Source: a virus
Virus record (IMG/VR): IMGVR_UViG_3300008952_000006
Coordinates: 1 to 64,000 of that record
Length of the DNA: 64,000 nucleotides
Reading direction: 5' to 3' (one strand)
Under the pieces are notes generated by a model that was not told the DNA's origin, did no database searches, and worked only from the letters and a program-made list of their open reading frames with translations. Shown one piece after another: positions 1 through 64,000 of this stretch (positions are counted from its first letter, which is position 1; each line of letters starts with the position of its first letter). The translations under genes were made by a program, and so were the position numbers.

Positions 1-9954: not shown

Positions 9955-10658
9955 TGGTTTGATCTCCGAAGATAAGTACGATAGCTCCCCAGCCATCGTA
10001 CTTTTTTTCGCTATTCTTCGCCGTACGTTCTCTTTATCCATCGGGGGCGCGGTATCTGCTCCATCACAATGGTTTCGTACTCTGGGTGTACCTCTGATAA
10101 TACTTCTAGAAGGTATGCCTCTTCGTAGGAGCTAGAGGCCTGTAAGACGAATTTCTGTTCTTCTTGAAGATGTAAGTTGTAAACAGTAACCCGCCAAAAT
10201 ATCATAGTATTTAAATTCCATTGGTACGGATCTGGTAGGTACCTTTGTTGCGTTCTTTCTTGGGAGGGGTGCGATTAACCGGTGGGGAGTAGAGAAATTG
10301 GGCGGGGGGCTTCTGTAATTCTTTGGGTGGGTTGATGGCTTGACAATCCATGCTCCTTTCCTGTTTAACGCGAAAACCGACACTGTTCTCGGTTAATTCT
10401 TTAAGAGGTGTGCTTTTCGGGTCATCCTCCTTAATCACGGAAATACCTTGACTTACCTCAATATTGGTCCACTGGCAAATGTAGGATACGGGGGGTTCAG
10501 TTTTTACTCTAGGCTTCGGGATAGTGCAACAGCCTGTTCCAAGCACCAAAAGGCACATTAATAGTTTTGAAACCAAACACTTCATAGGTAATAATACCCA
10601 TGCCACGCCACTTAGTAGAAGTGGCCCACTTTTTATTTTTATTACTTCTATTTATTAC

Positions 10659-10687
10659 GCAAAATAAACAGCTAGTAATGGCATAAG
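10659..10687 (+). promoter_or_regulatory. recurrent phage promoter motif
   Basis: GCAAAA-N15-GGCATAAG upstream of the 10708 gene. Confidence 0.7.
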
Positions 10688-10707
10688 AGTGATGGAGGAG
10701 ATGTCCC

Positions 10708-11343
10708 ATGAAAGTAATTCACAGCAGCGACCTACACGGTCACTTCGACGCGCTGTTTGCGCATCGGGAGTTCGATCTTTGGATCGACACCGGCGATTTC
10801 TTTCCCAACGAATCTCGGGGAGGCCCGGGGGAAGAAGCGTACCAAAGAAACTGGACACTCGAGGCAGACGTGGCGAAGACTATTGTCAACTGGCTGGATG
10901 GGAGACCTATGGTGTCTGTCCCAGGCAACCATGACTACGCAGACCTTGTAGACATCCTCTGCGCCTACGGAGCCAACGCTCATCGTGTAGACGAGCAGGG
11001 TGTAGAGGTAGCTGGTCTAAAGTTTGCGGGCTTCAGAGAAGTCCCGTGGATTGAGGGAGAATGGAACGGGGAAACATATGCTTTTGAGGCGCTGGTAGCG
11101 TCAACAATCGCGAGCGACCCAGACGTTCTTGTAACTCACGCCCCGCCATCGGGCGTATTAGACCTATGTCCGGATAATAACCATGGTGGAATAAGTGAAC
11201 TAACTACAGCACTCACTTGGTCTGACCATAATATAAGAGCACATTTTTTCGGACATATCCACCAAAACGGTGGGAAGGTTCGGAAAGAGATGGGCATAAA
11301 GTTCATCAACGGGGCCACGAAGGTGTTGACCCACGCTCTTTAA
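10708..11343 (+). CDS. calcineurin-like metallophosphoesterase
   Basis: SDLHG, TGDF, GNHD, THAPP and GHIH motifs. Confidence 0.9.
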   Translation: MKVIHSSDLHGHFDALFAHREFDLWIDTGDFFPNESRGGPGEEAYQRNWTLEADVAKTIVNWLDGRPMVSVPGNHDYADLVDILCAYGANAHRVDEQGVEVAGLKFAGFREVPWIEGEWNGETYAFEALVASTIASDPDVLVTHAPPSGVLDLCPDNNHGGISELTTALTWSDHNIRAHFFGHIHQNGGKVRKEMGIKFINGATKVLTHAL

Positions 11344-11349
11344 ACACTT

Positions 11350-11461
11350 TGGGAGGGGGGAGGCCAAGGTATCCAGCGGCCCTCAACGGGGCTGAGCGCC
11401 TTGGCTGTCGTTCTAGAGCGGCAACGGTTCTGGGATAAGTAAAGCCTTAGCCCCCCTCCCA
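11350..11461 (+). ncRNA. putative structured RNA (multibranch)
   Basis: TGGGAGGGGGG/CCCCCCTCCCA closing stem; inner GCCAAGG/CCTTGGC and TGTCGTT/AGCGGCA helices. Confidence 0.45.
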
Positions 11462-11484
11462 TCTCCCTAATAATTGAGGACAAC

Positions 11485-11928
11485 ATGAAGACAATTGAAG
11501 TAGGGGACGTAGTTACCGCTGGTAACGATGTCTACAAAGATGGAAAACTGTACGCGGACACCGGAGCAAGGGGTCTGGTGTGGAAAGTTCTCAACCACCC
11601 AGAGGGACGGGTGGTGTTGGTGAGTTTTCATTTCAGTAAAATTCTTATAGAAATGCCTGAAGACGAGGTGGTCTTCAGGTCTAGACGAAGGTGCCCTATC
11701 TGTAAAGACTGGGATCCCTTTAGTGCAGACGAGTACATGCTCAAGGACGAGGTTTGGTATCAGGTAATGCCCACCCATAAAGGGCACCCCCACATTGCAT
11801 GCTTTGAGGAAAGGCTGGGGCGTCATCTACGTGAAGAAGATTTTCGTAAGAACGTCCCACTAAACCGCATGATCCTACTTGGTATTAAGATCGGCAAACG
11901 CACAGCCAATTCAGAGCCAGGTGGTTAA
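11485..11928 (+). CDS. hypothetical protein with CxxC...HxxC motif
   Basis: CPIC ... HIAC; GAGGA RBS. Confidence 0.6.
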   Translation: MKTIEVGDVVTAGNDVYKDGKLYADTGARGLVWKVLNHPEGRVVLVSFHFSKILIEMPEDEVVFRSRRRCPICKDWDPFSADEYMLKDEVWYQVMPTHKGHPHIACFEERLGRHLREEDFRKNVPLNRMILLGIKIGKRTANSEPGG

Positions 11929-11961
11929 AGCCAGCGAATTATAAATAGTAATATTAATCAC

Positions 11962-12228
11962 CCTTGTTTGAGGGGGGAACATCTCAGAGTGTACTGGGCT
12001 TGGAAACTTGCTTGCCAGTACATGCGGTGGCCCCGCTTCGGATGTGCAACGGAATGTTCCGGCAGTCCCCTGGAAAGGGGTCTGAGTCGATTACTAGTCG
12101 GGTTAACACGGCTCTTAAGAGACAGTGCATCAAGACACTCGAGTAAGCCTTTGCAGCGCGAAGTGGGAGTAACGACCCCATGTTGCAACGGAAGAAGTAG
12201 AGCTGGGATGTTCTCTCCCCAGACAAGG
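11962..12228 (+). ncRNA. putative ~267-nt structured ncRNA
   Basis: 26-nt terminal stem (CCTTGTTTG/CAGACAAGG plus GAACATCTCAG/CTGGGATGTTC) enclosing several hairpins. Confidence 0.6.
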
Positions 12229-12719
12229 TTTCTTTAACAAAGAAGGAGGGCGAAATGCCATATTTAGGAAGAGTAGAAAATGCGCCAGTAAAAGCGGCGA
12301 GGCTCGGTGCAAGGCACAGGGCGGGAGAGAAGATCTGGGAAGTGTGCGCGGTACGCGGGCACCGAGTACAGATTAAATATTACTGCCCGCACAGCGGCGA
12401 GACAGTAAGGCGTTGGATCTCCCAGAAGGAGTTCAGTGAATGGTAAGAAAGAAGAAAACCAGGAAAAGGAGGAGCATCGTTGCGCTCCAGATGATTCTCC
12501 GTACTGGTAACCACACAGGAGCGCATAAAAACCGGACAGCCGACATCCGAAAGGGTAGATGCAGGAAGGTCAAACACAAGAGGGGGGCTGGCGAAAGCGG
12601 CCCCTCTTCTTTTTTAGGAGGTACATTATGGATACCAATTGTGCAGAGTCGCTATTTATAGTGGTGGTGATGGTAGCTGTGCTACTCGCCTACATCGCGA
12701 CTCCCGTAGAGCTAGGCTA

Positions 12720-12989
12720 ATGAAACCCTGTATAGGTTCTGGCTATTGTTGTTGGAAGGCTCCATGCACGGAGTCATTAAAGAAAAACCCAGGGCTAACG
12801 AGCGGTCCATGCCCAGAGCTTACATGGGATGGGACTCGTCATTTATGCGGCCTAATACTTGAAGCGGGCCCACGGAGGAAAGAATGGCTAAAGGGGAAAT
12901 TGTACATAGGAGGGGGTTGTTGCAGCCCACTCAACAGCTGGAGGCGGGAGAGCCTACAAGACCGGACCAATTACGTCCCGAGTTTTTAA
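12720..12989 (+). CDS. small Cys-rich (Zn/Fe-S binding) protein
   Basis: MKPCIGSGYCCWKAPC...CPEL...C...GCC. Confidence 0.5.
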   Translation: MKPCIGSGYCCWKAPCTESLKKNPGLTSGPCPELTWDGTRHLCGLILEAGPRRKEWLKGKLYIGGGCCSPLNSWRRESLQDRTNYVPSF

Positions 12990-13177
12990 TTGAGTTCATA
13001 AGAGAACTAATAAAAAATAATCCAAACGGAGATCTCTTAAGTCTTTCTCTCGTAACAGCAGCACGAAGAACGTCTGCAACGTCAGAGGAAGAGATGCTCT
13101 TGAAGAAAGCAATAAAACAGACAGCAGAGCAGAGCATGTGGCCGACAGGATTTTATTCATCGGTGTGATTGCGCTGT

Positions 13178-13206
13178 GCAAAACTGCCCGTTATTTGTGG
13201 GATAAG
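13178..13206 (+). promoter_or_regulatory. recurrent phage promoter motif driving the RNA array and Ro60
   Basis: GCAAAA-N15-GGGATAAG. Confidence 0.7.
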
Positions 13207-13216
13207 AAGAATGGAA

Positions 13217-13284
13217 GAATAGCTAGATGCCGGTGAGGACTACATCGAACAAACATGTCTTTGCTAAATCCTTGCTAGCTATTC
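13217..13284 (+). ncRNA. candidate Y-like RNA 1
   Basis: GAATAGCTAG/CTAGCTATTC 10-bp stem, bulged ATGCCG, then TGAGGA/TCCTTG; upstream of the TROVE gene. Confidence 0.65.
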
Positions 13285-13321
13285 GACCTTTGCTTCCTCC
13301 TAACGGGGGTAGTTTCTTCCC

Positions 13322-13412
13322 GGCTCCGAATGCCGTTGTGGTCTACATACCAAAACTAATGTAGCGTGGCTTAATTGCTGCGTCATGACTACAGCACTTA
13401 TTCGTCGGAGCC
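13322..13412 (+). ncRNA. candidate Y-like RNA 2
   Basis: GGCTCCGA/TCGGAGCC stem, ATGCC bulge, GTTGTGGTC/GACTACAGC stem, two apical hairpins; shares ATGCCG.TG.GG.CTACAT with RNA 1. Confidence 0.7.
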
Positions 13413-13429
13413 ACCCTTTTCTCATGGTC

Positions 13430-13533
13430 GGTGACCACACATGAGGAATTGTATGCGAAGTTGCATAACAGTGGTCACCCATTTACCGGGTTAGGGGGGA
13501 GCATCCAAAACATAACATAGCTCCCCCCTTCCC
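13430..13533 (+). ncRNA. two further stem-loops of the pre-TROVE array
   Basis: GGTGACCAC/GTGGTCACC (13430-13479) and AGGGGGGAGC/GCTCCCCCCT (13493-13529, AC-rich loop). Confidence 0.45.
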
Positions 13534-13641
13534 AACGCTTTCCTCATGCCAGGGGATTTTAAGACCTGGGCCGTCTTTAAAGGGCCCATATTTTTTTCCT
13601 ATAAATAAACTGAACTTTTGTCAATTCTCGTAGGAGGGAAA

Positions 13642-15258
13642 ATGAACCGTGAAATCTTTAATACCCTAACCCAACAGGCCCCATTACCGGAGCCTCTACC
13701 GGAACCACTCGTGCTGAACGAGGCAGGCGGGGCGGCGTACGCTCTGTCGAACATGGAGGCTCTAGCGCAACTCGCCTGTACTGGAACCTTTAACGACACC
13801 TTCTACGAGGGTGGAGCCGAGCAGTTCACCAAGGTACTTGAGCTTTGTGAGCAAGTGCCCCCGCGCTTTATTGCGCAGTGTGCGATCTACGCACACCAGC
13901 AAGGGAAGATGAAAGATATGCCAGCGTTGTTGCTGGCTATCGTGGCGTCGAAAGACGTCACCTTGTTTCCAATGCTGTTCGCGACAGTGGTGGGAGGCAA
14001 CCCTAAAATGCTGCGGAACTTCGTCCAGATCATCCGGTCTGGGGTGTTGGGTCGTAGGTCCTTTGGGTATCGCCCCAAGAAGGAGATCCAACAGTGGTTC
14101 CAGGAACGGGACCCCCTGACTCTACTGAAATGTTCAGTGGGAGGGTCGCCAACCCTGGGGGACATCATAAAGATGACTCATCCGAAACCACTGTACCCGT
14201 CTCAGGGTGCAATGTTCGGCTACCTGTGTGGCAGGGAGTACAATATTGAACTTCTCACCCAGCCTGTGCGGGAGTACATCCTGGCCACGCAGGGAGGGGC
14301 CATCACTGATGATGTGCTGAAGCTGCCGCACAGGTTGTTGACCAACCTGGAGTTGTCTGCCCAAGACTGGCGAACTATCGCTCTGAACTCGGGCTGGACC
14401 GCTCAACGGATGAACCTTAATACGTTCGCCCGTCATGGTGTCTTTGAGGGGCCAATGGGAGACTTCACAGCCGAAAGGCTGGCCGAAAAGCTTGCTGACC
14501 CCGTTAGGGTTCGCAACAGCGGCTGTTTCCCATACCAACTTCTGCAGGCTTTTAAGTCTGTCGATGGTGGGGTGCCTCAAGTGGTGAAGGCGGCATTGGA
14601 AAATGCGCTGGACACAGCCTGCTACAATGTTCCTGAGATGGATGGGCGAATGGCAGTACTGGTTGACACCAGCTACTCCATGACCCAAGCCATTACTGGG
14701 AACCGTAGAGGGTCCACATCGGCCACAAGCTGCGTAGACGTAGCGGCCTTAGTCGCCTCAGCGTTCTTGAAGAAGAACCAGGGCAACTGTGAGGTGGTTC
14801 CGTTTGATACGCGGGTCCATGGGGCAATGCTGCAGGCCGGGGCACCAGTTATGGCGAATGCCCAAAAGCTGGCTGACCTTGGCGGGGGTGGTACAGATAT
14901 TGGATGTGCTATTGCGCATCTGAATTCTATAGGCCACACCGGAGAGCTGGTGATCCTTGTGAGTGACAACGAAAGTTGGTTCACGGGTGACCAAGCAAGC
15001 TACCGTAGCAACTACTACAACTCGGGCACCAGCCCGACCCAGGAATGGGTGGCATATAAAGCCAGAAACCCAACCGCGAAGTTGGTGTGCATTGATATCC
15101 AACCGTACTCCACCACACAGGTGGCTACGGACAAGGACGTCTTGAATATTGGAGGCTTTAGTGACTCCGTATTTGAAGCTATTAAAAGCTTCGTGGACAG
15201 CGATGGAGAAGAAAGTTGGATCAAGTTGATTGAAACTCAGGTTGGTTCTCTGGTATAA
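13642..15258 (+). CDS. rsr: Ro60/Rsr-like TROVE plus vWA RNA-binding protein
   Basis: N-terminal NEAGGAAY, TGTFNDTFY, MKDMPALL, RMNLNTFARHG, FPYQLL; vWA DTSYSM, GGGTD, SDNESW, IGGFSD. Confidence 0.92.
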   Translation: MNREIFNTLTQQAPLPEPLPEPLVLNEAGGAAYALSNMEALAQLACTGTFNDTFYEGGAEQFTKVLELCEQVPPRFIAQCAIYAHQQGKMKDMPALLLAIVASKDVTLFPMLFATVVGGNPKMLRNFVQIIRSGVLGRRSFGYRPKKEIQQWFQERDPLTLLKCSVGGSPTLGDIIKMTHPKPLYPSQGAMFGYLCGREYNIELLTQPVREYILATQGGAITDDVLKLPHRLLTNLELSAQDWRTIALNSGWTAQRMNLNTFARHGVFEGPMGDFTAERLAEKLADPVRVRNSGCFPYQLLQAFKSVDGGVPQVVKAALENALDTACYNVPEMDGRMAVLVDTSYSMTQAITGNRRGSTSATSCVDVAALVASAFLKKNQGNCEVVPFDTRVHGAMLQAGAPVMANAQKLADLGGGGTDIGCAIAHLNSIGHTGELVILVSDNESWFTGDQASYRSNYYNSGTSPTQEWVAYKARNPTAKLVCIDIQPYSTTQVATDKDVLNIGGFSDSVFEAIKSFVDSDGEESWIKLIETQVGSLV

Positions 15259-15325
15259 ACGGCGCTTCCGCCGGAAGGTGTGGGATTAAGTAGATCCCCC
15301 CCTTTCGGTGGAGCAACGCTGTAAC

Positions 15326-15348
15326 AGGGGCTTCGGCCCCTCTTTTTT
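15326..15348 (+). terminator. intrinsic terminator
   Basis: AGGGGC-TTCG-GCCCCT followed by a T tract. Confidence 0.85.
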
Positions 15349-15390
15349 ACTCGCTTATGGGAGGCGCATATCACCGAGCAAAAATGGCGG

Positions 15391-15798
15391 ATGACTATCA
15401 CTGATGTCATCGATACGGAAAATAAGTGTGTTATTGAAATAGAGTTGGACGACGACTTCGAGGAGAAGTTTATAGAAATCCACAAAGCACGAAAATGGAA
15501 CGAGGCGCAATTTAAATCCTGGTTCAAAAACGTCCTTTGGAGAACGCTATTGACTATAGAAAAAGGCGGATACGATACAATTTATGATAAATATATCACT
15601 AATAAAATCATTGGTGATATTAAAAATGCGAAAGTTGGAGATATCGTGTCCTTCTGGAAATTAAACAATGGGGAACACACGAGATACATCTCTGATATAA
15701 GTAAAGCGACCCTTGTGACAGAGCCGCTATGGGAGACAGACCAATCCTATAGAGTTAAATTTAAGGACATCACAAGAATTGTGCGTAAGATCCCGTAA
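15391..15798 (+). CDS. hypothetical protein
   Basis: 135-aa ORF. Confidence 0.55.
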   Translation: MTITDVIDTENKCVIEIELDDDFEEKFIEIHKARKWNEAQFKSWFKNVLWRTLLTIEKGGYDTIYDKYITNKIIGDIKNAKVGDIVSFWKLNNGEHTRYISDISKATLVTEPLWETDQSYRVKFKDITRIVRKIP

Positions 15799-15804
15799 TA
15801 TCTT

Positions 15805-15886
15805 GAAGCTGCCTCCCCGCCCGCCACCGTCCATGGGCTTGTTGTTGCCCGCTCCTACGGGGGTCAGGGTGGCGGGGGGCGGCTTC
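15805..15886 (+). ncRNA. putative Y-shaped structured RNA
   Basis: GAAGCTGCCTC/GGGGCGGCTTC and CCGCCACC/GGTGGCGG stems; two apical hairpins, one with a cUACGg tetraloop. Confidence 0.5.
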
Positions 15887-16063
15887 CTGCCTAGTAGAGC
15901 GCGTGTAAGGTAAAAAAGGTTGTCAGTGTCGCAACGACAGACCCATAGCAAACACCGATAAACATACCCAAAGAAAAAGCACTGAGCTTTTTCGTGACGC
16001 TGAAGATTTTTAGTATTATATTTTTTATCATCGATAATACCTCGGCCCTGCACTCATGAATAT

Positions 16064-16384
16064 CTAGTGAACAATGTAGGCACCAAAGAGATGCCAGCCG
16101 AAGACCATTAAGTAGCCTGCGAGTAAGAAAGAGAGAATCCACCGATACTTGCTGGACAGGGCGTAATCAAGAAACAGCAAAGCAAAGGCAACGATTAAAG
16201 CTTTCGCAAAAATAAAAAGAGAAGGGCTAACCCCATAAAAAGCTTCCATAATTGGGTTGAGTTCTTCAACCCCCTGCTCAAGGAAATGAAGCGTGAAAGC
16301 ACCGTCCAGTATGTTCAACAGGTAGAGAATTATTACCCTTGAATCAGTACGCTTTCTACGTGGTCGGAAGGTTCTTCTAAACAT
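16064..16384 (-). CDS. DUF5658-like membrane protein
   Basis: LNILDGAFT...GVEELNPIM...K motif with several TM segments. Confidence 0.7.
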   Translation of the reverse strand: MFRRTFRPRRKRTDSRVIILYLLNILDGAFTLHFLEQGVEELNPIMEAFYGVSPSLFIFAKALIVAFALLFLDYALSSKYRWILSFLLAGYLMVFGWHLFGAYIVH

Positions 16385-16592
16385 AGGTTATTTTCCGTCG
16401 AAGTATTTTAAAATCAGGGATCGTAAGTGTCCTGCTGAATGGCTCTTGGGATTTCTGTGAAATTGATAGAGCCAGTCGCCGGGAACAACAAACAAGACGC
16501 CTTTTCTTGCGTCCCAAATGCCTGGGGAGAATTCGCACTGGCCTACGCCGGAGTCTCCATCTTTCGCAATAAATAAAAACCATGCCATATCT

Positions 16593-16937
16593 TCATTCTG
16601 GGCTAGTTATCACTCGCAGAGCGGGCCTCCCGTCTTTGCGAATTGGGGCAATCCCGTCATTTAATTCCTCAAAGTGAACAGCTATCTCACCGAATTCATT
16701 GGGGTTTTTGTCTCCCTCATCAACAGCAATAAAACAACGCGGGAACACACTCACAATTGTTCCGGTAGCGCCGCGCAATATTCGTCGCACAAAGGCTCCC
16801 CCTACAAAGGGATCGGCTACCTGTAAGTCGCGCATAAACATTACACGGGTGCCTTTTTCAAATAAGCGTGGGCTTTCGCCCTTCTTCCAAACCTTGGTTG
16901 AATATACTTTGTCTTCTTCGTCTTGAGTCACAGACAC
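16593..16937 (-). CDS. hypothetical protein (SH3-like beta barrel possible)
   Basis: KGTRV...GATGTIVSV pattern. Confidence 0.45.
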   Translation of the reverse strand: MSVTQDEEDKVYSTKVWKKGESPRLFEKGTRVMFMRDLQVADPFVGGAFVRRILRGATGTIVSVFPRCFIAVDEGDKNPNEFGEIAVHFEELNDGIAPIRKDGRPALRVITSPE

Positions 16938-17021
16938 GAATCCCCCCCTCAGCTATAAATATACATGTGTAATAAACGGGTGAGGAACCCTGTAATAAAT
17001 TCTAAAGGGGCTTCTACCCCG

Positions 17022-17050
17022 GCAATAAACCTGCCGCTCTTGGGTATAAG
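17022..17050 (+). promoter_or_regulatory. recurrent phage promoter motif
   Basis: GCAATA-N15-GGTATAAG. Confidence 0.65.
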
Positions 17051-17136
17051 GTTATTGTAGGGATATATTTATTTATACAAATATATTTCTATGGGAGAAG
17101 AAACTATTTGCCCCGTCTGGGGAGAAGGAGTCAAAA

Positions 17137-17652
17137 ATGAGTCTCATAGATGACATGTACGCAGGCAGGGTGTTGCCTGCTAGCACCTGCCCCCACAAGG
17201 TGGGGCAGATCCACAATGAGCTAGTACGTCGGCTAGAAAGGGAGCTTAATAAATCCCATGTCTGGCTTGCCGTGTGCACCGTAGCGGTAGAGGCTGGACA
17301 CTGGCGAGGGGACAGGCTTTTGAAGAGAAGGCTAAAGCTCCTAGACATGATAAACGCGTGCAGGTTGTTCCTAGGCACCGATATCTTGAAGCCAGAAACA
17401 GGTTGGGCCCGGAAGGGTCTTGTCTACGGATATGGCGCGCATAGCCAGTGGAGACGGGAAACCGGTCACAGTGCTGAGACAACATTCGCGTTGTCTGAAT
17501 TTGTGTTGACCGCTCTCAAGATTAACAATGGTATTGTGTTTGCGGCACCCGGCTTAAAAGAGGAATTAAACGAGTTTGGGGAAATGATGTTCAAACGCAT
17601 GCAAGAAGGCATGCTTAAGGAGGCAGAGGCATATGAAGAAGAAGAAGAATAA
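17137..17652 (+). CDS. hypothetical protein
   Basis: AAGGAG RBS; 171 aa. Confidence 0.65.
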   Translation: MSLIDDMYAGRVLPASTCPHKVGQIHNELVRRLERELNKSHVWLAVCTVAVEAGHWRGDRLLKRRLKLLDMINACRLFLGTDILKPETGWARKGLVYGYGAHSQWRRETGHSAETTFALSEFVLTALKINNGIVFAAPGLKEELNEFGEMMFKRMQEGMLKEAEAYEEEEE

Positions 17653-17843
17653 AGAAAGCTTAAGTGGTGGGAAGGCGTACATGGAATATCTATTCTCCAC
17701 GTATCCGCCATCAATGACGTTGAGGGACGTAGTGGCGTGCGAGCAAAAGCGAATGTCTGTAATTAAAGATGCAGCCAAAAGTAAAAAATAACCCATACCA
17801 CAGGCGGCCCCGCGCAAGATAAACTGGACGAGGAGGAAGAGAT

Positions 17844-18287
17844 ATGGATGATGGAACCACAGGCACGTTAGAGGCCATCGAGGCGCTCACTCTGCAGGCT
17901 GCTGCGCCCTACACTGTTTCCGCATGGACCGAAAAGGTACAAAGCGGCTATAAACAGTACGAGACCGCAGACAGGCTGACAACATATCTAATCCTTGCCT
18001 ACAAAGGAAGGGTCCTGTTCTACGGTGTGGAGGTCCCCAAAAAGCGCTTCACGATACCCTCACTTTCAGGTGATCCTGAGTGTGAGGAGTATCTTGCGGC
18101 TCTGTACACTCCGTGCTTGTTCGCTCATAGGGGCGACATCAGCATCGAAGAGTTAAAGGACATCGTGCATGCGGATAGCGACTATGAGATCTGCAGCTTA
18201 AAATCCCTGGCTCCTGGCGAAGAGGAAACCGACGATGGGTTCTTCTTAAGAAACGCCATGTGGCTTGTAAACGCATTAATCCATTAG
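17844..18287 (+). CDS. hypothetical protein
   Basis: GAGGAGG RBS; 147 aa. Confidence 0.65.
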   Translation: MDDGTTGTLEAIEALTLQAAAPYTVSAWTEKVQSGYKQYETADRLTTYLILAYKGRVLFYGVEVPKKRFTIPSLSGDPECEEYLAALYTPCLFAHRGDISIEELKDIVHADSDYEICSLKSLAPGEEETDDGFFLRNAMWLVNALIH

Positions 18288-18703
18288 AGGAGGTAATGAT
18301 GGGCAGGCTTGGAGTAGAGTGGATCCCCGACTGGCATATGAAGAAATTAACTTGCGCCTCTTGCGGAGAGAGGCGATCAGTAAAGTATAAAACAAGTGAG
18401 GGAGAGACCCTCTGTAATATGTGTGTTGCAGCACCAAAGCGCACCCAAGCGCCAGCACACAAACCTACAGAGATTTGAGAGGGATACCCTGGGGTGGGTC
18501 GGCGCGGGCGGCGTCGTTAGTGCTCTCCAAGAGCACACCGCCCGTGGGGGAGGATCGAATGATTCCAGCATGGCTGATCGAGGAACTTGAGAGACTTCGT
18601 GAAGAGCAACAACGTGAGGAGCAGGAGCGGCTCCAGTTACCGCTCCCAGAAAATAGGCGTCAGGAGCAACCGAAAAAAGAGCCCACGCCAACGACAATAA
18701 GTT

Positions 18704-18803
18704 TCGAACTGTAGGGGTCAGTATTCCCCCGCCTGGGCCGAATACCATGTGAATCCCAGGTCGCGACACGGGTTTACCGGTGTGGGGAGCCTCTACAGTT
18801 CGA
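18704..18803 (+). ncRNA. putative three-way-junction RNA
   Basis: TCGAACTGTAGGGG/CCTCTACAGTTCGA 14-bp stem; TCCCC/GGGGA; CCTGGG/CCCAGG; ACAC/GTGT. Confidence 0.45.
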
Positions 18804-19145
18804 TTTAAAATCACGGACTTTCTTTTTGAGTGGAGAGATAACAATGGAAAAAGCTGAAGACGAAGCCGTCCCAGTTAAGTGGTGGGAGTACGAGGTCTGG
18901 AGACATTGGACCCGCCACCCTAATGCTTGGACATACAAACACCCAGTAGAGAACCCACGTGTAATTTTTACGCGTTGGGGGAGCGTAAAGCTGGGCTGCA
19001 TACATAAAGAGATGGATGACGATGGTCGCATCACATACCGCATCGAAGGATCAAGGCATACTTTTCAATACCTTAAAGATGCTGGTTGCGCCTTATATGC
19101 AAGGCACTGTTTAAGTGGTCTTAGTACGTGGTAGCGTGCTATGAT

Positions 19146-19457
19146 CACAACGGCTCGGGGCGGTGAGCAGGTTGTGCTGCTTATAAAGGCCGCCGCTTAC
19201 GGGCCAACTCCTGCATCTACTCACTCCCCGATCTCCTTTCTAGTACTTTGGTGGGGGGAGTGGGTAGGTGCTACCCCAACATTTTTTAAGATTTCCTGCA
19301 ACGCTTAGGCAAGAAATACCGTTTAGTATGTTGGGTGGACTTGGATGACTCATCCACAAGTCTTTTTATAAAAAAGTTCCAATCACCGGTCAGATGAACC
19401 GGTCTTCTACACCTAGGATAGTGAGCCCTCAGCGGTTGCCCCGCTACGTAAGGAGTT
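19146..19457 (+). ncRNA. putative ~310-nt structured RNA / cis-regulatory leader
   Basis: 17-bp helix 19213-19229/19255-19271; CCCAACAT/ATGTTGGG; GACTTG/CAAGTC; AACTCCT/AGGAGTT covers the next RBS. Confidence 0.55.
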
Positions 19458-19463
19458 AGCGAC

Positions 19464-19640
19464 ATGAAAAATAAACCAATTAGCGATGAAGAGTTAGCAA
19501 TGGCGAAGTTTAAACAGCTTCAGAACAAACTGAACCCATCCGCTCGAGCCAGGGAGGCTGCCGAGCGGTCGGATCGGGCGATGCGAGTTTCGCCCAATAG
19601 TTGGCACCGGCACGGGAAACGTGGACCGGGCGAATTTTAA
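19464..19640 (+). CDS. small hypothetical protein (58 aa, absent from the ORF track)
   Basis: AAGGAG RBS; MKNKPISDEELAMAKF... Confidence 0.55.
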   Translation: MKNKPISDEELAMAKFKQLQNKLNPSARAREAAERSDRAMRVSPNSWHRHGKRGPGEF

Positions 19641-19664
19641 AACCACCAAACCAATGAGGGCGTT

Positions 19665-20189
19665 ATGCCAGAACAAGAAAAAGAACCTACCAGCGAAGAG
19701 CTGCAAGAACTTATAGTCTACATGTCAGAGCTTCCAAAAGAGTTCGCTCTAGAAGCAGAGCCTGAGTTGCTAACAATTATGCGAGCAGCCGAGTGTTGGC
19801 AATCCGTGGTAACGGATGCGACAGAAAGGGATATGTCGGTCCAGGAAGAGGTGAGGAGCCACTTCACAAAGTTCAAAACCTACTTCGAGAAAGACATCAC
19901 AGGGCCCTGCGCGCATTGCGAAACCCCATTGTCTGCTGAAGACTATATCCTTGATTGTGGTCCCGAACTTATTGAAAATGTCTGCTGCATGAATTGCGGC
20001 ATAGGCATGTTAGCTGAACGGCACGTGGAATGTTGCGAGGCTCACTGGACCATGCGGATAAATCAAAGAGCGGGGCTCGACAGTGGCTTGCGGGGGTGCA
20101 TTGCCGAGTTCTCAACTAAAGAACACCCGCTACACGACGTGTACGTCATTACTAAAGCAAGGCTCTTACAGCAGGTAAGAGGCATGTAA
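19665..20189 (+). CDS. zinc-ribbon-containing hypothetical protein
   Basis: CAHC ... CMNC. Confidence 0.6.
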   Translation: MPEQEKEPTSEELQELIVYMSELPKEFALEAEPELLTIMRAAECWQSVVTDATERDMSVQEEVRSHFTKFKTYFEKDITGPCAHCETPLSAEDYILDCGPELIENVCCMNCGIGMLAERHVECCEAHWTMRINQRAGLDSGLRGCIAEFSTKEHPLHDVYVITKARLLQQVRGM

Positions 20190-20199
20190 AAAAGGGGGC

Positions 20200-20228
20200 G
20201 CAAAACGCGTCCTCTTTTTAGGGATAAG
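20200..20228 (+). promoter_or_regulatory. recurrent phage promoter motif
   Basis: GCAAAA-N15-GGGATAAG. Confidence 0.7.
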
Positions 20229-20253
20229 TATAGTAGAAGGAGGGTTATCAACC

Positions 20254-20637
20254 ATGATGCCGAAACTAACATTGTCTTCTGGTCTTAAGGTGGCGAACTT
20301 CTCGTCCCCCCACACATTCACATTTACCACAGGGGAGCAGCTTGAGGCTTGCACCCCGGAAAGAAGCTCGTCGCTAATGCTGCGAGCCATCGAAGAGGAG
20401 ACCATGAACCCTCGCGGGTTCGTGGACATAGCGCTGCAGTTTAAGCTGTCGTCGGAGGTTGAGAGCGCACTGATAGATGCGCATCTTGACGAGGCGGTGG
20501 ACGTAATAATCGTACCATTCCCTGTAATAACTGCGGTCAAGGACGCGGGGATGTTCTCCCTGTTTCCGAAAATCAGGACCATTAGGTCTGCAGACAGGGT
20601 GACGAAGACGATCCACACGGATCGGTTTTGTCTATAA
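20254..20637 (+). CDS. hypothetical protein
   Basis: AAGGAGG RBS; own promoter and downstream hairpin. Confidence 0.65.
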   Translation: MMPKLTLSSGLKVANFSSPHTFTFTTGEQLEACTPERSSSLMLRAIEEETMNPRGFVDIALQFKLSSEVESALIDAHLDEAVDVIIVPFPVITAVKDAGMFSLFPKIRTIRSADRVTKTIHTDRFCL

Positions 20638-20665
20638 CCAAAGGGGGCCTCCCCCTTTCTTACCC

Positions 20666-20694
20666 GCAAAGCGTTGCCCTTTTTAGGGCATAAG
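20666..20694 (+). promoter_or_regulatory. recurrent phage promoter motif
   Basis: GCAAAG-N15-GGCATAAG. Confidence 0.7.
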
Positions 20695-20738
20695 AAACAT
20701 GGAAGAACTCACTTCTAAAACAGATAGGAGGTGCCTTT

Positions 20739-21587
20739 ATGGGTACTACGGTAATTATCGGAGATGTGCATGGATGCACTCTCGAATTAAAGTTTATGCT
20801 CGCCCTTGTCGGGGCTACGTATGATATTGAGGAAGTTATTTTCGTAGGTGACTTAATGGATAAGGGGCCCGCGTCAGCAGCGACATTAGAATTTGTCCGA
20901 GAGATGGACGAGGTGGGGCTTGCCGTAAAGCAGGACCTAAAGAAAATTACTGTGACCGTGGTAGAAGGTAACCACGAGAACAAGAACTTTCGCTTCTGGA
21001 CAAAAATGGCGGCGGGGGATGTAGAGGGCGCAATGGCCATGAAGGGGTCTGAGGAGATGGCCAGCATCTTTGAGGAAACATCCCAGGAGCTACGGGACTG
21101 GATGCGTGCAAAGTGCGTACCCTATGTCGTAAAGCCTGATTTGGGCCTAGCCGTGGTGCATGGTGGCATTCTCCCCTCTGTTGTGAAGTTGCCTCAGGAA
21201 CCTACAGAGCTTGGGGGTAAAAATAAACGCCGAGTTTTGCGGTCTATGTATATCAGGTATGTAGATAAGGACACGGGATCCATGATTAAATTCATGGATG
21301 AAAAACCAGGGGATCCCTTTTGGGCTGATATATATGATGGCCGCTTTGGTCATATATACTTCGGACACCAACCGTGGTTGGGTCAGACGTCCTGGGACGA
21401 GCCGCGTCCCCTCGACTTCACGAGAAAAGGAAACCCTAAGAAGTTCCCGCATGCTACAGGTTTAGACCTGGGGTGTGTCCATGGAGGCGAGCTTTGCGCC
21501 GTTTTGATTGATAACGAAACCCGTGAGCGTGAATTTTACTCCGTGAGTGCAGAACAGGAGTACTGCGCCCCATTGGACATCAATTAA
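20739..21587 (+). CDS. PPP-family metallophosphoesterase (PrpE/ApaH/Pnkp-phosphatase-like)
   Basis: GDVHG, GDLMDKGP, GNHE, HGG, FGH, LDLGCVHGG.L.A. Confidence 0.9.
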   Translation: MGTTVIIGDVHGCTLELKFMLALVGATYDIEEVIFVGDLMDKGPASAATLEFVREMDEVGLAVKQDLKKITVTVVEGNHENKNFRFWTKMAAGDVEGAMAMKGSEEMASIFEETSQELRDWMRAKCVPYVVKPDLGLAVVHGGILPSVVKLPQEPTELGGKNKRRVLRSMYIRYVDKDTGSMIKFMDEKPGDPFWADIYDGRFGHIYFGHQPWLGQTSWDEPRPLDFTRKGNPKKFPHATGLDLGCVHGGELCAVLIDNETREREFYSVSAEQEYCAPLDIN

Positions 21588-21674
21588 AAATAGTGGGGGG
21601 TGTAAAGCCCCCTCACTTCTTTTTATTTATTACTCGACTTCTTCAGCCCATATTACTTGTTATATCATTTAATT

Positions 21675-22841
21675 ATGGGGAAATTACTAATAATACTCGT
21701 ACTAGTATTTTCAGTAGGTTGTCAGGAAGAATATCGTCTCCTCAATATACGATGCCAACAGCCTTGCTACACAGGTCCACCTGAAACAAAAGACGTAGGT
21801 ATATGTAGGTCCGGAACCCCTGTTTGCGAGAACGAGGAAATAATTAGTTGTGAAGGGGAAGTCCTCCCAGAGGATGAGTACTGTGACCTAATTGATAATG
21901 ACTGCAACGGAACTGTTGATGACTCGGTGTGGGATGAGGAAGCAAACACTTCCTGCGGCTCCAATGTTGGCGAGTGCTACACGGGCCTAAACATATGTAC
22001 TAACGGTGGGATAGAGTGCGTCGGGGCAAGAGATGCGTCGGAAGAAACCTGTAATGGTCTAGACGATGACTGTAACGGATTTATAGATGACATGGAGCTT
22101 CTTGGTTACTGTTACGACGGAGATCCAGAAGACCTCTACCACGGAGAATGTCACGCAGGGATATTGATATGCGTGGACGGACTAGAGGTTTGCGACCAGC
22201 AACAGATGCCCACCGAAGAAATATGTGACGACCTTGACAACGATTGTGATGGTTTTATTGACGAGGACCTAAATGAAGGTGAGGAAGTAGACATCGTATT
22301 TGTCCTAGACAGGTCTGGTTCAATGAGAGATCACTTCCCAAGCGTGGCTAACGCGGCGCAACTATTCGCTGCAGCCTTTGCGGGAGTTCCGGAATTCCAA
22401 TTTGCGCTTGTAGGTATTCCCCACAGCCCCGGAACGTCTGACGTTGAGGTGCTCCTAGATTTTACCGATGCCTCGACATTTGTATCCACGCTTGCCACAA
22501 TGTCCACAACAGGTGGTGGAGCGGAAGCCAGCTATGATGCCCCGTACGCAGCCTCCAATGGAGATCTCGGCCTCTCTTGGCGAAGTGGTGACACTAGGAA
22601 GTACATTGTGCTGTTCACCGATGAGCAGGCTCAGAGCTATGTCTCCCCCGCATTGACGGAGGCCGACGTAGCTGCAGAGTTAGTGGCAGAAGATATTACT
22701 TTTTATGGTTTCATCTCCTCAATATACTATAGCCAGTTCGACGACATCGCTGACGACACAGGCGGAGCTATCTATTACCTAGGAAGCTCAGCTGACATGG
22801 AAGACGACCTAGCGAAAATATTCGACGACGAGTGTTGGTAG
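21675..22841 (+). CDS. lipoprotein with MopE-type C-D-x-x-D-N-D-C repeats and a C-terminal vWA domain
   Basis: Lipobox SVGC; three E.C...D.DC.G..D repeats; vWA MIDAS DRSGS, GGAE, FTDE. Confidence 0.85.
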   Translation: MGKLLIILVLVFSVGCQEEYRLLNIRCQQPCYTGPPETKDVGICRSGTPVCENEEIISCEGEVLPEDEYCDLIDNDCNGTVDDSVWDEEANTSCGSNVGECYTGLNICTNGGIECVGARDASEETCNGLDDDCNGFIDDMELLGYCYDGDPEDLYHGECHAGILICVDGLEVCDQQQMPTEEICDDLDNDCDGFIDEDLNEGEEVDIVFVLDRSGSMRDHFPSVANAAQLFAAAFAGVPEFQFALVGIPHSPGTSDVEVLLDFTDASTFVSTLATMSTTGGGAEASYDAPYAASNGDLGLSWRSGDTRKYIVLFTDEQAQSYVSPALTEADVAAELVAEDITFYGFISSIYYSQFDDIADDTGGAIYYLGSSADMEDDLAKIFDDECW

Positions 22842-23034
22842 CGGATGGCGCGTAAAGGACCAGTCCTAGAGCGAGTAGTCACGAAAGATGAAGTGCAAGA
22901 ATGGTTACAAAAAGCCAGCCGAGATGAACTAAACATCTTCCACGATAGAAATGAGATCATAGTCCTGCTCTGCAAAGCCCTCCTGGCCGCATGGAAAGAG
23001 CTAGGTTGGTTAAAAAGCAAGAAAGAAGACCCTC

Positions 23035-23062
23035 GCAAAAGATAGGTAGCTCCTGGTATAAG
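23035..23062 (+). promoter_or_regulatory. recurrent phage promoter motif
   Basis: GCAAAA-N14-GGTATAAG. Confidence 0.7.
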
Positions 23063-23107
23063 AACCATGCTGTAAGAACACAGCTACAACCCCAATAGGA
23101 GAAACTT

Positions 23108-23602
23108 ATGGAATTTATTAAGAACGCGCTGAGGAACACGGTAGAAAAGCTCGGCGCAAAGCACTTTGAGCGTCCAGCAGGGTCATATGTCGAGGGCTTC
23201 AGAGACCAAGACAACGAAGGGCTGCATGTAGCCCTTTTCTTGGAGGGGTGTGACTGGCAAGAGGTCACTCCGCAGGCCGTGGAACTCGGAGTCGCTTTTG
23301 GCGACTGCCGTTATTTCCGTGCGCCGATTATAAACGAGGAAGCCTACGAGGCTGTCGCTCTTCTGAGCGAACTGGACGAGGAACAATTGAAAACCATCCG
23401 TGTGGTAAAGGGCCACCACGGGGAGATGGAATTGACAACCCCAGCAGTCTCACCTAGAAGGACAAAGGTCGTGCACCTTATTACAGGAACGCACGAGGGC
23501 AGTACGGTAGCCTTTACGTGGTATCCTGGTCGGTTGACCCGGCCAGCAGCTACGGGCTTAGATGGTAACACGCCCGTCAAGCTGTCCGGGGAGCCTGGGT
23601 AA
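23108..23602 (+). CDS. hypothetical protein
   Basis: AGGAG RBS; followed by a terminator. Confidence 0.65.
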   Translation: MEFIKNALRNTVEKLGAKHFERPAGSYVEGFRDQDNEGLHVALFLEGCDWQEVTPQAVELGVAFGDCRYFRAPIINEEAYEAVALLSELDEEQLKTIRVVKGHHGEMELTTPAVSPRRTKVVHLITGTHEGSTVAFTWYPGRLTRPAATGLDGNTPVKLSGEPG

Positions 23603-23621
23603 AGGGTACGACATCGTATCT

Positions 23622-23641
23622 GGGGGCTTCGGCCCCTTTTT
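23622..23641 (+). terminator. intrinsic terminator
   Basis: GGGGC-TTCG-GCCCC-TTTTT. Confidence 0.85.
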
Positions 23642-23939
23642 ACCTAATCAACTATTTTTATGTCCCAAGGCCAATACCAGATAGGGAAGCCGTCTGGGGT
23701 AGTTACGTAGACGCAGTAGGCAAGGCCGAAAGCGTACCCCTTTAGGTCTGTAACAACGGAGCGTTCCCCAACAAATTCACCAGCTATTATCTCAACCGTT
23801 TGCCCAATCTTGGGGTGTACAATGTCTGCGCCACCAAACCGGTCTGAGTAGTTCCTGAATGTTCGGTGCTCCGCCACGCTATTCCCCCGCTAATAACTTT
23901 ACCAAGCATAGGTATTAGCGTGGAATATGGTCAGAAAGA

Positions 23940-24224
23940 TTAACTAGTCTTTCTTCTCAGATCGTGGACATGAACCTCGGTCACAGCAAGACGCTCACGT
24001 AAATCGTCCTGCTGTGCCATAGCCTCTTTAAGAAGTTCACGGTCTATAGCCATCATGCGCTCGAGGCTACTTATCTTCTCTTCAACACGAGCAGCGTTGG
24101 CGCGAAGATCCCCGGACAACCCTTGAATTTTAGAGGACAACAACCAAACAGCAGGCACAATCGTCCCAAGAATCCCGATAAGAGTGGACGCAATCTGTAC
24201 CCAGTCCGTGTCTGGCATAAACAA
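23940..24224 (-). CDS. TM plus coiled-coil protein (holin-like)
   Basis: N-terminal TM IASTLIGILGTIVPAVWLL; coiled-coil C-terminus. Confidence 0.45.
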   Translation of the reverse strand: MFMPDTDWVQIASTLIGILGTIVPAVWLLSSKIQGLSGDLRANAARVEEKISSLERMMAIDRELLKEAMAQQDDLRERLAVTEVHVHDLRRKTS

Positions 24225-24314
24225 CCTCTATAAATATAAGTGTAGTTCGTATAGCACGAAACTCATACCTATGGGTATTATAGCCAAGAGCGGGGTGCTG
24301 ACAAATAGGGGTAG

Positions 24315-24770
24315 TTATTTTTCCTGGGGTTGTTGCGCTTGTTCACTTTCTGCTTGTGCGGCGGCTTGTGCGGCGGCTTGTGCTTGCGCAGCTTCCTCAG
24401 CAGTGCGGACACCCCAGTAAACCAACAAATCTTCATGAGTGCCTAAGGCTTCCTGCGCTGTTTGGAACTCATCAAAAGAATAGACGCCCTTTTCCAGGAG
24501 AATCTTAAACACGGCAAACAGGTGATTTTCTAGTCTGTTTATCGCAACACCGGCCATCTGGTACCCACGCAAAAGCTCAGAGACATAGCGCTCAGCTACA
24601 ACGAGCCGCTCCTCGGTCGTCATTTCCTTGTTGGTGGCCTCAGGCATCCCAACAAACTGCGGGGGCAGAACTGGGGCCTTTCCGTCACTTTGAGGATCCT
24701 TTGGTGGATTTTGTTGAGGATTTACGTTTTGTTGAGGATTTCCGCTTGGTTGCGGATTTTGATTTTCCAT
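24315..24770 (-). CDS. hypothetical protein with Q/P/N-rich ends
   Basis: NPQQN repeats and AAQA repeats. Confidence 0.6.
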   Translation of the reverse strand: MENQNPQPSGNPQQNVNPQQNPPKDPQSDGKAPVLPPQFVGMPEATNKEMTTEERLVVAERYVSELLRGYQMAGVAINRLENHLFAVFKILLEKGVYSFDEFQTAQEALGTHEDLLVYWGVRTAEEAAQAQAAAQAAAQAESEQAQQPQEK

Positions 24771-25029
24771 TACTAGTCTCCATTGCGTTTAGCGTAGTTA
24801 AATTCTTCTCTATAGAAGCTTTCAGGTTGCTGATCTCGCCAAGAACACTTTCGATAGCAGAAATAGCAACAACCGGTTCGAGGCAAGGCCCCGAAACACT
24901 TAATGTTTCTGTACTATCACTTGTATCACTTGGCAAATAATCTTCAAGGTAGTTCTCAAGCTCTTGGTACACAGCCAGAGTATGTTGAAACTCTGTTATT
25001 CTGGCCAGGACCTCTTCAATTTTCATCAT
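24685..25029 (-). CDS. hypothetical protein with basic KSSTKRK tail
   Basis: ORF in the minus-strand operon. Confidence 0.55.
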   Translation of the reverse strand: MMKIEEVLARITEFQHTLAVYQELENYLEDYLPSDTSDSTETLSVSGPCLEPVVAISAIESVLGEISNLKASIEKNLTTLNAMETSNGKSKSATKRKSSTKRKSSTKSTKGSSK

Positions 25030-25679
25030 GCCTCCAGAAGAGATTTAAACGTTTGCGACAGATCACCCAATGACGCATCCTTAATAATACTCTTTAAAGG
25101 ATAATAGACACAGTCCCTGTCTCGTGCGGCCTCGAGGGCGATGCTGTGTCTTATGCCGGTGGCACCACGGCCCGCTAGGATGTCCTCCTCCCTAGCAATC
25201 TTGGCTTTCTTGAACCCACCTTCATTTTTTGTCCGCACAAGGTAGACGTCTGCCGCGCCATGGAGGACACCAAAAAACTCACACATGCGATCAGCAAGCC
25301 TGTCCGAAGGAAGGTTAAAACAGTATGAATCAGGGAGGTTTTCTCTGACACAAAAAGCCCCGCAAGTGGGGCACATCACGGTGGACACATACCAGTATTC
25401 ATATAATTGCTGATATTTTAGGGGCCACTTGGCAACATCAGTCATATTTTCTTCAGATATCTCCTGAAGAGCAATCTCTGGTAGAGTGAAGGTGTCAGAA
25501 AAATACCCCTTACACCCATCAGTTGGGCAAAACTTAAGAAGCTCATCGCCTTTTCCGAACCACCCACCCTTTTTCCAAAGCTGGATATTCCCAAGACGAT
25601 TGTTCGTCTTCGGTCTGAACGTAATGCTGACCTGTAAAATGTACTCAGCCACTAACTCGGTTGGATCAAGTATAGACAT
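25026..25679 (-). CDS. zinc-binding hypothetical protein
   Basis: CPTDGC ... CPTC. Confidence 0.6.
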   Translation of the reverse strand: MSILDPTELVAEYILQVSITFRPKTNNRLGNIQLWKKGGWFGKGDELLKFCPTDGCKGYFSDTFTLPEIALQEISEENMTDVAKWPLKYQQLYEYWYVSTVMCPTCGAFCVRENLPDSYCFNLPSDRLADRMCEFFGVLHGAADVYLVRTKNEGGFKKAKIAREEDILAGRGATGIRHSIALEAARDRDCVYYPLKSIIKDASLGDLSQTFKSLLEA

Positions 25680-25686
25680 CGCTTCC

Positions 25687-26151
25687 TTACCTCACTGGGC
25701 GTACTTTATCATCATTCAGGCCGGTGCCTGTAGCGTAAGGGAGAGGCACTTCTAGTAGCCCATCCTCATCTGAGGCCATCTCAGCCCTGGTTGGGCGCAG
25801 ATTTGCATGGATAGAGGTGAAAAGTTTACGGATTTCTTGGGTGGTTTTCTCAATTTCTTCGGATTCGAAGATAAGAACCCAGCCAAACACCAGTTTTCCC
25901 CTACTCATGAAGTATTTTTTACCGACAAATGAATACCAACTGCCTTCGTTCGCTAAAAAATCCGCTAATACTTTGAGCCAGTATTCATCATCGTGCACGC
26001 GGCACAAAAAGCGAACATCCCCGCCCTTGCTAGAGACCGAAACCACCTCAATACACCCGCCAAGGGAGTCGAGAGTCTCTTTTACCTCTAATTGCAGTTT
26101 CTCTAACGAGACTACTTTCTTGGTGTCTGCTGCTTTCTTCTTTTTTGCCAT
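25687..26151 (-). CDS. hypothetical protein
   Basis: 154-aa ORF with RBS. Confidence 0.6.
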   Translation of the reverse strand: MAKKKKAADTKKVVSLEKLQLEVKETLDSLGGCIEVVSVSSKGGDVRFLCRVHDDEYWLKVLADFLANEGSWYSFVGKKYFMSRGKLVFGWVLIFESEEIEKTTQEIRKLFTSIHANLRPTRAEMASDEDGLLEVPLPYATGTGLNDDKVRPVR

Positions 26152-26160
26152 GCTGCCCTC

Positions 26161-26718
26161 CTAGGTAACAATTCTAAGACCGAAACTGGTCTCTGTTGTG
26201 GTGGCTCCTCGCGCTTCTGCCCCAAGAAGAACAACGGAGTCCTCCTCCAGAGTGTCCACTTCTACAAGGTGTAAGCCAATAAAATTATAATATTCCGAAC
26301 CGTCTGGCCCATCCTGTCTCTCGAGAGCAACAACGGTGGGTATACCCATCCAGTCACGAAAGAATTGGATAGACCCAACGAAAATATGGCTGGAGTATAG
26401 TCTCTTTTGGCCCAAAAAGAGCATGGCATCGAGCAATGTCTCTTTAGGGGACTTTGTCGTGGAAAATTCCTCCAAGGCTATGCGTGCCAAAACAACATCT
26501 GCGGCCTCTTCCGGCTCACCTATGCGCAATGAATCAGAGATAGCTTTATACCAAACAACCTCCATGGGGCGGCCTGTGCGTAAAGTAATAGACTGAACGT
26601 AGGGCTTTGTTAGGATGCGGCGCAAAGTAGTAAGAATACCCTCCGCCGTTGGGGGCATCTCCAGCTCCTCGACAGATAGCATTAAAGAGGCTTCGCGCTC
26701 TTCAAGATTCTCCCTCAT
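26161..26718 (-). CDS. hypothetical protein
   Basis: Likely start MRENLEE overlapping the stop of the RHH gene. Confidence 0.55.
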   Translation of the reverse strand: MRENLEEREASLMLSVEELEMPPTAEGILTTLRRILTKPYVQSITLRTGRPMEVVWYKAISDSLRIGEPEEAADVVLARIALEEFSTTKSPKETLLDAMLFLGQKRLYSSHIFVGSIQFFRDWMGIPTVVALERQDGPDGSEYYNFIGLHLVEVDTLEEDSVVLLGAEARGATTTETSFGLRIVT

Positions 26719-26885
26719 ATCTGCTCCACCTTTACAGCCTTCTCCGATTTGCGGCGGATATGCTCTAAATAAAGAATGACGATATCGGTCATTGTTGTGT
26801 CGTTTCTTGCGGCGTGGAGCTTCAACCACTTATGCAAGTCACCAGGGATGCGGATTTGCATCATCTTTTTCTCAGTCAACGCCAT
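26715..26885 (-). CDS. ribbon-helix-helix DNA-binding protein
   Basis: KMMQIRIPGDLHKWLKLHAARNDTTMTDIV; GAGGAGG RBS before ATG 26885. Confidence 0.75.
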   Translation of the reverse strand: MALTEKKMMQIRIPGDLHKWLKLHAARNDTTMTDIVILYLEHIRRKSEKAVKVEQI

Positions 26886-27267
26886 TACTACCTCCTCTAC
26901 TGCACCTAAAAAACATATCTCTTTCTCCACCCTGCCAAGGTAACGGTCGCCATGTAGGAAGACCTGACACAGCCAAAGGCTGCTTCGTGGGTTTTTTGCG
27001 TGCTCGTTTATAGAATCTAATATCCCTCTCGATGGGAAAGATGGTGGGAAAGTCCCGTGCCCAAAACCAAGCCCGTTCCGGACAATGTTTGCAGCCCGCA
27101 TTAACTCTATGGACGCCCTGGAGTCCTCGCGAGAGGAGTCTCCTTGTCCGCGTCTCGTAGTTATCCGAAGCCTTGGAGGCAGAGTCGAGCGACACTGCTT
27201 GCATGGCTTTGTTTGTAATGTCTTTTTTCGGCGCGGTTTCCCACATGAAGCACATATCCAATATTCG

Positions 27268-27594
27268 TTAAAATTGCGGTGTTTCTTCAACATCCCCTGA
27301 TGAATTGCCCTCGCCACTTGAATCTCCTAGGCCGATTTTTTCAGCAAAAGCAGCCGCTTGCGCAATATCTGCGATGTCTTCGGAGGGCGCGGAAACGCCA
27401 TTTGATGGCGGCGCATCCTCAGGAGCCAGCTGCCCAAAAAGGAATGAGGCCTGTTCCTCGGAGATGGGGAGCGAGAAGTCGTCCCCAGTCGCTAGGTTAA
27501 GAAGGATTAGCTCCGTTGTTGACGTCTCTCCGTCGAATAAAACCGTAGAAGAAACACCCATCACTAAAAGCCCACTATTTATCTGCTCAGTCAT
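27268..27594 (-). CDS. acidic hypothetical protein
   Basis: 108-aa ORF in the operon. Confidence 0.55.
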   Translation of the reverse strand: MTEQINSGLLVMGVSSTVLFDGETSTTELILLNLATGDDFSLPISEEQASFLFGQLAPEDAPPSNGVSAPSEDIADIAQAAAFAEKIGLGDSSGEGNSSGDVEETPQF

Positions 27595-27928
27595 CTTTCA
27601 CCTCATATTTTTCTTTGCCCGAGAGAGTCCGGATAAGGATTGGGCCCTGCTTGAACGCCTCGTCCAAAAGCTCTTTTGTGCGATCTCTAGAACGTTTCCC
27701 AGAAGCCTCGATGTATGGATACATAGCCCGCTTATATGCATCGAAGGTCTCCTGTTTCTCTTTGGCACCTTGGTGAAGCCCAGCTAAAGCTAAGTAAAAT
27801 CGCTGCTCCTGGCGATATCGCTGGACAAGTATACAAAGAGCCTCCTGCAGGCTGCCGGGACGGGGCGGAGCGACCAACTTGTCGTAAAACAAATTGGCTC
27901 TTGCCCAACCTATAGGAGACTCTACCCA
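27587..27928 (-). CDS. tail assembly chaperone frameshift extension (gpT-like)
   Basis: Open -1 frame WVESPIGWARANLFYDK... begins at the slippery site. Confidence 0.6.
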   Translation of the reverse strand, partial: WVESPIGWARANLFYDKLVAPPRPGSLQEALCILVQRYRQEQRFYLALAGLHQGAKEKQETFDAYKRAMYPYIEASGKRSRDRTKELLDEAFKQGPILIRTLSGKEKYEVKDD

Positions 27929-28632
27929 TTTTTTAATTTCTCGAAATCATCTGTGTAAAGGCGGTCAACGCGGTCGTTAAACCAATGCAAGTGGATAAGC
28001 AGAAGCTCGACCAGCTTCTCACCCATATGCATAACCTTTTTAAATTTTGCATTAAAAGCCTCGGTGTCTATAGAGCCGTCTTTTTTCTCGTAAGGATTAA
28101 AAGTATTACCGTTAATATTTTCGAGAGATAAGACGAGTCTCGCGTAACCCATCCAGCTTCGAAGCCCCCAGTCTGTCGCAGCCTCATCCTCAGCGCGGCG
28201 TTCAATCCAGAAGTTCTCGGAAGCCAGCAATGACCGATAGCGAACTGTAAGCTTGTTGGAGAGAATCGGCACTTCCTGAAGAACACGACCCGTCAGCACC
28301 AAATCAGAAAAGTCCATCTCTTCACAAGCTGCCTCAATTTTGGCGCGGATTTCTGGGTTATCCGATGGGGTGTTGCGGTAGAATACCGTATCCACCATCG
28401 GGTTAGCGCTCACAGAGTCTGGAAGTTCCTCTAGTTCAATGCGCTCAGGCTCCTTCTCCTGCTCCTCGGCATGGCGCATCTCCTCAACATCCTTGGCGTA
28501 AGCGCGGATCTGCTGCGACATCTCCTTAGACATCTGCGGCTTTTCTGGCGCTGGCTTCGGTGCTGGCTCATCCACCGGTTCCTTTGCTATCTGCTTTTTA
28601 ATTTTAGATAAGTCTGGTTTCTTACGACTCAT
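27922..28632 (-). CDS. putative tail assembly chaperone (gpG-like)
   Basis: Ends ...EKLKNG* over the A AAA AAT slippery heptamer. Confidence 0.6.
   Translation of the reverse strand: MSRKKPDLSKIKKQIAKEPVDEPAPKPAPEKPQMSKEMSQQIRAYAKDVEEMRHAEEQEKEPERIELEELPDSVSANPMVDTVFYRNTPSDNPEIRAKIEAACEEMDFSDLVLTGRVLQEVPILSNKLTVRYRSLLASENFWIERRAEDEAATDWGLRSWMGYARLVLSLENINGNTFNPYEKKDGSIDTEAFNAKFKKVMHMGEKLVELLLIHLHWFNDRVDRLYTDDFEKLKNG
27928..27934 (-). other. -1 programmed ribosomal frameshift site
   Basis: TTA AAA AAT GGG TAG contains X XXY YYZ; -1 frame joins the downstream ORF. Confidence 0.65.
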
Positions 28633-29483
28633 TTACCCGCCTCCTCCAACATGGAGTCAAAAGGAAACCCAGCTACATCCCACTTACGTTCGGTAACGTG
28701 GTAGTGCGCTATGTGTCCCTTAAAATCCCCAGGGTTTGTAATTACAGTAGTCGAATCAGGGTGCTCCAGGGGAACACCGAACTCCTCGTATATGAATTTA
28801 CTTAAAGCTACACAAGTATTTATTTGGTCATCATAAAACCCCAAAAAAGTTGTCGGAGCCCTATTATGAACCTGGGCTGTCCAGACCGGTCGTTTACCCC
28901 AACGCTTTTCGTAGTAGTCCTGATATTTTAAATAAACTGCGTTAGTAATCTCGAAGCCTATTGAGCGTTTGTTCACGATATGGTGGCCCGCGTGCCAGCC
29001 GACATGGTCCTTAAAGTCCAAAAACTGAATAAACGTGCCATCGTTGTCGATGCCCCCATGACAGGAGACTCCACGCTTCTTTAGGATCTTGTAGCAAGAC
29101 TCCGAACTCAGAGCAGCGTCCCAGTGCCAAACAACCTGTGTGGGGCTTTTTCTCCTAGAGGAGTGGCTGTGGCCGATTAAAGAAAACGCAGAGTCAGGCG
29201 AGCAAGGAATCGAATGAAAAGGCACGGGCTTTAACACCCCGCCACAACGAATAAACCCCTTGGCATCCGGGTACTTCTTGTGTGCAATGTACTCAGCTTG
29301 TGTCTGCAGTCTTCTCCAGGTGTTCGGCCCACACAGCCCATCAACCGTAAGGTTTTGATCTTTTTGGAACTCACGCACGGCGGCAGTCACTTCAGAAAGC
29401 GGGGCGTCCTCTGACAAGCCCAAGTGCTCTCTCGTCCAGCCTAGTTTGGCCATGCTCTTAGCGTTGTATTCTTCAGCGTTCAT
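28629..29483 (-). CDS. endolysin: peptidoglycan-binding domain plus N-acetylmuramoyl-L-alanine amidase
   Basis: AVREFQ...LTVDGLCGPNTW (PG_binding_1); VVWHW, WHAG, SIGFE, AHYHV...KWD (Amidase_2). Confidence 0.88.
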   Translation of the reverse strand: MNAEEYNAKSMAKLGWTREHLGLSEDAPLSEVTAAVREFQKDQNLTVDGLCGPNTWRRLQTQAEYIAHKKYPDAKGFIRCGGVLKPVPFHSIPCSPDSAFSLIGHSHSSRRKSPTQVVWHWDAALSSESCYKILKKRGVSCHGGIDNDGTFIQFLDFKDHVGWHAGHHIVNKRSIGFEITNAVYLKYQDYYEKRWGKRPVWTAQVHNRAPTTFLGFYDDQINTCVALSKFIYEEFGVPLEHPDSTTVITNPGDFKGHIAHYHVTERKWDVAGFPFDSMLEEAGK

Positions 29484-29499
29484 TGTTTCTCAACTCCTC

Positions 29500-29751
29500 T
29501 CAATCGGGATTCTTGTCTTCCACAAATCTTCCGTGACGAGTCCTACGACAACCCTCACAGCTAAAAGAAGCCCACTGATGCCTCGCGGCAAACGTTAGGC
29601 AGGATTCGTAATTAATGCACTCCATGTGTCTTGGTATCACCAACTCATCGCCCAGCCTAAAGGGCCCAACTTCATTGTTGCCGTCCCTATCAATGGACCG
29701 CTGGTGCCTTATATAGGAAAAGAGCGACCATTGCTCGCTTGCTCGAATCAT
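29500..29751 (-). CDS. small Cys-rich protein
   Basis: CINYESCL...FSCEGC. Confidence 0.55.
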   Translation of the reverse strand: MIRASEQWSLFSYIRHQRSIDRDGNNEVGPFRLGDELVIPRHMECINYESCLTFAARHQWASFSCEGCRRTRHGRFVEDKNPD

Positions 29752-30299
29752 TCTTGAACTCCGTTAGCATGCCCTAGGAGAGTTAAATAGCGAGCTAAGA
29801 AAGCCTTCTCGGCGCTCTTGGGTAGCAGGGGGCAAATTGGGTACCCGTCCTCTATGAATGGGGGCAAGAAAAGAAACTCGTGCTCCAGGGCCTTTTTGTC
29901 GGCAGCGTGTATTACATCGGGGAATGGGTAAACCAGGGAGAACCTTCGCGCGATACACGTTTCAACCAAAACCTCGTAACGCCTATATTCTGGGAGCAGT
30001 TTTTTTAGGGGGCTTACCACATCCCCTAAGTATGCCTCCGCAGAGTCGTGCAATAATGCCGTAAGGGCCAATTGAGCGTCTTTAGTCTCCTCTTCCACAA
30101 TATTTGACACCATTATGCTATGCTCTGCTACTGAATAGTGTTCTTCTATGTGTCCGTTAAACCGGCACTGGAGAGATAGTGAGTGGGCGATATCTTCGAT
30201 AAACACCTCCTCCGGGCGTGGGTTTGTTAGATAAAATAAGCCACCAGTCCATGTGTGAACAAAGGGTCCTCTATCGGTATCTGGTCCTGCTTCTTTCAT
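29748..30299 (-). CDS. HD-domain 5'-deoxynucleotidase (YfbR/YfdR-like)
   Basis: IEDIAHSLS..CRFNGH...YSVAEHS...LLHDSAEAYLGD...PLK. Confidence 0.9.
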   Translation of the reverse strand: MKEAGPDTDRGPFVHTWTGGLFYLTNPRPEEVFIEDIAHSLSLQCRFNGHIEEHYSVAEHSIMVSNIVEEETKDAQLALTALLHDSAEAYLGDVVSPLKKLLPEYRRYEVLVETCIARRFSLVYPFPDVIHAADKKALEHEFLFLPPFIEDGYPICPLLPKSAEKAFLARYLTLLGHANGVQE

Positions 30300-30346
30300 A
30301 TACTGTCTACCTACCATGATATGTGTATAACATATCAAACATTACA

Positions 30347-30374
30347 GCAAACATTAATCTTATTTCAGTATAAG
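30347..30374 (+). promoter_or_regulatory. recurrent phage promoter motif heading a ~10-kb block of small genes
   Basis: GCAAAC-N14-AGTATAAG. Confidence 0.6.
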
Positions 30375-30408
30375 TAAACCGGTAAAACTTAACAAAAGGA
30401 GATTACCT

Positions 30409-31149
30409 ATGGGACTCGATTGGTGCGTCCGAGACAAAATAATACCCGACATGGACGCGGGCTTACAGTTCGCAGATATACAACTTATTAGTGTTAATGA
30501 GAAAATAGACACTTTGTGGAAAACATACCTCAAAGAAAACTACCCAGACCACCCGGGGTATGGGGCGATATTCCCAAACCCGGCGTGGATAGCTTTTGAG
30601 GGGACTGAAGCTTACCTCGAAGAAAAGAAGCGGAAAAAGCACTGGGTTGATGTGCGGTCTAAGTGCGTTGTATCTCCGATGGAGACGCTCGGCGTGCCCC
30701 GTATCGGTATAGATGACGAAGCAACCGAATATGCTAAAGCGCGCTATGAAGAAGCGGTGCCAAATGATCCAGATATGTTGGAATCGTACCCAACAGCAGA
30801 AGACTATCTAGAGGATCACCACGGTACCTACGTGCCTAAGCTAGTAGAGTCCCCTGGGATAGGGTACGTCAGCGGCATGTTCGTTGGAGCAGAAAGCTTC
30901 CGAGGTAAATGTATCGCTTATATACCCTGGTTGGAAGACCACGGCTTTGATGAGGACTGCTATGCGGATCGTGAACCAGAAGACCTCGAGGTTCTCGGGG
31001 TCAGCCTAGACAAGGCAGCAGACCATTATGAAGCGAACTGTAAAAACATAACCGATGATGACAAACAAGAACTAAAGCTTGTGCGCGCTGCGGCGGACTG
31101 GTGCAGGTTTTGGGCTGAGAAGGGCCACGGCATGAATGCGTGGTATTAG
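30409..31149 (+). CDS. phage hypothetical protein (MGLD N-terminus)
   Basis: MGLDW start; C-terminal WY. Confidence 0.65.
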   Translation: MGLDWCVRDKIIPDMDAGLQFADIQLISVNEKIDTLWKTYLKENYPDHPGYGAIFPNPAWIAFEGTEAYLEEKKRKKHWVDVRSKCVVSPMETLGVPRIGIDDEATEYAKARYEEAVPNDPDMLESYPTAEDYLEDHHGTYVPKLVESPGIGYVSGMFVGAESFRGKCIAYIPWLEDHGFDEDCYADREPEDLEVLGVSLDKAADHYEANCKNITDDDKQELKLVRAAADWCRFWAEKGHGMNAWY

Positions 31150-31157
31150 GAGAAGTG

Positions 31158-31472
31158 ATGGTATCCTCTAATAACGAAACAGGCCCTACGGAAAAGGGGC
31201 AGCTGTTTAATGTTGGTACAATTGTAACAACACAGAACTTCCAAGATAAAGTGAAGCTCCCATCTGTGGAAGTAATGAAGGCTGTCAGCCAGCATGCCAC
31301 AGGTAACTGGGGCCTAGTGGACGAAGAAGACTGGGCAACCAATGACTTCGCCTCTAGAAACGGTGGACGCGTAATGTCCGTGTACAAGTCGATATTTAAC
31401 GACACAACCTACTGGGTTATTACCGAGGCAGACCGCTCGGTGACGACGCTTTTATTACCAGAAGATTACTAG
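31158..31472 (+). CDS. conserved phage/plasmid hypothetical protein
   Basis: H..G.WG....ED...N...SVY...WVITEADRSVTTLLLPEDY signature. Confidence 0.75.
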   Translation: MVSSNNETGPTEKGQLFNVGTIVTTQNFQDKVKLPSVEVMKAVSQHATGNWGLVDEEDWATNDFASRNGGRVMSVYKSIFNDTTYWVITEADRSVTTLLLPEDY

Positions 31473-31479
31473 TAATAAG

Positions 31480-32973
31480 ATGTCTAAAAGCACATACAAG
31501 GGCGACAACCCTGGTAAGAAAGTGGCTCGGGCACGTGTTTGGTTGAGTGCTTCAACGCTCATGACCGCAATGCAGATCCCGTACATGGGGGCATACGTCT
31601 TAGCCGGTAACGGTGGGGACGTAGCCACATTAAAAGCGCTGGGGTTCACCCCCGGCACAATCACAGCTGTGGATACAGACAAGGAGAAAGTAGAGCTTTG
31701 CCAGCAATTATATCCTGGAATCCAGTCAGTAGTAGGGGAAGCTGGTGCGGTATCTTCGCGGGCTATGTACAACTCAGCCCACTTAGATTTCTGTAACGGC
31801 CTGACTCTAGAGAACATAGAGACGGCGGCGCGGGTGGCCAAAAATGCCGCAGTCATGCCATCCGTAATAAGTGTGACCATGATGAAGGGACGAGAGGCCC
31901 CAGCTAAGTACAATAGAGACCTGTGCCCTGCATTAAACAGGTCGCAAAGAAGAGCGTGGTTAGCTGATATAAAAAAGGGACGCGATGAGCATGGTTCCGG
32001 AGGATTGGTAGGCGCGCAGCTGCTGAAACGTGGTTCATTTGACCCATTGCTTTGCATCCAACGGGCCAAAAACCAGCTTAAAAGCATCTGGCCAAGTGAG
32101 GGTTCTCATGGGTTCAACTATGATAAGTCAAGGCATAAAAGCCGTGACTTTACCATCGTCAGAAACGGGAAGCTCACACCGCTTGGAAACGGGACTGCTC
32201 GGGTTGCGGCGCTCAGGGGCTGCCTCGAGAAACTGCTTATCCCTCACGGGATATACATAACCCTAGGCAGTGTGTTTTCGTACCACTCAAAGTGTGAGAA
32301 GAGTGGGGGGACTCCATTTGTCGCGGCTAATTTGATCGTCTGTACGGGTGACCAACACGCAGCGATTCAGCAGCTACTCTATAAGCTTGCAGGTGACTTG
32401 TTCTGTTTTGAGAACATTCCTGGTGGCGAGAGTAAAACAGCCCTCAGAGAGTACGCTCTTGCGGCCTGTAAAGGCCTAACAAGTGCGCAGGTTGGTCAGC
32501 TTTTCGATATCCCAGAAGGCAAGGTGCGCGCTTGGCGAGCACACGACACTATGGGAACCTACGCCGATGACAAGGCGGCAGCGAGTTACCGCGCTGGCAG
32601 GGATGGAGAGTCTGGCGCAAAGCGTAGCAGAATAGAATTCGCTTCAAACGAAGATTTAGATGGACGAGGCGCATACATCCAAGCTGGTTGGGGTCGCATG
32701 GCCTACAGCCCTAGCGCGGAGGTGCGGAGCCAGTTTAATGAAAACGCGTTTGATGAATTCAAAAATGCAGACCCGGAGCGCGACAACCATCGTCGGGAGA
32801 CAATTATAGGAGAATCTGAAAGGCACCTGAATAGAGTGATGGACGGAACGAACCAGGACTACGTCCGCGAGTTCACCAGTAGATTGATATCGCAGTCCGT
32901 ACCTACAGAAAAATGTATAACCAATGTCCAAAGACGCAAGAGTGAGAAGAAAGATGGGAAAGGGAACACGTAA
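31480..32973 (+). CDS. SAM-methyltransferase-like domain fused to an HTH
   Basis: VLAGNGGD..., TAVDTD, AHLDFC (Rossmann MTase-like); LTSAQVGQLFDIPEGKVRAW (HTH). Confidence 0.5.
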   Translation: MSKSTYKGDNPGKKVARARVWLSASTLMTAMQIPYMGAYVLAGNGGDVATLKALGFTPGTITAVDTDKEKVELCQQLYPGIQSVVGEAGAVSSRAMYNSAHLDFCNGLTLENIETAARVAKNAAVMPSVISVTMMKGREAPAKYNRDLCPALNRSQRRAWLADIKKGRDEHGSGGLVGAQLLKRGSFDPLLCIQRAKNQLKSIWPSEGSHGFNYDKSRHKSRDFTIVRNGKLTPLGNGTARVAALRGCLEKLLIPHGIYITLGSVFSYHSKCEKSGGTPFVAANLIVCTGDQHAAIQQLLYKLAGDLFCFENIPGGESKTALREYALAACKGLTSAQVGQLFDIPEGKVRAWRAHDTMGTYADDKAAASYRAGRDGESGAKRSRIEFASNEDLDGRGAYIQAGWGRMAYSPSAEVRSQFNENAFDEFKNADPERDNHRRETIIGESERHLNRVMDGTNQDYVREFTSRLISQSVPTEKCITNVQRRKSEKKDGKGNT

Positions 32974-33961
32974 CCATAGAAAGCTCAAAAGGGGGCTCAA
33001 AAGGGGGCGCAAGAAAAGGAAAGGACAAAAAGGTGTAACGGGGGAGATCATCCCCGACCCGATCAAACAAATGTTAGGTGGGGGGCCTAACGATCACCGC
33101 CTAATCGGACGCAATGTTGTTGATGTTTACTGTGACGGTGAAGAAGAGAACCCCGTCGAGCAAATTGTTGATGGTTTGGCGACCAGTGTGGAAAAAGATC
33201 GTAGAGAGTCCTTTAGGTCTTTCGCGGAGCCTTTTGTAACAATGGGCCAGGGAGGACTTCCAAGGATAACCCCCGTTATCTTTGAAAGTTCTGACATAGA
33301 GTCGCCCTGGACTAGGAAAGGTAGTGCCGCGTGGACTACCCCTAAAACCGTTACCGAACTAAAATTTGGTGAGATGACTAAAAATCAACAAGTCCTGTAC
33401 AATGCTATTTGCGCTGCAAGTGGTAGGCCACCGGCAGATGTTATTACAAGGAGTAACTTTGGTTGGGACCTCTGCTATCTTAGCGGTAGCGTCAAACTAG
33501 ACCGCCAAGCGGCGGACCCACGCTATCTCCAGTTGGAGAACTGCGATAGATATGCAAAAGTCGTACTTAGCGAAGAAGCACAACAGCTTTGGGAGCTTTT
33601 ACATGAAGGCGGTCACACGTGGGCCCAGTCAAGAACCATAGTTGAGTGGTGCGCGGCGTTTAACGTCCTGTTCAAACAGGCCCTTGAAAGTAGTGTTCGA
33701 GATGCGCAACAGTGGAGCAACCCTATTCCTTGGGGGCGTCTGATAGAGAGTTTAACGCTCAGGCATGTAGCCTACTTAACAAAGGAGTACTTTAAGCCCT
33801 GTTCGTGCTGTGTGGGTGACCCCTGCATAAACGTACACGACTTTGGTTCGGCGGGGACGATGGTATCGTTTTCGTTCATAGACAAGCCCCTAGACCTAAA
33901 AAGCATAGCAAGAGACCTGATAGTGTTAGAAGACGGACATTACGTTGGTGAAGACCCTTAG
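32924..33961 (+). CDS. hypothetical protein with very basic N-terminus
   Basis: 345-aa ORF. Confidence 0.6.
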   Translation: MSKDARVRRKMGKGTRNHRKLKRGLKRGRKKRKGQKGVTGEIIPDPIKQMLGGGPNDHRLIGRNVVDVYCDGEEENPVEQIVDGLATSVEKDRRESFRSFAEPFVTMGQGGLPRITPVIFESSDIESPWTRKGSAAWTTPKTVTELKFGEMTKNQQVLYNAICAASGRPPADVITRSNFGWDLCYLSGSVKLDRQAADPRYLQLENCDRYAKVVLSEEAQQLWELLHEGGHTWAQSRTIVEWCAAFNVLFKQALESSVRDAQQWSNPIPWGRLIESLTLRHVAYLTKEYFKPCSCCVGDPCINVHDFGSAGTMVSFSFIDKPLDLKSIARDLIVLEDGHYVGEDP

Positions 33962-34348
33962 ATTGATAAAGGCCCCGTAGGCGGCCCAAGGCCTACATAA
34001 ACAAAAAGACAGGAGTAGTTGTGACTGAGTTAATTATCGCAAGTTCAACCAAAACAGGTAAAACGAACATGCTTATTGATAGGGCAAACAGGGAATGCGC
34101 GGACGGGAGGAGAGTTATTTTCTACGTCCAAGAGTATGACGAACCGGCCCTCAGGAAAAGAGGTCTGGGTAAGGGAACAGAGGTTATTGTGGAACCCTTT
34201 GATGGGGTAAGCCTAGAACGAATCCATATAGACTTTGGGGATGACAATGAGATGACAGTTATGGCTGTGCGGACAACCAGCAGCCAAGCATTTCAACAGC
34301 TATGTGGCCGTAGCGACCCAGAGTAAAATAAACCAAAATTCACAATAG

Positions 34349-34389
34349 AACGCACGCTCTCACAAATGGGGGCGTGCGTTTTTATTTTT
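34349..34389 (+). terminator. intrinsic terminator
   Basis: AACGCACGCTCTC/GGGGGCGTGCGTT hairpin plus T tract. Confidence 0.75.
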
Positions 34390-34401
34390 ATAGGAGAAAG
34401 A

Positions 34402-34653
34402 ATGAGCACACCATGCCTCGAGAAAGTACTCGCGCTAAGCACAGCGCACATGCCAAACAAGTACTCGGACTTCGGAGATCTCCGCGCCATACCATTTGAA
34501 TACGGTATTGTGGTGTGGGTTTCAGAGCCTGGAGACGGTGTCCCAGAGTGGCTAACGCCAGCCATGAGTCTGGCATACAAATCAGAATGCACGCTGGTCT
34601 TGTTTGATCGAGACTGTAACGAAGACCCAGACCTACCAACGTGGGACTGGTAG
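34402..34653 (+). CDS. DUF5983-like protein
   Basis: LSTAHM...YG..VWV...P..L...A....C..V.FDRD. Confidence 0.65.
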   Translation: MSTPCLEKVLALSTAHMPNKYSDFGDLRAIPFEYGIVVWVSEPGDGVPEWLTPAMSLAYKSECTLVLFDRDCNEDPDLPTWDW

Positions 34654-34831
34654 GAGAACTACAAAATGGAAGACGAATACGTTTACGTAAAAGTGAAGTT
34701 GTACCTAAAACCAGGGCAAACAGAAGATTCAATACAAGAAATTGTACAAGAAGTAGACTATTCGTTTAACCACGAACAAGTAATAGAAACAGAGATAGTA
34801 GACATCTACGATGCCCAAACAGGAGGAAGAA

Positions 34832-35230
34832 GTGAAGCTGACAAATTACCAATTGGGAATTCTCCTTAACTGCCCGTACGAGAACCCGGGCCACATCGAT
34901 TTCAGGGGGCTGCCAAGCCACAAAAGGCAACAGTTTTTACAGCTCAGAGATGCTGGGCTGGTGGAAACTGACCCAGGGGATACGCGGGCGTACCGCAGAA
35001 CATTAGCAGGTGATGTTATGGCCAAGAATAATAACCACGTAATGGACGTAGCTGATCTAGCAAAAGAGCTAGGGATAAGCAAGAGCACAGTCTACGGATG
35101 GATACGTAAATCGAAAGTGCAAATTAGAACCCGAACTAACTACCGATGGGGCACCTATCTTGTGTACCTCGATACACTCCCCGAAAAATACAGGCGAATG
35201 TTGGCGGGGGAAGGAGACAAAAATGGCTAA
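34832..35230 (+). CDS. HTH DNA-binding protein
   Basis: MDVADLAKELGISKSTVYGWIRK. Confidence 0.75.
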   Translation: MKLTNYQLGILLNCPYENPGHIDFRGLPSHKRQQFLQLRDAGLVETDPGDTRAYRRTLAGDVMAKNNNHVMDVADLAKELGISKSTVYGWIRKSKVQIRTRTNYRWGTYLVYLDTLPEKYRRMLAGEGDKNG

Positions 35231-38200
35231 AGAGCTTTACCGCGCCCTGAAGAACTTGGTCGCTACGGCCAGGACCTTCCGTGATGTTCCAAAAGAAGAG
35301 CAGCAGTGGACGCAAACAGATGATGACGCGCTGGGCGAAGCGTTCAGTGCTCTTGATGAGTACGAAAGCGCACCTAAAGAACCATGGCTGAACAACGAGC
35401 TTCAGTTCGCAAGACTCCTCTGTGAGATCGTTGCGAATGAGGAATTACCAAACTGGTCCGAAACCCGTAACTCTATGGACCTAACGGACAAAGAATTACA
35501 GGGGCTGTATGACCGCGCACACGTTGTGTGGGAAGCAGCAAAGGTAGAGGCCAAAGATGGCAGCTAAATATAACCATATGATGGACATGGCGTTCAGTAT
35601 CGAAACCGACGCTGATGAAGAGTCCATCTTTAATAAAGAAAATATGCCCGCACTGCTTGCAAGAGCTAGGGCGAGGCTTGATGACATAGAACGTGAGGGT
35701 TGCACAGAGGCCTTCGGGCTCTGCGACACCTATGAGGTGGATAATGTTTGAAGACACCGTAATACCAAAAAGGTGCCCGGTCTGCGCTAGCGATAATATC
35801 GAAAGCGAGGGGCTGGGCAATGACGAAGAGCCTCCCATGACGGAGGCGTATGAACGTTGCTCATGCGCGGAATGCAAGAGCCAGTGGATAAACCGAGCGG
35901 AACTCCGCTGGTACCAGTCAGAAGTAACACACGAAAGGATGAGTATATGACAGAGAAGGAATACCAATACGAGTGCTTCGGGGAAACCCTGGAGTTCGCG
36001 GAGTCTCTTGGATGGGTAGACAACCACCCGGACGGGACAAGCAAAGACTACGACGCAAACATGGTTGGTGACGCTATAGAGCAGGAAGCCATCGAGTTTA
36101 TAGAGGGCAAGGGCTACAAAGTGGTGGGGTATGATGATGACTAAGTCACCAAACGACCAAGACCCGCCTGACTATGTAGCAGGGGATACCCCCCTGGCTG
36201 CGCTGTACGACAAAATCTACGAGAAGTACCCCTATCTAGAGGACTTCGAAGAGACATTGCACAACGAAGTAACCGCTTCAGGTGAGCCCATTGAGGGCAT
36301 CCATAGAATGCTTGAATACGTCATCCACGAGGCTTACGCTGTGGGACTAGACGATGCTAAGTCAGATATGGGTGAGTACATAGATGTCCTAGAGCAAGAA
36401 GCTCTTGGCGCTGTTCGAATGGTCTTAGATGCCGCTACGGAAGAAGGTCACGAACTCAGTGACAGTGAAGTCTGTGACGCCATCGACTGGGACTTACTTA
36501 GAAAGATAGATAAAAAATTCGGGAGAAGAGATGCTAAATGATGACGAAATCCAAGAACACCTAATGCTGTTAAGGGTTGCGTTCGACCCAGAGTCACCCT
36601 TCAAGGGGATGATTAATATGAAGGGCGAGGGTGGCTTACTGTCGCTTCCGCTGCCCGAGCAACACCAAGTAAAAAACGCCATGAGCCCAGAGTTGGTAGA
36701 AATGGTTTTTGGGAGCAAGCGTGGGTGACGACAGACGAGAAGCGACCAAAGCCAAACGGGCGAAAGCGTTTAAGTCAGAACAGCGTGAGTGTGTATCCCG
36801 CCTGCAGACAATGATAACAGCCGTCCTGGCTGGAAGTATGTACGAAATAAACCATGCCTATTTCTTAGTAGGCGCGTCACTTAAATACTTAGAAGCAAAC
36901 GATCCTGGAAGAGAGAAATAAAATTGGAAGAAAGAATGAAAGTTAAGCCAGTAGGCGTTGTGGGCTACCATCAATGGGATGAAGCCTCGTATGACGACGA
37001 GGGCAACGTTGTGTTGCCGCAAGGAACAATTGAATGGTACGTATGGTCTCCTCAATGGGACGAGGACGAGGAAGTCTGGGTGAGGGTCTTCGACAACACC
37101 TTGGCAGGCCCCTTTGAAACCGAAGAGGAAGCAAACCAAGCATTAAATAAAATATCGTCACCACTGAGACTAGTGCCCAGGGAGGAGTAAGAGATGCCAG
37201 CAGAGACAGTAATTAGTGATAATACCAGCCACTGGACCGACTACGGGGTCGGACGGTTGCAGGGGAAACGTGTAATAGAAGTTAGATACTTAACCAGCGA
37301 AGAAGCGAGAGCGATGGATTGGTATAGTCGGTGCTTGGTCATCATCTTTGACGATGGTTCCTACATTTTCCCGTCAAGGGATGACGAGGGAAATGACGCT
37401 GGTGCCCTGTTTGGGACATCAGCAGAAGGTGAGGAATGGACCTTTCCAGTCCTTCGAGTTGCCTAGACCCAGCAACAATAGTCAAATGTTCTTTTTGTGA
37501 GGGCATCTTCAAATATGGGGATGCCCCACATGACATTAAGGGCCCATTGTGCGTAAGCTGCAACCGTGGTGGTGCACTGGTCGAATTAGACGATTCAGAC
37601 TGGCCTATTACTTGTAATAACTGTGGTGCGGGAACAACGGAAGCCAAAATGAAAAAAGCCCACGGACGGGAAAACTTTGAGGCTATGGGGGATATTTGTC
37701 CCCTCTGTAGCTTTGATGGCGGCCTGATGTGGGACTTCGCGTAGGAGCGTTAAAATGAGAAAAAACATAAGGGATTACGGACTGCCTAATAGTGAAGTTC
37801 TTTCGGTGCCGGTCACCAAAGAGCTGCCAGAACACCTTAAAAAGGAGCCTTGCCCCAACTGCGGGTGTCAAAGCCTCGCAATGCTTGAGGTAGACGTTAA
37901 GCAAGACCTTGTAAGGGGTGGGGTTGGCAAAGGTGTCTATATTGGATGCCCCGCCTGTCCGTGGGCAAGCCCCTTATCAATACGACAAACAGTAAAAGGA
38001 GATGAAGATGGGTGACCGTTGCTACATGGATATAACAATCCACCCAAGCGATTATCAATTAGCTAAAGACATCCTTGAGGATCAAATCTACGGGGACTGG
38101 CCTGCGCAAATCAGTGGTCTGCTGGATGGGACAGAGCCGCGTCACCGAGACGAGCTTTGGCTCCAGGATGGGGCCGTGTTCGTGTCTATATCCGAAGCTA

Positions 38201-38767
38201 ACTATGCTCTCGCAGACGCTATGGAAAACATGGCTAATGCCGGTGTGAGATTCATTGCCTACAACACCCCTGGTGGGGAATACGGTAGCGGAATTCAGTT
38301 CGGGACAGGGGACCCAAAGCGTTTCTACGGAGACGTTTCATGTGACCACGAGAGATACCCAGTCGCCCCTATAAACGAACACGGGAGCGTGCAGGCCCAG
38401 TGGCGAGACCGCTATAGAGAACTAATGAGAAACCTAACAAGACTCGAGAAAGAGTTTGAAAGATTGAAAGAGGAGACTGTTAACAATGCATGACTACACA
38501 GGAAATTGTATGCGCTGCGGCGAGGAGTCGGGAGCGCATATAATGTCCATGTATAGCAAAGCTATAATTTGTTTAGACTGTAAAGATATAGAGACAGAAA
38601 GGCCAGACTACCAAGCGGCTGTAAAGGCTGATGAGGACGCCATCAGGCGAGGTGACTTTAACTTCGAAGGACTTGGCGAGCCAGTGGTGGTCCCTTTCCC
38701 GGGAAACCCTACGCTTGAGCTAGAGGACCTTCCAGTGTCCATAATAAAAAAGAAAGGTAATTCATAA
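35223..38767 (+). other. run of ~13 tightly packed small acidic/Zn-ribbon hypothetical genes
   Basis: Overlapping start/stop junctions, GGAG RBSs, several CxxC pairs. Confidence 0.6.
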
Positions 38768-39115
38768 CCTCGGTACAAAATGCTGCGGTGAGATCATGCT
38801 CGCGCAAAAGCATCCTCCAGGCATGCTCGTCTAACCTGACATCTTCATGTTTGGCGTGCATGACCTGGACGGTGGCGACTTCTTCGTCATCGTGGAAAAC
38901 AGATGCCTGAGCCCTAGCTTTTTCGTACTCGCTGTTCCCGCTAGTAACACAGCACTGTACCTCCCAGCTAGCCTTATCTATCGAGAAGTTCATGTGGAAA
39001 ATCATAGAACTCTTATTCATTCTAAAGTCTCCATACCAGTAATAATTTTACCTTGGCGGCATAGATGGACGAAGAGATGCGAAGTAAAAATAAACAAAAC
39101 AACAAGGAGAACGGG

Positions 39116-39598
39116 ATGGGACAATATTATTTGATTGTGAACATCGACAAAAAGCAAAAGCTAAACCCCCACAAATTTGGTGCGGGTATGAAATTAATGG
39201 AATTTGGAAACCAGGGAGAAAGCATCATGACCGGACTAGCTGTTCTGCTTGCAGACGGCAATGGACGAGGTGGTGGGGATCTTCGAAGCAGCGACCCAGT
39301 TATCGGCTCATGGGCTGGAGACAGGATCGTCGTAACCGGTGATTATGCAGATAAAGGAAAATTTGTAGACGTTTATGATCTGGCCGCCGTAGAGCAGTTA
39401 AACCTGTTCGAGCATGCAAGTGATAACTTTGAAGATATTTCTGACAAAGTCATCACTGCCATCGCTGATGGTGAGGGCGGGTTTCATTCTCTATCCAAAC
39501 TAGACCTGTCCCAAGAAGGGTGGAGGCGGACGCATAGAGATGTAATCAACGCGGCTCTCAAGCAAGACCTAGAGTCGTCCAAAACAGGAGAACCGTAG
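39116..39598 (+). CDS. conserved hypothetical protein
   Basis: MGQYY..VN.DK...KLME...GSWAGDRI...GDY signature. Confidence 0.7.
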   Translation: MGQYYLIVNIDKKQKLNPHKFGAGMKLMEFGNQGESIMTGLAVLLADGNGRGGGDLRSSDPVIGSWAGDRIVVTGDYADKGKFVDVYDLAAVEQLNLFEHASDNFEDISDKVITAIADGEGGFHSLSKLDLSQEGWRRTHRDVINAALKQDLESSKTGEP

Positions 39599-40378
39599 AT
39601 GAAGTTATACCACGGGACCACTGAAAAAATTGCTCGCCTAGCCCTGATTGAGGGGCTTAGGCCTAGAGAAGAAACCGGCAGCAAAGGCAATTGGGAGCAC
39701 TCGATTGATTCAGCACTAAACCGCGTCTACTTGTCAGCGGCCTACGCGGGATACTTTGCTTATTGTGCTGCGGGTGTAGATGAGAAGTGGGGTATTGTTG
39801 AAGTAGACACAGAGCTACTCGAGCCTGACAAGTTCTACCCAGATGAGGACTTTATGGAGCAGGCCAGTAGAGCACAGGAAGTGCCAAAGTGGGTAGAGGA
39901 AGACCCCGATGATCCCATGGGAGACCCTTATGAGGAACTTCGTGCAGCAAATGCATTACCAGACAAAGATAGAATGAAAGCTCGGACAGAGTATTTCAGG
40001 AACAACATCTGGTTTTACGCGCACCTTTGGCGCGATAGTGTGGAGCACCTTGGTAACTGCTGTTATTTAGGGGAGATCCCACCAGAAGCTATCACGCGAG
40101 TGTCTGTCTTCGACCCAACGTCGAACATGGGAATCCAGATGTCCGTGGACCCCAGTATTACGCTGCTGAACTACAGAGTTTGCCAAAACAAATACAAGGC
40201 GATAACCCGTTGGTTAGCTGGTTACGAAGACGTAACTGTAGATGACATAACGATGCTCTTTGCTGGCGAAGACGAAAGGGTCGAAGAGGCCAGGGAATAC
40301 TGGCGAACTGAGGTCATCCCTAATCGATCCGGGTTAGAGGTTATCAGGGGCCCTGGAGATAAAAATGAAAGTTACTGA
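39599..40378 (+). CDS. ADP-ribosyltransferase/Tpt1-like fold protein
   Basis: LYHGT...EGLRP...VYLS...A..FA...IVEVD...GEIPPEAI. Confidence 0.6.
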   Translation: MKLYHGTTEKIARLALIEGLRPREETGSKGNWEHSIDSALNRVYLSAAYAGYFAYCAAGVDEKWGIVEVDTELLEPDKFYPDEDFMEQASRAQEVPKWVEEDPDDPMGDPYEELRAANALPDKDRMKARTEYFRNNIWFYAHLWRDSVEHLGNCCYLGEIPPEAITRVSVFDPTSNMGIQMSVDPSITLLNYRVCQNKYKAITRWLAGYEDVTVDDITMLFAGEDERVEEAREYWRTEVIPNRSGLEVIRGPGDKNESY

Positions 40379-40541
40379 AGTCCAAGCAGCCGTACTTAAG
40401 AAAGCCAAGCAGGGCAAGATCACCCACCCAAGACGATCTCTAGAACTCTTAGAGAAGAAGGGTCTGGTTGAGGGAAACAAACGCAACGGTTGGACCATCA
40501 CCTATAAAGGGTGTGTATGGCTGAACAGGGGCGCGAAGTAG
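40365..40541 (+). CDS. small winged-helix-like protein (58 aa, absent from the ORF track)
   Basis: LELLEKKGLVE...WTITYKG; GGAG RBS. Confidence 0.5.
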   Translation: MKVTEVQAAVLKKAKQGKITHPRRSLELLEKKGLVEGNKRNGWTITYKGCVWLNRGAK

Positions 40542-40548
40542 GGTATTT

Positions 40549-40576
40549 ATGGGGGGCCTTTGCCCCCCTATTTTTA
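40549..40576 (+). terminator. intrinsic terminator
   Basis: GGGGGGC-CTTT-GCCCCCC plus T tract. Confidence 0.75.
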
Positions 40577-40903
40577 CCTACAGCCTACGAAAATCAGAAA
40601 AGTCTGAGGCCCTAGAAAAAATCGCTCGTGACGTAAAATAGGCAAGAGTAAAGGTGATAACCAGTGCTGCTTGCGCTGCTACATAAGCCTTTGCTTGAAT
40701 TCGATCTAACTTACTATTCCTCTGGCGCATCTACCCCCCATTCCAGGGCGGTCATCTCTGCGGGTATATACTCAATAGAAATGATAGGCCCCATCTTTAC
40801 GGTAGCAATTGGCTTAACCGCAGCTGGCTTTTTATTAGCCGTACAACAAAAAAGGGCAGCTACGCCCAACATCGTAAAAAACTTCCAAAACATTATCGTT
40901 CCT

Positions 40904-42379
40904 CTATTTAACTGGTCCGTGTATTACCGCAACTAGCCCTTTTTCTTTGTCATGTAAATAGACTGGTAGCGCTTTTGGTGCACCAACATAACCGCGCACT
41001 GCGTGCCATCTATCAGGGCCAGAAAGACTCGATAACTGTCTGCGAGTCACCCCGTAGGAAACATCAGTCTCTGTCTTCTCGTAATGGAGGTGTCCTGTGT
41101 AAATTGTCTTATGTTCAACCGACCAATGCTCCTTAGCCTCGTTAGCCATAAGGCCTGCTAAGTCCTTGGTCTTGCCAACACCATCACCGTGCACGAAACC
41201 GATTAGGTTCTCACCATATTGGCAGTAGACTCTGGGGGTCCGCGTCCTGTTTACGGTAACGTCTATAGACGTCCTGTAGTAAGCATCCAAGTACAGAAGG
41301 AGCAGTAAACCGGAGTGCCTGTCATGGTTGCCCGACATCAAAACTAGCTCCACAGGGGCTACCTGCCGAAGCCTGTTGACCCAGTCAACCATCAACTCGC
41401 AACCAGAAGCCATGATCTCTGCGGGAGTCCCATCCATGTCTTGCACGGTCCCCCTTGTTGTAGTGCCCAGCTGGTTGTCTATCTGGAAGAAGTCGCTGCC
41501 TACGGGGACGTATATCTTCTCGGGGGCCCCAAAGTGGGCAACGCGTGAAAGAACGTCCTCGGTACAGGAAAACAGCCTCTCCCTAGCAATCTCGCGGTTG
41601 AACGCCTCCCAGTTCTCCCCGGCATCTGAGTACTTACCCCAGTGAAAATCACTCAGGCCAACCACAGCCACGTAGGGGTGGCGGGAGGCTTTTAAGTCTA
41701 ATCTGTCTGGGGCGGACGGTGGCGTGTCACCAACCAGAGAAAGAAACTCCCTTAAGACTGTGTCATCAAAGTTTCTCCACAGCCCCGCCTCCTTCTTGAT
41801 CTCCTTCCACTTATCGCTCTCTATCCTCCGGTAAATGGCGGCCCGTCTAATCTGTAGGGCCTCTTGTGCTAGGTCGTCCTCCGACCTGGACATGATCTCC
41901 TCTGTCGTGAAGGGCTCTTTATCATGCGTAATACCGTGGATGCGCAGGTACTTGACTATCAAGTTCCTAGGTAGCTTGAAGGTCCGAGCTAACTCATTGA
42001 TTGTGGACGGGTGCCCGTCATAGTTACTGTACGCCCTGCATAGCTCCCTGTGAACGGATCCGGGAACCTCCAAGGCATGCGTCTCCCCAGGTATAAACGT
42101 AGTGTAAGAGTCTGCGTCAGGATCGTACCAAACACGCTTATCACTTAAAAAAGAGCCGAGGTCTTCTTCTGTTTCCTCGGCCTGCTGCTCATCAGCAGCC
42201 CCCTCCTGGGACACTATCCACTTCCCCCAGGCGACCAGCTCCTCATAGGAAAAACCGAATTCCTCACCGTATCGCCTATGCAGCCGACGCCAATCACGGC
42301 TTTTTAACTGCTTTAGGAGCCTGTCCCCGTGCGAGCCTCTTAGGCTCTTCCATTTTTCGTTAATGGGTTTCTCTTTCAA
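40904..42379 (-). CDS. phage calcineurin-like phosphoesterase with N-terminal HTH
   Basis: SDFHWG, GSDFF, SGNHD, HGD, TGHLH; STINELARTFKL HTH. Confidence 0.8.
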   Translation of the reverse strand: MKEKPINEKWKSLRGSHGDRLLKQLKSRDWRRLHRRYGEEFGFSYEELVAWGKWIVSQEGAADEQQAEETEEDLGSFLSDKRVWYDPDADSYTTFIPGETHALEVPGSVHRELCRAYSNYDGHPSTINELARTFKLPRNLIVKYLRIHGITHDKEPFTTEEIMSRSEDDLAQEALQIRRAAIYRRIESDKWKEIKKEAGLWRNFDDTVLREFLSLVGDTPPSAPDRLDLKASRHPYVAVVGLSDFHWGKYSDAGENWEAFNREIARERLFSCTEDVLSRVAHFGAPEKIYVPVGSDFFQIDNQLGTTTRGTVQDMDGTPAEIMASGCELMVDWVNRLRQVAPVELVLMSGNHDRHSGLLLLLYLDAYYRTSIDVTVNRTRTPRVYCQYGENLIGFVHGDGVGKTKDLAGLMANEAKEHWSVEHKTIYTGHLHYEKTETDVSYGVTRRQLSSLSGPDRWHAVRGYVGAPKALPVYLHDKEKGLVAVIHGPVK

Positions 42380-42463
42380 GCGGGCCTCCGTGAGTAAGCT
42401 ATCTGTCAGAGACTATTAGCAGTCTCGGCATAAAAATTACTGTTGGAACAGCACCACGCCTCA

Positions 42464-42749
42464 TCAGATTGATATTATACATAATAAAAAGAAAGGATCC
42501 ACCGTGCAGGCGGAGCCTGCGTGAGAGCATCGTCGCAGTGTGGTAATAAATCTAACAACCACGGAAAACATCTGAATAATCACCAGCACCCCATAATCGG
42601 TTAATTTGCTAGCGCCTCAAAATAGGCGATGGGCCATTGCCCGCAGTTACTACGAGCTAATGAGAAAGTGACAAAGTCAATTCCACCTGTATTGTACCCT
42701 TCATGCGTGGTTAGGTCGAAGACCTTAGCAAATACAGGCTAGTGGTGAT
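42464..42749 (+). ncRNA. putative structured ncRNA (~285 nt)
   Basis: Nested helices ATCACCA/TGGTGAT, CCTGTATT/AATACAGG, AGGTC/GACCT, CGCCT/AGGCG, GCAGG/CCTGC, CCGTG/CACGG. Confidence 0.45.
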
Positions 42750-42878
42750 ACAAAGTTCGAACGAAAAAGCAAAACACCACATTACCAAAAATAACACTCC
42801 CAAAAAAATTCAAGGCAGTGTAGTGTTGTCACCTGAAAATATAAGGACGGCCCTAATTGACTTATACCAGTCAGATGT

Positions 42879-42906
42879 ACAAAACTGTGGGATTGCAAGG
42901 TATAAG
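42879..42906 (+). promoter_or_regulatory. promoter motif variant upstream of nrdJ
   Basis: ACAAAA-N14-GGTATAAG. Confidence 0.55.
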
Positions 42907-43039
42907 ACTTCTGAAGAAATTTATCTTTACCCGATTCCATAATCTGTCCAAAAAGGGTAAGATACTTTAACCATAAAACCAGTACAATTTTATACGTAAA
43001 CCGACGACATTACGGCTATTTACCAAGGAGGCCTTGCTA

Positions 43040-45034
43040 ATGATACTAAGCCAAGTTTCTTCCACAGAAGAACGAAAAGTGAACAATTTCTCTCTGAGCA
43101 GTGCTTTCTTAGAGGACTATATAGGAACCCAGCCTGAATGGGGTCCCCTGGGCTATTTTACCTTCAAGCGTACTTACGCTAGGCCCAAAGAAGATGGCAC
43201 GACAGAGGAGTGGTGGGAGACTTGTCAGCGTGTAGTAGAAGGAATCTATAACATACAGAAGATACACTGCAAATCCCTACGATTGCCGTGGGATAATCGA
43301 AAAGCCCGAATCTCCTCCCAAGAGATGTTTCAGAGAATGTGGGAGTTCAAGTGGCTCCCTCCCGGTCGTGGCTTGTGGGCCATGGGCACTGAAATGATCT
43401 TTGAGAAAGGGGGCGCAGCGCTAAATAACTGTGCTTTCGTCTCTACCCAGAACATAGATGTAGACTTTGCGGCCCCCTTCACGTTCCTTATGGATATGTC
43501 AATGCTAGGGGTGGGTGTTGGTGGAGACACTCGAGGCGCGGGGAAGCTAAAAATCCAGGTCCCACGCATGAGTGAGAGGGAGTACGTAGTTGAGGACAGT
43601 CGAGAAGGTTGGGTAGACCTGATACGGGTTGTGCTCAACAGCTTTGTGGGCAAAGGGTATTACCCGCCAGAGCCCGACTACTCGCAAGTCAGAAAGCGGG
43701 GGGCGCTGATCAATGGATTTGGTGGTGTAGCCTCTGGGCCGCAGCCTCTCATTGATCTAGTCAAAAGTCTGACCGAGCTTCTCATGCCTGAAGACGGTGA
43801 GCCATACAAAATAACATCAGCTGTCATCGTAGATATCTTTAACCTTGTGGGCAAATGCGTTGTCGCAGGGGGTATCCGCAGGACAGCCGAAATTATGTTC
43901 GGAGACCCAGAAGACCAGGAATTCGTTACATTAAAGCAAAACGAAGAGAAGCTAAAAAGTCATAGATGGGCGTCTAATAATAGTGTGTTTGGCACAATCG
44001 GTATGGACTATACCGAAGTGGCAAAAAGCATCGCTAAGAATGGCGAGCCTGGAGTGATATGGCTCGATAATATGCAGCACTATCGACGAATGAATGGGGA
44101 GCGCAGTCGTTACGATATGAGAGTTATGGGCAGTAATCCATGCTCTGAGCAGTCTCTAGAGTCTTTTGAGCTGTGTTGCTTGGTAGAAACCTTCCCAGCG
44201 CACCACGAGTCCTTTGAGGACTACATGCGAACACTTAAGTTTGCATACCTATACGCCAAAACTGTAACGCTCATCCCGACCCATGACACGCGAACCAACG
44301 CAGTTATGATGAGGAACAGGCGTATTGGGTGTTCCCAATCGGGGATCATTCAAGCCATGCAAAAGCTTGGTCGGAGAGAATACCTCCGGTGGTCTGATGA
44401 AGGATATACCTACATCAGGGAGCTAGACAGGATCTATAGCGAATGGTTGTGTGTACCACGATCAATCAAAGTAACCTCTGTCAAACCAAGCGGAACGGTT
44501 AGTCTGTTATGTGGGGCAACACCGGGCATCCACTACCCACACTCAGAGTATTACATAAGAAATATTCGAGTAGCCAACACGTCCCCTCTTGTAAGTGCGG
44601 CGAAAGAGGCAGGGTATCCGGTGGAAGATGATACGTATGCCGAAGACACCTCTGTTGTTAGCTTTCCTGTACGGGAGAGGCATTTCATCAAAGGTAAGGC
44701 TGATGCCTCAATCTGGGAACAGTTTGCTAACGCAGCAGACCTCCAAAAGTACTGGGCAGATAATCAGGTCAGCGTAACTGTGTCTTTCCAAAACGGGGAG
44801 CACAGGGACATAAAGACTTGCCTCGAAGTATATGAGACAAGGCTGAAGTCCGTGTCTCTACTGCCGCTTCTGGACACGGACCACGGATATGTACAGGCAC
44901 CCTATATAAAGATCACTAAAGAAGAGTATGAGGAGCTTTCCACCGGCCTGTCTCCGATAAACTTTGAGTCCGCCGTGCACGAAGTCACTGATAAATTTTG
45001 TGACGGAGATAAGTGTGAGATAAAAATTAACTAG
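43040..45034 (+). CDS. nrdJ: class II (adenosylcobalamin-dependent, monomeric RTPR-type) ribonucleotide reductase
   Basis: PPGRGLW, NNCAF, GG.RRTAEI, NPCSEQ, CCLVE, VKPSGTVS, C-terminal FCDGDKC. Confidence 0.95.
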   Translation: MILSQVSSTEERKVNNFSLSSAFLEDYIGTQPEWGPLGYFTFKRTYARPKEDGTTEEWWETCQRVVEGIYNIQKIHCKSLRLPWDNRKARISSQEMFQRMWEFKWLPPGRGLWAMGTEMIFEKGGAALNNCAFVSTQNIDVDFAAPFTFLMDMSMLGVGVGGDTRGAGKLKIQVPRMSEREYVVEDSREGWVDLIRVVLNSFVGKGYYPPEPDYSQVRKRGALINGFGGVASGPQPLIDLVKSLTELLMPEDGEPYKITSAVIVDIFNLVGKCVVAGGIRRTAEIMFGDPEDQEFVTLKQNEEKLKSHRWASNNSVFGTIGMDYTEVAKSIAKNGEPGVIWLDNMQHYRRMNGERSRYDMRVMGSNPCSEQSLESFELCCLVETFPAHHESFEDYMRTLKFAYLYAKTVTLIPTHDTRTNAVMMRNRRIGCSQSGIIQAMQKLGRREYLRWSDEGYTYIRELDRIYSEWLCVPRSIKVTSVKPSGTVSLLCGATPGIHYPHSEYYIRNIRVANTSPLVSAAKEAGYPVEDDTYAEDTSVVSFPVRERHFIKGKADASIWEQFANAADLQKYWADNQVSVTVSFQNGEHRDIKTCLEVYETRLKSVSLLPLLDTDHGYVQAPYIKITKEEYEELSTGLSPINFESAVHEVTDKFCDGDKCEIKIN

Positions 45035-45084
45035 CCACGAACTCCCCCTGTCACGCGGCAGGGGGAGTCTGTGTGGCTAATTTT
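45032..45084. terminator. hairpin between convergent genes
   Basis: TAGCCAC..ACTCCCCCTG/CAGGGGGAGT..GTGGCTA. Confidence 0.7.
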
Positions 45085-45085
45085 A

Positions 45086-45595
45086 TTAGGCTTGACGCTC
45101 TAGTTCTGCGTCGATCTCTTCTATAGCAGTGTTGATGGCCGACCAAACCTCATCGGAAACACAGTCACCTGGAGAATGATCCCAGGCAGCGTCACTAACA
45201 GCCGAACGTGCGTATTCGCTAGCGCAACGCTCAGCCGCATCTTGGGCCGCCTCGATAGCACTACTAAAGTAACTTTCAACAGTGCTGTTTACGCTTCCGC
45301 ACTCCTCCTGCGCCGCCTGCAGACTCTCACGCAGGCTTTCAAGAACGCTTCGGGACGGAGGGGGACCCGCTGAGGACCCCGCTCGGGGGCGTGGTTGGTG
45401 GATGTTTCCGTTGGTGATGTTCCGCTCGAAAGCAGAAAACACCGCATGTAGGTCCAGAGGCTGCCCATCCAGGGTCAGGCCTAGGTTAAGTCTTTCTAAA
45501 TTATATTTTGCAATACCTTCAGGGTTCGCCATAACAGCGCAGGAAAGAAATTTCCCGAACATCGACTCCCCGATAACAGTTAAATTGTAACTCAT
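45086..45595 (-). CDS. hypothetical coiled-coil protein
   Basis: AAGGA RBS before MSYNL; minus-strand GGTATAAG upstream. Confidence 0.55.
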   Translation of the reverse strand: MSYNLTVIGESMFGKFLSCAVMANPEGIAKYNLERLNLGLTLDGQPLDLHAVFSAFERNITNGNIHQPRPRAGSSAGPPPSRSVLESLRESLQAAQEECGSVNSTVESYFSSAIEAAQDAAERCASEYARSAVSDAAWDHSPGDCVSDEVWSAINTAIEEIDAELERQA

Positions 45596-45889
45596 AAGTG
45601 TGTCCTTACGGTAGAAAATGTAGGTCAAAGGTCTAATACGGGTAGATTACCCGGACAACAAAAAGCTTATACCAACAAATGTGTTTTTATTACGCAGTAA
45701 GCTAGGACAATCTTGTAAGATATACAGAAGTCGTAAAGTGCCGTTTATAACTAGGTTATTCTAAAGTCTACCTGTACTGCTCTGTATACAGCTATTGCGC
45801 ACAATGGCCCAAGGGCCGGGGGTCTACGACATGTGGGGTGAGTAGAGATAAGATTGTAGGTATGAAGAAACACACACGGAGGACAAACT

Positions 45890-46255
45890 ATGAAATCTGA
45901 TGGTGACGGGGCAATCATAATCCAGTTCCCACCAAGCCGAGGAAAATCGGCTAAGAAACCCCCCAAAGGAAAAATACAGCTAACGCAAGAGGGTGCGCAC
46001 GCCTTGATGGTCGCCATGTCGGCAATAAACATGGCTGCAAGGTACAAGGGAGAATTCGATGAAAACTGCAAGCAAAGCCTGGATGCAGGGAACTTTCCCT
46101 GTGGAGAGAACTGTGGGTGTTACTTCCACATGCTATCCTCTATGGCACTTGAAGTGGCCTTTGAGGGCCCAAGAAAGGACGAAGCAAAGGACGCGCTCAG
46201 GCAGGAGTATTCCACGCTGAGCCGTGAGGGGCCAAAGAAGAAAGATGACCTGTAA
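45890..46255 (+). CDS. hypothetical protein
   Basis: GGAGG RBS; Cys cluster. Confidence 0.6.
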   Translation: MKSDGDGAIIIQFPPSRGKSAKKPPKGKIQLTQEGAHALMVAMSAINMAARYKGEFDENCKQSLDAGNFPCGENCGCYFHMLSSMALEVAFEGPRKDEAKDALRQEYSTLSREGPKKKDDL

Positions 46256-46281
46256 TGAGTTAAGAGGTATTCTTGTGGCGT

Positions 46282-46309
46282 GCAAAATAAACAAGTACAC
46301 AGGTATAAG
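46282..46309 (+). promoter_or_regulatory. recurrent phage promoter motif
   Basis: GCAAAA-N14-GGTATAAG. Confidence 0.7.
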
Positions 46310-47183
46310 AGCGACGAAATAACGCAAACTGTCAATTAGGTCTTTAATGATATCAGGAAGGAAGTCAGATGAAGGAAGACATAAACAAGATACTAGAAAT
46401 TTTAGAGCAAACAATGCCCGAAGTGGTTGAGATGATACGAAGTCTCGATAACCACGAAGAAACTGTTATAAAACTAGCAGAAGAGTTCAAAAAGCTCCAC
46501 GCGGAGTACCCTATGTTGTCAGCGCTTCTGGTTGACTCATTCGATATTGTGAGGGCGCACGAAGCAAAAATAGAGATACTAAAAGACCTGTTGTTGTCTA
46601 TCACGCAGGGAGGAGCGCAGCCAAAGAAGGAGTCCCCTGAGGACAAGTATTGGATCAATTAGTTATAATTAGGTATAACAGGTAAGCTATTATTAGCCTG
46701 CCGTGATGGCCCTCATAGTCGATCACACCTACTTACAATCCCCGCCTATATTATTATTGATAATAATCGGTGAAAGACACCAAGGAGAATATTATGAAAA
46801 CGGGAAAGACCAATGTTTATTGAAGTTCAAAGAAACACTGGTAAGGCTGCTTACCATACGAAAGCAGACACCAGCGAATGCGATGAAAAATGGTGGTACA
46901 AAACAACTCGCATAAGATCTGCTGCAATTGTGCGCGTCGAAGAGATTGGCCCCTGGGAGGGGCACCTAGATCCTGAGAATGGGCCCAAGTGCACCATATT
47001 CCTCATGACCGGGCAGGCGGTAGACGCCAAAGAGACTAGTGATGACGTATTGAGGCTTATTTACAAGTCTGAAAAGTCTGATAATACTAGCTATTCGGTG
47101 ACTCTGGAAGGTGCGGGGTTTAGTACAACCACTCAGTCTGGGCGGTGACGCCATGCCTACAAATATAAACCAAGGGACAGAAC

Positions 47184-47648
47184 ATGATCTGTATTGACCT
47201 AAGCCGCCTCTATTTCGCGATACGTGAATTAAACGTAACGGTGAACTACGAGAAGCTAATAACTGTCCTTCTGGGAGAAAACAAAGCCCAGAAAATAGAG
47301 GCGTTCACAAAGGCGGACCCAAAGAATGCTAACCAAAGTAAGTTCCTGAAAAGGTTAGAGGACTTGGGGTTTAACCTTCACGTCTACGATGTAGCCAAGC
47401 AGAGTGGATCATTCTCTGCGGAGATCTCTGCATTGGCGGCTCTCGCTAAGGGAGAGAAGGTAACCATCCTGTCAAACGATCAGGCCCTCCTGGGAGTATT
47501 CAGTCTTCTGAAGGAGAGAGGCGTGGATCTGACCCTGTGCTTTTTTAGCGAAAAGCTTGAAAAGGGATGGACCCCAAAGATACTCTGCGGAGACGTAGAA
47601 TTTATAGACTTATCAAATCCGGAAATCCGGAAATCCATCACAAACTAG
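47184..47648 (+). CDS. NYN/LabA-like PIN-fold protein, apparently degenerate
   Basis: ICIDLSRLY...NYEKL...ILSNDQAL...LKERGV pattern. Confidence 0.55.
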   Translation: MICIDLSRLYFAIRELNVTVNYEKLITVLLGENKAQKIEAFTKADPKNANQSKFLKRLEDLGFNLHVYDVAKQSGSFSAEISALAALAKGEKVTILSNDQALLGVFSLLKERGVDLTLCFFSEKLEKGWTPKILCGDVEFIDLSNPEIRKSITN

Positions 47649-47657
47649 GAGAATAGC

Positions 47658-48131
47658 TTGGGAGATGAAGCCTTATCTCAAATAGAGTTAAATTTTATAT
47701 CCATGATCCCAGTGCTCGATAAAGGTATCGAGAATGTTTCGAAAGAACATATCAAACAGGACGGGCTGAAAAGCGATATACAGCTTCGGTTTGAAGCTTT
47801 CCATAGACTAAACCCGCACGTGCTCGATGCCGTTATAGATCTAGCCCAGAGGACGAAGAAGGCAGGAAGAACTCGAGGGTCTATTAGTCAGATCTTTGAG
47901 GTGCTGCGGTACAGCTACGCACTCAGAACAGCGGGCGATGATTATAAGCTCGCAAACGCGCATAGAGCATTCTACGCACGGCTTGTCATGTCAGTTGTGC
48001 CGGAACTTTCCAATGGGAAGCCGTTCTTCCTGCTGAGTAGTCAGAGAAGCCCGTATATTATCGACTGGGCGTCCCTGGAAATAGAAAACAAAGGTTGGAT
48101 TTCCTACAATTGGAAGCTGCCAGCCCAGTGA
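47658..48131 (+). CDS. conserved phage hypothetical protein
   Basis: FH..NPHV...IFEVLR...YKL.N..RAFYAR. Confidence 0.6.
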   Translation: MGDEALSQIELNFISMIPVLDKGIENVSKEHIKQDGLKSDIQLRFEAFHRLNPHVLDAVIDLAQRTKKAGRTRGSISQIFEVLRYSYALRTAGDDYKLANAHRAFYARLVMSVVPELSNGKPFFLLSSQRSPYIIDWASLEIENKGWISYNWKLPAQ

Positions 48132-48382
48132 AAACGATAGTACATGTAAACCAGCACGTCATAAAACGAAACCGCAAAAGCGGCGCTAGAGAGCCTGTAC
48201 TCACAGTAAAAACATATAAACAAAATGTTTACGGACATGAAGCCATCCTCCTCGACCAAGAAGGTCGAGAGGTGGCCAAAGTCATTTATAGGCCAGACAA
48301 ACCCCTGTCATGCGGGGCGACTGTCTGGATCGAAACACAAAATCCAGTGGACGTTATCGTCCTGGAGAACGAGGAGGAGTGA
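48128..48382 (+). CDS. conserved phage hypothetical protein
   Basis: IVHVNQHVI..N......PVLTVK...Y.PDKPLSCGA.VWIET. Confidence 0.7.
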   Translation: MKTIVHVNQHVIKRNRKSGAREPVLTVKTYKQNVYGHEAILLDQEGREVAKVIYRPDKPLSCGATVWIETQNPVDVIVLENEEE

Positions 48383-49002
48383 TGCATGCATTACACCTAA
48401 TAGCTGTCGAAGCGGACAGTCATGAGGAAGCTGAAGAAGAGGTCGATACGGCCCTGCGCCACTATGGCGACGGAGATGTTTGGGACTACTACGTGATTGG
48501 GGGTGGTTGGAAGGGCATCTTTGGTGACGAAAATAAGTATAGTTTATGCTTTTCAGAAGACCCAGAGGCGTTCAGAAAAAGTATCGAGAGCACGCGGAAG
48601 TGGCAAGACAAAGACTTCAAGGAACTAGTGGATAAAATTACAGGGAGGCAAATCACAGAGACAGATGTAGGAGATACAATATTTGGGATGGCCATCACAG
48701 ACAAAAAGGGAGCCGCTGAGCGAATGTCAGAGTTCAACCGACAAACCCACGAGCTTTTCCTAGAGCTACAAACCTTTGATAGGCTACCAGATGAAAACAC
48801 GACTGATAGCTTCCAGTCGGGGTTTGGTATGGTTGGGTATTACCTTCTGCGGCTTGGGAGGATCCTGTGCGGTCGATATACGTTCGAGTCACACTTCTTT
48901 GACGCGATTGAAGGAGACCCGAGAACTCACGCTGTTTTAGAGCGATGCGAATCAGGAGATGGCGACCGCCAGTACTTGGTGGCTGTCGATCTCCACAACT
49001 AA
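48382..49002 (+). CDS. conserved phage hypothetical protein
   Basis: WDYYVIGG.W ... VDLHN terminus. Confidence 0.65.
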   Translation: MHALHLIAVEADSHEEAEEEVDTALRHYGDGDVWDYYVIGGGWKGIFGDENKYSLCFSEDPEAFRKSIESTRKWQDKDFKELVDKITGRQITETDVGDTIFGMAITDKKGAAERMSEFNRQTHELFLELQTFDRLPDENTTDSFQSGFGMVGYYLLRLGRILCGRYTFESHFFDAIEGDPRTHAVLERCESGDGDRQYLVAVDLHN

Positions 49003-49013
49003 AAGGAGACGAT

Positions 49014-49886
49014 ATGCCTAACTGGTGTACCAACAATCTAATTGTGTCTGGGGCTGCCGATGAGGTACGCCCTTTTGTAGAAAAAATAACCTCTGGGGAG
49101 GGGCTGCTATCGAGCGTTTACCCGTGCCCAGAGACTCTAAGAAAAGTTACTTCAGGTTCTGAGGACCTTATGTACGACATGTACCACGGAGAAATCCCAT
49201 CTCACATCTGGTCTTGGGGTGACGTAGCCTCCTCAGGAATAAGCCCTCTGGCCCCAGACGTACGAGAGCAGCTCATTAAACTCTTCGTGGAAACCCGTAA
49301 CTGGGAAGATCACAAGGAGAAGGCCGACCTATATAAATACAACCTAGAGACGTACGGCTTTAAGAGTTGGTACAACTGGTGTATTAATAGTTGGGGTACA
49401 AAGTGGGACGTCCACGAATATTCCGGTAGCGATATTTCTGACGACGCTTCCTATTGGGAGGTAACTTTTGACACTGCGTGGGGTCCACCCGGGGAGTGGT
49501 TAGAAAAAGTAGGTGAAGACCACCCAATGTTAAATTTCAGACTAGAATTCTCCGAGCCCGGTATGTGGTTTGCTGGATTTTTAGAGATCAGCGAAGGGAG
49601 CGTTGTGGATTCGGGCAGCGGAGAATGTGACGCGACGGATGGCCTCGGGGAGCTTCTCTTCGAGTGGTGCGAGGTCGATGTAAAATATGCTAGGGAGGCG
49701 CAAGAGGAACTAGCTCGCGAGGAACTGGCCGAGAAAGAAGCGGCGAGCGGTATGTCAGTGGCTTGTTTCTTCTGCGAGGCCCCGGTCCACAAAAGAAATG
49801 CCTTAGAGGCCAATAAATATAATGACAATGCAGGTGGGTACATATGCTACACCTGCTCACGATTGAAGCAGCACGAGGAGGTATAA
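49014..49886 (+). CDS. DUF1281/YubB ferredoxin-like protein with C-terminal Zn ribbon
   Basis: MPNWC.N, WYNWC...WGTKWD, FDTAW.PP, EPG. Confidence 0.8.
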   Translation: MPNWCTNNLIVSGAADEVRPFVEKITSGEGLLSSVYPCPETLRKVTSGSEDLMYDMYHGEIPSHIWSWGDVASSGISPLAPDVREQLIKLFVETRNWEDHKEKADLYKYNLETYGFKSWYNWCINSWGTKWDVHEYSGSDISDDASYWEVTFDTAWGPPGEWLEKVGEDHPMLNFRLEFSEPGMWFAGFLEISEGSVVDSGSGECDATDGLGELLFEWCEVDVKYAREAQEELAREELAEKEAASGMSVACFFCEAPVHKRNALEANKYNDNAGGYICYTCSRLKQHEEV

Positions 49887-50183
49887 TGGGTAATAACGTT
49901 AAAGTATTACAGGATATACAGCAAGAAAAAGAAAATAAAAAATTTTACGAGTTCGCGGAAAGGCTGGAAAAAGCTGGGGTTTTCCCGAGAGAGTACGATT
50001 TAGAGTCGTTGAAAACCCTCTATACGGCTGCTGAGGCGGTGCATCGTCACTTATGCAGACTTGACAGGGGGTACTACACAAAAGCTAGGGAGGTTAAGCT
50101 GTTTGAACTGGCAAATGTATACTCTGACGGAAAGTCAGGGTTACGGAAGCTAGTGTAGCTTAACTAACAGGAGGAGCTATAAA

Positions 50184-50432
50184 ATGAGTAAGTATCTGAA
50201 AATCTGTGGAGCCGCCCTTGCTGCCGCTATTGTTTTAGGTGGCGCGGCCATCAAAATGGGTTGGATGGAGCTTTCAACAATAACGGATGCTATCCCAATG
50301 ATTGGGACAGCAGCCGAAGCTGAACCCACAACTGAATCAGAAGAGGCCGAAGAGCCTGCAGAAGCAACCGCTGAAGCAGAAGAAGCGGCCCCTGAAGAGG
50401 AAGCAAAAGACGAGGGAGACGCCGAAGAATAG
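50184..50432 (+). CDS. membrane-anchored acidic protein
   Basis: N-terminal TM; E/A-rich tail. Confidence 0.6.
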   Translation: MSKYLKICGAALAAAIVLGGAAIKMGWMELSTITDAIPMIGTAAEAEPTTESEEAEEPAEATAEAEEAAPEEEAKDEGDAEE

Positions 50433-50458
50433 GCGCTCCTCCGGTAAGGAATTTTCCC

Positions 50459-50782
50459 GTGAAGCATGTCATACCAAAAGAAGTCTCTCTCGGCGGCCAC
50501 TCTATCAAAGTAATCCGCAAAGAAGGTCTTCTTGAACATGCAGAAGCCTACGGTATCTTTGATGGCATTGAGTTAACAATAACAATTGACAAAAGCCTCA
50601 ATGATACCATGGCTTGGGAAACCTTCTGGCATGAAATAGTTGAGGCCATTAATTTTTTCTCAGAGGCCGATTTGGAGCATCGAACGATTCAGATCTTCGG
50701 GCTCCTTCTACATCAGACGGTAAACTCCGTACTTTCGGAACAGCAAGCAAAAAAGACTAATAAAAAGGCAGTTCCAAAGTAA
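50459..50782 (+). CDS. zincin-like hypothetical protein
   Basis: ETFWHEIVEAI (HExxE variant of HExxH). Confidence 0.5.
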   Translation: MKHVIPKEVSLGGHSIKVIRKEGLLEHAEAYGIFDGIELTITIDKSLNDTMAWETFWHEIVEAINFFSEADLEHRTIQIFGLLLHQTVNSVLSEQQAKKTNKKAVPK

Positions 50783-50803
50783 GAGCGTAACTCCGCCGAC
50801 TGC

Positions 50804-50831
50804 GCAAAATCACCACATACTTAGGTATAAT
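50804..50831 (+). promoter_or_regulatory. recurrent phage promoter motif heading the Ubl operon
   Basis: GCAAAA-N14-GGTATAAT. Confidence 0.7.
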
Positions 50832-50894
50832 AGAATTGTATGGATCCCAAAAGATCGCGTCTATTCAGATGATCAAGTTCATAGTCACTCTGTA

Positions 50895-51269
50895 CCTCTG
50901 CTCCCTTGGTTGCCATGGCATAACCGACGAGAGCCAGCGTCACACGATACTTCCTGGTTGAAGAACTGATAAGAGGCCCTTAGGGGCGACCTGTACATCC
51001 TGCGCGTAGCCAGACCCATTCGTGGGTAAGATACGATGACTGTCGGGAAAAGACCGCTTTCGAGTATTCAACGTCAATGTGATTCCCATGATAGCGTTTT
51101 ACGCTCGGTATTTGATTTTGTTGTTTGACTAGGCTGGTCCGCCGAAGCAGGACCTTGTAATTGTTGCTCGTGTGCCGAATTAATTCGTCCGTGCACAGGC
51201 AGCATGTCAATAGCAAAAGCCTTACAAATAGGTATCCTCCCAGTGTAGTAGCTGAGCGAAGAGCAGAGG
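50895..51269 (+). ncRNA. putative ~375-nt structured RNA leader
   Basis: CCTCTGCTC/GAGCAGAGG closing stem; nested ACTG/CAGT, GAGG/CCTC, ACCTGT/ATAGGT, TCCTGC/GCAGGA, ACCCA-TTCG-TGGGT, TTGTAA/TTACAA. Confidence 0.6.
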
Positions 51270-51273
51270 ATTC

Positions 51274-51645
51274 ATGAAAGAATTTGAAATGGTGCCAGGG
51301 CAAGAAGAGTATTGGGCTCTTGTTTCCCAGTCACTAAAGAACCGTAAAAAAGTTAAAACAACCAGCTATGGTGGCTGGACTATTACTAGTTATGTTGGTT
51401 CTCGACCAACAACTGAGACTGGCACAAATATTACTCATATAGAGTATAGCGCTAGTGCCAAAACGGGTGACTTCGAAAGATCGCAGGAGCCCAATCTGTC
51501 CGATGACCCACGAACGATTCGTGTAGACTTTGATGATACATCTGTTGTTACGCTTTCCGCAAAGACAATGGAAGAACTAACAAACAGACTGAAAGAGATT
51601 TTCAATGGTTTTCATTGGGAACAGGAGAAAGAAAGACATGTCTAA
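51274..51645 (+). CDS. hypothetical protein, first gene of the Ubl operon
   Basis: 123 aa; stop overlaps the Ubl start. Confidence 0.6.
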   Translation: MKEFEMVPGQEEYWALVSQSLKNRKKVKTTSYGGWTITSYVGSRPTTETGTNITHIEYSASAKTGDFERSQEPNLSDDPRTIRVDFDDTSVVTLSAKTMEELTNRLKEIFNGFHWEQEKERHV

Positions 51646-52204
51646 CTACTTTGAAGAACAATTAAACGAGGCTACCACCGCACGTGATAACTTTGTCGCA
51701 GCTATGGGCGCAGACTACAGCCGAAGCAACCTGGACCGGCTCCAGGCACTACAGTCACAGGTTGACGCCGCACAGGCGCAACTGCAATCTACAACCCCGT
51801 CCAATGGGTCTAACGGATCCAATGGGTCTAACGGGTCTAACGGTATCGCCGTTAACGTTCAGCCTGCAGATAGCAGCGACGAGAACGTCGAGATGTGTGT
51901 CGTAAGCTTCATCAGGCACGGCAAAACAGACCGCTGCCGTGAGGTGCGTGCAGACGCAACAATCGGTGATATTATCCACACCCTTAATCTTGAGGAGCGA
52001 GGGTCGTGGGATGTAAGCAAACTAACGTTCAAACGGCGCGTTGGCCCAGGGCAAACGGCTGATATCACTGATCCAGCAAACACCAAGTTGGGTCCTGGTA
52101 CACACGAAATCTGGGTTGGGGACAAAGTCTCTGGTGGGCGTCGGCCAAAGCATAGCTGGGGGTTTATCCTTGAGCACGTGCTTGTCAATCACTACGTTCA
52201 GTAG
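51638..52204 (+). CDS. ubiquitin-like protein (coiled coil, SNG linker, beta-grasp, GG, C-terminal extension)
   Basis: EVRADATIGDII beta-grasp pattern; KVSGG at 52124-52138 followed by 21 aa; adjacent to E2/JAB/E1. Confidence 0.75.
   Translation: MSNYFEEQLNEATTARDNFVAAMGADYSRSNLDRLQALQSQVDAAQAQLQSTTPSNGSNGSNGSNGSNGIAVNVQPADSSDENVEMCVVSFIRHGKTDRCREVRADATIGDIIHTLNLEERGSWDVSKLTFKRRVGPGQTADITDPANTKLGPGTHEIWVGDKVSGGRRPKHSWGFILEHVLVNHYVQ
51800..51844 (+). repeat. 5 x 9-bp tandem repeat encoding (SNG)5
   Basis: tccaatggg tctaacgga tccaatggg tctaacggg tctaacggt. Confidence 0.9.
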
Positions 52205-52225
52205 ACCAGACTTAAGACACGACCA

Positions 52226-52265
52226 TGGCGGGGGGCTCCTTACAGGGCCTCCCGCTATTTTTTTT
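52226..52265 (+). terminator. intrinsic terminator between Ubl and E2
   Basis: TGGCGGGGGGCTC/GGGCCTCCCGCTA plus T8. Confidence 0.8.
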
Positions 52266-52275
52266 GGAGGAAGAA

Positions 52276-53406
52276 ATGGCTGCAACCACTAACTGCTTTG
52301 TTCTAGATATTACAAAAAGCGAAGACCACATTGTTGAACAACTGCGCAGTGCGGTTGAGGCTGACTCAAAGAACGACACTGCGAGGATCCTAGAGCTTAA
52401 TGCTCGCATAAAGAAACTGGAGCCAATCTCTAAAATGAATGGCGTCAAAGTCGAAAAGCGGAGTGAAATATATGAGCGCATGCGTGCCCGTATGTCCGCA
52501 AAACATATAGAATACGAAAGAGCCCGAAACCGGGTTCGAACAGCTAGGGACAAGCACTGGGCAAGAATCACTAAGCAAGCTGAATGCGATGCCAGCATAG
52601 ACAGCCTGAAAACGGAAATATCCCGCATAAAACGAAGACTCGAGCATGCGGCAACTCTGTATGAAGGAGACGCCTTCGAAAGGCGAGCGTTGATGTTGAA
52701 ATTCGTTGCAGACCGCGTGGACACTAGCGTGCCAATTACGGTGCAAACCGTCAATGAAAACGAGCTAACAGTCAAATGGAAGACCAGCGACATCTATATA
52801 AAAGATGGTTTCGGTGGAACTCTCCCATTTAACTTTGGAAGCTTCCAGGTTCACATAACGTACAAAACCAGTTCCGAGCGGGGTAATCGTGTAGATGTAT
52901 ACTGTTACGACGCAGCTGATAACGATAAGAGGGCGGACTACTCACACCCGCACCTAAATGAACATGGGCATGCATGTCTCGGAAATCTAGCACCAATGCT
53001 TCTTAAGTTCCTAGGAGAGAAGGATATCGTCGGTGTTATAGAAAAGGTTACGGAGTTCCTTCAACACTACAATAGAGATAACCCGTATATAAAATTAGAG
53101 AACTGGTGCGAGAATAGGTGGGATAACGCCATTTGTGAGTCTGGTCGGCACATCCTAGCGGATTGCACCTGCCCAAGATGTGCTGGTTGTCGCCAAATTT
53201 TTGAAACCCCAGATATTGAAATAAGCGCCTGCGGGCACTGTCCTAGTTGCTGCATGGTCAGCCATATACACGTACCCACAATGACGGGTGTAAACGGTAC
53301 ACACTGCATCAATAGAGCAGAATACCGGCACGTTGAGTGCAACGAAACAAGCCCAGCGGGCTGTACGTATAAGCCAATTGGCGAGCCAACAAATGAAGGA
53401 GCATAG
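52276..53406 (+). CDS. prokaryotic E2 (UBC-like) protein with N-terminal coiled coil and C-terminal Cys/His-rich domain
   Basis: HPHLNEHGHACLGN catalytic motif, then FL.HYN..NPY; 13 Cys in the last ~100 aa. Confidence 0.8.
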   Translation: MAATTNCFVLDITKSEDHIVEQLRSAVEADSKNDTARILELNARIKKLEPISKMNGVKVEKRSEIYERMRARMSAKHIEYERARNRVRTARDKHWARITKQAECDASIDSLKTEISRIKRRLEHAATLYEGDAFERRALMLKFVADRVDTSVPITVQTVNENELTVKWKTSDIYIKDGFGGTLPFNFGSFQVHITYKTSSERGNRVDVYCYDAADNDKRADYSHPHLNEHGHACLGNLAPMLLKFLGEKDIVGVIEKVTEFLQHYNRDNPYIKLENWCENRWDNAICESGRHILADCTCPRCAGCRQIFETPDIEISACGHCPSCCMVSHIHVPTMTGVNGTHCINRAEYRHVECNETSPAGCTYKPIGEPTNEGA

Positions 53407-53407
53407 A

Positions 53408-54442
53408 ATGTCGAAAGTTCTAGAAAACCCAACAGTTCGTTTTACATACAAAGCGTATCAACAGATGCGCGACTTAACAAGAGACTGCCCCACTGAAGTC
53501 AGCGCGATGGGAATCATCGCAACGGACCAGCAACGAGAAGACTTGGGTATAGATGAAAGATTCTATATCCTAAGCTTTGTGGTCCCAGACCAAAGTTGTA
53601 CAGGAGTCTCGACCGTAATGAATACAGACTCTCTGAGTGAGATAGCCTTTGACCTTAGAGACAAGGGCATCCTGTCGGAGCAAGTCTGTGTCTGGTGGCA
53701 CAGCCACGTAAATATGGGAACAGGACACAGCGGCACAGACGAAAAACAGATTGAAGACTTCGACTTTGATGAGGTGTGTATATCACTCATCACCAATAAA
53801 GACGGTGATTTAAACTGTAGGGTCGATCTGTATAAGCCGATCAGATACTCCTTTGAGGAATGCGACTGGTGTGTTGATCCTGTAGATGTCTTAGAGAAGG
53901 ACTGGGCGAAAAAGCAGATCGAAGAGCATGTCTCGGTCCCAGCGCCTACCCGCTTAAATGTTGTTAAGGCACCAGTGGTAAAGAAAACCTACACCCCCTA
54001 CCAGTATGGCGGCTGGAACATGGGCGGTAACTATAGCTGGAACGGTGACTGGGAAGAGGAAGCCGAGGCTGAGAAGGATAAGTCGAAGGCGTCTTCCTAT
54101 GATGAGTACTGCAACTACGATAAAGACGTACCTGAAGTAAACTTCCCCGAGGAGCTTAAGCTGCTGGAGGAGCTACATGAAGAACACGTGGTAACCACAC
54201 AGGAGGCCATGGAGTACTACGCAAAATGGTACGCCAACGAGATAGGTACAGAGGAGCTGGAGGATGAGCTGCAAACTCTTTTCTATGAGAAAGAAATGGG
54301 CGGCGGCCAATCAGAGAAGGACGCAGATGAAGATGACGAGGACGCAGCTGGAAGAAAAATTCTAGAGTCCTTTGTCGTGCATGACATCAACGATGAAGTG
54401 GAAACGCCAAAAGTCTGTTCTGTTGTAGGAGGTTCAGAATGA
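53408..54442 (+). CDS. JAB/MPN+ metallo-isopeptidase with acidic tail
   Basis: TEVS...WWHSHVNMGTGHSGTD (E...HxH-x7-S-x2-D). Confidence 0.88.
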   Translation: MSKVLENPTVRFTYKAYQQMRDLTRDCPTEVSAMGIIATDQQREDLGIDERFYILSFVVPDQSCTGVSTVMNTDSLSEIAFDLRDKGILSEQVCVWWHSHVNMGTGHSGTDEKQIEDFDFDEVCISLITNKDGDLNCRVDLYKPIRYSFEECDWCVDPVDVLEKDWAKKQIEEHVSVPAPTRLNVVKAPVVKKTYTPYQYGGWNMGGNYSWNGDWEEEAEAEKDKSKASSYDEYCNYDKDVPEVNFPEELKLLEELHEEHVVTTQEAMEYYAKWYANEIGTEELEDELQTLFYEKEMGGGQSEKDADEDDEDAAGRKILESFVVHDINDEVETPKVCSVVGGSE

Positions 54443-55101
54443 TAGATACAACCCGACAGTCGGGGATTATCCCAGACAATAAGGTTCAAGAAATATCTGT
54501 CGCCATTGTCGGTGCGGGGTCCATTGGATCCCATACCGCCGAGGTGCTTTGTAAGATGGGTATTCGTAAATTACGCATCTTCGACTTCGACGACGTCGAA
54601 GGACACAACGTGGCCAACCAAGGCTATTACGTACCCGAAATTGGGTATAAGAAGTGTGAGGCTCTACGACTCCGACTTGGTTCGGGAACAGGGGTAGAAA
54701 TCATAGCCGAGAACCGGAGGTATGACGCCGGGGAAAAATTTCAAGAAGAATACGTTATCTCGGCAGTAGATAACATGTCTTCTCGAGCGGACATCTGGTC
54801 CGGTTTCCTAGCAAGCTCTGGTTGTCGCTACTTTCTAGACGCTCGTATGGGGGCAAGAAATGGTTCTGTGTTCTTCGTTGATAAGCGAAGCGTAGAATCA
54901 ATCTCCCGCTACGACCGGTCCTTGTTTCCTGACGAAGAAGCAGTTCAGTTACCGTGTACAGAGAAGAGCACCATCTTCTGTGCATATGGCCTCTCAGGTC
55001 TTATTGGTGCGCTCGTTGCCGAAAGTATTATCGGTGATAATGAGTTAAATTTCTCTGTGGATGTAGATTTCTCCAACATCCACATGTTTCGTAATACGTA
55101 A
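54439..55101 (+). CDS. ThiF/E1-like adenylating enzyme
   Basis: IVGAGSIGS, DFDDVEGHNVANQ, K, AVDN, DARMG, LPCT (candidate catalytic Cys). Confidence 0.92.
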   Translation: MIDTTRQSGIIPDNKVQEISVAIVGAGSIGSHTAEVLCKMGIRKLRIFDFDDVEGHNVANQGYYVPEIGYKKCEALRLRLGSGTGVEIIAENRRYDAGEKFQEEYVISAVDNMSSRADIWSGFLASSGCRYFLDARMGARNGSVFFVDKRSVESISRYDRSLFPDEEAVQLPCTEKSTIFCAYGLSGLIGALVAESIIGDNELNFSVDVDFSNIHMFRNT

Positions 55102-55137
55102 ATCCTAGCTAGCTTATACACTTATAGGGAGAATCTT

Positions 55138-55896
55138 ATGGCTACCAATAACCGCGATAAAAATCGTTTCAGCTTCGGGCAAATGGGAGATCAAATGGTC
55201 TCACTGATTGACGAAGAGACGGCACCTGCCGTCATCCGTATTGAATATAATAACGTCATCTGTGAGATGGCGAAAGTCACAAGTGGTGGTCGCACGTACT
55301 ATACGGGCGTCCCAAAGACAAAGGATGGGCACAAGTGTAAATTTGGTTTTACGCTTGATTGTTCTGGGTACTTCGAAGGAAGTGCCGCAATGAACTACAT
55401 CGCAATGGGCGGGTGGCGTCGGGGGACTAAAAAGCCCACCCACGCAGAGAAGGCTAAGCGACGAACAGAGTTCGTGATGCAATTCCTCTCAAACTGCATC
55501 CACCACCGCAGCCCAGACGTCTCCTCTGAGCACGGCTTAGAGGGTCTTAAGAAGCTTGTGTCAAGCAGAACAGGGATGGAAGTGGTCACGGGGGAAATGA
55601 CCCCCGAAGACCTACGAGGATTGGCTTTGATGGCCGTCCCCTTCTATCTCGTAGAAATCTGTAAAGGGCGGGGGTTGAAGATGGTGCTGGACATACCCAA
55701 GTATGTCTCCCGTCTAGTTCAACCGCAGTACGCCAAATGTGAGCTTGGTGAGTGGGACCACGAGAGTGGTCAGGTAGCCATTACCAGTGCGCTCTCCGCA
55801 GCGCAGGCGCAGCTTATGCAGGAAGCAGGGTACCGGTTCCGAAAGGTTCAATACTCTGTTAAAGCGGCAGCTGAGCCTAAAAAGCAAGAAGAGTAG
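55138..55896 (+). CDS. hypothetical protein at the end of the Ubl operon
   Basis: 252 aa; GGAG RBS; followed by a terminator. Confidence 0.65.
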   Translation: MATNNRDKNRFSFGQMGDQMVSLIDEETAPAVIRIEYNNVICEMAKVTSGGRTYYTGVPKTKDGHKCKFGFTLDCSGYFEGSAAMNYIAMGGWRRGTKKPTHAEKAKRRTEFVMQFLSNCIHHRSPDVSSEHGLEGLKKLVSSRTGMEVVTGEMTPEDLRGLALMAVPFYLVEICKGRGLKMVLDIPKYVSRLVQPQYAKCELGEWDHESGQVAITSALSAAQAQLMQEAGYRFRKVQYSVKAAAEPKKQEE

Positions 55897-55946
55897 ATAT
55901 GGGTGGGGCGCGGCGTTATGCCGTGCCCCTATCCCATCTAATTTTT
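55893..55946 (+). terminator. intrinsic terminator
   Basis: GGGGCGCGGC/GCCGTGCCCC hairpin plus T tract. Confidence 0.75.
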
Positions 55947-55961
55947 ATTTATGAAGAGGGG

Positions 55962-56076
55962 TGACAACAAAGAGGTTGTCAAATGACAACATTGTTATTG
56001 TCGGGCAAAACGCTGTACCAACGGCTACTTACATAGAATATGTGGTATAAGGCAACTGACAACAACGTATCTGTCA
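55962..56076. repeat. three TGACAAC-N6-GTTGTCA palindromes
   Basis: 55962-55981, 55984-56003, 56057-56076. Confidence 0.85.
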
Positions 56077-56108
56077 GGCATAGACACTTTTCACCCAAAG
56101 GAGGGCCT

Positions 56109-57194
56109 GTGAAAGTCATTGAAATTTTAAACATTAGAGCCACTCCGCACGTAAAAGTGCGCGCTTACCCAACAACGAGTACTAACCGGTGGTCCAGAAA
56201 CGACTTTACTGATCCAGAAGATGATGAAGTCTGGGATGAAGATGACCTTACCCCTGTTGAAAGAGGTCACGTGTATCTATGGAAAGAAGACGATGATGGT
56301 TGGATACATATCTTTATGCCGTTTAAAATAATGGATGAAGAAACAGGTATACTGCTCAGAGGCTTCCAGACATTCCGCAGTACAGCTCCTTTTGTAACTG
56401 GCAGAAATCATGCCTTGGATAAGCTAACTAAAAATCCAAAATCTTGTCTCCAGAACTTTAAATTTACTAAAGAGTATTTTAATACATTTAAAAAGAAAGT
56501 TAAGGCTATAGACGGGGTAGTAGAGAAAGATGAAATTGACGTAGAAGCTCTTCTTTCCCATATCCAGGAAACAAGAGAGACTGTAAAAGCGCTTAATAGC
56601 ACAGTAGCCTCTTTAAGAACCACCTACTGTGTAGCTTCCAGTGAAGTAAAACTAGACACAAGAGAAAAACTAGAAGAGGCATTAAAACAATTCTCTATGC
56701 TAAGAGACTCTTTCAGAGAATCCGGTAAAGAGAGAGTTGTGTTAGCAAAAATTCTAAGTCGTTTAAAAGAAGAGTCTGGAAGGAAAACAGCTTACATTGA
56801 AGCGAGCGAGTGGTTTAGTGTGTTAACAAAAGAACTAAACCTCGTGCGCAGTGCAGACTTCGACAGACTAGAAAGAGAGGCGGTTCATAAACACAGGGTA
56901 GACATTGGGGACCTAGATATGACAGCTAGACCACCCACACTAATGGCTCTTGGAGTTGAATTAGATAGGTTAAAACAGTACTTCCCGTGTCTTATAAAAC
57001 TTAAAGTAGTCAACACTCAAAACACCGAAGCAGTCTACCTGGACTTACCAGGGATAAAAATATCCCTCTTAAGCGATGGTGCTGTAAAAGTAGAAGGTGA
57101 CCCAGCAGTACTTAAACCATTCGTAGAAGGCTCATCCGCAGTTCAGGCTGCGGGGAGGCGTAGACGTACGATCTACACAGAAGATGAAAACTAG
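56109..57194 (+). CDS. hypothetical coiled-coil protein flanked by palindrome clusters
   Basis: GTG start with AAGGAGG RBS; visibly AT-richer than its neighbours. Confidence 0.65.
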   Translation: MKVIEILNIRATPHVKVRAYPTTSTNRWSRNDFTDPEDDEVWDEDDLTPVERGHVYLWKEDDDGWIHIFMPFKIMDEETGILLRGFQTFRSTAPFVTGRNHALDKLTKNPKSCLQNFKFTKEYFNTFKKKVKAIDGVVEKDEIDVEALLSHIQETRETVKALNSTVASLRTTYCVASSEVKLDTREKLEEALKQFSMLRDSFRESGKERVVLAKILSRLKEESGRKTAYIEASEWFSVLTKELNLVRSADFDRLEREAVHKHRVDIGDLDMTARPPTLMALGVELDRLKQYFPCLIKLKVVNTQNTEAVYLDLPGIKISLLSDGAVKVEGDPAVLKPFVEGSSAVQAAGRRRRTIYTEDEN

Positions 57195-57201
57195 GGAGGG
57201 G

Positions 57202-57315
57202 TGACAGAATGAAAGTTGTCACTCACCGTTATTCGGTAGAATCCCGTAAACAAAGGTAATACCTAGGTTTTTGGTGACAACAATGAAGTTGTCATCGACA
57301 AGGTGAAAGTTGTCA
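57202..57315. repeat. three TGACAAC-N6-GTTGTCA palindromes
   Basis: 57202-57221, 57275-57294, 57296-57315. Confidence 0.85.
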
Positions 57316-57470
57316 CCCTCTAGGTACTTGTGGCTTGCATATGGATGAAGTTATTACCAATAATGTTAAATAGAATTTCTATTTTACCAACACGCTCAGC
57401 TACTACGACAGACGAATTGTTAGTAGCTTTATCTGGCAGCAACACAGTGAAACATGCCAAAGGAGAAACT

Positions 57471-58388
57471 ATGGCGCAAGACCAACTAAAACTTAAGAAG
57501 TTTAAGTTTGAAGACATCGAACTCAACGTTGATGGCTTCCAGAATTGTAGAAAGGCAGACATATATGATGTCAAAGAATTAAAGGAGTCCATCAAGCGAG
57601 AAGGGCTTCTAAATCCGCCAATCGTGCGGGTTTATAAAGATGATGACGGAGAGCAAAGAATTGTTCTTTTAGCGGGGTATCGAAGATACCAAGCTATTTC
57701 AGAGGAACGAAACACTCGAAAAGAGGCTGGGGAGAGCACTGCTAAGTTTTACGACATGATTCAGTGCACTGTCTTCTCAGGGTCTTTGGACGAAGCTCTT
57801 GCATTAAACTTGAGTGAGAATATGCAAAGGCAGAAGCTCAATCATGCGGACCAATGCGAAGCCATTGCGAAGCTTGTGGAGCGTGTTGGTAACCAAGAAC
57901 AGGTTTCCGGTATGCTTAGCATCAGCCAGCCTCAAGTAAGTGTTATGACTTCCACCTACCTTGGTCTATGCAAGATGGGTTTAGAGGCGCTCCGACACGG
58001 AAATATCCGCCTGAACCTAGCCAAGAGATTGGCGAGGTACTTAAAAGAAGATGGCTCTCCTGATGTTAAAAAGCAGGAAGAAATCCTCGAAGAGATATTA
58101 ACCGCAAAAGACGGCTCCCTGCCTGAAGATGCTCAACGTAAACGGGCTAAGACATATAGGAGCAAGCGCGAAGTGGAAGAACTGCGTGCCTTGTTAGCGA
58201 ACGCAGAGGGCGATGAAGTTGACGCAGACTACCGTAAAGTATCCATGCAGTGGTGCAAATGGTATTTCTGCGAGCTAAACACCGACACGATGCTTTACCG
58301 AGTGGAGGAGGACACTGTAGAGCTTATCGAAGAAGAAGCGCCAAAGCCCAAGAAAAAGAAGCGTAAGAAAATTCGCGTGGGTGAATAA
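57471..58388 (+). CDS. parB: ParB/Spo0J-like protein
   Basis: ELKESIKREGLLNPPIVR, LLAGYRRYQA, LSENMQR..L, HTH NQEQVSGMLSISQPQVS. Confidence 0.85.
   Translation: MAQDQLKLKKFKFEDIELNVDGFQNCRKADIYDVKELKESIKREGLLNPPIVRVYKDDDGEQRIVLLAGYRRYQAISEERNTRKEAGESTAKFYDMIQCTVFSGSLDEALALNLSENMQRQKLNHADQCEAIAKLVERVGNQEQVSGMLSISQPQVSVMTSTYLGLCKMGLEALRHGNIRLNLAKRLARYLKEDGSPDVKKQEEILEEILTAKDGSLPEDAQRKRAKTYRSKREVEELRALLANAEGDEVDADYRKVSMQWCKWYFCELNTDTMLYRVEEDTVELIEEEAPKPKKKKRKKIRVGE

Positions 58389-64000: not shown

What the first reader, a model, noticed from the sequence alone, without database searches (positions are those of the whole stretch)
13178..15348. Phage Ro60/TROVE operon preceded by an array of Y-like RNAs with a shared bulged AUGCCG element
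Seen: a promoter motif, then ~400 nt of consecutive stem-loops, then full-length Ro60 and a terminator. Two units (13217-13284, 13322-13412) have different outer stems but share ATGCCG.TG.GG.CTACAT and the same fold: stem, AUGCC bulge, stem, then an ACAU/AUGU hairpin with an AC-rich loop. That amounts to covariation within one locus. Known: bacterial Rsr genes lie beside Y RNAs, Ro binds a bulged helix, and YrlA RNAs mimic tRNA; some phages carry them. These RNAs show no T-arm (GTTCRA), and no rtcB is present in the window. Inference: a non-YrlA class of Ro-binding RNAs, possibly tethering different partners to a phage Ro60.
Basis: partly seen in the sequence, partly recalled or inferred. Interest (0 to 1): 0.85.

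Follow-up and report, generated by a model that had tools for sequence, protein, structure and literature searches.

The report
Phage Ro60 with two Y-like RNAs
An uncultured 173-kb phage carries a Ro60 RNA-binding protein gene preceded by two small Y-type RNAs that bear the standard bacterial Ro60 docking site but no tRNA-like domain; the feature is real, but it belongs to a kind already described in bacteria and other phages.

Summary
13216-13285 and 13319-13415 (+) are two structured RNAs upstream of a full-length Ro60/TROVE gene (13642-15258). A covariance model built from 21 short units of other phage Ro60 loci plus unit 1 finds only these two sites in the 173-kb genome. It also finds 71 sites in 80 phage Ro60 loci and 122 in 82 bacterial rsr loci, all on the Ro60 strand, with strong covariation in the terminal helix.

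The "shared bulged AUGCCG...CUACAU element" is not new. It is the canonical Ro60-binding module of bacterial Y RNA-like (Yrl) RNAs: the published GNCGAAN0-1G and YUAY motifs. Every Rfam-scored YrlA I fetched carries it.

The two units do lack the tRNA-like T and D arms and score as neither Rfam YrlA nor YrlB. They are therefore non-tRNA-like Y RNAs, like Salmonella YrlB, Deinococcus Yrn2 or Thermus phage phiLo Yrl1/Yrl2, which also lie upstream of a phage Ro60.

Unit 2 has a three-way-junction apical module with an invariant UUAAUU loop, conserved by compensatory changes in a related phage.

The phage encodes no RtcB, PNPase or tRNA, so any tethered partner is probably a host protein. Verdict: new members of a known kind; modest interest.

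The parts
13176..13207 (+). Candidate phage promoter, GTGCAAAA-N17-GATAAGA. The predicted start is near G13213/G13214, just before the unit 1 stem.
   Evidence: Conserved in L002 and L004 at the same place. The motif occurs 3 times in the 173-kb genome, all on the + strand; the 13176 and 46280 copies were checked and lie ahead of a transcription unit, the third at 121015 was not examined. It does not match the sigma-70 consensus scan. Function is inferred.
13213..13288 (+). Yrl unit 1 (core 13217-13284). It has a 10-bp terminal helix, an internal loop (5' AUGCC, 3' AAAUCCUUG), a 9-bp inner helix and an apical loop UACAUCGAACAAACAU. It is hairpin-type, with no tRNA-like domain.
   Evidence: Fold -24.2 kcal/mol, z -4.0. 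R1 59.1 bits. Weak Rfam YrlB alignment, 16.4 bits, E 2.6. Orthologues in L002, L004 and L014 have compensatory stems and a conserved CGAAC loop.
13295..13319 (+). Small hairpin (CCUCC-UAAC-GGGGG) plus a U-rich tail between the units. It may be an attenuating terminator or a processing signal.
   Evidence: Terminator-like in the scan. L002 and L004 have a different hairpin followed by the same UUCUUUCC at this place. Function is inferred.
13319..13415 (+). Yrl unit 2 (core 13322-13412). It has an 8-bp terminal helix ending in CCGA, an internal loop (5' AUGCC, 3' ACUUAUUCG), a 9-bp inner helix, then a three-way junction with hairpin CUACAU/AUGUAG and a 7-bp hairpin with loop UUAAUU.
   Evidence: Fold -36 kcal/mol, z -4.6. 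R1 37.9 bits, E 1e-6, not in the training set. Against L002 unit 2, 29 of 29 pairs are kept, 6 by changes on both sides, and the loop UUAAUU is invariant.
13430..13533 (+). Two further hairpins (13430-13479 and 13488-13533, the latter with a 10-bp G/C stem and a 17-nt A/C-rich loop). They are not Ro-type units and their role is unknown.
   Evidence: Folds (z -2.1 and -5.3). R1 with filters off gives at most 5.8 bits. No similar sequence in the genome or in any fetched locus.
13567..13598 (+). Intrinsic-terminator-like hairpin GGGCC...GGCCC followed by AUAUUUUUUU, between the RNA array and Ro60.
   Evidence: Sequence and fold. The consensus scan misses it because the loop is 10 nt. L002 and L004 have nothing comparable.
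13642..15258 (+). Ro60/Rsr orthologue, 538 aa (TROVE HEAT-repeat ring plus a vWA domain with MIDAS D342-x-S344-x-S346). The ribosome-binding site AGGAGGG is at 13632-13638.
   Evidence: Pfam PF25045 35 bits and PF05731 27 bits, both above their cut-offs. phrog_850, 1.8e-26. 45-50% identity to bacterial Rsr and 57-58% to related phages. Matches the PDB Ro60 chains 1yvp, 2nvo, 9kop and 9nen.
15326..15348 (+). Intrinsic terminator after Ro60 (AGGGGC-UUCG-GCCCCU plus a U-run).

Best explanation
The locus encodes a phage Ro60 ribonucleoprotein of the known bacterial type.

A phage promoter drives two small Y RNA-like (Yrl) RNAs of about 75 and 95 nt. The Ro60 gene follows, either by read-through or from its own start. 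In each RNA the 5' and 3' ends pair into a long stem that carries the conserved Ro60/Rsr docking module:
- the outer helix;
- an internal loop, 5' RAUGC opposite 3' N5-6-YUUG;
- the inner helix;
- the sequence YUACAU.

By analogy with solved Ro60-Y RNA complexes, Ro60 should bind this module on the outer face of its ring. The two different apical modules are then left free to act as tethers or gates. Unit 1 offers an A/C-rich loop with CGAAC. Unit 2 offers a three-way junction with a UUAAUU hairpin.

The phage has no PNPase, RtcB or tRNA genes. The most likely partner is therefore a host factor, host PNPase being the precedent. That would redirect host 3'-to-5' RNA decay or quality control during infection.

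Shown here: the RNAs, their structure, their family membership and their linkage to Ro60. Inferred: Ro60 binding, separate processing of the units, and the partner.
For: 1. The units are significant and unique. R1 gives 59.1 and 37.9 bits, the only matches in the 173-kb genome.
2. The same module lies next to Ro60 elsewhere. There are 71 matches in 80 phage loci and 122 in 82 bacterial loci, all on the Ro60 strand. An independent descriptor gives 84 to 1, 233 to 5 and 187 to 0 for the Ro60 strand against the opposite strand.
3. Covariation. The outer helix is 93.9% paired and all 8 pairs change on both sides. The covariation score is 0.716, against 0.13-0.21 when the partners are slid.
4. The module equals that of bona fide YrlA. 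R1 matches coincide with RF02553 matches in L156, and all 13 RF02553-scored sequences read GAAUGC..GGAACUACAU...CUUGUC. It corresponds to the published GNCGAAN0-1G and YUAY motifs (PMC4201824).
5. Orthologous arrays of three units sit upstream of Ro60 in L002/L003 and L004, with compensatory changes.
6. Ro60 is intact and 45-50% identical to Rsr proteins whose loci hold YrlA.
7. Precedent: Thermus phage phiLo Ro60 binds two upstream Yrl RNAs and forms a complex with host PNPase (PMC12135203).
8. The phage genome has no RtcB, RNase PH/PNPase domain or tRNA.
Against: - No expression, end-mapping or binding data exist for this phage.
- Unit 1 lacks the CGAA of the published motif; it reads UAGAUG.
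- R1 does not match the phiLo, Mycobacterium phage Myrna or Myxococcus phage Mx1 Ro60 loci. The module is therefore specific to one Ro60 subfamily, and the phiLo analogy is functional, not sequence-based.
- PNPase tethering in Deinococcus and Salmonella involves tRNA-like or large-loop effector modules. These units lack the tRNA-like one, so the partner is open.
- R1 and its alignment were seeded with units chosen for pairing, so part of the pair statistics is by construction. Strand bias, position next to Ro60 and overlap with Rfam YrlA do not depend on that choice.
Confidence: 0.85

Rival explanations
1. The units are not free small RNAs. They are Ro60-binding sites in the 5' leader of the Ro60 mRNA, and Ro60 uses them to feed back on its own transcript (stability, termination or translation).
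For: - The units lie directly upstream on the same strand.
- In L002 and L004 no strong terminator separates the last unit from Ro60.
- M. smegmatis YrlA and YrlB are made from one precursor with rsr (PMC4201824).
- A pyrimidine stretch (13540-13547) could pair with the ribosome-binding site (descriptor hit).
Against: - In bacteria the same units mostly lie downstream of rsr, so position in a leader is not a family feature.
- In this window a good terminator (13567-13598) and 230 nt separate unit 2 from the start codon.
- Known family members accumulate as stable small RNAs bound to Ro60.
Confidence: 0.08
2. The units are ordinary YrlA-type tRNA mimics that the models fail to recognise.
For: - They share the full Ro-binding module with YrlA.
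- Unit 2 has two hairpins at the place where YrlA has its T and acceptor-like stem-loops.
Against: - RF02553 gives no match at E up to 10 in the genome or the locus.
- ARAGORN finds nothing.
- There is no GGUUCRA T-loop and no UAGCUCAG D-loop. Unit 2 hairpin 2 has a 6-nt UUAAUU loop closed by C-G.
- The same searches do find YrlA, and T-arm-only units of about 105 nt, in bacterial loci.
Confidence: 0.03
3. The units recruit a partner other than PNPase, such as a phage protein or a different host RNA-binding protein, through new effector modules. This phage clade would then use Ro60 for a task not yet described.
For: - There is no tRNA-like or large pyrimidine-rich module.
- Unit 2's second hairpin keeps an invariant UUAAUU loop while 5 of its 7 stem pairs change.
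- Unit 1 orthologues keep CGAAC in the apical loop across phages whose Ro60 is only 46-58% identical.
- By the descriptor, 23 of 37 phage loci with units have no T-arm-bearing unit, against 15 of 76 bacterial genome loci.
Against: - No partner is identified, and neighbouring genes have no informative domains.
- Hairpin-type Y RNAs coexist with PNPase-binding ones in bacteria, and their partners are unknown there too.
- Only two independent sequences support the unit 2 module.
Confidence: 0.25

Closest known systems
Thermus phage phiLo Ro60 with Yrl1 and Yrl2 (Nucleic Acids Res 2025, PMC12135203; PDB 9KOP, 9L5Y)
   Same: - A large phage encodes Ro60 with two Y RNA-like genes immediately upstream.
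- The RNAs have a stem, internal loop, stem architecture around a CGAA-type motif.
- The phage has no PNPase of its own, so a host partner is proposed.
   Different: - The Ro60 proteins are only about 22% identical.
- My model of the window's module does not match the phiLo locus, so the RNAs belong to a different sequence subfamily.
- Binding and PNPase recruitment were shown for phiLo and are only inferred here.
Non-tRNA-like bacterial Y RNAs: Salmonella YrlB (Rfam RF02565), M. smegmatis YrlB, D. radiodurans Yrn2 (PMC4201824)
   Same: - They are encoded beside rsr on the same strand.
- They form a long hairpin closed by the 5' and 3' ends, with the Ro60 motif in the 5' strand, and no full tRNA-like domain.
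- Unit 1 aligns end to end with RF02565, including GaAUGC and AUUUGuC.
   Different: - The Rfam score is far below threshold (16.4 against 97 bits).
- The published ones have small pyrimidine-rich loops, whereas unit 1 has a 16-nt A/C-rich loop.
- Unit 2 is a three-way junction.
YrlA (Rfam RF02553), the tRNA-mimicking bacterial Y RNA
   Same: - The Ro60-binding module is identical: outer helix, GAAUGC, GGNNYUACAU, then CUUGUC.
- It shows the same linkage to Ro60.
   Different: The window's units have no T-arm, D-arm or acceptor-like stem, and RF02553 gives no match at E up to 10.
Metazoan Y RNAs (hY1-hY5, Xenopus Y3)
   Same: - Modular design: a terminal stem with a conserved Ro60 site and a variable effector loop.
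- The 5'-strand motif CCGAA and a 3'-strand CUUG-type sequence resemble unit 2 (the hY1 sequence is from my own knowledge; PMC4201824 for GGUCCGA).
   Different: - Transcribed by polymerase III.
- A bulged-C helix rather than the AUGC internal loop.
- No Rfam Y_RNA match here.

Membership tests
Bacterial/phage Y RNA-like (Yrl) RNAs, defined by the Ro60-binding module | The 5' and 3' ends pair into a long terminal stem | tested here: met
   10-bp (unit 1) and 8-bp (unit 2) terminal helices. Family-wide, the helix is 93.9% paired and all 8 pairs covary.
Bacterial/phage Y RNA-like (Yrl) RNAs, defined by the Ro60-binding module | 5'-strand motif GNCGAAN0-1G (Chen et al. 2014, PMC4201824) | tested here: inconclusive
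   Unit 2 reads UCCGAAUG: CGAAUG is present and the first G is a U. Unit 1 reads CUAGAUG, with no CGAA. The two bases before AUGC covary with the two after UUG (GA/UC, AG/CU, GG/CC), so unit 1 is a paired variant. AUGC itself is invariant in 21 of 21 aligned units.
Bacterial/phage Y RNA-like (Yrl) RNAs, defined by the Ro60-binding module | Conserved YUAY after the 5' strand of the inner helix | tested here: met
   CUAC in both units. UAC is invariant in alignment A2, and CUAC/GUAC is present in all fetched RF02553 sequences.
Bacterial/phage Y RNA-like (Yrl) RNAs, defined by the Ro60-binding module | Encoded within about 4 kb of a Ro60 orthologue on the same strand | tested here: met
   The units lie 230-430 nt upstream of Ro60 on the + strand. 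All 193 R1 matches elsewhere are on the Ro60 strand.
Bacterial/phage Y RNA-like (Yrl) RNAs, defined by the Ro60-binding module | Bound by Ro60/Rsr | not testable with these tools
   Needs EMSA, RIP or a structure.
YrlA (Rfam RF02553) | Score at or above the gathering threshold (69 bits) | tested here: not met
   No match at gathering and none at E up to 10. The same model scores 70-84 bits in bacterial loci.
YrlA (Rfam RF02553) | tRNA-like T-arm (GGUUCRAnnCC) and D-arm (UAGCUCAG..) | tested here: not met
   Neither motif is in either unit. ARAGORN finds no tRNA-like gene in the genome.
YrlB (Rfam RF02565, Salmonella) | Score at or above the gathering threshold (97 bits) | tested here: not met
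   Unit 1 scores 16.4 bits, E 2.6, as a full-length alignment. Unit 2 gives no match.
Ro60/TROVE protein (Rsr orthologue) | TROVE HEAT-repeat domain plus a Ro60-type vWA domain with MIDAS DxSxS | tested here: met
   PF05731 27 bits (cut-off 23) and PF25045 35 bits (cut-off 27.7). D342, S344 and S346 are invariant in A1. PDB Ro60 chains are matched.

The most novel reading that the evidence does not exclude
The clade formed by this phage, L002/L003 and L004 has dropped tRNA mimicry. It uses Y RNAs with new effector modules: unit 2's three-way junction with an invariant UUAAUU hairpin loop, and unit 1's CGAAC-bearing A/C-rich loop. These would dock Ro60 to a partner other than PNPase, giving a phage-specific Ro60 function such as takeover of host RNA decay or evasion of RNA-targeting defence.
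Probability: 0.25. Interest if true: 0.55.

Novelty: new member of a known kind. Interest (0 to 1): 0.3.

Why it matters
Ro60-Y RNA particles are conserved from bacteria to humans, yet their roles in phages are barely explored. Only one phage system, phiLo, has been characterised biochemically.

This locus adds a clean, compact example with two Y RNAs that have distinct apical modules, no tRNA mimicry, and no phage-encoded PNPase, RtcB or tRNA. It suits the question of what a phage Ro60 particle recruits.

The comparative work gives three by-products:
- A usable signature of the Ro60 docking module in this Ro60 subfamily: outer helix, RAUGC, GGNYUACAU, then YUUGYC.
- Arrays of one to eight such units are the rule beside rsr in bacteria.
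- Most phage loci that carry units hold only units without a T-arm.

None of this changes the current picture of Y RNAs. It extends it.

Tried and rejected
- Rfam at gathering on the window gave nothing. At E up to 10 only a weak YrlB alignment appeared for unit 1, and the other weak matches (ylbH, mir-1549, suhB and so on) are noise.
- RF02553 on the whole genome gave nothing.
- DNA search of the locus against the named phage collection gave no match.
- A single-protein scan of viral contigs gave nothing. An alignment query was needed.
- The metagenome scan brought no relative closer than 49%. The unit 2 module therefore rests on two independent sequences.
- The pattern scan for unit-2-like 5' halves found only known loci plus L170, which has short hairpin units beside a tRNA.
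- A third Ro-type unit in 13416-13600 is rejected: R1 with filters off gives at most 5.8 bits. A descriptor hit at 13538-13638 that would pair CUUUCCUC with the ribosome-binding site is weak and was not pursued.
- R1 does not match the phiLo, Myrna or Mx1 Ro60 loci.
- Host assignment from a conserved ATPase was uninformative.
- Among phage loci, T-arm-bearing units and nearby tRNA genes go together only weakly (9/14 against 9/23, loci not independent). No claim is made.
- Two reviews by the Wolin laboratory were not held in the library.
Full report
**What is there**

The window is the first 64 kb of a complete 173,034-bp IMG/VR virus record with direct terminal repeats. On the + strand, the stop of a small conserved ORF at 13168 is followed by a 470-nt non-coding stretch. 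After it comes a 538-aa ORF (ATG 13642 behind AGGAGGG, stop 15258).

The ORF is a Ro60/Rsr orthologue:
- Pfam vWA_Ro60 and TROVE are both above their cut-offs, and phrog_850 matches.
- It is 45-50% identical to thousands of bacterial TROVE proteins and 57-58% to three related large phage contigs.
- It matches the solved Ro60 chains of Xenopus, human, Deinococcus and Thermus phage phiLo.
- An intrinsic terminator follows at 15326-15348.

**The observation**

Their folds match: terminal helix, asymmetric internal loop with 5' AUGCC, inner helix. The energies lie well beyond shuffled controls (z -4.0 and -4.6). The whole leader has z -5.2.

Unit 1 ends in a 16-nt A/C-rich loop. Unit 2 ends in a three-way junction: a CUACAU/AUGUAG hairpin and a 7-bp hairpin with loop UUAAUU.

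The rest of the "array" (13416-13600) holds two other hairpins and a good terminator (GGGCC...GGCCC plus U7, 13567-13598). It holds no third Ro-type unit, and nothing similar occurs in the genome or in any fetched locus.

The promoter motif is credible. GTGCAAAA-N17-GATAAGA at 13176-13207 is conserved at the same place in the related phages. It occurs three times in the genome, always on the + strand; the two copies inside the window, at 13176 and 46280, each lie ahead of a transcription unit.

**Relatives**

The three closest phage contigs (L002/L003, L004) each have three units upstream of Ro60. Each unit has a 5' stem-GAAUGC(C)G...UACAU and ...AAC(C)UUGUC-3' stem, and the stems differ.

A simple descriptor found many such units in the 80 viral Ro60 loci. 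I aligned 21 short ones, among them the window's unit 1.
- AUGC, UAC and U.G of YUUG are invariant.
- RNAalifold recovered the terminal helix, and all 8 of its pairs show changes on both sides.

The covariance model R1 built from this alignment gave these results:
- It finds only the two units in the window and in the whole genome. Unit 2, not in the training set, scores 37.9 bits at E about 1e-6.
- It finds 71 sites in the 80 phage loci and 122 sites in 82 bacterial rsr loci. Every one is on the Ro60 strand.
- On the phage matches the outer helix is 93.9% paired and the inner helix 69.5%. The covariation score is 0.716, against 0.13-0.21 for slid partners.

The seeds were chosen for pairing, so those pair counts lean towards the structure. 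The strand bias and the position next to Ro60 do not depend on that choice.

**Identity of the shared element**

Chen et al. 2014 (PMC4201824) described two conserved features of bacterial Y RNA-like RNAs. One is a GNCGAAN0-1G motif near the 5' end, thought to be the Rsr contact. The other is a conserved YUAY that begins the variable region.

Unit 2 reads UCCGAAUG...CUAC and unit 1 reads CUAGAUG...CUAC.

Rfam YrlA (RF02553) scores 70-84 bits at 13 sites in named bacterial loci. Two of these coincide with R1 matches in L156. All 13 sequences read ...GCGAAUGC.GG.GGAACUACAU......CUUGUCGC....

So the element is the standard Ro60-docking module of the Yrl family, not a new one.

**What the units are not**

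- RF02553 gives no match at E up to 10.
- ARAGORN finds no tRNA-like gene in the genome.
- Neither unit has a GGUUCRA T-loop or a UAGCUCAG D-loop.
- Unit 1 aligns end to end with Salmonella YrlB (RF02565), but at only 16.4 bits against a threshold of 97.

They are therefore Yrl RNAs of the non-tRNA-like sort. That group already includes Salmonella and M. smegmatis YrlB and Deinococcus Yrn2.

The closest published parallel is Thermus phage phiLo. Two Yrl RNAs lie just upstream of its Ro60 gene, bind the protein, and form a complex with host PNPase (PMC12135203). That Ro60 is only about 22% identical to this one, and R1 does not match its locus. The parallel is one of architecture and function.

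**Context across loci (descriptor)**

| Loci | Distinct units, Ro60 strand | Opposite strand | Loci with at least one unit | Of those, with a T-arm-bearing unit | Units without T or D arm |
|---|---|---|---|---|---|
| Bacterial genomes (80) | 233 | 5 | 76 | 61 | 87 (median 66 nt) |
| Phage contigs (80) | 84 | 1 | 33 | 14 | 60 |

- Bacterial loci hold one to eight units each.
- A class of about 105 nt has a T-arm but no D-arm.
- Counts for the phage row leave out sequences identical to one already seen. With such repeats kept, 37 phage loci have a unit and 23 of them have none with a T-arm.

An array made only of non-tRNA-like units, as here, is thus common in phages and less common in bacteria. 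[quoted passage not shown] That statement came from searches with a YrlA model.

**Conservation of the apical modules**

Unit 2 and its L002 orthologue keep all 29 pairs, 6 of them through changes on both sides. In the second hairpin 5 of 7 pairs differ while the loop UUAAUU is unchanged.

Unit 1 orthologues in L002, L004 and L014 keep UACAU..CGAAC in the apical loop while both helices change.

A small hairpin followed by UUCUUUCC separates units 1 and 2 in all three phages. The hairpin sequences differ. This suggests an attenuator or a processing signal.

**Mechanism**

Ro60 most probably binds the docking module of each RNA on the outside of its ring, as in the Xenopus and phiLo complexes. 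The apical modules then gate the ring or tether it to a partner.

The phage genome has no RtcB domain, no RNase PH/PNPase domain and no tRNA. Neighbouring genes give no informative domains. A partner would therefore be a host protein, with PNPase as the precedent.

The RNAs, their fold, their family and their linkage to Ro60 are shown here. Binding, processing and the partner are inferred.

**Verdict**

The feature is real and well supported. Its defining element is already known, and a phage Ro60 with upstream Yrl RNAs has been published. It is a new member of a known kind.

The part that could still prove new is the pair of apical modules in a clade without any tRNA mimic. I put that at about one in four.

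Noticed in passing
L027:5232-5367 (also L060:897-1121): A Y-type terminal stem with the Ro module encloses a complete, non-permuted tRNA-like cloverleaf. Rfam tRNA scores 56 bits at 5271-5343 and ARAGORN calls tRNA-Ile(AAU). It lies next to a phage tmRNA gene. This is a different arrangement from the permuted tRNA-like domain of YrlA.
   Followed up: partly
L021, L031, L062, L066, L095, L117, L130 (whole loci): In many phages and some bacteria the Ro60 gene and its Yrl units sit inside dense tRNA gene arrays, with up to about 18 tRNAs within 3 kb and sometimes a tmRNA. The window's phage has no tRNA at all.
   Followed up: partly
window 13176, 46280; genome position 121015: The motif GTGCAAAA-N16/17-(G/T)ATAAGA occurs three times in the 173-kb genome, all on the + strand. 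The copy at 46280 lies about 60 nt ahead of a gene start. It is probably a phage promoter class that does not fit the sigma-70 consensus scan.
   Followed up: partly
window 13416-13600: This stretch holds two strong hairpins. One has a 10-bp G/C stem and a 17-nt A/C-rich loop, with z -5.3. They lie between unit 2 and the terminator, have no Ro module, and have no relatives in the genome or in about 250 fetched loci. In the related phages a third Yrl unit occupies this position.
   Followed up: partly
L127:4785-4890, L160:4703-4807, L126:4787-4887 and about 100 others: A recurrent bacterial Yrl class of about 105 nt has the Ro module, a perfect T-arm (GGGUUCGAAUCCC) and one more hairpin, but no D-arm. 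It usually lies between a short hairpin unit and a full YrlA, downstream of rsr.
   Followed up: partly
L084 (Myxococcus phage Mx1, OR576727.2 52975-62552): This is the closest Ro60 in a cultured phage (44.6% identity). It has no R1-type unit within 4 kb. Two small "hypothetical protein" CDSs and a tRNA-Gly follow the gene.
   Followed up: partly
I did not examine it.
   Followed up: no
window 10708-11343, 20739-21587, 21657-22841: Two calcineurin-like phosphoesterase genes and a second vWA-domain protein with MopE-like metal-binding motifs lie in the same + strand gene block as Ro60.
   Followed up: no

What the first reader, a model, noticed from the sequence alone, without database searches (positions are those of the whole stretch)
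50804..51276. ~375-nt multi-domain RNA leader that sequesters the first RBS of the ubiquitin-like operon
Between the promoter (50804) and ATG 51274 there is no credible ORF. CCTCTGCTC (50895-50903) pairs with GAGCAGAGG (51261-51269), which includes the SD, and at least six properly nested helices lie inside. I recognise no known family. Inference: a novel large riboregulator gating the operon, or a trans-acting RNA component of the system.
Basis: partly seen in the sequence, partly recalled or inferred. Interest (0 to 1): 0.75.

Follow-up and report, generated by a model that had tools for sequence, protein, structure and literature searches.

The report
Uncatalogued folded RNA of marine phages
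Ahead of its ubiquitin-like genes this marine phage carries a real, conserved, folded non-coding RNA that matches no catalogued family, but the stem said to block the first gene's ribosome site exists only in this one genome, so the RNA is probably not a translation switch.

Summary
The RNA is real; the proposed RBS gate is not supported. The window lies in a complete 173-kb marine phage. I found 12 distinct orthologous copies (307-542 nt), each behind the same promoter and single-copy in the five other records checked. All share an ordered core: UGAC, hairpin HP1 (GAAA(A)GA loop), a 3-159-nt insert, CUAGG, hairpin HP2 (GCYRAARC), then a long stable hairpin. Stems covary and the frame is not kept. 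The 9-bp 'closing' helix is present but only here (0 of 12 relatives). Its 3' strand is the next gene's RBS, brought next to the RNA by loss of a transglycosylase gene that follows the RNA in 11 relatives. Two unexpected features: the 5' rod's tip loop is a 6-nt palindrome in 11 of 13 copies (four different sequences), suggesting kissing-loop dimers; and HP1 occurs alone in many unrelated phages, in about a quarter of 131 contexts just 5' of a tRNA. No Rfam match. Best reading (0.45): a self-pairing stand-alone RNA presenting a binding module for a host factor. Function and expression are untested. The scan had noted this RNA only in this genome.

The parts
50804..50831 (+). Phage promoter: GCAAA box (50804) and GGTATAAT box (50824); predicted start of transcription about 50838
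   Evidence: Same two boxes at the same 20-nt offset in all 14 copies; similar sites at 23035, 42879, 46282. Start site inferred, not mapped.
50838..50992 (+). Domain I: long, variable 5' rod; weakened in this genome, which lacks about 80 nt present in L018.
   Evidence: Segment folds; alignments with L018; 5' z +0.4 here, -4.0 in L018
50911..50920 (+). Palindromic tip of domain I (CCAUGG, 50913-50918): candidate kissing loop for homodimerisation
   Evidence: 6-nt palindrome at the tip in 11 of 13 copies, four different sequences (tip assigned by inspecting folds); 6 of 84 other loops
51005..51035 (+). Domain II hairpin, ending directly before UGAC
   Evidence: A hairpin ends just before UGAC in the relatives
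51037..51057 (+). Core 1: UGAC plus HP1 (stem 51044-46/51054-56, loop GAAAAGA); the same module stands alone in many phages
   Evidence: Second pair is GC, AU, CG or UA across copies; stand-alone copies
51057..51126 (+). Small UUCG hairpin and variable insert hairpin; dispensable (3 nt in L122, 159 nt in L089)
   Evidence: base helix covaries
51129..51154 (+). Core 2: CUAGG (51129-51133) plus HP2 (stem 51136-40/51150-54, apical GCYRAARC 51141-51148)
   Evidence: Invariant columns in 13 copies; compensatory changes; strict motif found only in orthologues among 4.55 Mb scanned
51162..51204 (+). Domain VI: long stable 3' hairpin, likely 3' boundary of the RNA; no U tract
   Evidence: 3' segment z -2.1 here, -3.8 to -9.9 in ten relatives, -1.1 in L018; 12 pairs with two-sided changes in six distant copies
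51229..51273 (+).
   Evidence: Aligns with the SLT end / RBS of L006, L013, L089, L098; no SLT homologue in this genome
51274..51645 (+). 123-aa conserved protein of unknown function, first gene after the RNA here
   Evidence: 15 homologues; no Pfam/PHROG match; no clear fold match, best Z 4.9
51638..55101 (+). Ubl-like, E2-like, JAB-like and ThiF/E1 genes co-oriented downstream
   Evidence: ThiF E 1.8e-17, Prok-JAB E 0.014; same order in relatives; Ubl and E2 labels rest on motifs only

Best explanation
A stand-alone structured RNA of about 300-480 nt, made as the 5' end of the operon transcript. Shown by comparison: own promoter, non-coding, single copy, a string of local domains around a small invariant two-hairpin core, independent of which gene follows. 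Inferred: (1) it folds domain by domain during transcription; (2) the long 3' hairpin and the A/U-rich linker behind it mark a cut site (RNase III or E type) or a protected 3' end, so the RNA can persist apart from the message; (3) two copies pair through the palindromic tip of domain I; (4) the core (UGAC-HP1 beside CUAGG-HP2) is a binding surface for a widely conserved host factor, the same one read by the lone HP1 hairpins in front of phage tRNAs, most likely an RNA-processing, RNA-stability or elongation factor. The dimer would act as a decoy or scaffold for that factor during infection.
For: 13 distinct copies with ordered invariant motifs. Core structure: 94.8% of cells paired, 6 of 16 pairs with two-sided changes, 0 of 500 shuffles as high, slid registers 19-42% (relatedness inflates this). 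A model built without L089 finds it at 69 bits. Whole-RNA z -1.5 to -4.6 in 11 relatives; sense more stable than antisense in 12 of 13. Insert lengths are 0, 1 and 2 mod 3. The next gene is SLT in 11 and the 123-aa gene in 2. Palindrome switching at the tip is the kind of evidence used for OLE L9.3 and GOLLD L21a (10.1101/2024.12.08.627333). Lone HP1: variable pair complementary in 131 of 131 contexts, 38 further copies on the same strand and 0 on the other.
Against: No expression, end-mapping or binding data. No terminator separates it from the message, and it always sits in leader position, which fits a cis role equally well. Two copies (L094, L122) lack the tip palindrome. The distant group is tied in by synteny, promoter and motifs, not by model score (11-19 bits or no hit, no better than lone HP1). 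No pseudoknots or dense conserved junctions as in ROOL/GOLLD were found. The host factor is unidentified.
Confidence: 0.45

Rival explanations
1. Cis-acting antitermination or processivity RNA (put/EAR/conAn-like) that loads on the transcribing polymerase so that it reads through the long co-oriented operon; lone HP1 copies would do the same for untranslated tRNA and sRNA stretches.
For: Always directly behind the promoter of a long operon; indifferent to the first gene; lone HP1 strictly sense-oriented and found in the early leftward operon of mEp390 just after the first ORF.
Against: Intrinsic terminators are hardly enriched behind lone HP1 (6% down, 5% up, 3% far); HK022 26-40 kb has no HP1 with UGAC; a dimerisation loop is not expected; few strong sense terminators in the operon.
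Confidence: 0.2
2. Cis-acting processing or stability cassette (nuclease-guiding element or small ribozyme) that matures or protects the operon message.
For: Lone HP1 often ends 4-9 nt before a tRNA (T-loop signature 45-110 nt downstream in 30 of 131, control 1) and precedes an RprA-like sRNA; the core shrinks to about 55 nt in L122; long RNase III-sized 3' stem.
Against: No match to any Rfam ribozyme; core motifs do not fit the hammerhead, HDV, twister or group I/II consensus as I recall them; does not explain domain I.
Confidence: 0.17
3. One reading: riboregulator or riboswitch that gates translation of the first gene by a long-range helix over the SD.
For: 9-bp helix with P about 0.99 in this genome; the MFE with it is about 12 kcal/mol below the fold constrained to the local rod. 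Some relatives have predicted SD pairing with various 5' partners. L018 has a shorter complementarity in the same two regions, in another register (read).
Against: 0 of 12 relatives have an equivalent duplex of 8 bp or more; the partners predicted are not homologous; in L018, with the same first gene, pairing of the last 25 nt with the 5' domains is 0.00; the 3' strand is foreign to the RNA. It could still dampen translation in this one lineage as a recent accident.
Confidence: 0.08
4. DNA-level element (origin, protein-binding palindromes) or decayed gene, with no RNA function.
For: The window's own copy is not more stable than shuffles; several palindromes.
Against: Covariation with G-U pairs, strand asymmetry, A-rich and UUCG loops, conserved promoter in front, frame not kept, no GC-skew switch here.
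Confidence: 0.04

Closest known systems
ROOL, GOLLD and OLE RNAs (10.1101/2024.12.08.627333 = PMC12286853; review PMC12990946)
   Same: Large orphan RNAs, ROOL and GOLLD from phages and prophages; variable stems with conserved A-rich loops; symmetric kissing loops that switch between palindromes (OLE L9.3, GOLLD L21a).
   Different: No Rfam match; shorter (307-542 nt); no pseudoknot network found; not in a tRNA island (this genome has no tRNA gene); sits in leader position of a protein operon.
HIV-1 dimerisation initiation site (from my own knowledge)
   Same: 6-nt GC-rich palindrome in a hairpin tip; four copies have a 9-nt loop with 2 nt before and 1 nt after the palindrome; one of the sequences is GUGCAC.
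   Different: Only a motif-level analogy; flanking bases are not the DIS purines; phage non-coding RNA, not a genome.
HK022 put RNA (PMC9378689) and other antiterminator RNAs such as conAn1 (PMC8191782)
   Same: Structured RNA just behind a promoter at the head of a long operon, independent of the first gene.
   Different: No HP1 in the HK022 early region; much larger; no read-through data; candidate dimer loop.
Translation-controlling riboswitches and leaders, including int-alpA-like phage leaders
   Same: 5' position, conserved core with variable periphery.
   Different: No conserved anti-SD or terminator platform; no Rfam match; first gene varies.
Candidate viral structured RNAs of Fremin et al. 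2023 (PMC10690425)
   Same: Drawn from IMG/VR intergenic regions, where four of these genomes or their kin lie.
   Different: Those candidates are 29-151 nt, so the whole RNA is not among them; HP1 or HP2 alone might be. The supplement was not available.

Membership tests
Any Rfam 15 family | Covariance-model score at the gathering threshold | tested here: not met
   No hit in the window; best E 5.3 locally; only tRNAs elsewhere in seven relatives' loci at E<=1; none on the RNA in L012, L013, L018.
ROOL/GOLLD/OLE-type multimerising RNAs | Family model match | tested here: not met
ROOL/GOLLD/OLE-type multimerising RNAs | Loop that stays self-complementary while its sequence changes | tested here: met
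   11 of 13 tips, four palindromes; 6 of 84 other loops. Tips assigned by inspection; copies are related.
ROOL/GOLLD/OLE-type multimerising RNAs | RNA-only oligomer in solution; discrete abundant transcript | not testable with these tools
   Only contigs were available; one 170-nt RNA-run contig starts upstream of the -10 box and is probably DNA.
RBS-sequestering riboregulator / riboswitch | Conserved, covarying anti-SD helix | tested here: not met
RBS-sequestering riboregulator / riboswitch | Ligand- or signal-dependent switching | not testable with these tools
   Needs probing and reporters
Intrinsic-terminator attenuator | Hairpin plus U tract before the first gene | tested here: not met
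   No sense terminator in 50838-51273; linkers are A/U-mixed, not U tracts.
put-like antiterminator RNA | Promoter-proximal, cis position before a long operon | tested here: met
put-like antiterminator RNA | Sequence or structure shared with HK022 put | tested here: inconclusive
   No HP1 in HK022 26-40 kb; no direct comparison with put was made.
put-like antiterminator RNA | Terminator read-through | not testable with these tools
   Needs transcription assays
Self-splicing introns, RNase P RNA, tmRNA, small ribozymes | Catalytic-core consensus / family model / ARAGORN call | tested here: not met
   it does not interrupt a gene.
Protein-coding gene | Frame kept across orthologues | tested here: not met
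   Insert lengths of all three residues mod 3; lengths 307-542 nt; the 107-aa minus-strand ORF 50980-51303 has no in-frame counterpart across the family.

The most novel reading that the evidence does not exclude
A new class of dimerising phage RNA whose core is built on a 21-nt hairpin module (UGAC plus GAAAGA-loop stem) that phages of many hosts place in front of tRNAs and other untranslated RNAs. The module would be an undescribed handle for one conserved host machine (RNase P, another nuclease, or RNA polymerase/Nus), and this RNA a bivalent decoy or activator of that machine.
Probability: 0.2. Interest if true: 0.85.

Novelty: new variant of a known kind. Interest (0 to 1): 0.55.

Why it matters
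It adds an uncatalogued family to the short list of large orphan phage RNAs, with a compact, mutable core (about 55 nt in the shortest copy) and a built-in prediction (palindrome-dependent dimer) that can be tested in vitro without a host. It also exposes a very common, apparently undescribed phage hairpin that sits just before tRNA genes and occurs in cultured phages (mEp390 of E. coli, Paxi of Stenotrophomonas), so its function can be tested at once. It removes the idea of RNA-gated control of a phage ubiquitin-like system.

Tried and rejected
Rfam at gathering and E-value thresholds: nothing (GlsR13 E 5.3 is noise). BLAST of the region against 50,697 phage records: no real hit. First z-score scan timed out. 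E2-based locus scan found nothing. Two gapped DNA patterns gave, apart from known copies, chance hits; the metagenome scan gave only known lineages and one chance hit. GTDB scan with the SLT alignment gave three weak, unrelated loci. Read laying: two RNA runs hold the same 170-nt contig 50802-50971, which starts upstream of the -10 box; no evidence on expression either way. Pairing of the invariant CUAGG with the domain I loop: rejected, since CUAGG stays when the loop becomes GUGCAC. Resemblances to RNase P J11/12, group I P7, hammerhead, SRP helix 8, glycine aptamer, Y RNA and the 23S A2058 region were considered from memory; order or covariation did not fit. RNAalifold on the W/L018 5' alignment did not recover the rod, so rod covariation there rests on single-sequence folds. 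The 123-aa protein as RNA partner: no family, Atlas or clear fold match. Paper searches for the motif found nothing; supplements of Weinberg 2017 and Fremin 2023 were not held.

Full report
Setting. The window is the first 64 kb of a complete 173,034-bp virus record with direct terminal repeats; the runs that hold it are marine. It has no tRNA gene. The stretch lies between a 107-aa gene ending at 50782 and a co-oriented series starting at 51274: an unknown 123-aa gene, a Ubl-like gene, an E2-like gene, a JAB-like gene, ThiF/E1, then ParB-, AAA- and RecA-like genes.

Observation. The 9-bp complementarity exists and is the strongest helix locally; 1 of 300 shuffles matched it. RNAfold hides the SD with P about 0.99. 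But the copy as a whole is no more stable than shuffles (z -0.96) and most of the nested MFE has low probability. Rfam gives nothing.

Relatives. Through ThiF, the E2-like protein, the 123-aa protein and an SLT protein I collected 12 distinct orthologous loci (L018, L006, L013, L098, L089, L094, L119, L122, L127, L128, L129, L174). Each has a non-coding gap of 307-542 nt behind the same promoter (GCAAA, then GGTATAA 20 nt later). In 11 the gap is followed by an SLT gene and then the 123-aa gene; in the window and L018 the SLT gene is missing, and this genome has no homologue of it. The RNA is single-copy in this genome, and the HP1 pattern occurs at most once in five other records.

Anatomy. 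Folding segment by segment gives one plan: a long variable 5' rod from the start site; a hairpin ending directly before UGAC; HP1; a variable insert; CUAGG; HP2; a long stable hairpin; a short open linker; the SD. HP1 keeps a G-C closing pair and loop GAAA(A)GA while the next pair is GC, AU, CG or UA. HP2 keeps GCYRAARC on a 5-bp stem that covaries in one group and takes a second form in the distant group. On six copies the core structure has 94.8% paired cells and six pairs with two-sided changes, above all 500 shuffles and all slid registers (relatedness makes this optimistic). A model from these six finds the held-out L089 at 69 bits, but scores the distant group only 11-19 bits or not at all; that group is tied in by synteny, promoter and motif order, the strict HP2 motif being found only in orthologues among 4.55 Mb. 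The 3' hairpin has z -3.8 to -9.9 in ten relatives and 12 two-sided changes in six distant copies. Insert lengths break the frame. L122 has HP1 and CUAGG-HP2 only 3 nt apart, so the core is about 55 nt. The window's copy is the least stable of the family, having lost about 80 nt relative to L018.

The proposed gate. None of 12 relatives has a Watson-Crick duplex of 8 bp or more between the last 25 nt and the 5' domains; in L018, which has the same first gene, that pairing has probability 0.00. Positions 51229-51273 align with the last codons of SLT and the RBS of the 123-aa gene in four relatives, so the helix's 3' strand joined the RNA only when SLT was lost. The helix is therefore lineage-specific. 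It may lower translation in this genome (about 12 kcal/mol advantage in the model) but cannot be the family's conserved function.

Palindromic tip. The tip of the 5' rod is CCAUGG (window, L018), CCUAGG (L006, L013, L098, L089, L174), GUGCAC (L119, L128, L129) or ACGCGU (L127); L094 and L122 lack it. It sits at +70 to +87 in one group and +35 to +41 in the other. Of 84 other loops six have such a palindrome. I assigned tips by inspecting folds, and the copies are related, so the independent evidence is the three switches between four sequences. The same reasoning supported intermolecular bridges in OLE and GOLLD (10.1101/2024.12.08.627333). Dimerisation is inferred, not shown.

HP1 alone. In 131 distinct contexts the free stem position was complementary every time; 38 further degenerate copies lay on the same strand and none on the other. 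A tRNA T-loop signature follows at the expected distance in 30 (control 1), the tRNA typically starting 4-9 nt after the hairpin. It is present in mEp390 and Paxi. CUAGG and HP2 do not accompany it. Terminators are not clearly enriched behind it. It has no Rfam family and I found no paper, but could not check two key supplements.

Mechanism. Shown: a conserved, promoter-driven, non-coding, structured element with a small invariant core, indifferent to the next gene. Inferred: release or protection at the 3' hairpin, dimerisation at the tip, and binding of a conserved host factor by the core. I put 0.45 on a stand-alone decoy or scaffold RNA, 0.20 on antitermination in cis, 0.17 on processing or stability in cis, 0.08 on RBS gating, 0.04 on a DNA element or relic. 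Earlier notes report a phage-encoded RNA polymerase and a Ro60/Y-RNA locus in this genome; either could be the partner, and I did not test this. The breadth of lone HP1 argues for a host factor for that half of the core.

Comparison and novelty. It works most like the orphan ornate phage RNAs but is not a member of any Rfam family. It is best called a new family within a known kind. The scan's index holds this RNA only for this genome; palindromic tip loops were noted in other, unrelated phage leaders, which is not independent support. Interest 0.55: real, uncatalogued and testable, but narrow in distribution and without functional data.

Noticed in passing
IMG/VR loci L024-L060 and L175-L254; L117:2502-2523 (mEp390); L118:2001-2023 (Paxi): A 21-22-nt hairpin (UGAC, 4-5-bp GC stem, GAAAGA loop) is very common in phages and prophages of many hosts, always in the sense of transcription, often 4-9 nt before a tRNA or tRNA-like gene, sometimes in several copies; not in Rfam.
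   Followed up: partly
L235:5274-5375 (-) and L117:2615-2690: Prophage small RNAs carrying the RprA seed sequence (RprA model 37.9 bits, below gathering), in L235 directly behind an HP1 variant.
   Followed up: no
window 13178-13205, 23035, 42879, 46282, 50804; genome 119822: Recurrent phage promoter GCAAA(A)-N15-GG(T/G)ATAA(G/T), unlike the sigma-70 consensus; also in front of the Y-like RNAs.
   Followed up: partly
L006:4243-4863 and orthologues; absent from this genome: An SLT-family gene with several conserved cysteines heads the operon in most relatives and was deleted in the window/L018 lineage, leaving about 45 nt of its end.
   Followed up: yes
L006:3303-3740, L013:836-1267, L089:2330-2761: A small SET-domain gene lies just upstream of the promoter in several relatives.
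   Followed up: no
window 51638-52204: The Ubl-like ORF reads on past ...GG for about 16 residues here, whereas L006's ends two residues after GG.
   Followed up: no
window 51176-51187; L119 +175, L174 +162 from the start site: Further palindromic hairpin tips in the 3' hairpin (window, L018) or the insert (L119, L174), possible second dimer contacts.
   Followed up: no
window 55960-56000 and 57200-57320: Repeated TGACAAC/GTTGTCA palindromic boxes in two intergenic gaps, probably operator sites.
   Followed up: no
L119:1189-1262, L127:517-590, L128:51-124, L174:14-87: A single tRNA-Arg(UCU) gene 2-3 kb upstream of the RNA in the distant group; the window's genome has no tRNA.
   Followed up: no
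L063/L094 (GCA_002696855.1): Contigs of this phage group are binned in an 'Alteromonadaceae' MAG, two different operon copies in one bin; probably mis-binned, so no host evidence.
   Followed up: no

What the first reader, a model, noticed from the sequence alone, without database searches (positions are those of the whole stretch)
51638..55896. Complete phage-encoded ubiquitin-like conjugation cascade: Ubl, E2, JAB, E1
Seen: four adjacent co-oriented genes with intact motifs - Ubl ...KVSGG plus extension, E2 HPH-x7-CLG, JAB HSH-x7-S-x2-D, and E1 GxGxxG/DxD..N..Q with a C-terminal Cys - flanked by two unknown genes. No ThiG/MoaE sulfur-transfer partner is present. Known: bacterial Ubl/E1/E2/JAB operons exist (anti-phage Bil, Bub operons, plasmid PRTRC cassettes with ParB). 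Here the operon sits under the phage's own promoter motif in a virion-encoding genome. Inference: a virus-run ubiquitination pathway that tags host or phage proteins, or counters host Bil/CBASS conjugation.
Basis: partly seen in the sequence, partly recalled or inferred. Interest (0 to 1): 0.92.

Follow-up and report, generated by a model that had tools for sequence, protein, structure and literature searches.

The report
Phage-encoded ubiquitin-like tagging cascade
A complete 173-kb marine phage carries, as a conserved core operon, all four parts of a ubiquitin-like protein-tagging pathway (tag, E1, E2 and trimming protease); such pathways were so far described in cells, mostly as defences against phages, so a virus running its own is unusual and testable.

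Summary
Window 51638-55101 encodes four co-oriented genes:
- a pro-Ubl (helical head, SNG linker, beta-grasp, ...KVSGG plus a 21-residue tail);
- an E2 (invariant HPH-x7-C-L-G);
- a JAMM/JAB peptidase (E...HSH-x7-S-x2-D);
- a 220-residue single-domain ThiF-type E1.

The record is a complete virus genome with terminal repeats.

Seven related large-phage contigs keep the same ten-gene order (unknown, Ubl, E2, JAB, E1, unknown, unknown, ParB, AAA+, RecA-like) with every motif intact. All 16 Ubl homologues end in V-[AS]-G-G followed by variable residues.

A complex model threads the Ubl GG tail into the E1 nucleotide pocket (score 0.75, best control 0.01). This pair resembles solved complexes, so the pass may come from likeness.

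No sulfur-transfer partner exists in the genome.

The gene order matches bacterial Bil operons. The E1 lacks Bil's multidomain build, and PRTRC, Bub and CBASS membership tests fail. It is therefore a new variant.

E2-like plus E1 pairs also sit in cultured Xanthomonas jumbo phages, and possibly in crAss-like and Flavobacterium phages.

The target and purpose remain unknown. I found no paper describing a phage-encoded cascade.

The scan had flagged this same stretch of this same genome in another window, not on other DNA.

The parts
50824..50831 (+). GGTATAAT box, a candidate -10-like promoter element ahead of the long leader of the operon
   Evidence: Read in the sequence. GGTATAA[GT] occurs 13 times on + and 2 times on -, against about 5.5 expected per strand. 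This enrichment is weak, and function is not shown.
51274..51645 (+). Conserved unknown protein (123 aa), first gene of the operon; its end overlaps the Ubl start by 8 nt
   Evidence: conserved in 5 of 5 aligned relatives, with an invariant RVDFD..SVV block. No Pfam, NCBIfam, PHROG or PADLOC match.
51638..52204 (+). Pro-Ubl: helical hairpin (residues 2-52), SNG-repeat linker (53-81), beta-grasp (86-167) ending in Gly166-Gly167 (nt 52133-52138), then a 21-residue tail to be removed
   Evidence: AF2 model: pLDDT about 90 over the beta-grasp, with order b-b-a-b-b-b. Foldseek matches are UBX, SUMO, ubiquitin, Hub1 and MoaD in PDB and giant-virus ubiquitins in BFVD. All 16 homologues end V-[AS]-G-G plus 1-3 variable residues.
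52225..52268 (+). Intrinsic terminator or attenuator (14-bp GC-rich stem plus a T8 run) between Ubl and E2
   Evidence: z-score -3.8. An equivalent hairpin plus U7 with different stem sequences is present in L007, L009, L016 and L017.
52276..53406 (+). E2-like conjugating enzyme. Numbering is from the ORF start at 52225. Coiled-coil hairpin 33-145; UBC-like core 148-296 with H241-P242-H243 and Cys251 (nt 52975-52977); Cys/His-rich tail 304-361
   Evidence: A 140-sequence core profile hits 78 PDB sequences, all but one of the 60 listed being E2 enzymes (best E 0.015, UBE2W HPHV..C). 2 of 84 remote members hit Pfam UQ_con (2.9e-5). HPH and Cys are kept in 144-147 of 149 members. AF2 topology is helix, sheet, HPH loop, Cys, two helices.
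53408..54442 (+). JAMM/JAB metallopeptidase (N-terminal ~180 aa) with an acidic C-terminal region ending ...VVGGSE
   Evidence: Pfam Prok-JAB E 0.015. The profile of 5 homologues hits RPN11/PSMD14 across the motif, E 0.08. Glu, H-S-H, Ser and Asp are invariant and present in 7 of 7 relatives.
54439..55101 (+). Minimal E1: a single ThiF/MoeB-type adenylation domain (220 aa) with GAGSIG, Asp111, Arg136 and crossover-loop Cys173 (plus Cys181); no CYS, UFD or zinc motifs
   Evidence: Pfam ThiF E 1.8e-17, covering residues 14-192. PDB hits are Uba5, MccB, Cap2 and ThiF. In the complex model the Ubl tail 161-167 contacts residues 25-30, 109-113, 136-143 and 160-177.
55138..55896 (+). Conserved unknown protein (252 aa), last gene of the operon
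   Evidence: present in 7 of 7 relatives. No family, atlas or fold lead.
55900..55950 (+). Terminator hairpin plus T-rich run that closes the Ubl operon
   Evidence: -30.8 kcal/mol, z-score -4.1. Sequence read.
55961..57320 (.). Two clusters of GTGACA-N-TGTCA palindromes (55961-56080 and 57201-57320) that bracket a conserved unknown gene (56040-57194, 384 aa; the true start is probably later)
   Evidence: The pattern occurs only 3 times in the 173-kb genome, all here. It sits at the same intergenic places in L007, L009 and L016. The unknown gene is conserved.
57471..58388 (+). ParB-like protein (ParB_N with a GxxRxxA box), always downstream of the cascade
   Evidence: Pfam ParB_N 1.9e-6. NCBIfam PRTRC_parB 42 bits, below its cut-off of 278.6. 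Syntenic in 7 of 7 relatives.
58389..59945 (+). Classic-clade AAA+ ATPase (Cdc48/PAN/FtsH-like module), always syntenic; a possible functional partner
   Evidence: Pfam AAA 6e-29. NCBIfam CDC48 1.8e-27 and PAN 3.4e-27, both far below their cut-offs. phrog_8638 1.6e-133. Synteny.

Best explanation
This is a bona fide ubiquitin-like protein-conjugation pathway encoded and run by a large lytic-type marine phage.

Proposed steps:
1. The operon (unknown, Ubl, E2, JAB, E1, unknown) is transcribed from a long leader. A conserved terminator right after the Ubl gene lets the tag be made in excess over the enzymes.
2. The JAB peptidase cuts the pro-Ubl after Gly167, removing the variable tail.
3. The small, probably dimeric, ThiF-type E1 binds the beta-grasp domain. 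It threads the KVSGG tail under its crossover loop into the ATP pocket and adenylates Gly167. Cys173 in that loop may take the Ubl as a thioester.
4. The Ubl passes to Cys251 of the E2, next to the HPH motif.
5. The E2 is the fastest-evolving part and carries a coiled-coil arm and a Cys-rich, probably zinc-binding, tail. With no separate E3, it chooses the target and transfers the Ubl to a lysine.
6. The JAB may also reverse the mark.

What is shown here by computation: the domains, the motifs and their conservation, the synteny, the phage context and the E1:Ubl docking geometry.

What is inferred: catalysis, the thioester relay, and the terminator's effect on dosage.

The most likely arena is the phage's own DNA replication, recombination and partition module. 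The cascade always sits beside ParB, its palindrome array, a Cdc48/PAN-like AAA+ and a RecA-like gene. In remote phages it sits beside Mre11/Rad50, primase/UDG or ligase/topoisomerase genes. The target itself is unknown.
For: Identity of the parts:
- E1: Pfam ThiF, E 1.8e-17.
- Ubl: beta-grasp fold with ubiquitin, SUMO, UBX and MoaD matches.
- E2: the core profile retrieves almost only solved E2 enzymes, aligned at HPx...Cys. Two remote family members hit Pfam UQ_con. The AF2 secondary-structure order fits a UBC core.
- JAB: a complete, invariant JAMM motif, with RPN11 and Prok-JAB hits.

Pro-Ubl signature: an invariant V-[AS]-G-G followed by non-conserved residues in 16 of 16 homologues.

Selection on function: seven further phage contigs keep all ten genes in order with all catalytic motifs. 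Identity ranges are E1 58-95%, AAA+ 60-98%, JAB 35-75%, Ubl 38-74% and E2 29-53%. Two more distant contigs keep the same order.

E1:Ubl complex model: ipSAE 0.75, best of 3 controls 0.01. That mark was reached by 58 of 80 solved complexes and 2 of 110 mismatched pairs. Runs agree in at least 89% of contacts, and partner pLDDT is at least 85. Gly167 touches residues 29, 109, 111 and 136. ThiF/MoeB-type complexes are solved, so this pass may reflect likeness.

Other support:
- No ThiG, MoaE, rhodanese or TtuA domain in the genome.
- Virus record, terminal repeats, 100% complete, with phage replication and head-protease genes.
- A conserved terminator after the Ubl gene with covarying stems.
Against: - No experiment: conjugates, thioesters and cleavage are all unobserved.
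- E2 and JAB matches to known families are individually weak (E 0.015 to 0.08). Foldseek and VIA on the full E2 model were swamped by the coiled coil and returned no UBC hit.
- The E1 has no dedicated catalytic-cysteine domain and no E2-recruiting UFD, so how the Ubl reaches the E2 is unexplained.
- Cys173 as a thioester site rests only on its place in the crossover loop.
- The Cys-rich E2 tail was not modelled (pLDDT below 50) and is reduced to 4-7 Cys in the divergent clade.
- The link to ParB, the AAA+ and replication genes is synteny only.
Confidence: 0.7

Rival explanations
1. It is a Bil-like defence cassette carried by the phage to exclude competing phages. The Ubl would be conjugated to a structural protein of a superinfecting phage, as bacterial Bil does to tail fibres.
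For: The gene order Ubl, E2, JAB, E1 is the same as in BilABCD (PMC10557695). Bil E2s act without an E3 and pick phage targets (PMC11601596). The E2 is the fastest-diverging part, as expected of an arms-race component. Coiled-coil-Ubl architectures exist in Bil and Bub operons (PMC11601603).
Against: The cassette is not an accessory island. It sits at the same place in a ten-gene syntenic block in all related phages down to about 30% E2 identity, inside the replication and recombination module. The E1 lacks Bil's IAD-AAD-CYS build. No PADLOC defence model matches beyond the generic Rossmann part of Cap2. No close homologue exists in 185,579 species-representative genomes (best 33% identity).
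Confidence: 0.12
2. It is a counter-defence device. The JAB strips host Bil or CBASS conjugates, or the Ubl, E1 and E2 flood or decoy host conjugation machinery.
For: Host ubiquitin-like defences exist and are regulated by JAB peptidases (PMC11601596). Phages commonly carry inhibitors that mimic host parts.
Against: Deconjugation needs only a peptidase, yet all four parts with intact catalytic motifs are kept in every relative. The JAB sits in an operon with its own pro-Ubl substrate, which carries a matching GG tail. The hosts are unknown, and nothing shows that they carry Bil or CBASS.
Confidence: 0.07
3. It is a sulfur-carrier or thiolation pathway (ThiS/MoaD/TtuB-like). The E1 adenylates the Ubl for thiocarboxylate formation, for cofactor or tRNA/DNA thiolation.
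For: The best NCBIfam match of the E1 is ThiF of the ThiS pathway (66 bits, below its cut-off of 159). The Ubl fold also matches MoaD. Related phage genes are annotated 'thiamine biosynthesis protein'.
Against: The phage genome has no ThiG, MoaE, rhodanese or TtuA/ATP_bind_3 domain, while controls rang in 11-14 of 14 genomes. A conserved E2 with HPH...Cys and a JAB has no role in sulfur transfer. The pro-Ubl has a large helical N-terminal domain.
Confidence: 0.04
4. It is a peptide-modifying adenylation system (MccB/PaaA-like). The E1 modifies the C-terminus of the small protein to make a toxin or signal rather than conjugating it to proteins.
For: PDB hits of the E1 include MccB and PaaA (E 2e-5 to 2e-4).
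Against: Those hits cover only the Rossmann N-terminus (residues 2-80). The substrate is a folded beta-grasp with a GG end, not a short peptide. The E2 and JAB are unexplained under this reading.
Confidence: 0.03

Closest known systems
Bacterial Bil systems (BilABCD, Type I and II; PMC10557695, 10.1101/2023.09.04.556158)
   Same: It has four separate genes in the same order: Ubl, E2, JAB peptidase, E1. The Ubl is made with a C-terminal extension that the JAB is expected to remove. There is no E3, so the E2 is presumed to choose targets. Some Bil Ubls also have an N-terminal coiled coil or N/G-rich linkers (PMC11601603).
   Different: The E1 here is a 220-residue single adenylation domain. BilD has an inactive domain, an active domain and a mobile cysteine domain. 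The E2 here keeps the classical HPx motif and adds a coiled-coil arm and a Cys-rich tail. The operon is part of a phage core genome next to ParB, AAA+ and RecA-like genes, not in a bacterial defence island.
PRTRC cassettes of plasmids and ICEs (ParB-related, ThiF-related; NCBIfam TIGR03734-TIGR03742)
   Same: A ThiF-type E1 with Ubl, E2 and JAB-type partners sits beside a ParB homologue and several unknown proteins on a mobile replicon. PRTRC_ThiF and PRTRC_parB are the second-best NCBIfam hits of the E1 and ParB.
   Different: Both scores are far below the curated cut-offs (57.7 against 144.75, and 42.3 against 278.6). PRTRC proteins A, C, D, E and F find no match. The carrier is a virion-forming phage.
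Eukaryote-like Ub/E1/E2/RING/Rpn11 operons of Caldiarchaeum and some bacteria (PMC5654768, PMC3082918)
   Same: It has separate small E1, E2 and JAB genes. The modifier ends in GG plus an extension trimmed by the JAB. The E2 has a classical HPx...Cys motif. A zinc-finger element is present.
   Different: Here the Cys-rich element is fused to the E2, and its fold is unknown, so RING status is not shown. The Ubl shows no sequence similarity to ubiquitin. The context is viral. This comparison rests on the cited papers and was not tested with their sequences.
Bub operons and Type II CBASS Cap2/Cap3
   Same: They share ThiF-type adenylation, E2-like transfer and a JAB peptidase in mobile conflict loci. 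The N-terminus of the E1 matches PADLOC Cap2 'E1-E2' models.
   Different: Bub works through Ser/Tyr oxyesters and has the DUF6527 protease. Here the Cys residues are invariant, and no DUF6527 was found. Cap2 is an E2-E1 fusion that conjugates a cyclase. Here the genes are separate, a true Ubl is present, and there is no CD-NTase.

Membership tests
ThiF/MoeB/E1 adenylation superfamily | Rossmann-type adenylation domain recognised by the curated model, with GxGxxG and the catalytic Asp and Arg | tested here: met
   Pfam PF00899: 63.8 bits against a cut-off of 28.1, covering residues 14-192. GAGSIG, D111 and R136 are invariant and contact the Ubl Gly167 in the model.
Ubiquitin-like beta-grasp modifiers | Beta-grasp fold ending in a flexible tail with a C-terminal Gly-Gly | tested here: met
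   AF2 pLDDT is about 90. Foldseek hits are SUMO, ubiquitin, UBX, Hub1 and MoaD, with TM by target 0.6-0.73. GG is invariant in 16 of 16 homologues. No sequence-level match to any Ubl family was found.
UBC/E2 superfamily | HPx motif followed at 7-8 residues by the catalytic Cys | tested here: met
   HPH-x7-C-L-G. H, P, H and C are kept in 144-147 of 149 members. It aligns to HPN/HPH...C of solved E2s.
UBC/E2 superfamily | UBC fold (helix, four-stranded sheet, active-site loop, C-terminal helices) | tested here: inconclusive
   The AF2 secondary-structure order fits. 78 PDB profile hits are almost all E2s, but the best E is 0.015. 2 of 84 members hit Pfam UQ_con. Fold searches with the whole model were dominated by the coiled coil.
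JAMM/MPN+ (JAB) metallopeptidases | E...H-x-H-x7-S-x2-D zinc site | tested here: met
   All five residues are invariant and present in 7 of 7 relatives. The profile hits RPN11 across the motif, E 0.08. Pfam Prok-JAB scores 15.6 bits, below its cut-off of 25.
Bil (BilABCD) | Operon order Ubl, E2, JAB, E1 | tested here: met
   compared with PMC10557695.
Bil (BilABCD) | [quoted passage not shown] | tested here: not met
   The E1 is 218-225 residues in all relatives and is a single ThiF domain.
Bil (BilABCD) | Anti-phage function from a bacterial defence locus | tested here: not met
   The locus is in the conserved core of a complete phage genome. The function itself is not testable with these tools.
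PRTRC system | Proteins reach the curated NCBIfam cut-offs for PRTRC_ThiF, PRTRC_parB and PRTRC proteins A, C, D, E, F | tested here: not met
   ThiF scores 57.7 bits (cut-off 144.75). ParB scores 42.3 bits (cut-off 278.6). There are no hits for the others at E <= 0.1.
Bub | Catalysis through Ser/Tyr oxyesters, and a DUF6527 serine protease (BubE) | tested here: not met
   The E2 Cys is invariant. No DUF6527 hit appears among the nine proteins scanned.
Type II CBASS (Cap2/Cap3) | E2-E1 fusion protein with a CD-NTase as the conjugated substrate | tested here: not met
   The E2 and E1 genes are separate and no cyclase is in the locus. PADLOC Cap2 models match only E1 residues about 12-100.

The most novel reading that the evidence does not exclude
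Large phages of several lineages run their own ubiquitin-like tagging system as a core part of genome replication or partition. These lineages include this marine clade, Xanthomonas/Erwinia jumbo phages, and perhaps crAss-like and Flavobacterium phages.

In this reading, the Ubl is attached by a minimal E1 and an E3-less E2 to a phage or host protein. The marked protein is then handled by the always-adjacent Cdc48/PAN-like AAA+ ATPase, at a ParB-bound palindrome array.

This would be a viral 'tag and unfold or extract' pathway, analogous to ubiquitin-Cdc48 in eukaryotic chromatin.
Probability: 0.2. Interest if true: 0.92.

Novelty: new variant of a known kind. Interest (0 to 1): 0.8.

Why it matters
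Ubiquitin-like conjugation in prokaryotes has recently been established as an anti-phage weapon (Bil, Type II CBASS) or left unexplained (Bub, PRTRC).

Here the same chemistry is owned by the virus, fixed in its core genome, and built from a strikingly small parts list: a 220-residue E1 and an E2 with its own targeting arms.

If active, it would matter in three ways:
- It gives phages a general post-translational tool to rewire host or viral proteins.
- It offers a minimal model for how an E1 without a cysteine domain or a UFD hands a Ubl to an E2.
- It may explain the long-unassigned 'ThiF' genes annotated as thiamine biosynthesis in cultured jumbo and crAss-like phages.

Those cultured relatives make the question directly testable.

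Tried and rejected
- Foldseek against PDB, VIA-align wide and the ESM-Atlas shape search with the full E2 model returned only coiled-coil or meaningless matches.
- The Ubl profile found no solved relative by sequence.
- ESM-Atlas feature and structure searches for the two downstream unknowns gave nothing usable.
- Megablast of the locus and tblastn of the E2 against GenBank phages found nothing.
- My first guess at a promoter motif, ATAGAAT, is not enriched: 13 found against 11 expected.
- Pfam Gp23 and Terminase_6C searches of the genome were negative. The Gp23 control rang nowhere, so that result is uninformative. Phage identity rests instead on the virus record, terminal repeats, and replication and head-protease genes.
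- The profile of 140 E2 cores was too diverse for a collection scan.
- hhalign gave no support (E 0.74 and 0.08) that the small proteins upstream of the E2-like genes in Xanthomonas phage PhiXhv-12 or crAss-like cr85_1 are homologous to this Ubl.
- The FpV4 gp52 match to the E2 profile was nil.
- Eight literature searches found no description of a phage-encoded Ubl/E1/E2/JAB cascade. Subscription-only papers were not searchable.

Full report
**What is there**

The window is the first 64 kb of a single 173,034-bp contig. It is held as an IMG/VR virus record with direct terminal repeats and 100% CheckV completeness. Its first ~100 bases recur at 172,915. It encodes phage DNA polymerase, a helicase, ribonucleotide reductase, an exonuclease and a head-maturation protease.

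Between 51,274 and 55,896 lie six tightly packed + strand genes:
- an unknown protein of 123 aa;
- the Ubl (51638-52204);
- the E2 (ORF 52225-53406);
- the JAB (ORF 53333-54442);
- the E1 (54439-55101);
- an unknown protein of 252 aa.

Comparison with relatives refines two starts. The E2 most likely begins at 52276, after a hairpin, a T8 run and a GGAGG site. The JAB most likely begins at 53408, one base after the E2 stop.

**The four parts, one by one**

*E1.*
- It matches Pfam ThiF at E 1.8e-17 over residues 14-192 of 220.
- Its solved relatives are Uba5, MccB, Cap2 and ThiF.
- It is one adenylation domain. There is no room for a catalytic-cysteine insertion or a ubiquitin-fold domain, and it has no CxxC zinc motifs.
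- GAGSIG, Asp111, Arg136 and the block LPC(173)TEKxTIFC(181)AYG are invariant in relatives.

*Ubl.*
- It has no sequence match to any family.
- An AlphaFold model from 16 homologues gives a helical hairpin (2-52), a disordered SNG-repeat linker, and a confident beta-grasp (86-167, pLDDT about 90).
- Foldseek matches are ubiquitin-like domains. In PDB these are UBX, SUMO, ubiquitin, Hub1, TBCE-UBL and MoaD. In BFVD they are giant-virus ubiquitins.
- All 16 homologues end in an invariant V-[AS]-G-G followed by 1-3 unconserved residues. This phage alone has 21. This is the classic mark of a modifier made as a precursor.

*E2.*
- It matches no Pfam or NCBIfam model directly.
- A search of 1.84 billion representatives with a six-sequence profile found 588 relatives.
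- In 149 aligned members, H241, P242, H243 and C251 are present in 144-147.
- A profile of 140 core domains retrieves 78 PDB sequences at E <= 1. All but one of the 60 listed are ubiquitin-conjugating enzymes. The best is UBE2W (HPHV...G.ICL; E 0.015), and some alignments span the whole core.
- Two of 84 remote members hit Pfam UQ_con at 2.9e-5.
- The AlphaFold model (mean pLDDT 63) shows, in order: a long coiled-coil hairpin (33-145), a helix, a beta-sheet, the HPH loop, Cys251 and two helices. That is the order of a UBC core.
- The Cys/His-rich tail (304-361) was not modelled. 107 of 123 family members with a tail carry at least 6 Cys there. The divergent sister clade has only 4-7.

*JAB.*
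- It has the full JAMM signature (Glu, H-S-H, Ser, Asp), invariant in relatives.
- It has a weak Prok-JAB hit (E 0.015).
- Its profile hits are almost only RPN11/PSMD14, aligned across the motif (E 0.08).

**Conservation and spread**

Seven further contigs of 50-181 kb come from marine metagenomes, IMG/VR and one NCBI assembly (L007, L009, L016, L017, L026, L028, L029). All keep the order unknown, Ubl, E2, JAB, E1, unknown, unknown, ParB, AAA+, RecA-like, with every catalytic motif intact.

Identity to the window's proteins:

| Protein | Identity range |
|---|---|
| E1 | 58-95% |
| AAA+ | 60-98% |
| JAB | 35-75% |
| Ubl | 38-74% |
| E2 | 29-53% |

The E2 evolves fastest, as expected of the part that meets the target.

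More distant family members show related layouts:
- P0036 on a 131-kb contig and P0051 show the same layout.
- In one remote member (P0112), a small gene, the E2-like gene, a 207-aa gene and ThiF sit between Mre11-like and Rad50-like genes.

In species-representative cellular genomes the nearest E1 is only 33% identical.

Among cultured phages:
- The E1 has homologues annotated 'thiamine biosynthesis protein' in Xanthomonas and Erwinia jumbo phages, crAss-like cr85_1 and Flavobacterium phage FpV4.
- In PhiXhv-12 the gene just upstream is an 892-aa protein. It matches the E2 core profile at 87% probability across HPH...CLG.
- That E2-like gene is preceded by a 140-aa protein ending ...KASGG. 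I found no JAMM motif nearby.
- In cr85_1 and FpV4 the upstream gene carries a JAMM motif. The gene before it has an HSH...CL motif, but profile support is weak or absent.

**Operon anatomy**

- A strong hairpin plus U-run follows the Ubl gene in the window and in four relatives. The stem sequences differ. This points to a conserved attenuator that would raise the dose of tag over enzymes.
- A second terminator closes the operon at 55900-55950.
- GTGACA-N-TGTCA palindromes occur only three times in the genome. All are in the two gaps that flank the next gene (56040-57194) and precede ParB. They sit at the same places in relatives.

**Mechanism**

A three-chain model (two E1 copies plus Ubl 82-167) scored ipSAE 0.75, against 0.01 for the best of three controls.
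- That mark was reached by 58 of 80 solved complexes and 2 of 110 mismatched pairs.
- The runs agree in at least 89% of contacts, and the partner's pLDDT is at least 85.
- The Ubl tail 161-167 lies against the glycine loop (25-30), Asp111, Arg136 and the loop 160-177 that holds Cys173. This is the geometry needed for adenylation.
- Complexes of this family are solved, so the pass shows likeness rather than proof.
- Everything after adenylation is inferred from family knowledge and motif conservation: the thioester on Cys173, transfer to E2 Cys251, and lysine modification.

The phage has no ThiG, MoaE, rhodanese or TtuA-type domain. Together with the E2 and JAB, this argues against a sulfur-carrier role.

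**Comparison with known systems**

- The gene order equals BilABCD. However, BilD's multidomain E1 is absent and the context is a phage core genome.
- PRTRC is the closest analogy for the ParB link. All PRTRC models fail their cut-offs or do not match.
- Bub (oxyester chemistry, DUF6527) and Cap2/Cap3 (fusion protein, cyclase substrate) do not fit.
- Coiled-coil or N/G-linker Ubls are known from Bil and Bub operons.
- Eight full-text searches found no report of a phage-encoded complete cascade. The 2006 survey of prokaryotic Ub-like systems lists only the lambda-type TAPI/TAPK tail-assembly pair for phages.

**Verdict**

I class the system as a new variant of a known kind: a virus-owned, minimal-E1, E3-less Ubl conjugation operon.

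The purpose is open. I favour action on the phage's own replication or partition machinery, or on host proteins during takeover, over defence or counter-defence. That preference rests on fixed synteny alone.

Earlier notes of this scan on the same genome agree with what I saw. They cover the leader RNA, the palindromes, the terminator, the Cys-rich tail and the pro-Ubl. I re-derived the palindromes, terminator and pro-Ubl here. I did not test the leader RNA.

Noticed in passing
window 54425-54442; L009 about 10147-10164; L016 about 11582-11599; L029 C-terminus of the JAB: The JAB itself ends in a Ubl-like tail (...VVGGSE, ...VVGGSK, ...TFGGTA) in 4 of 8 phages from both clades. The others end ...PVGVAV, ...EELDD or ...KKGVC. 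It could be a pseudo-substrate that plugs the JAB or E1 site, or a second conjugatable end.
   Followed up: partly
window 55961-56080 and 57201-57320: GTGACA-N-TGTCA palindromes occur only here in the 173-kb genome. They bracket a conserved 384-aa unknown gene just upstream of ParB, and they are kept at the same places in relatives. They are candidate ParB centromere or operator sites.
   Followed up: partly
window 52225-52268; L007 7946-7990; L009 7949-7990; L016 9476-9515; L017 9543-9582: A conserved intrinsic-terminator-like hairpin plus U7-8 sits between the Ubl and E2 genes, with different stem sequences in each phage. It also shows that the ORF start at 52225 is not the real E2 start.
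   Followed up: yes
window 58389-59945: An AAA+ ATPase whose active module is most like Cdc48, PAN and FtsH (phrog_8638, E 1.6e-133) always follows ParB downstream of the cascade. A ubiquitin-like tag next to a Cdc48/PAN-like unfoldase is suggestive, but it was not tested.
   Followed up: no
L019 (Xanthomonas phage PhiXhv-12) 2808-6684: This cultured jumbo phage has a 140-aa protein ending ...KASGG, then an 892-aa protein with an E2-like core (hhalign 87%), then ThiF. No JAMM motif was seen nearby, which fits a tag that needs no trimming. The genes are annotated as hypothetical proteins or 'thiamine biosynthesis protein'.
   Followed up: partly
L021 (crAss-like cr85_1) 2996-6711; L020 (Flavobacterium phage FpV4) 2610-6621: Four-gene sets lie in the replication module: a protein ending in Gly, a protein with HSH...CL, a JAMM peptidase (HSHNxMAxFFSGxD), and ThiF. 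They are possibly a diverged version of the same cascade. The E2 and Ubl assignments are not supported by profiles.
   Followed up: partly
P0112 contig (ENA ERZ1426827, no DNA held): A remote E2-family member (602 aa) sits with a 91-aa gene, a 207-aa gene and a 378-aa ThiF, between an Mre11-like phosphoesterase and a Rad50-like ATPase.
   Followed up: no
window 57150-57194 and relatives: The 384-aa unknown protein ends in an invariant G-RRRR-x-I motif. The 252-aa unknown protein has an invariant GGW.R..KKP block. Neither has any detectable family.
   Followed up: partly
L034, L035, L037, L038, L039 (one Myxococcota MAG chromosome): Five copies of a ThiF-like gene about 33% identical to the phage E1 lie in one bacterial chromosome. 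No obvious JAMM or HPH...C neighbour sits on the same strand. Their context was not examined further.
   Followed up: no
window 9006, 17043, 23055, 42899, 46302, 50824, 56044 and beyond: GGTATAA[GT] occurs 13 times on the + strand and 2 times on the - strand, mostly in gaps ahead of + strand genes. It is a candidate phage promoter element. One copy lies inside the listed start of the 384-aa ORF, which suggests a later true start.
   Followed up: partly
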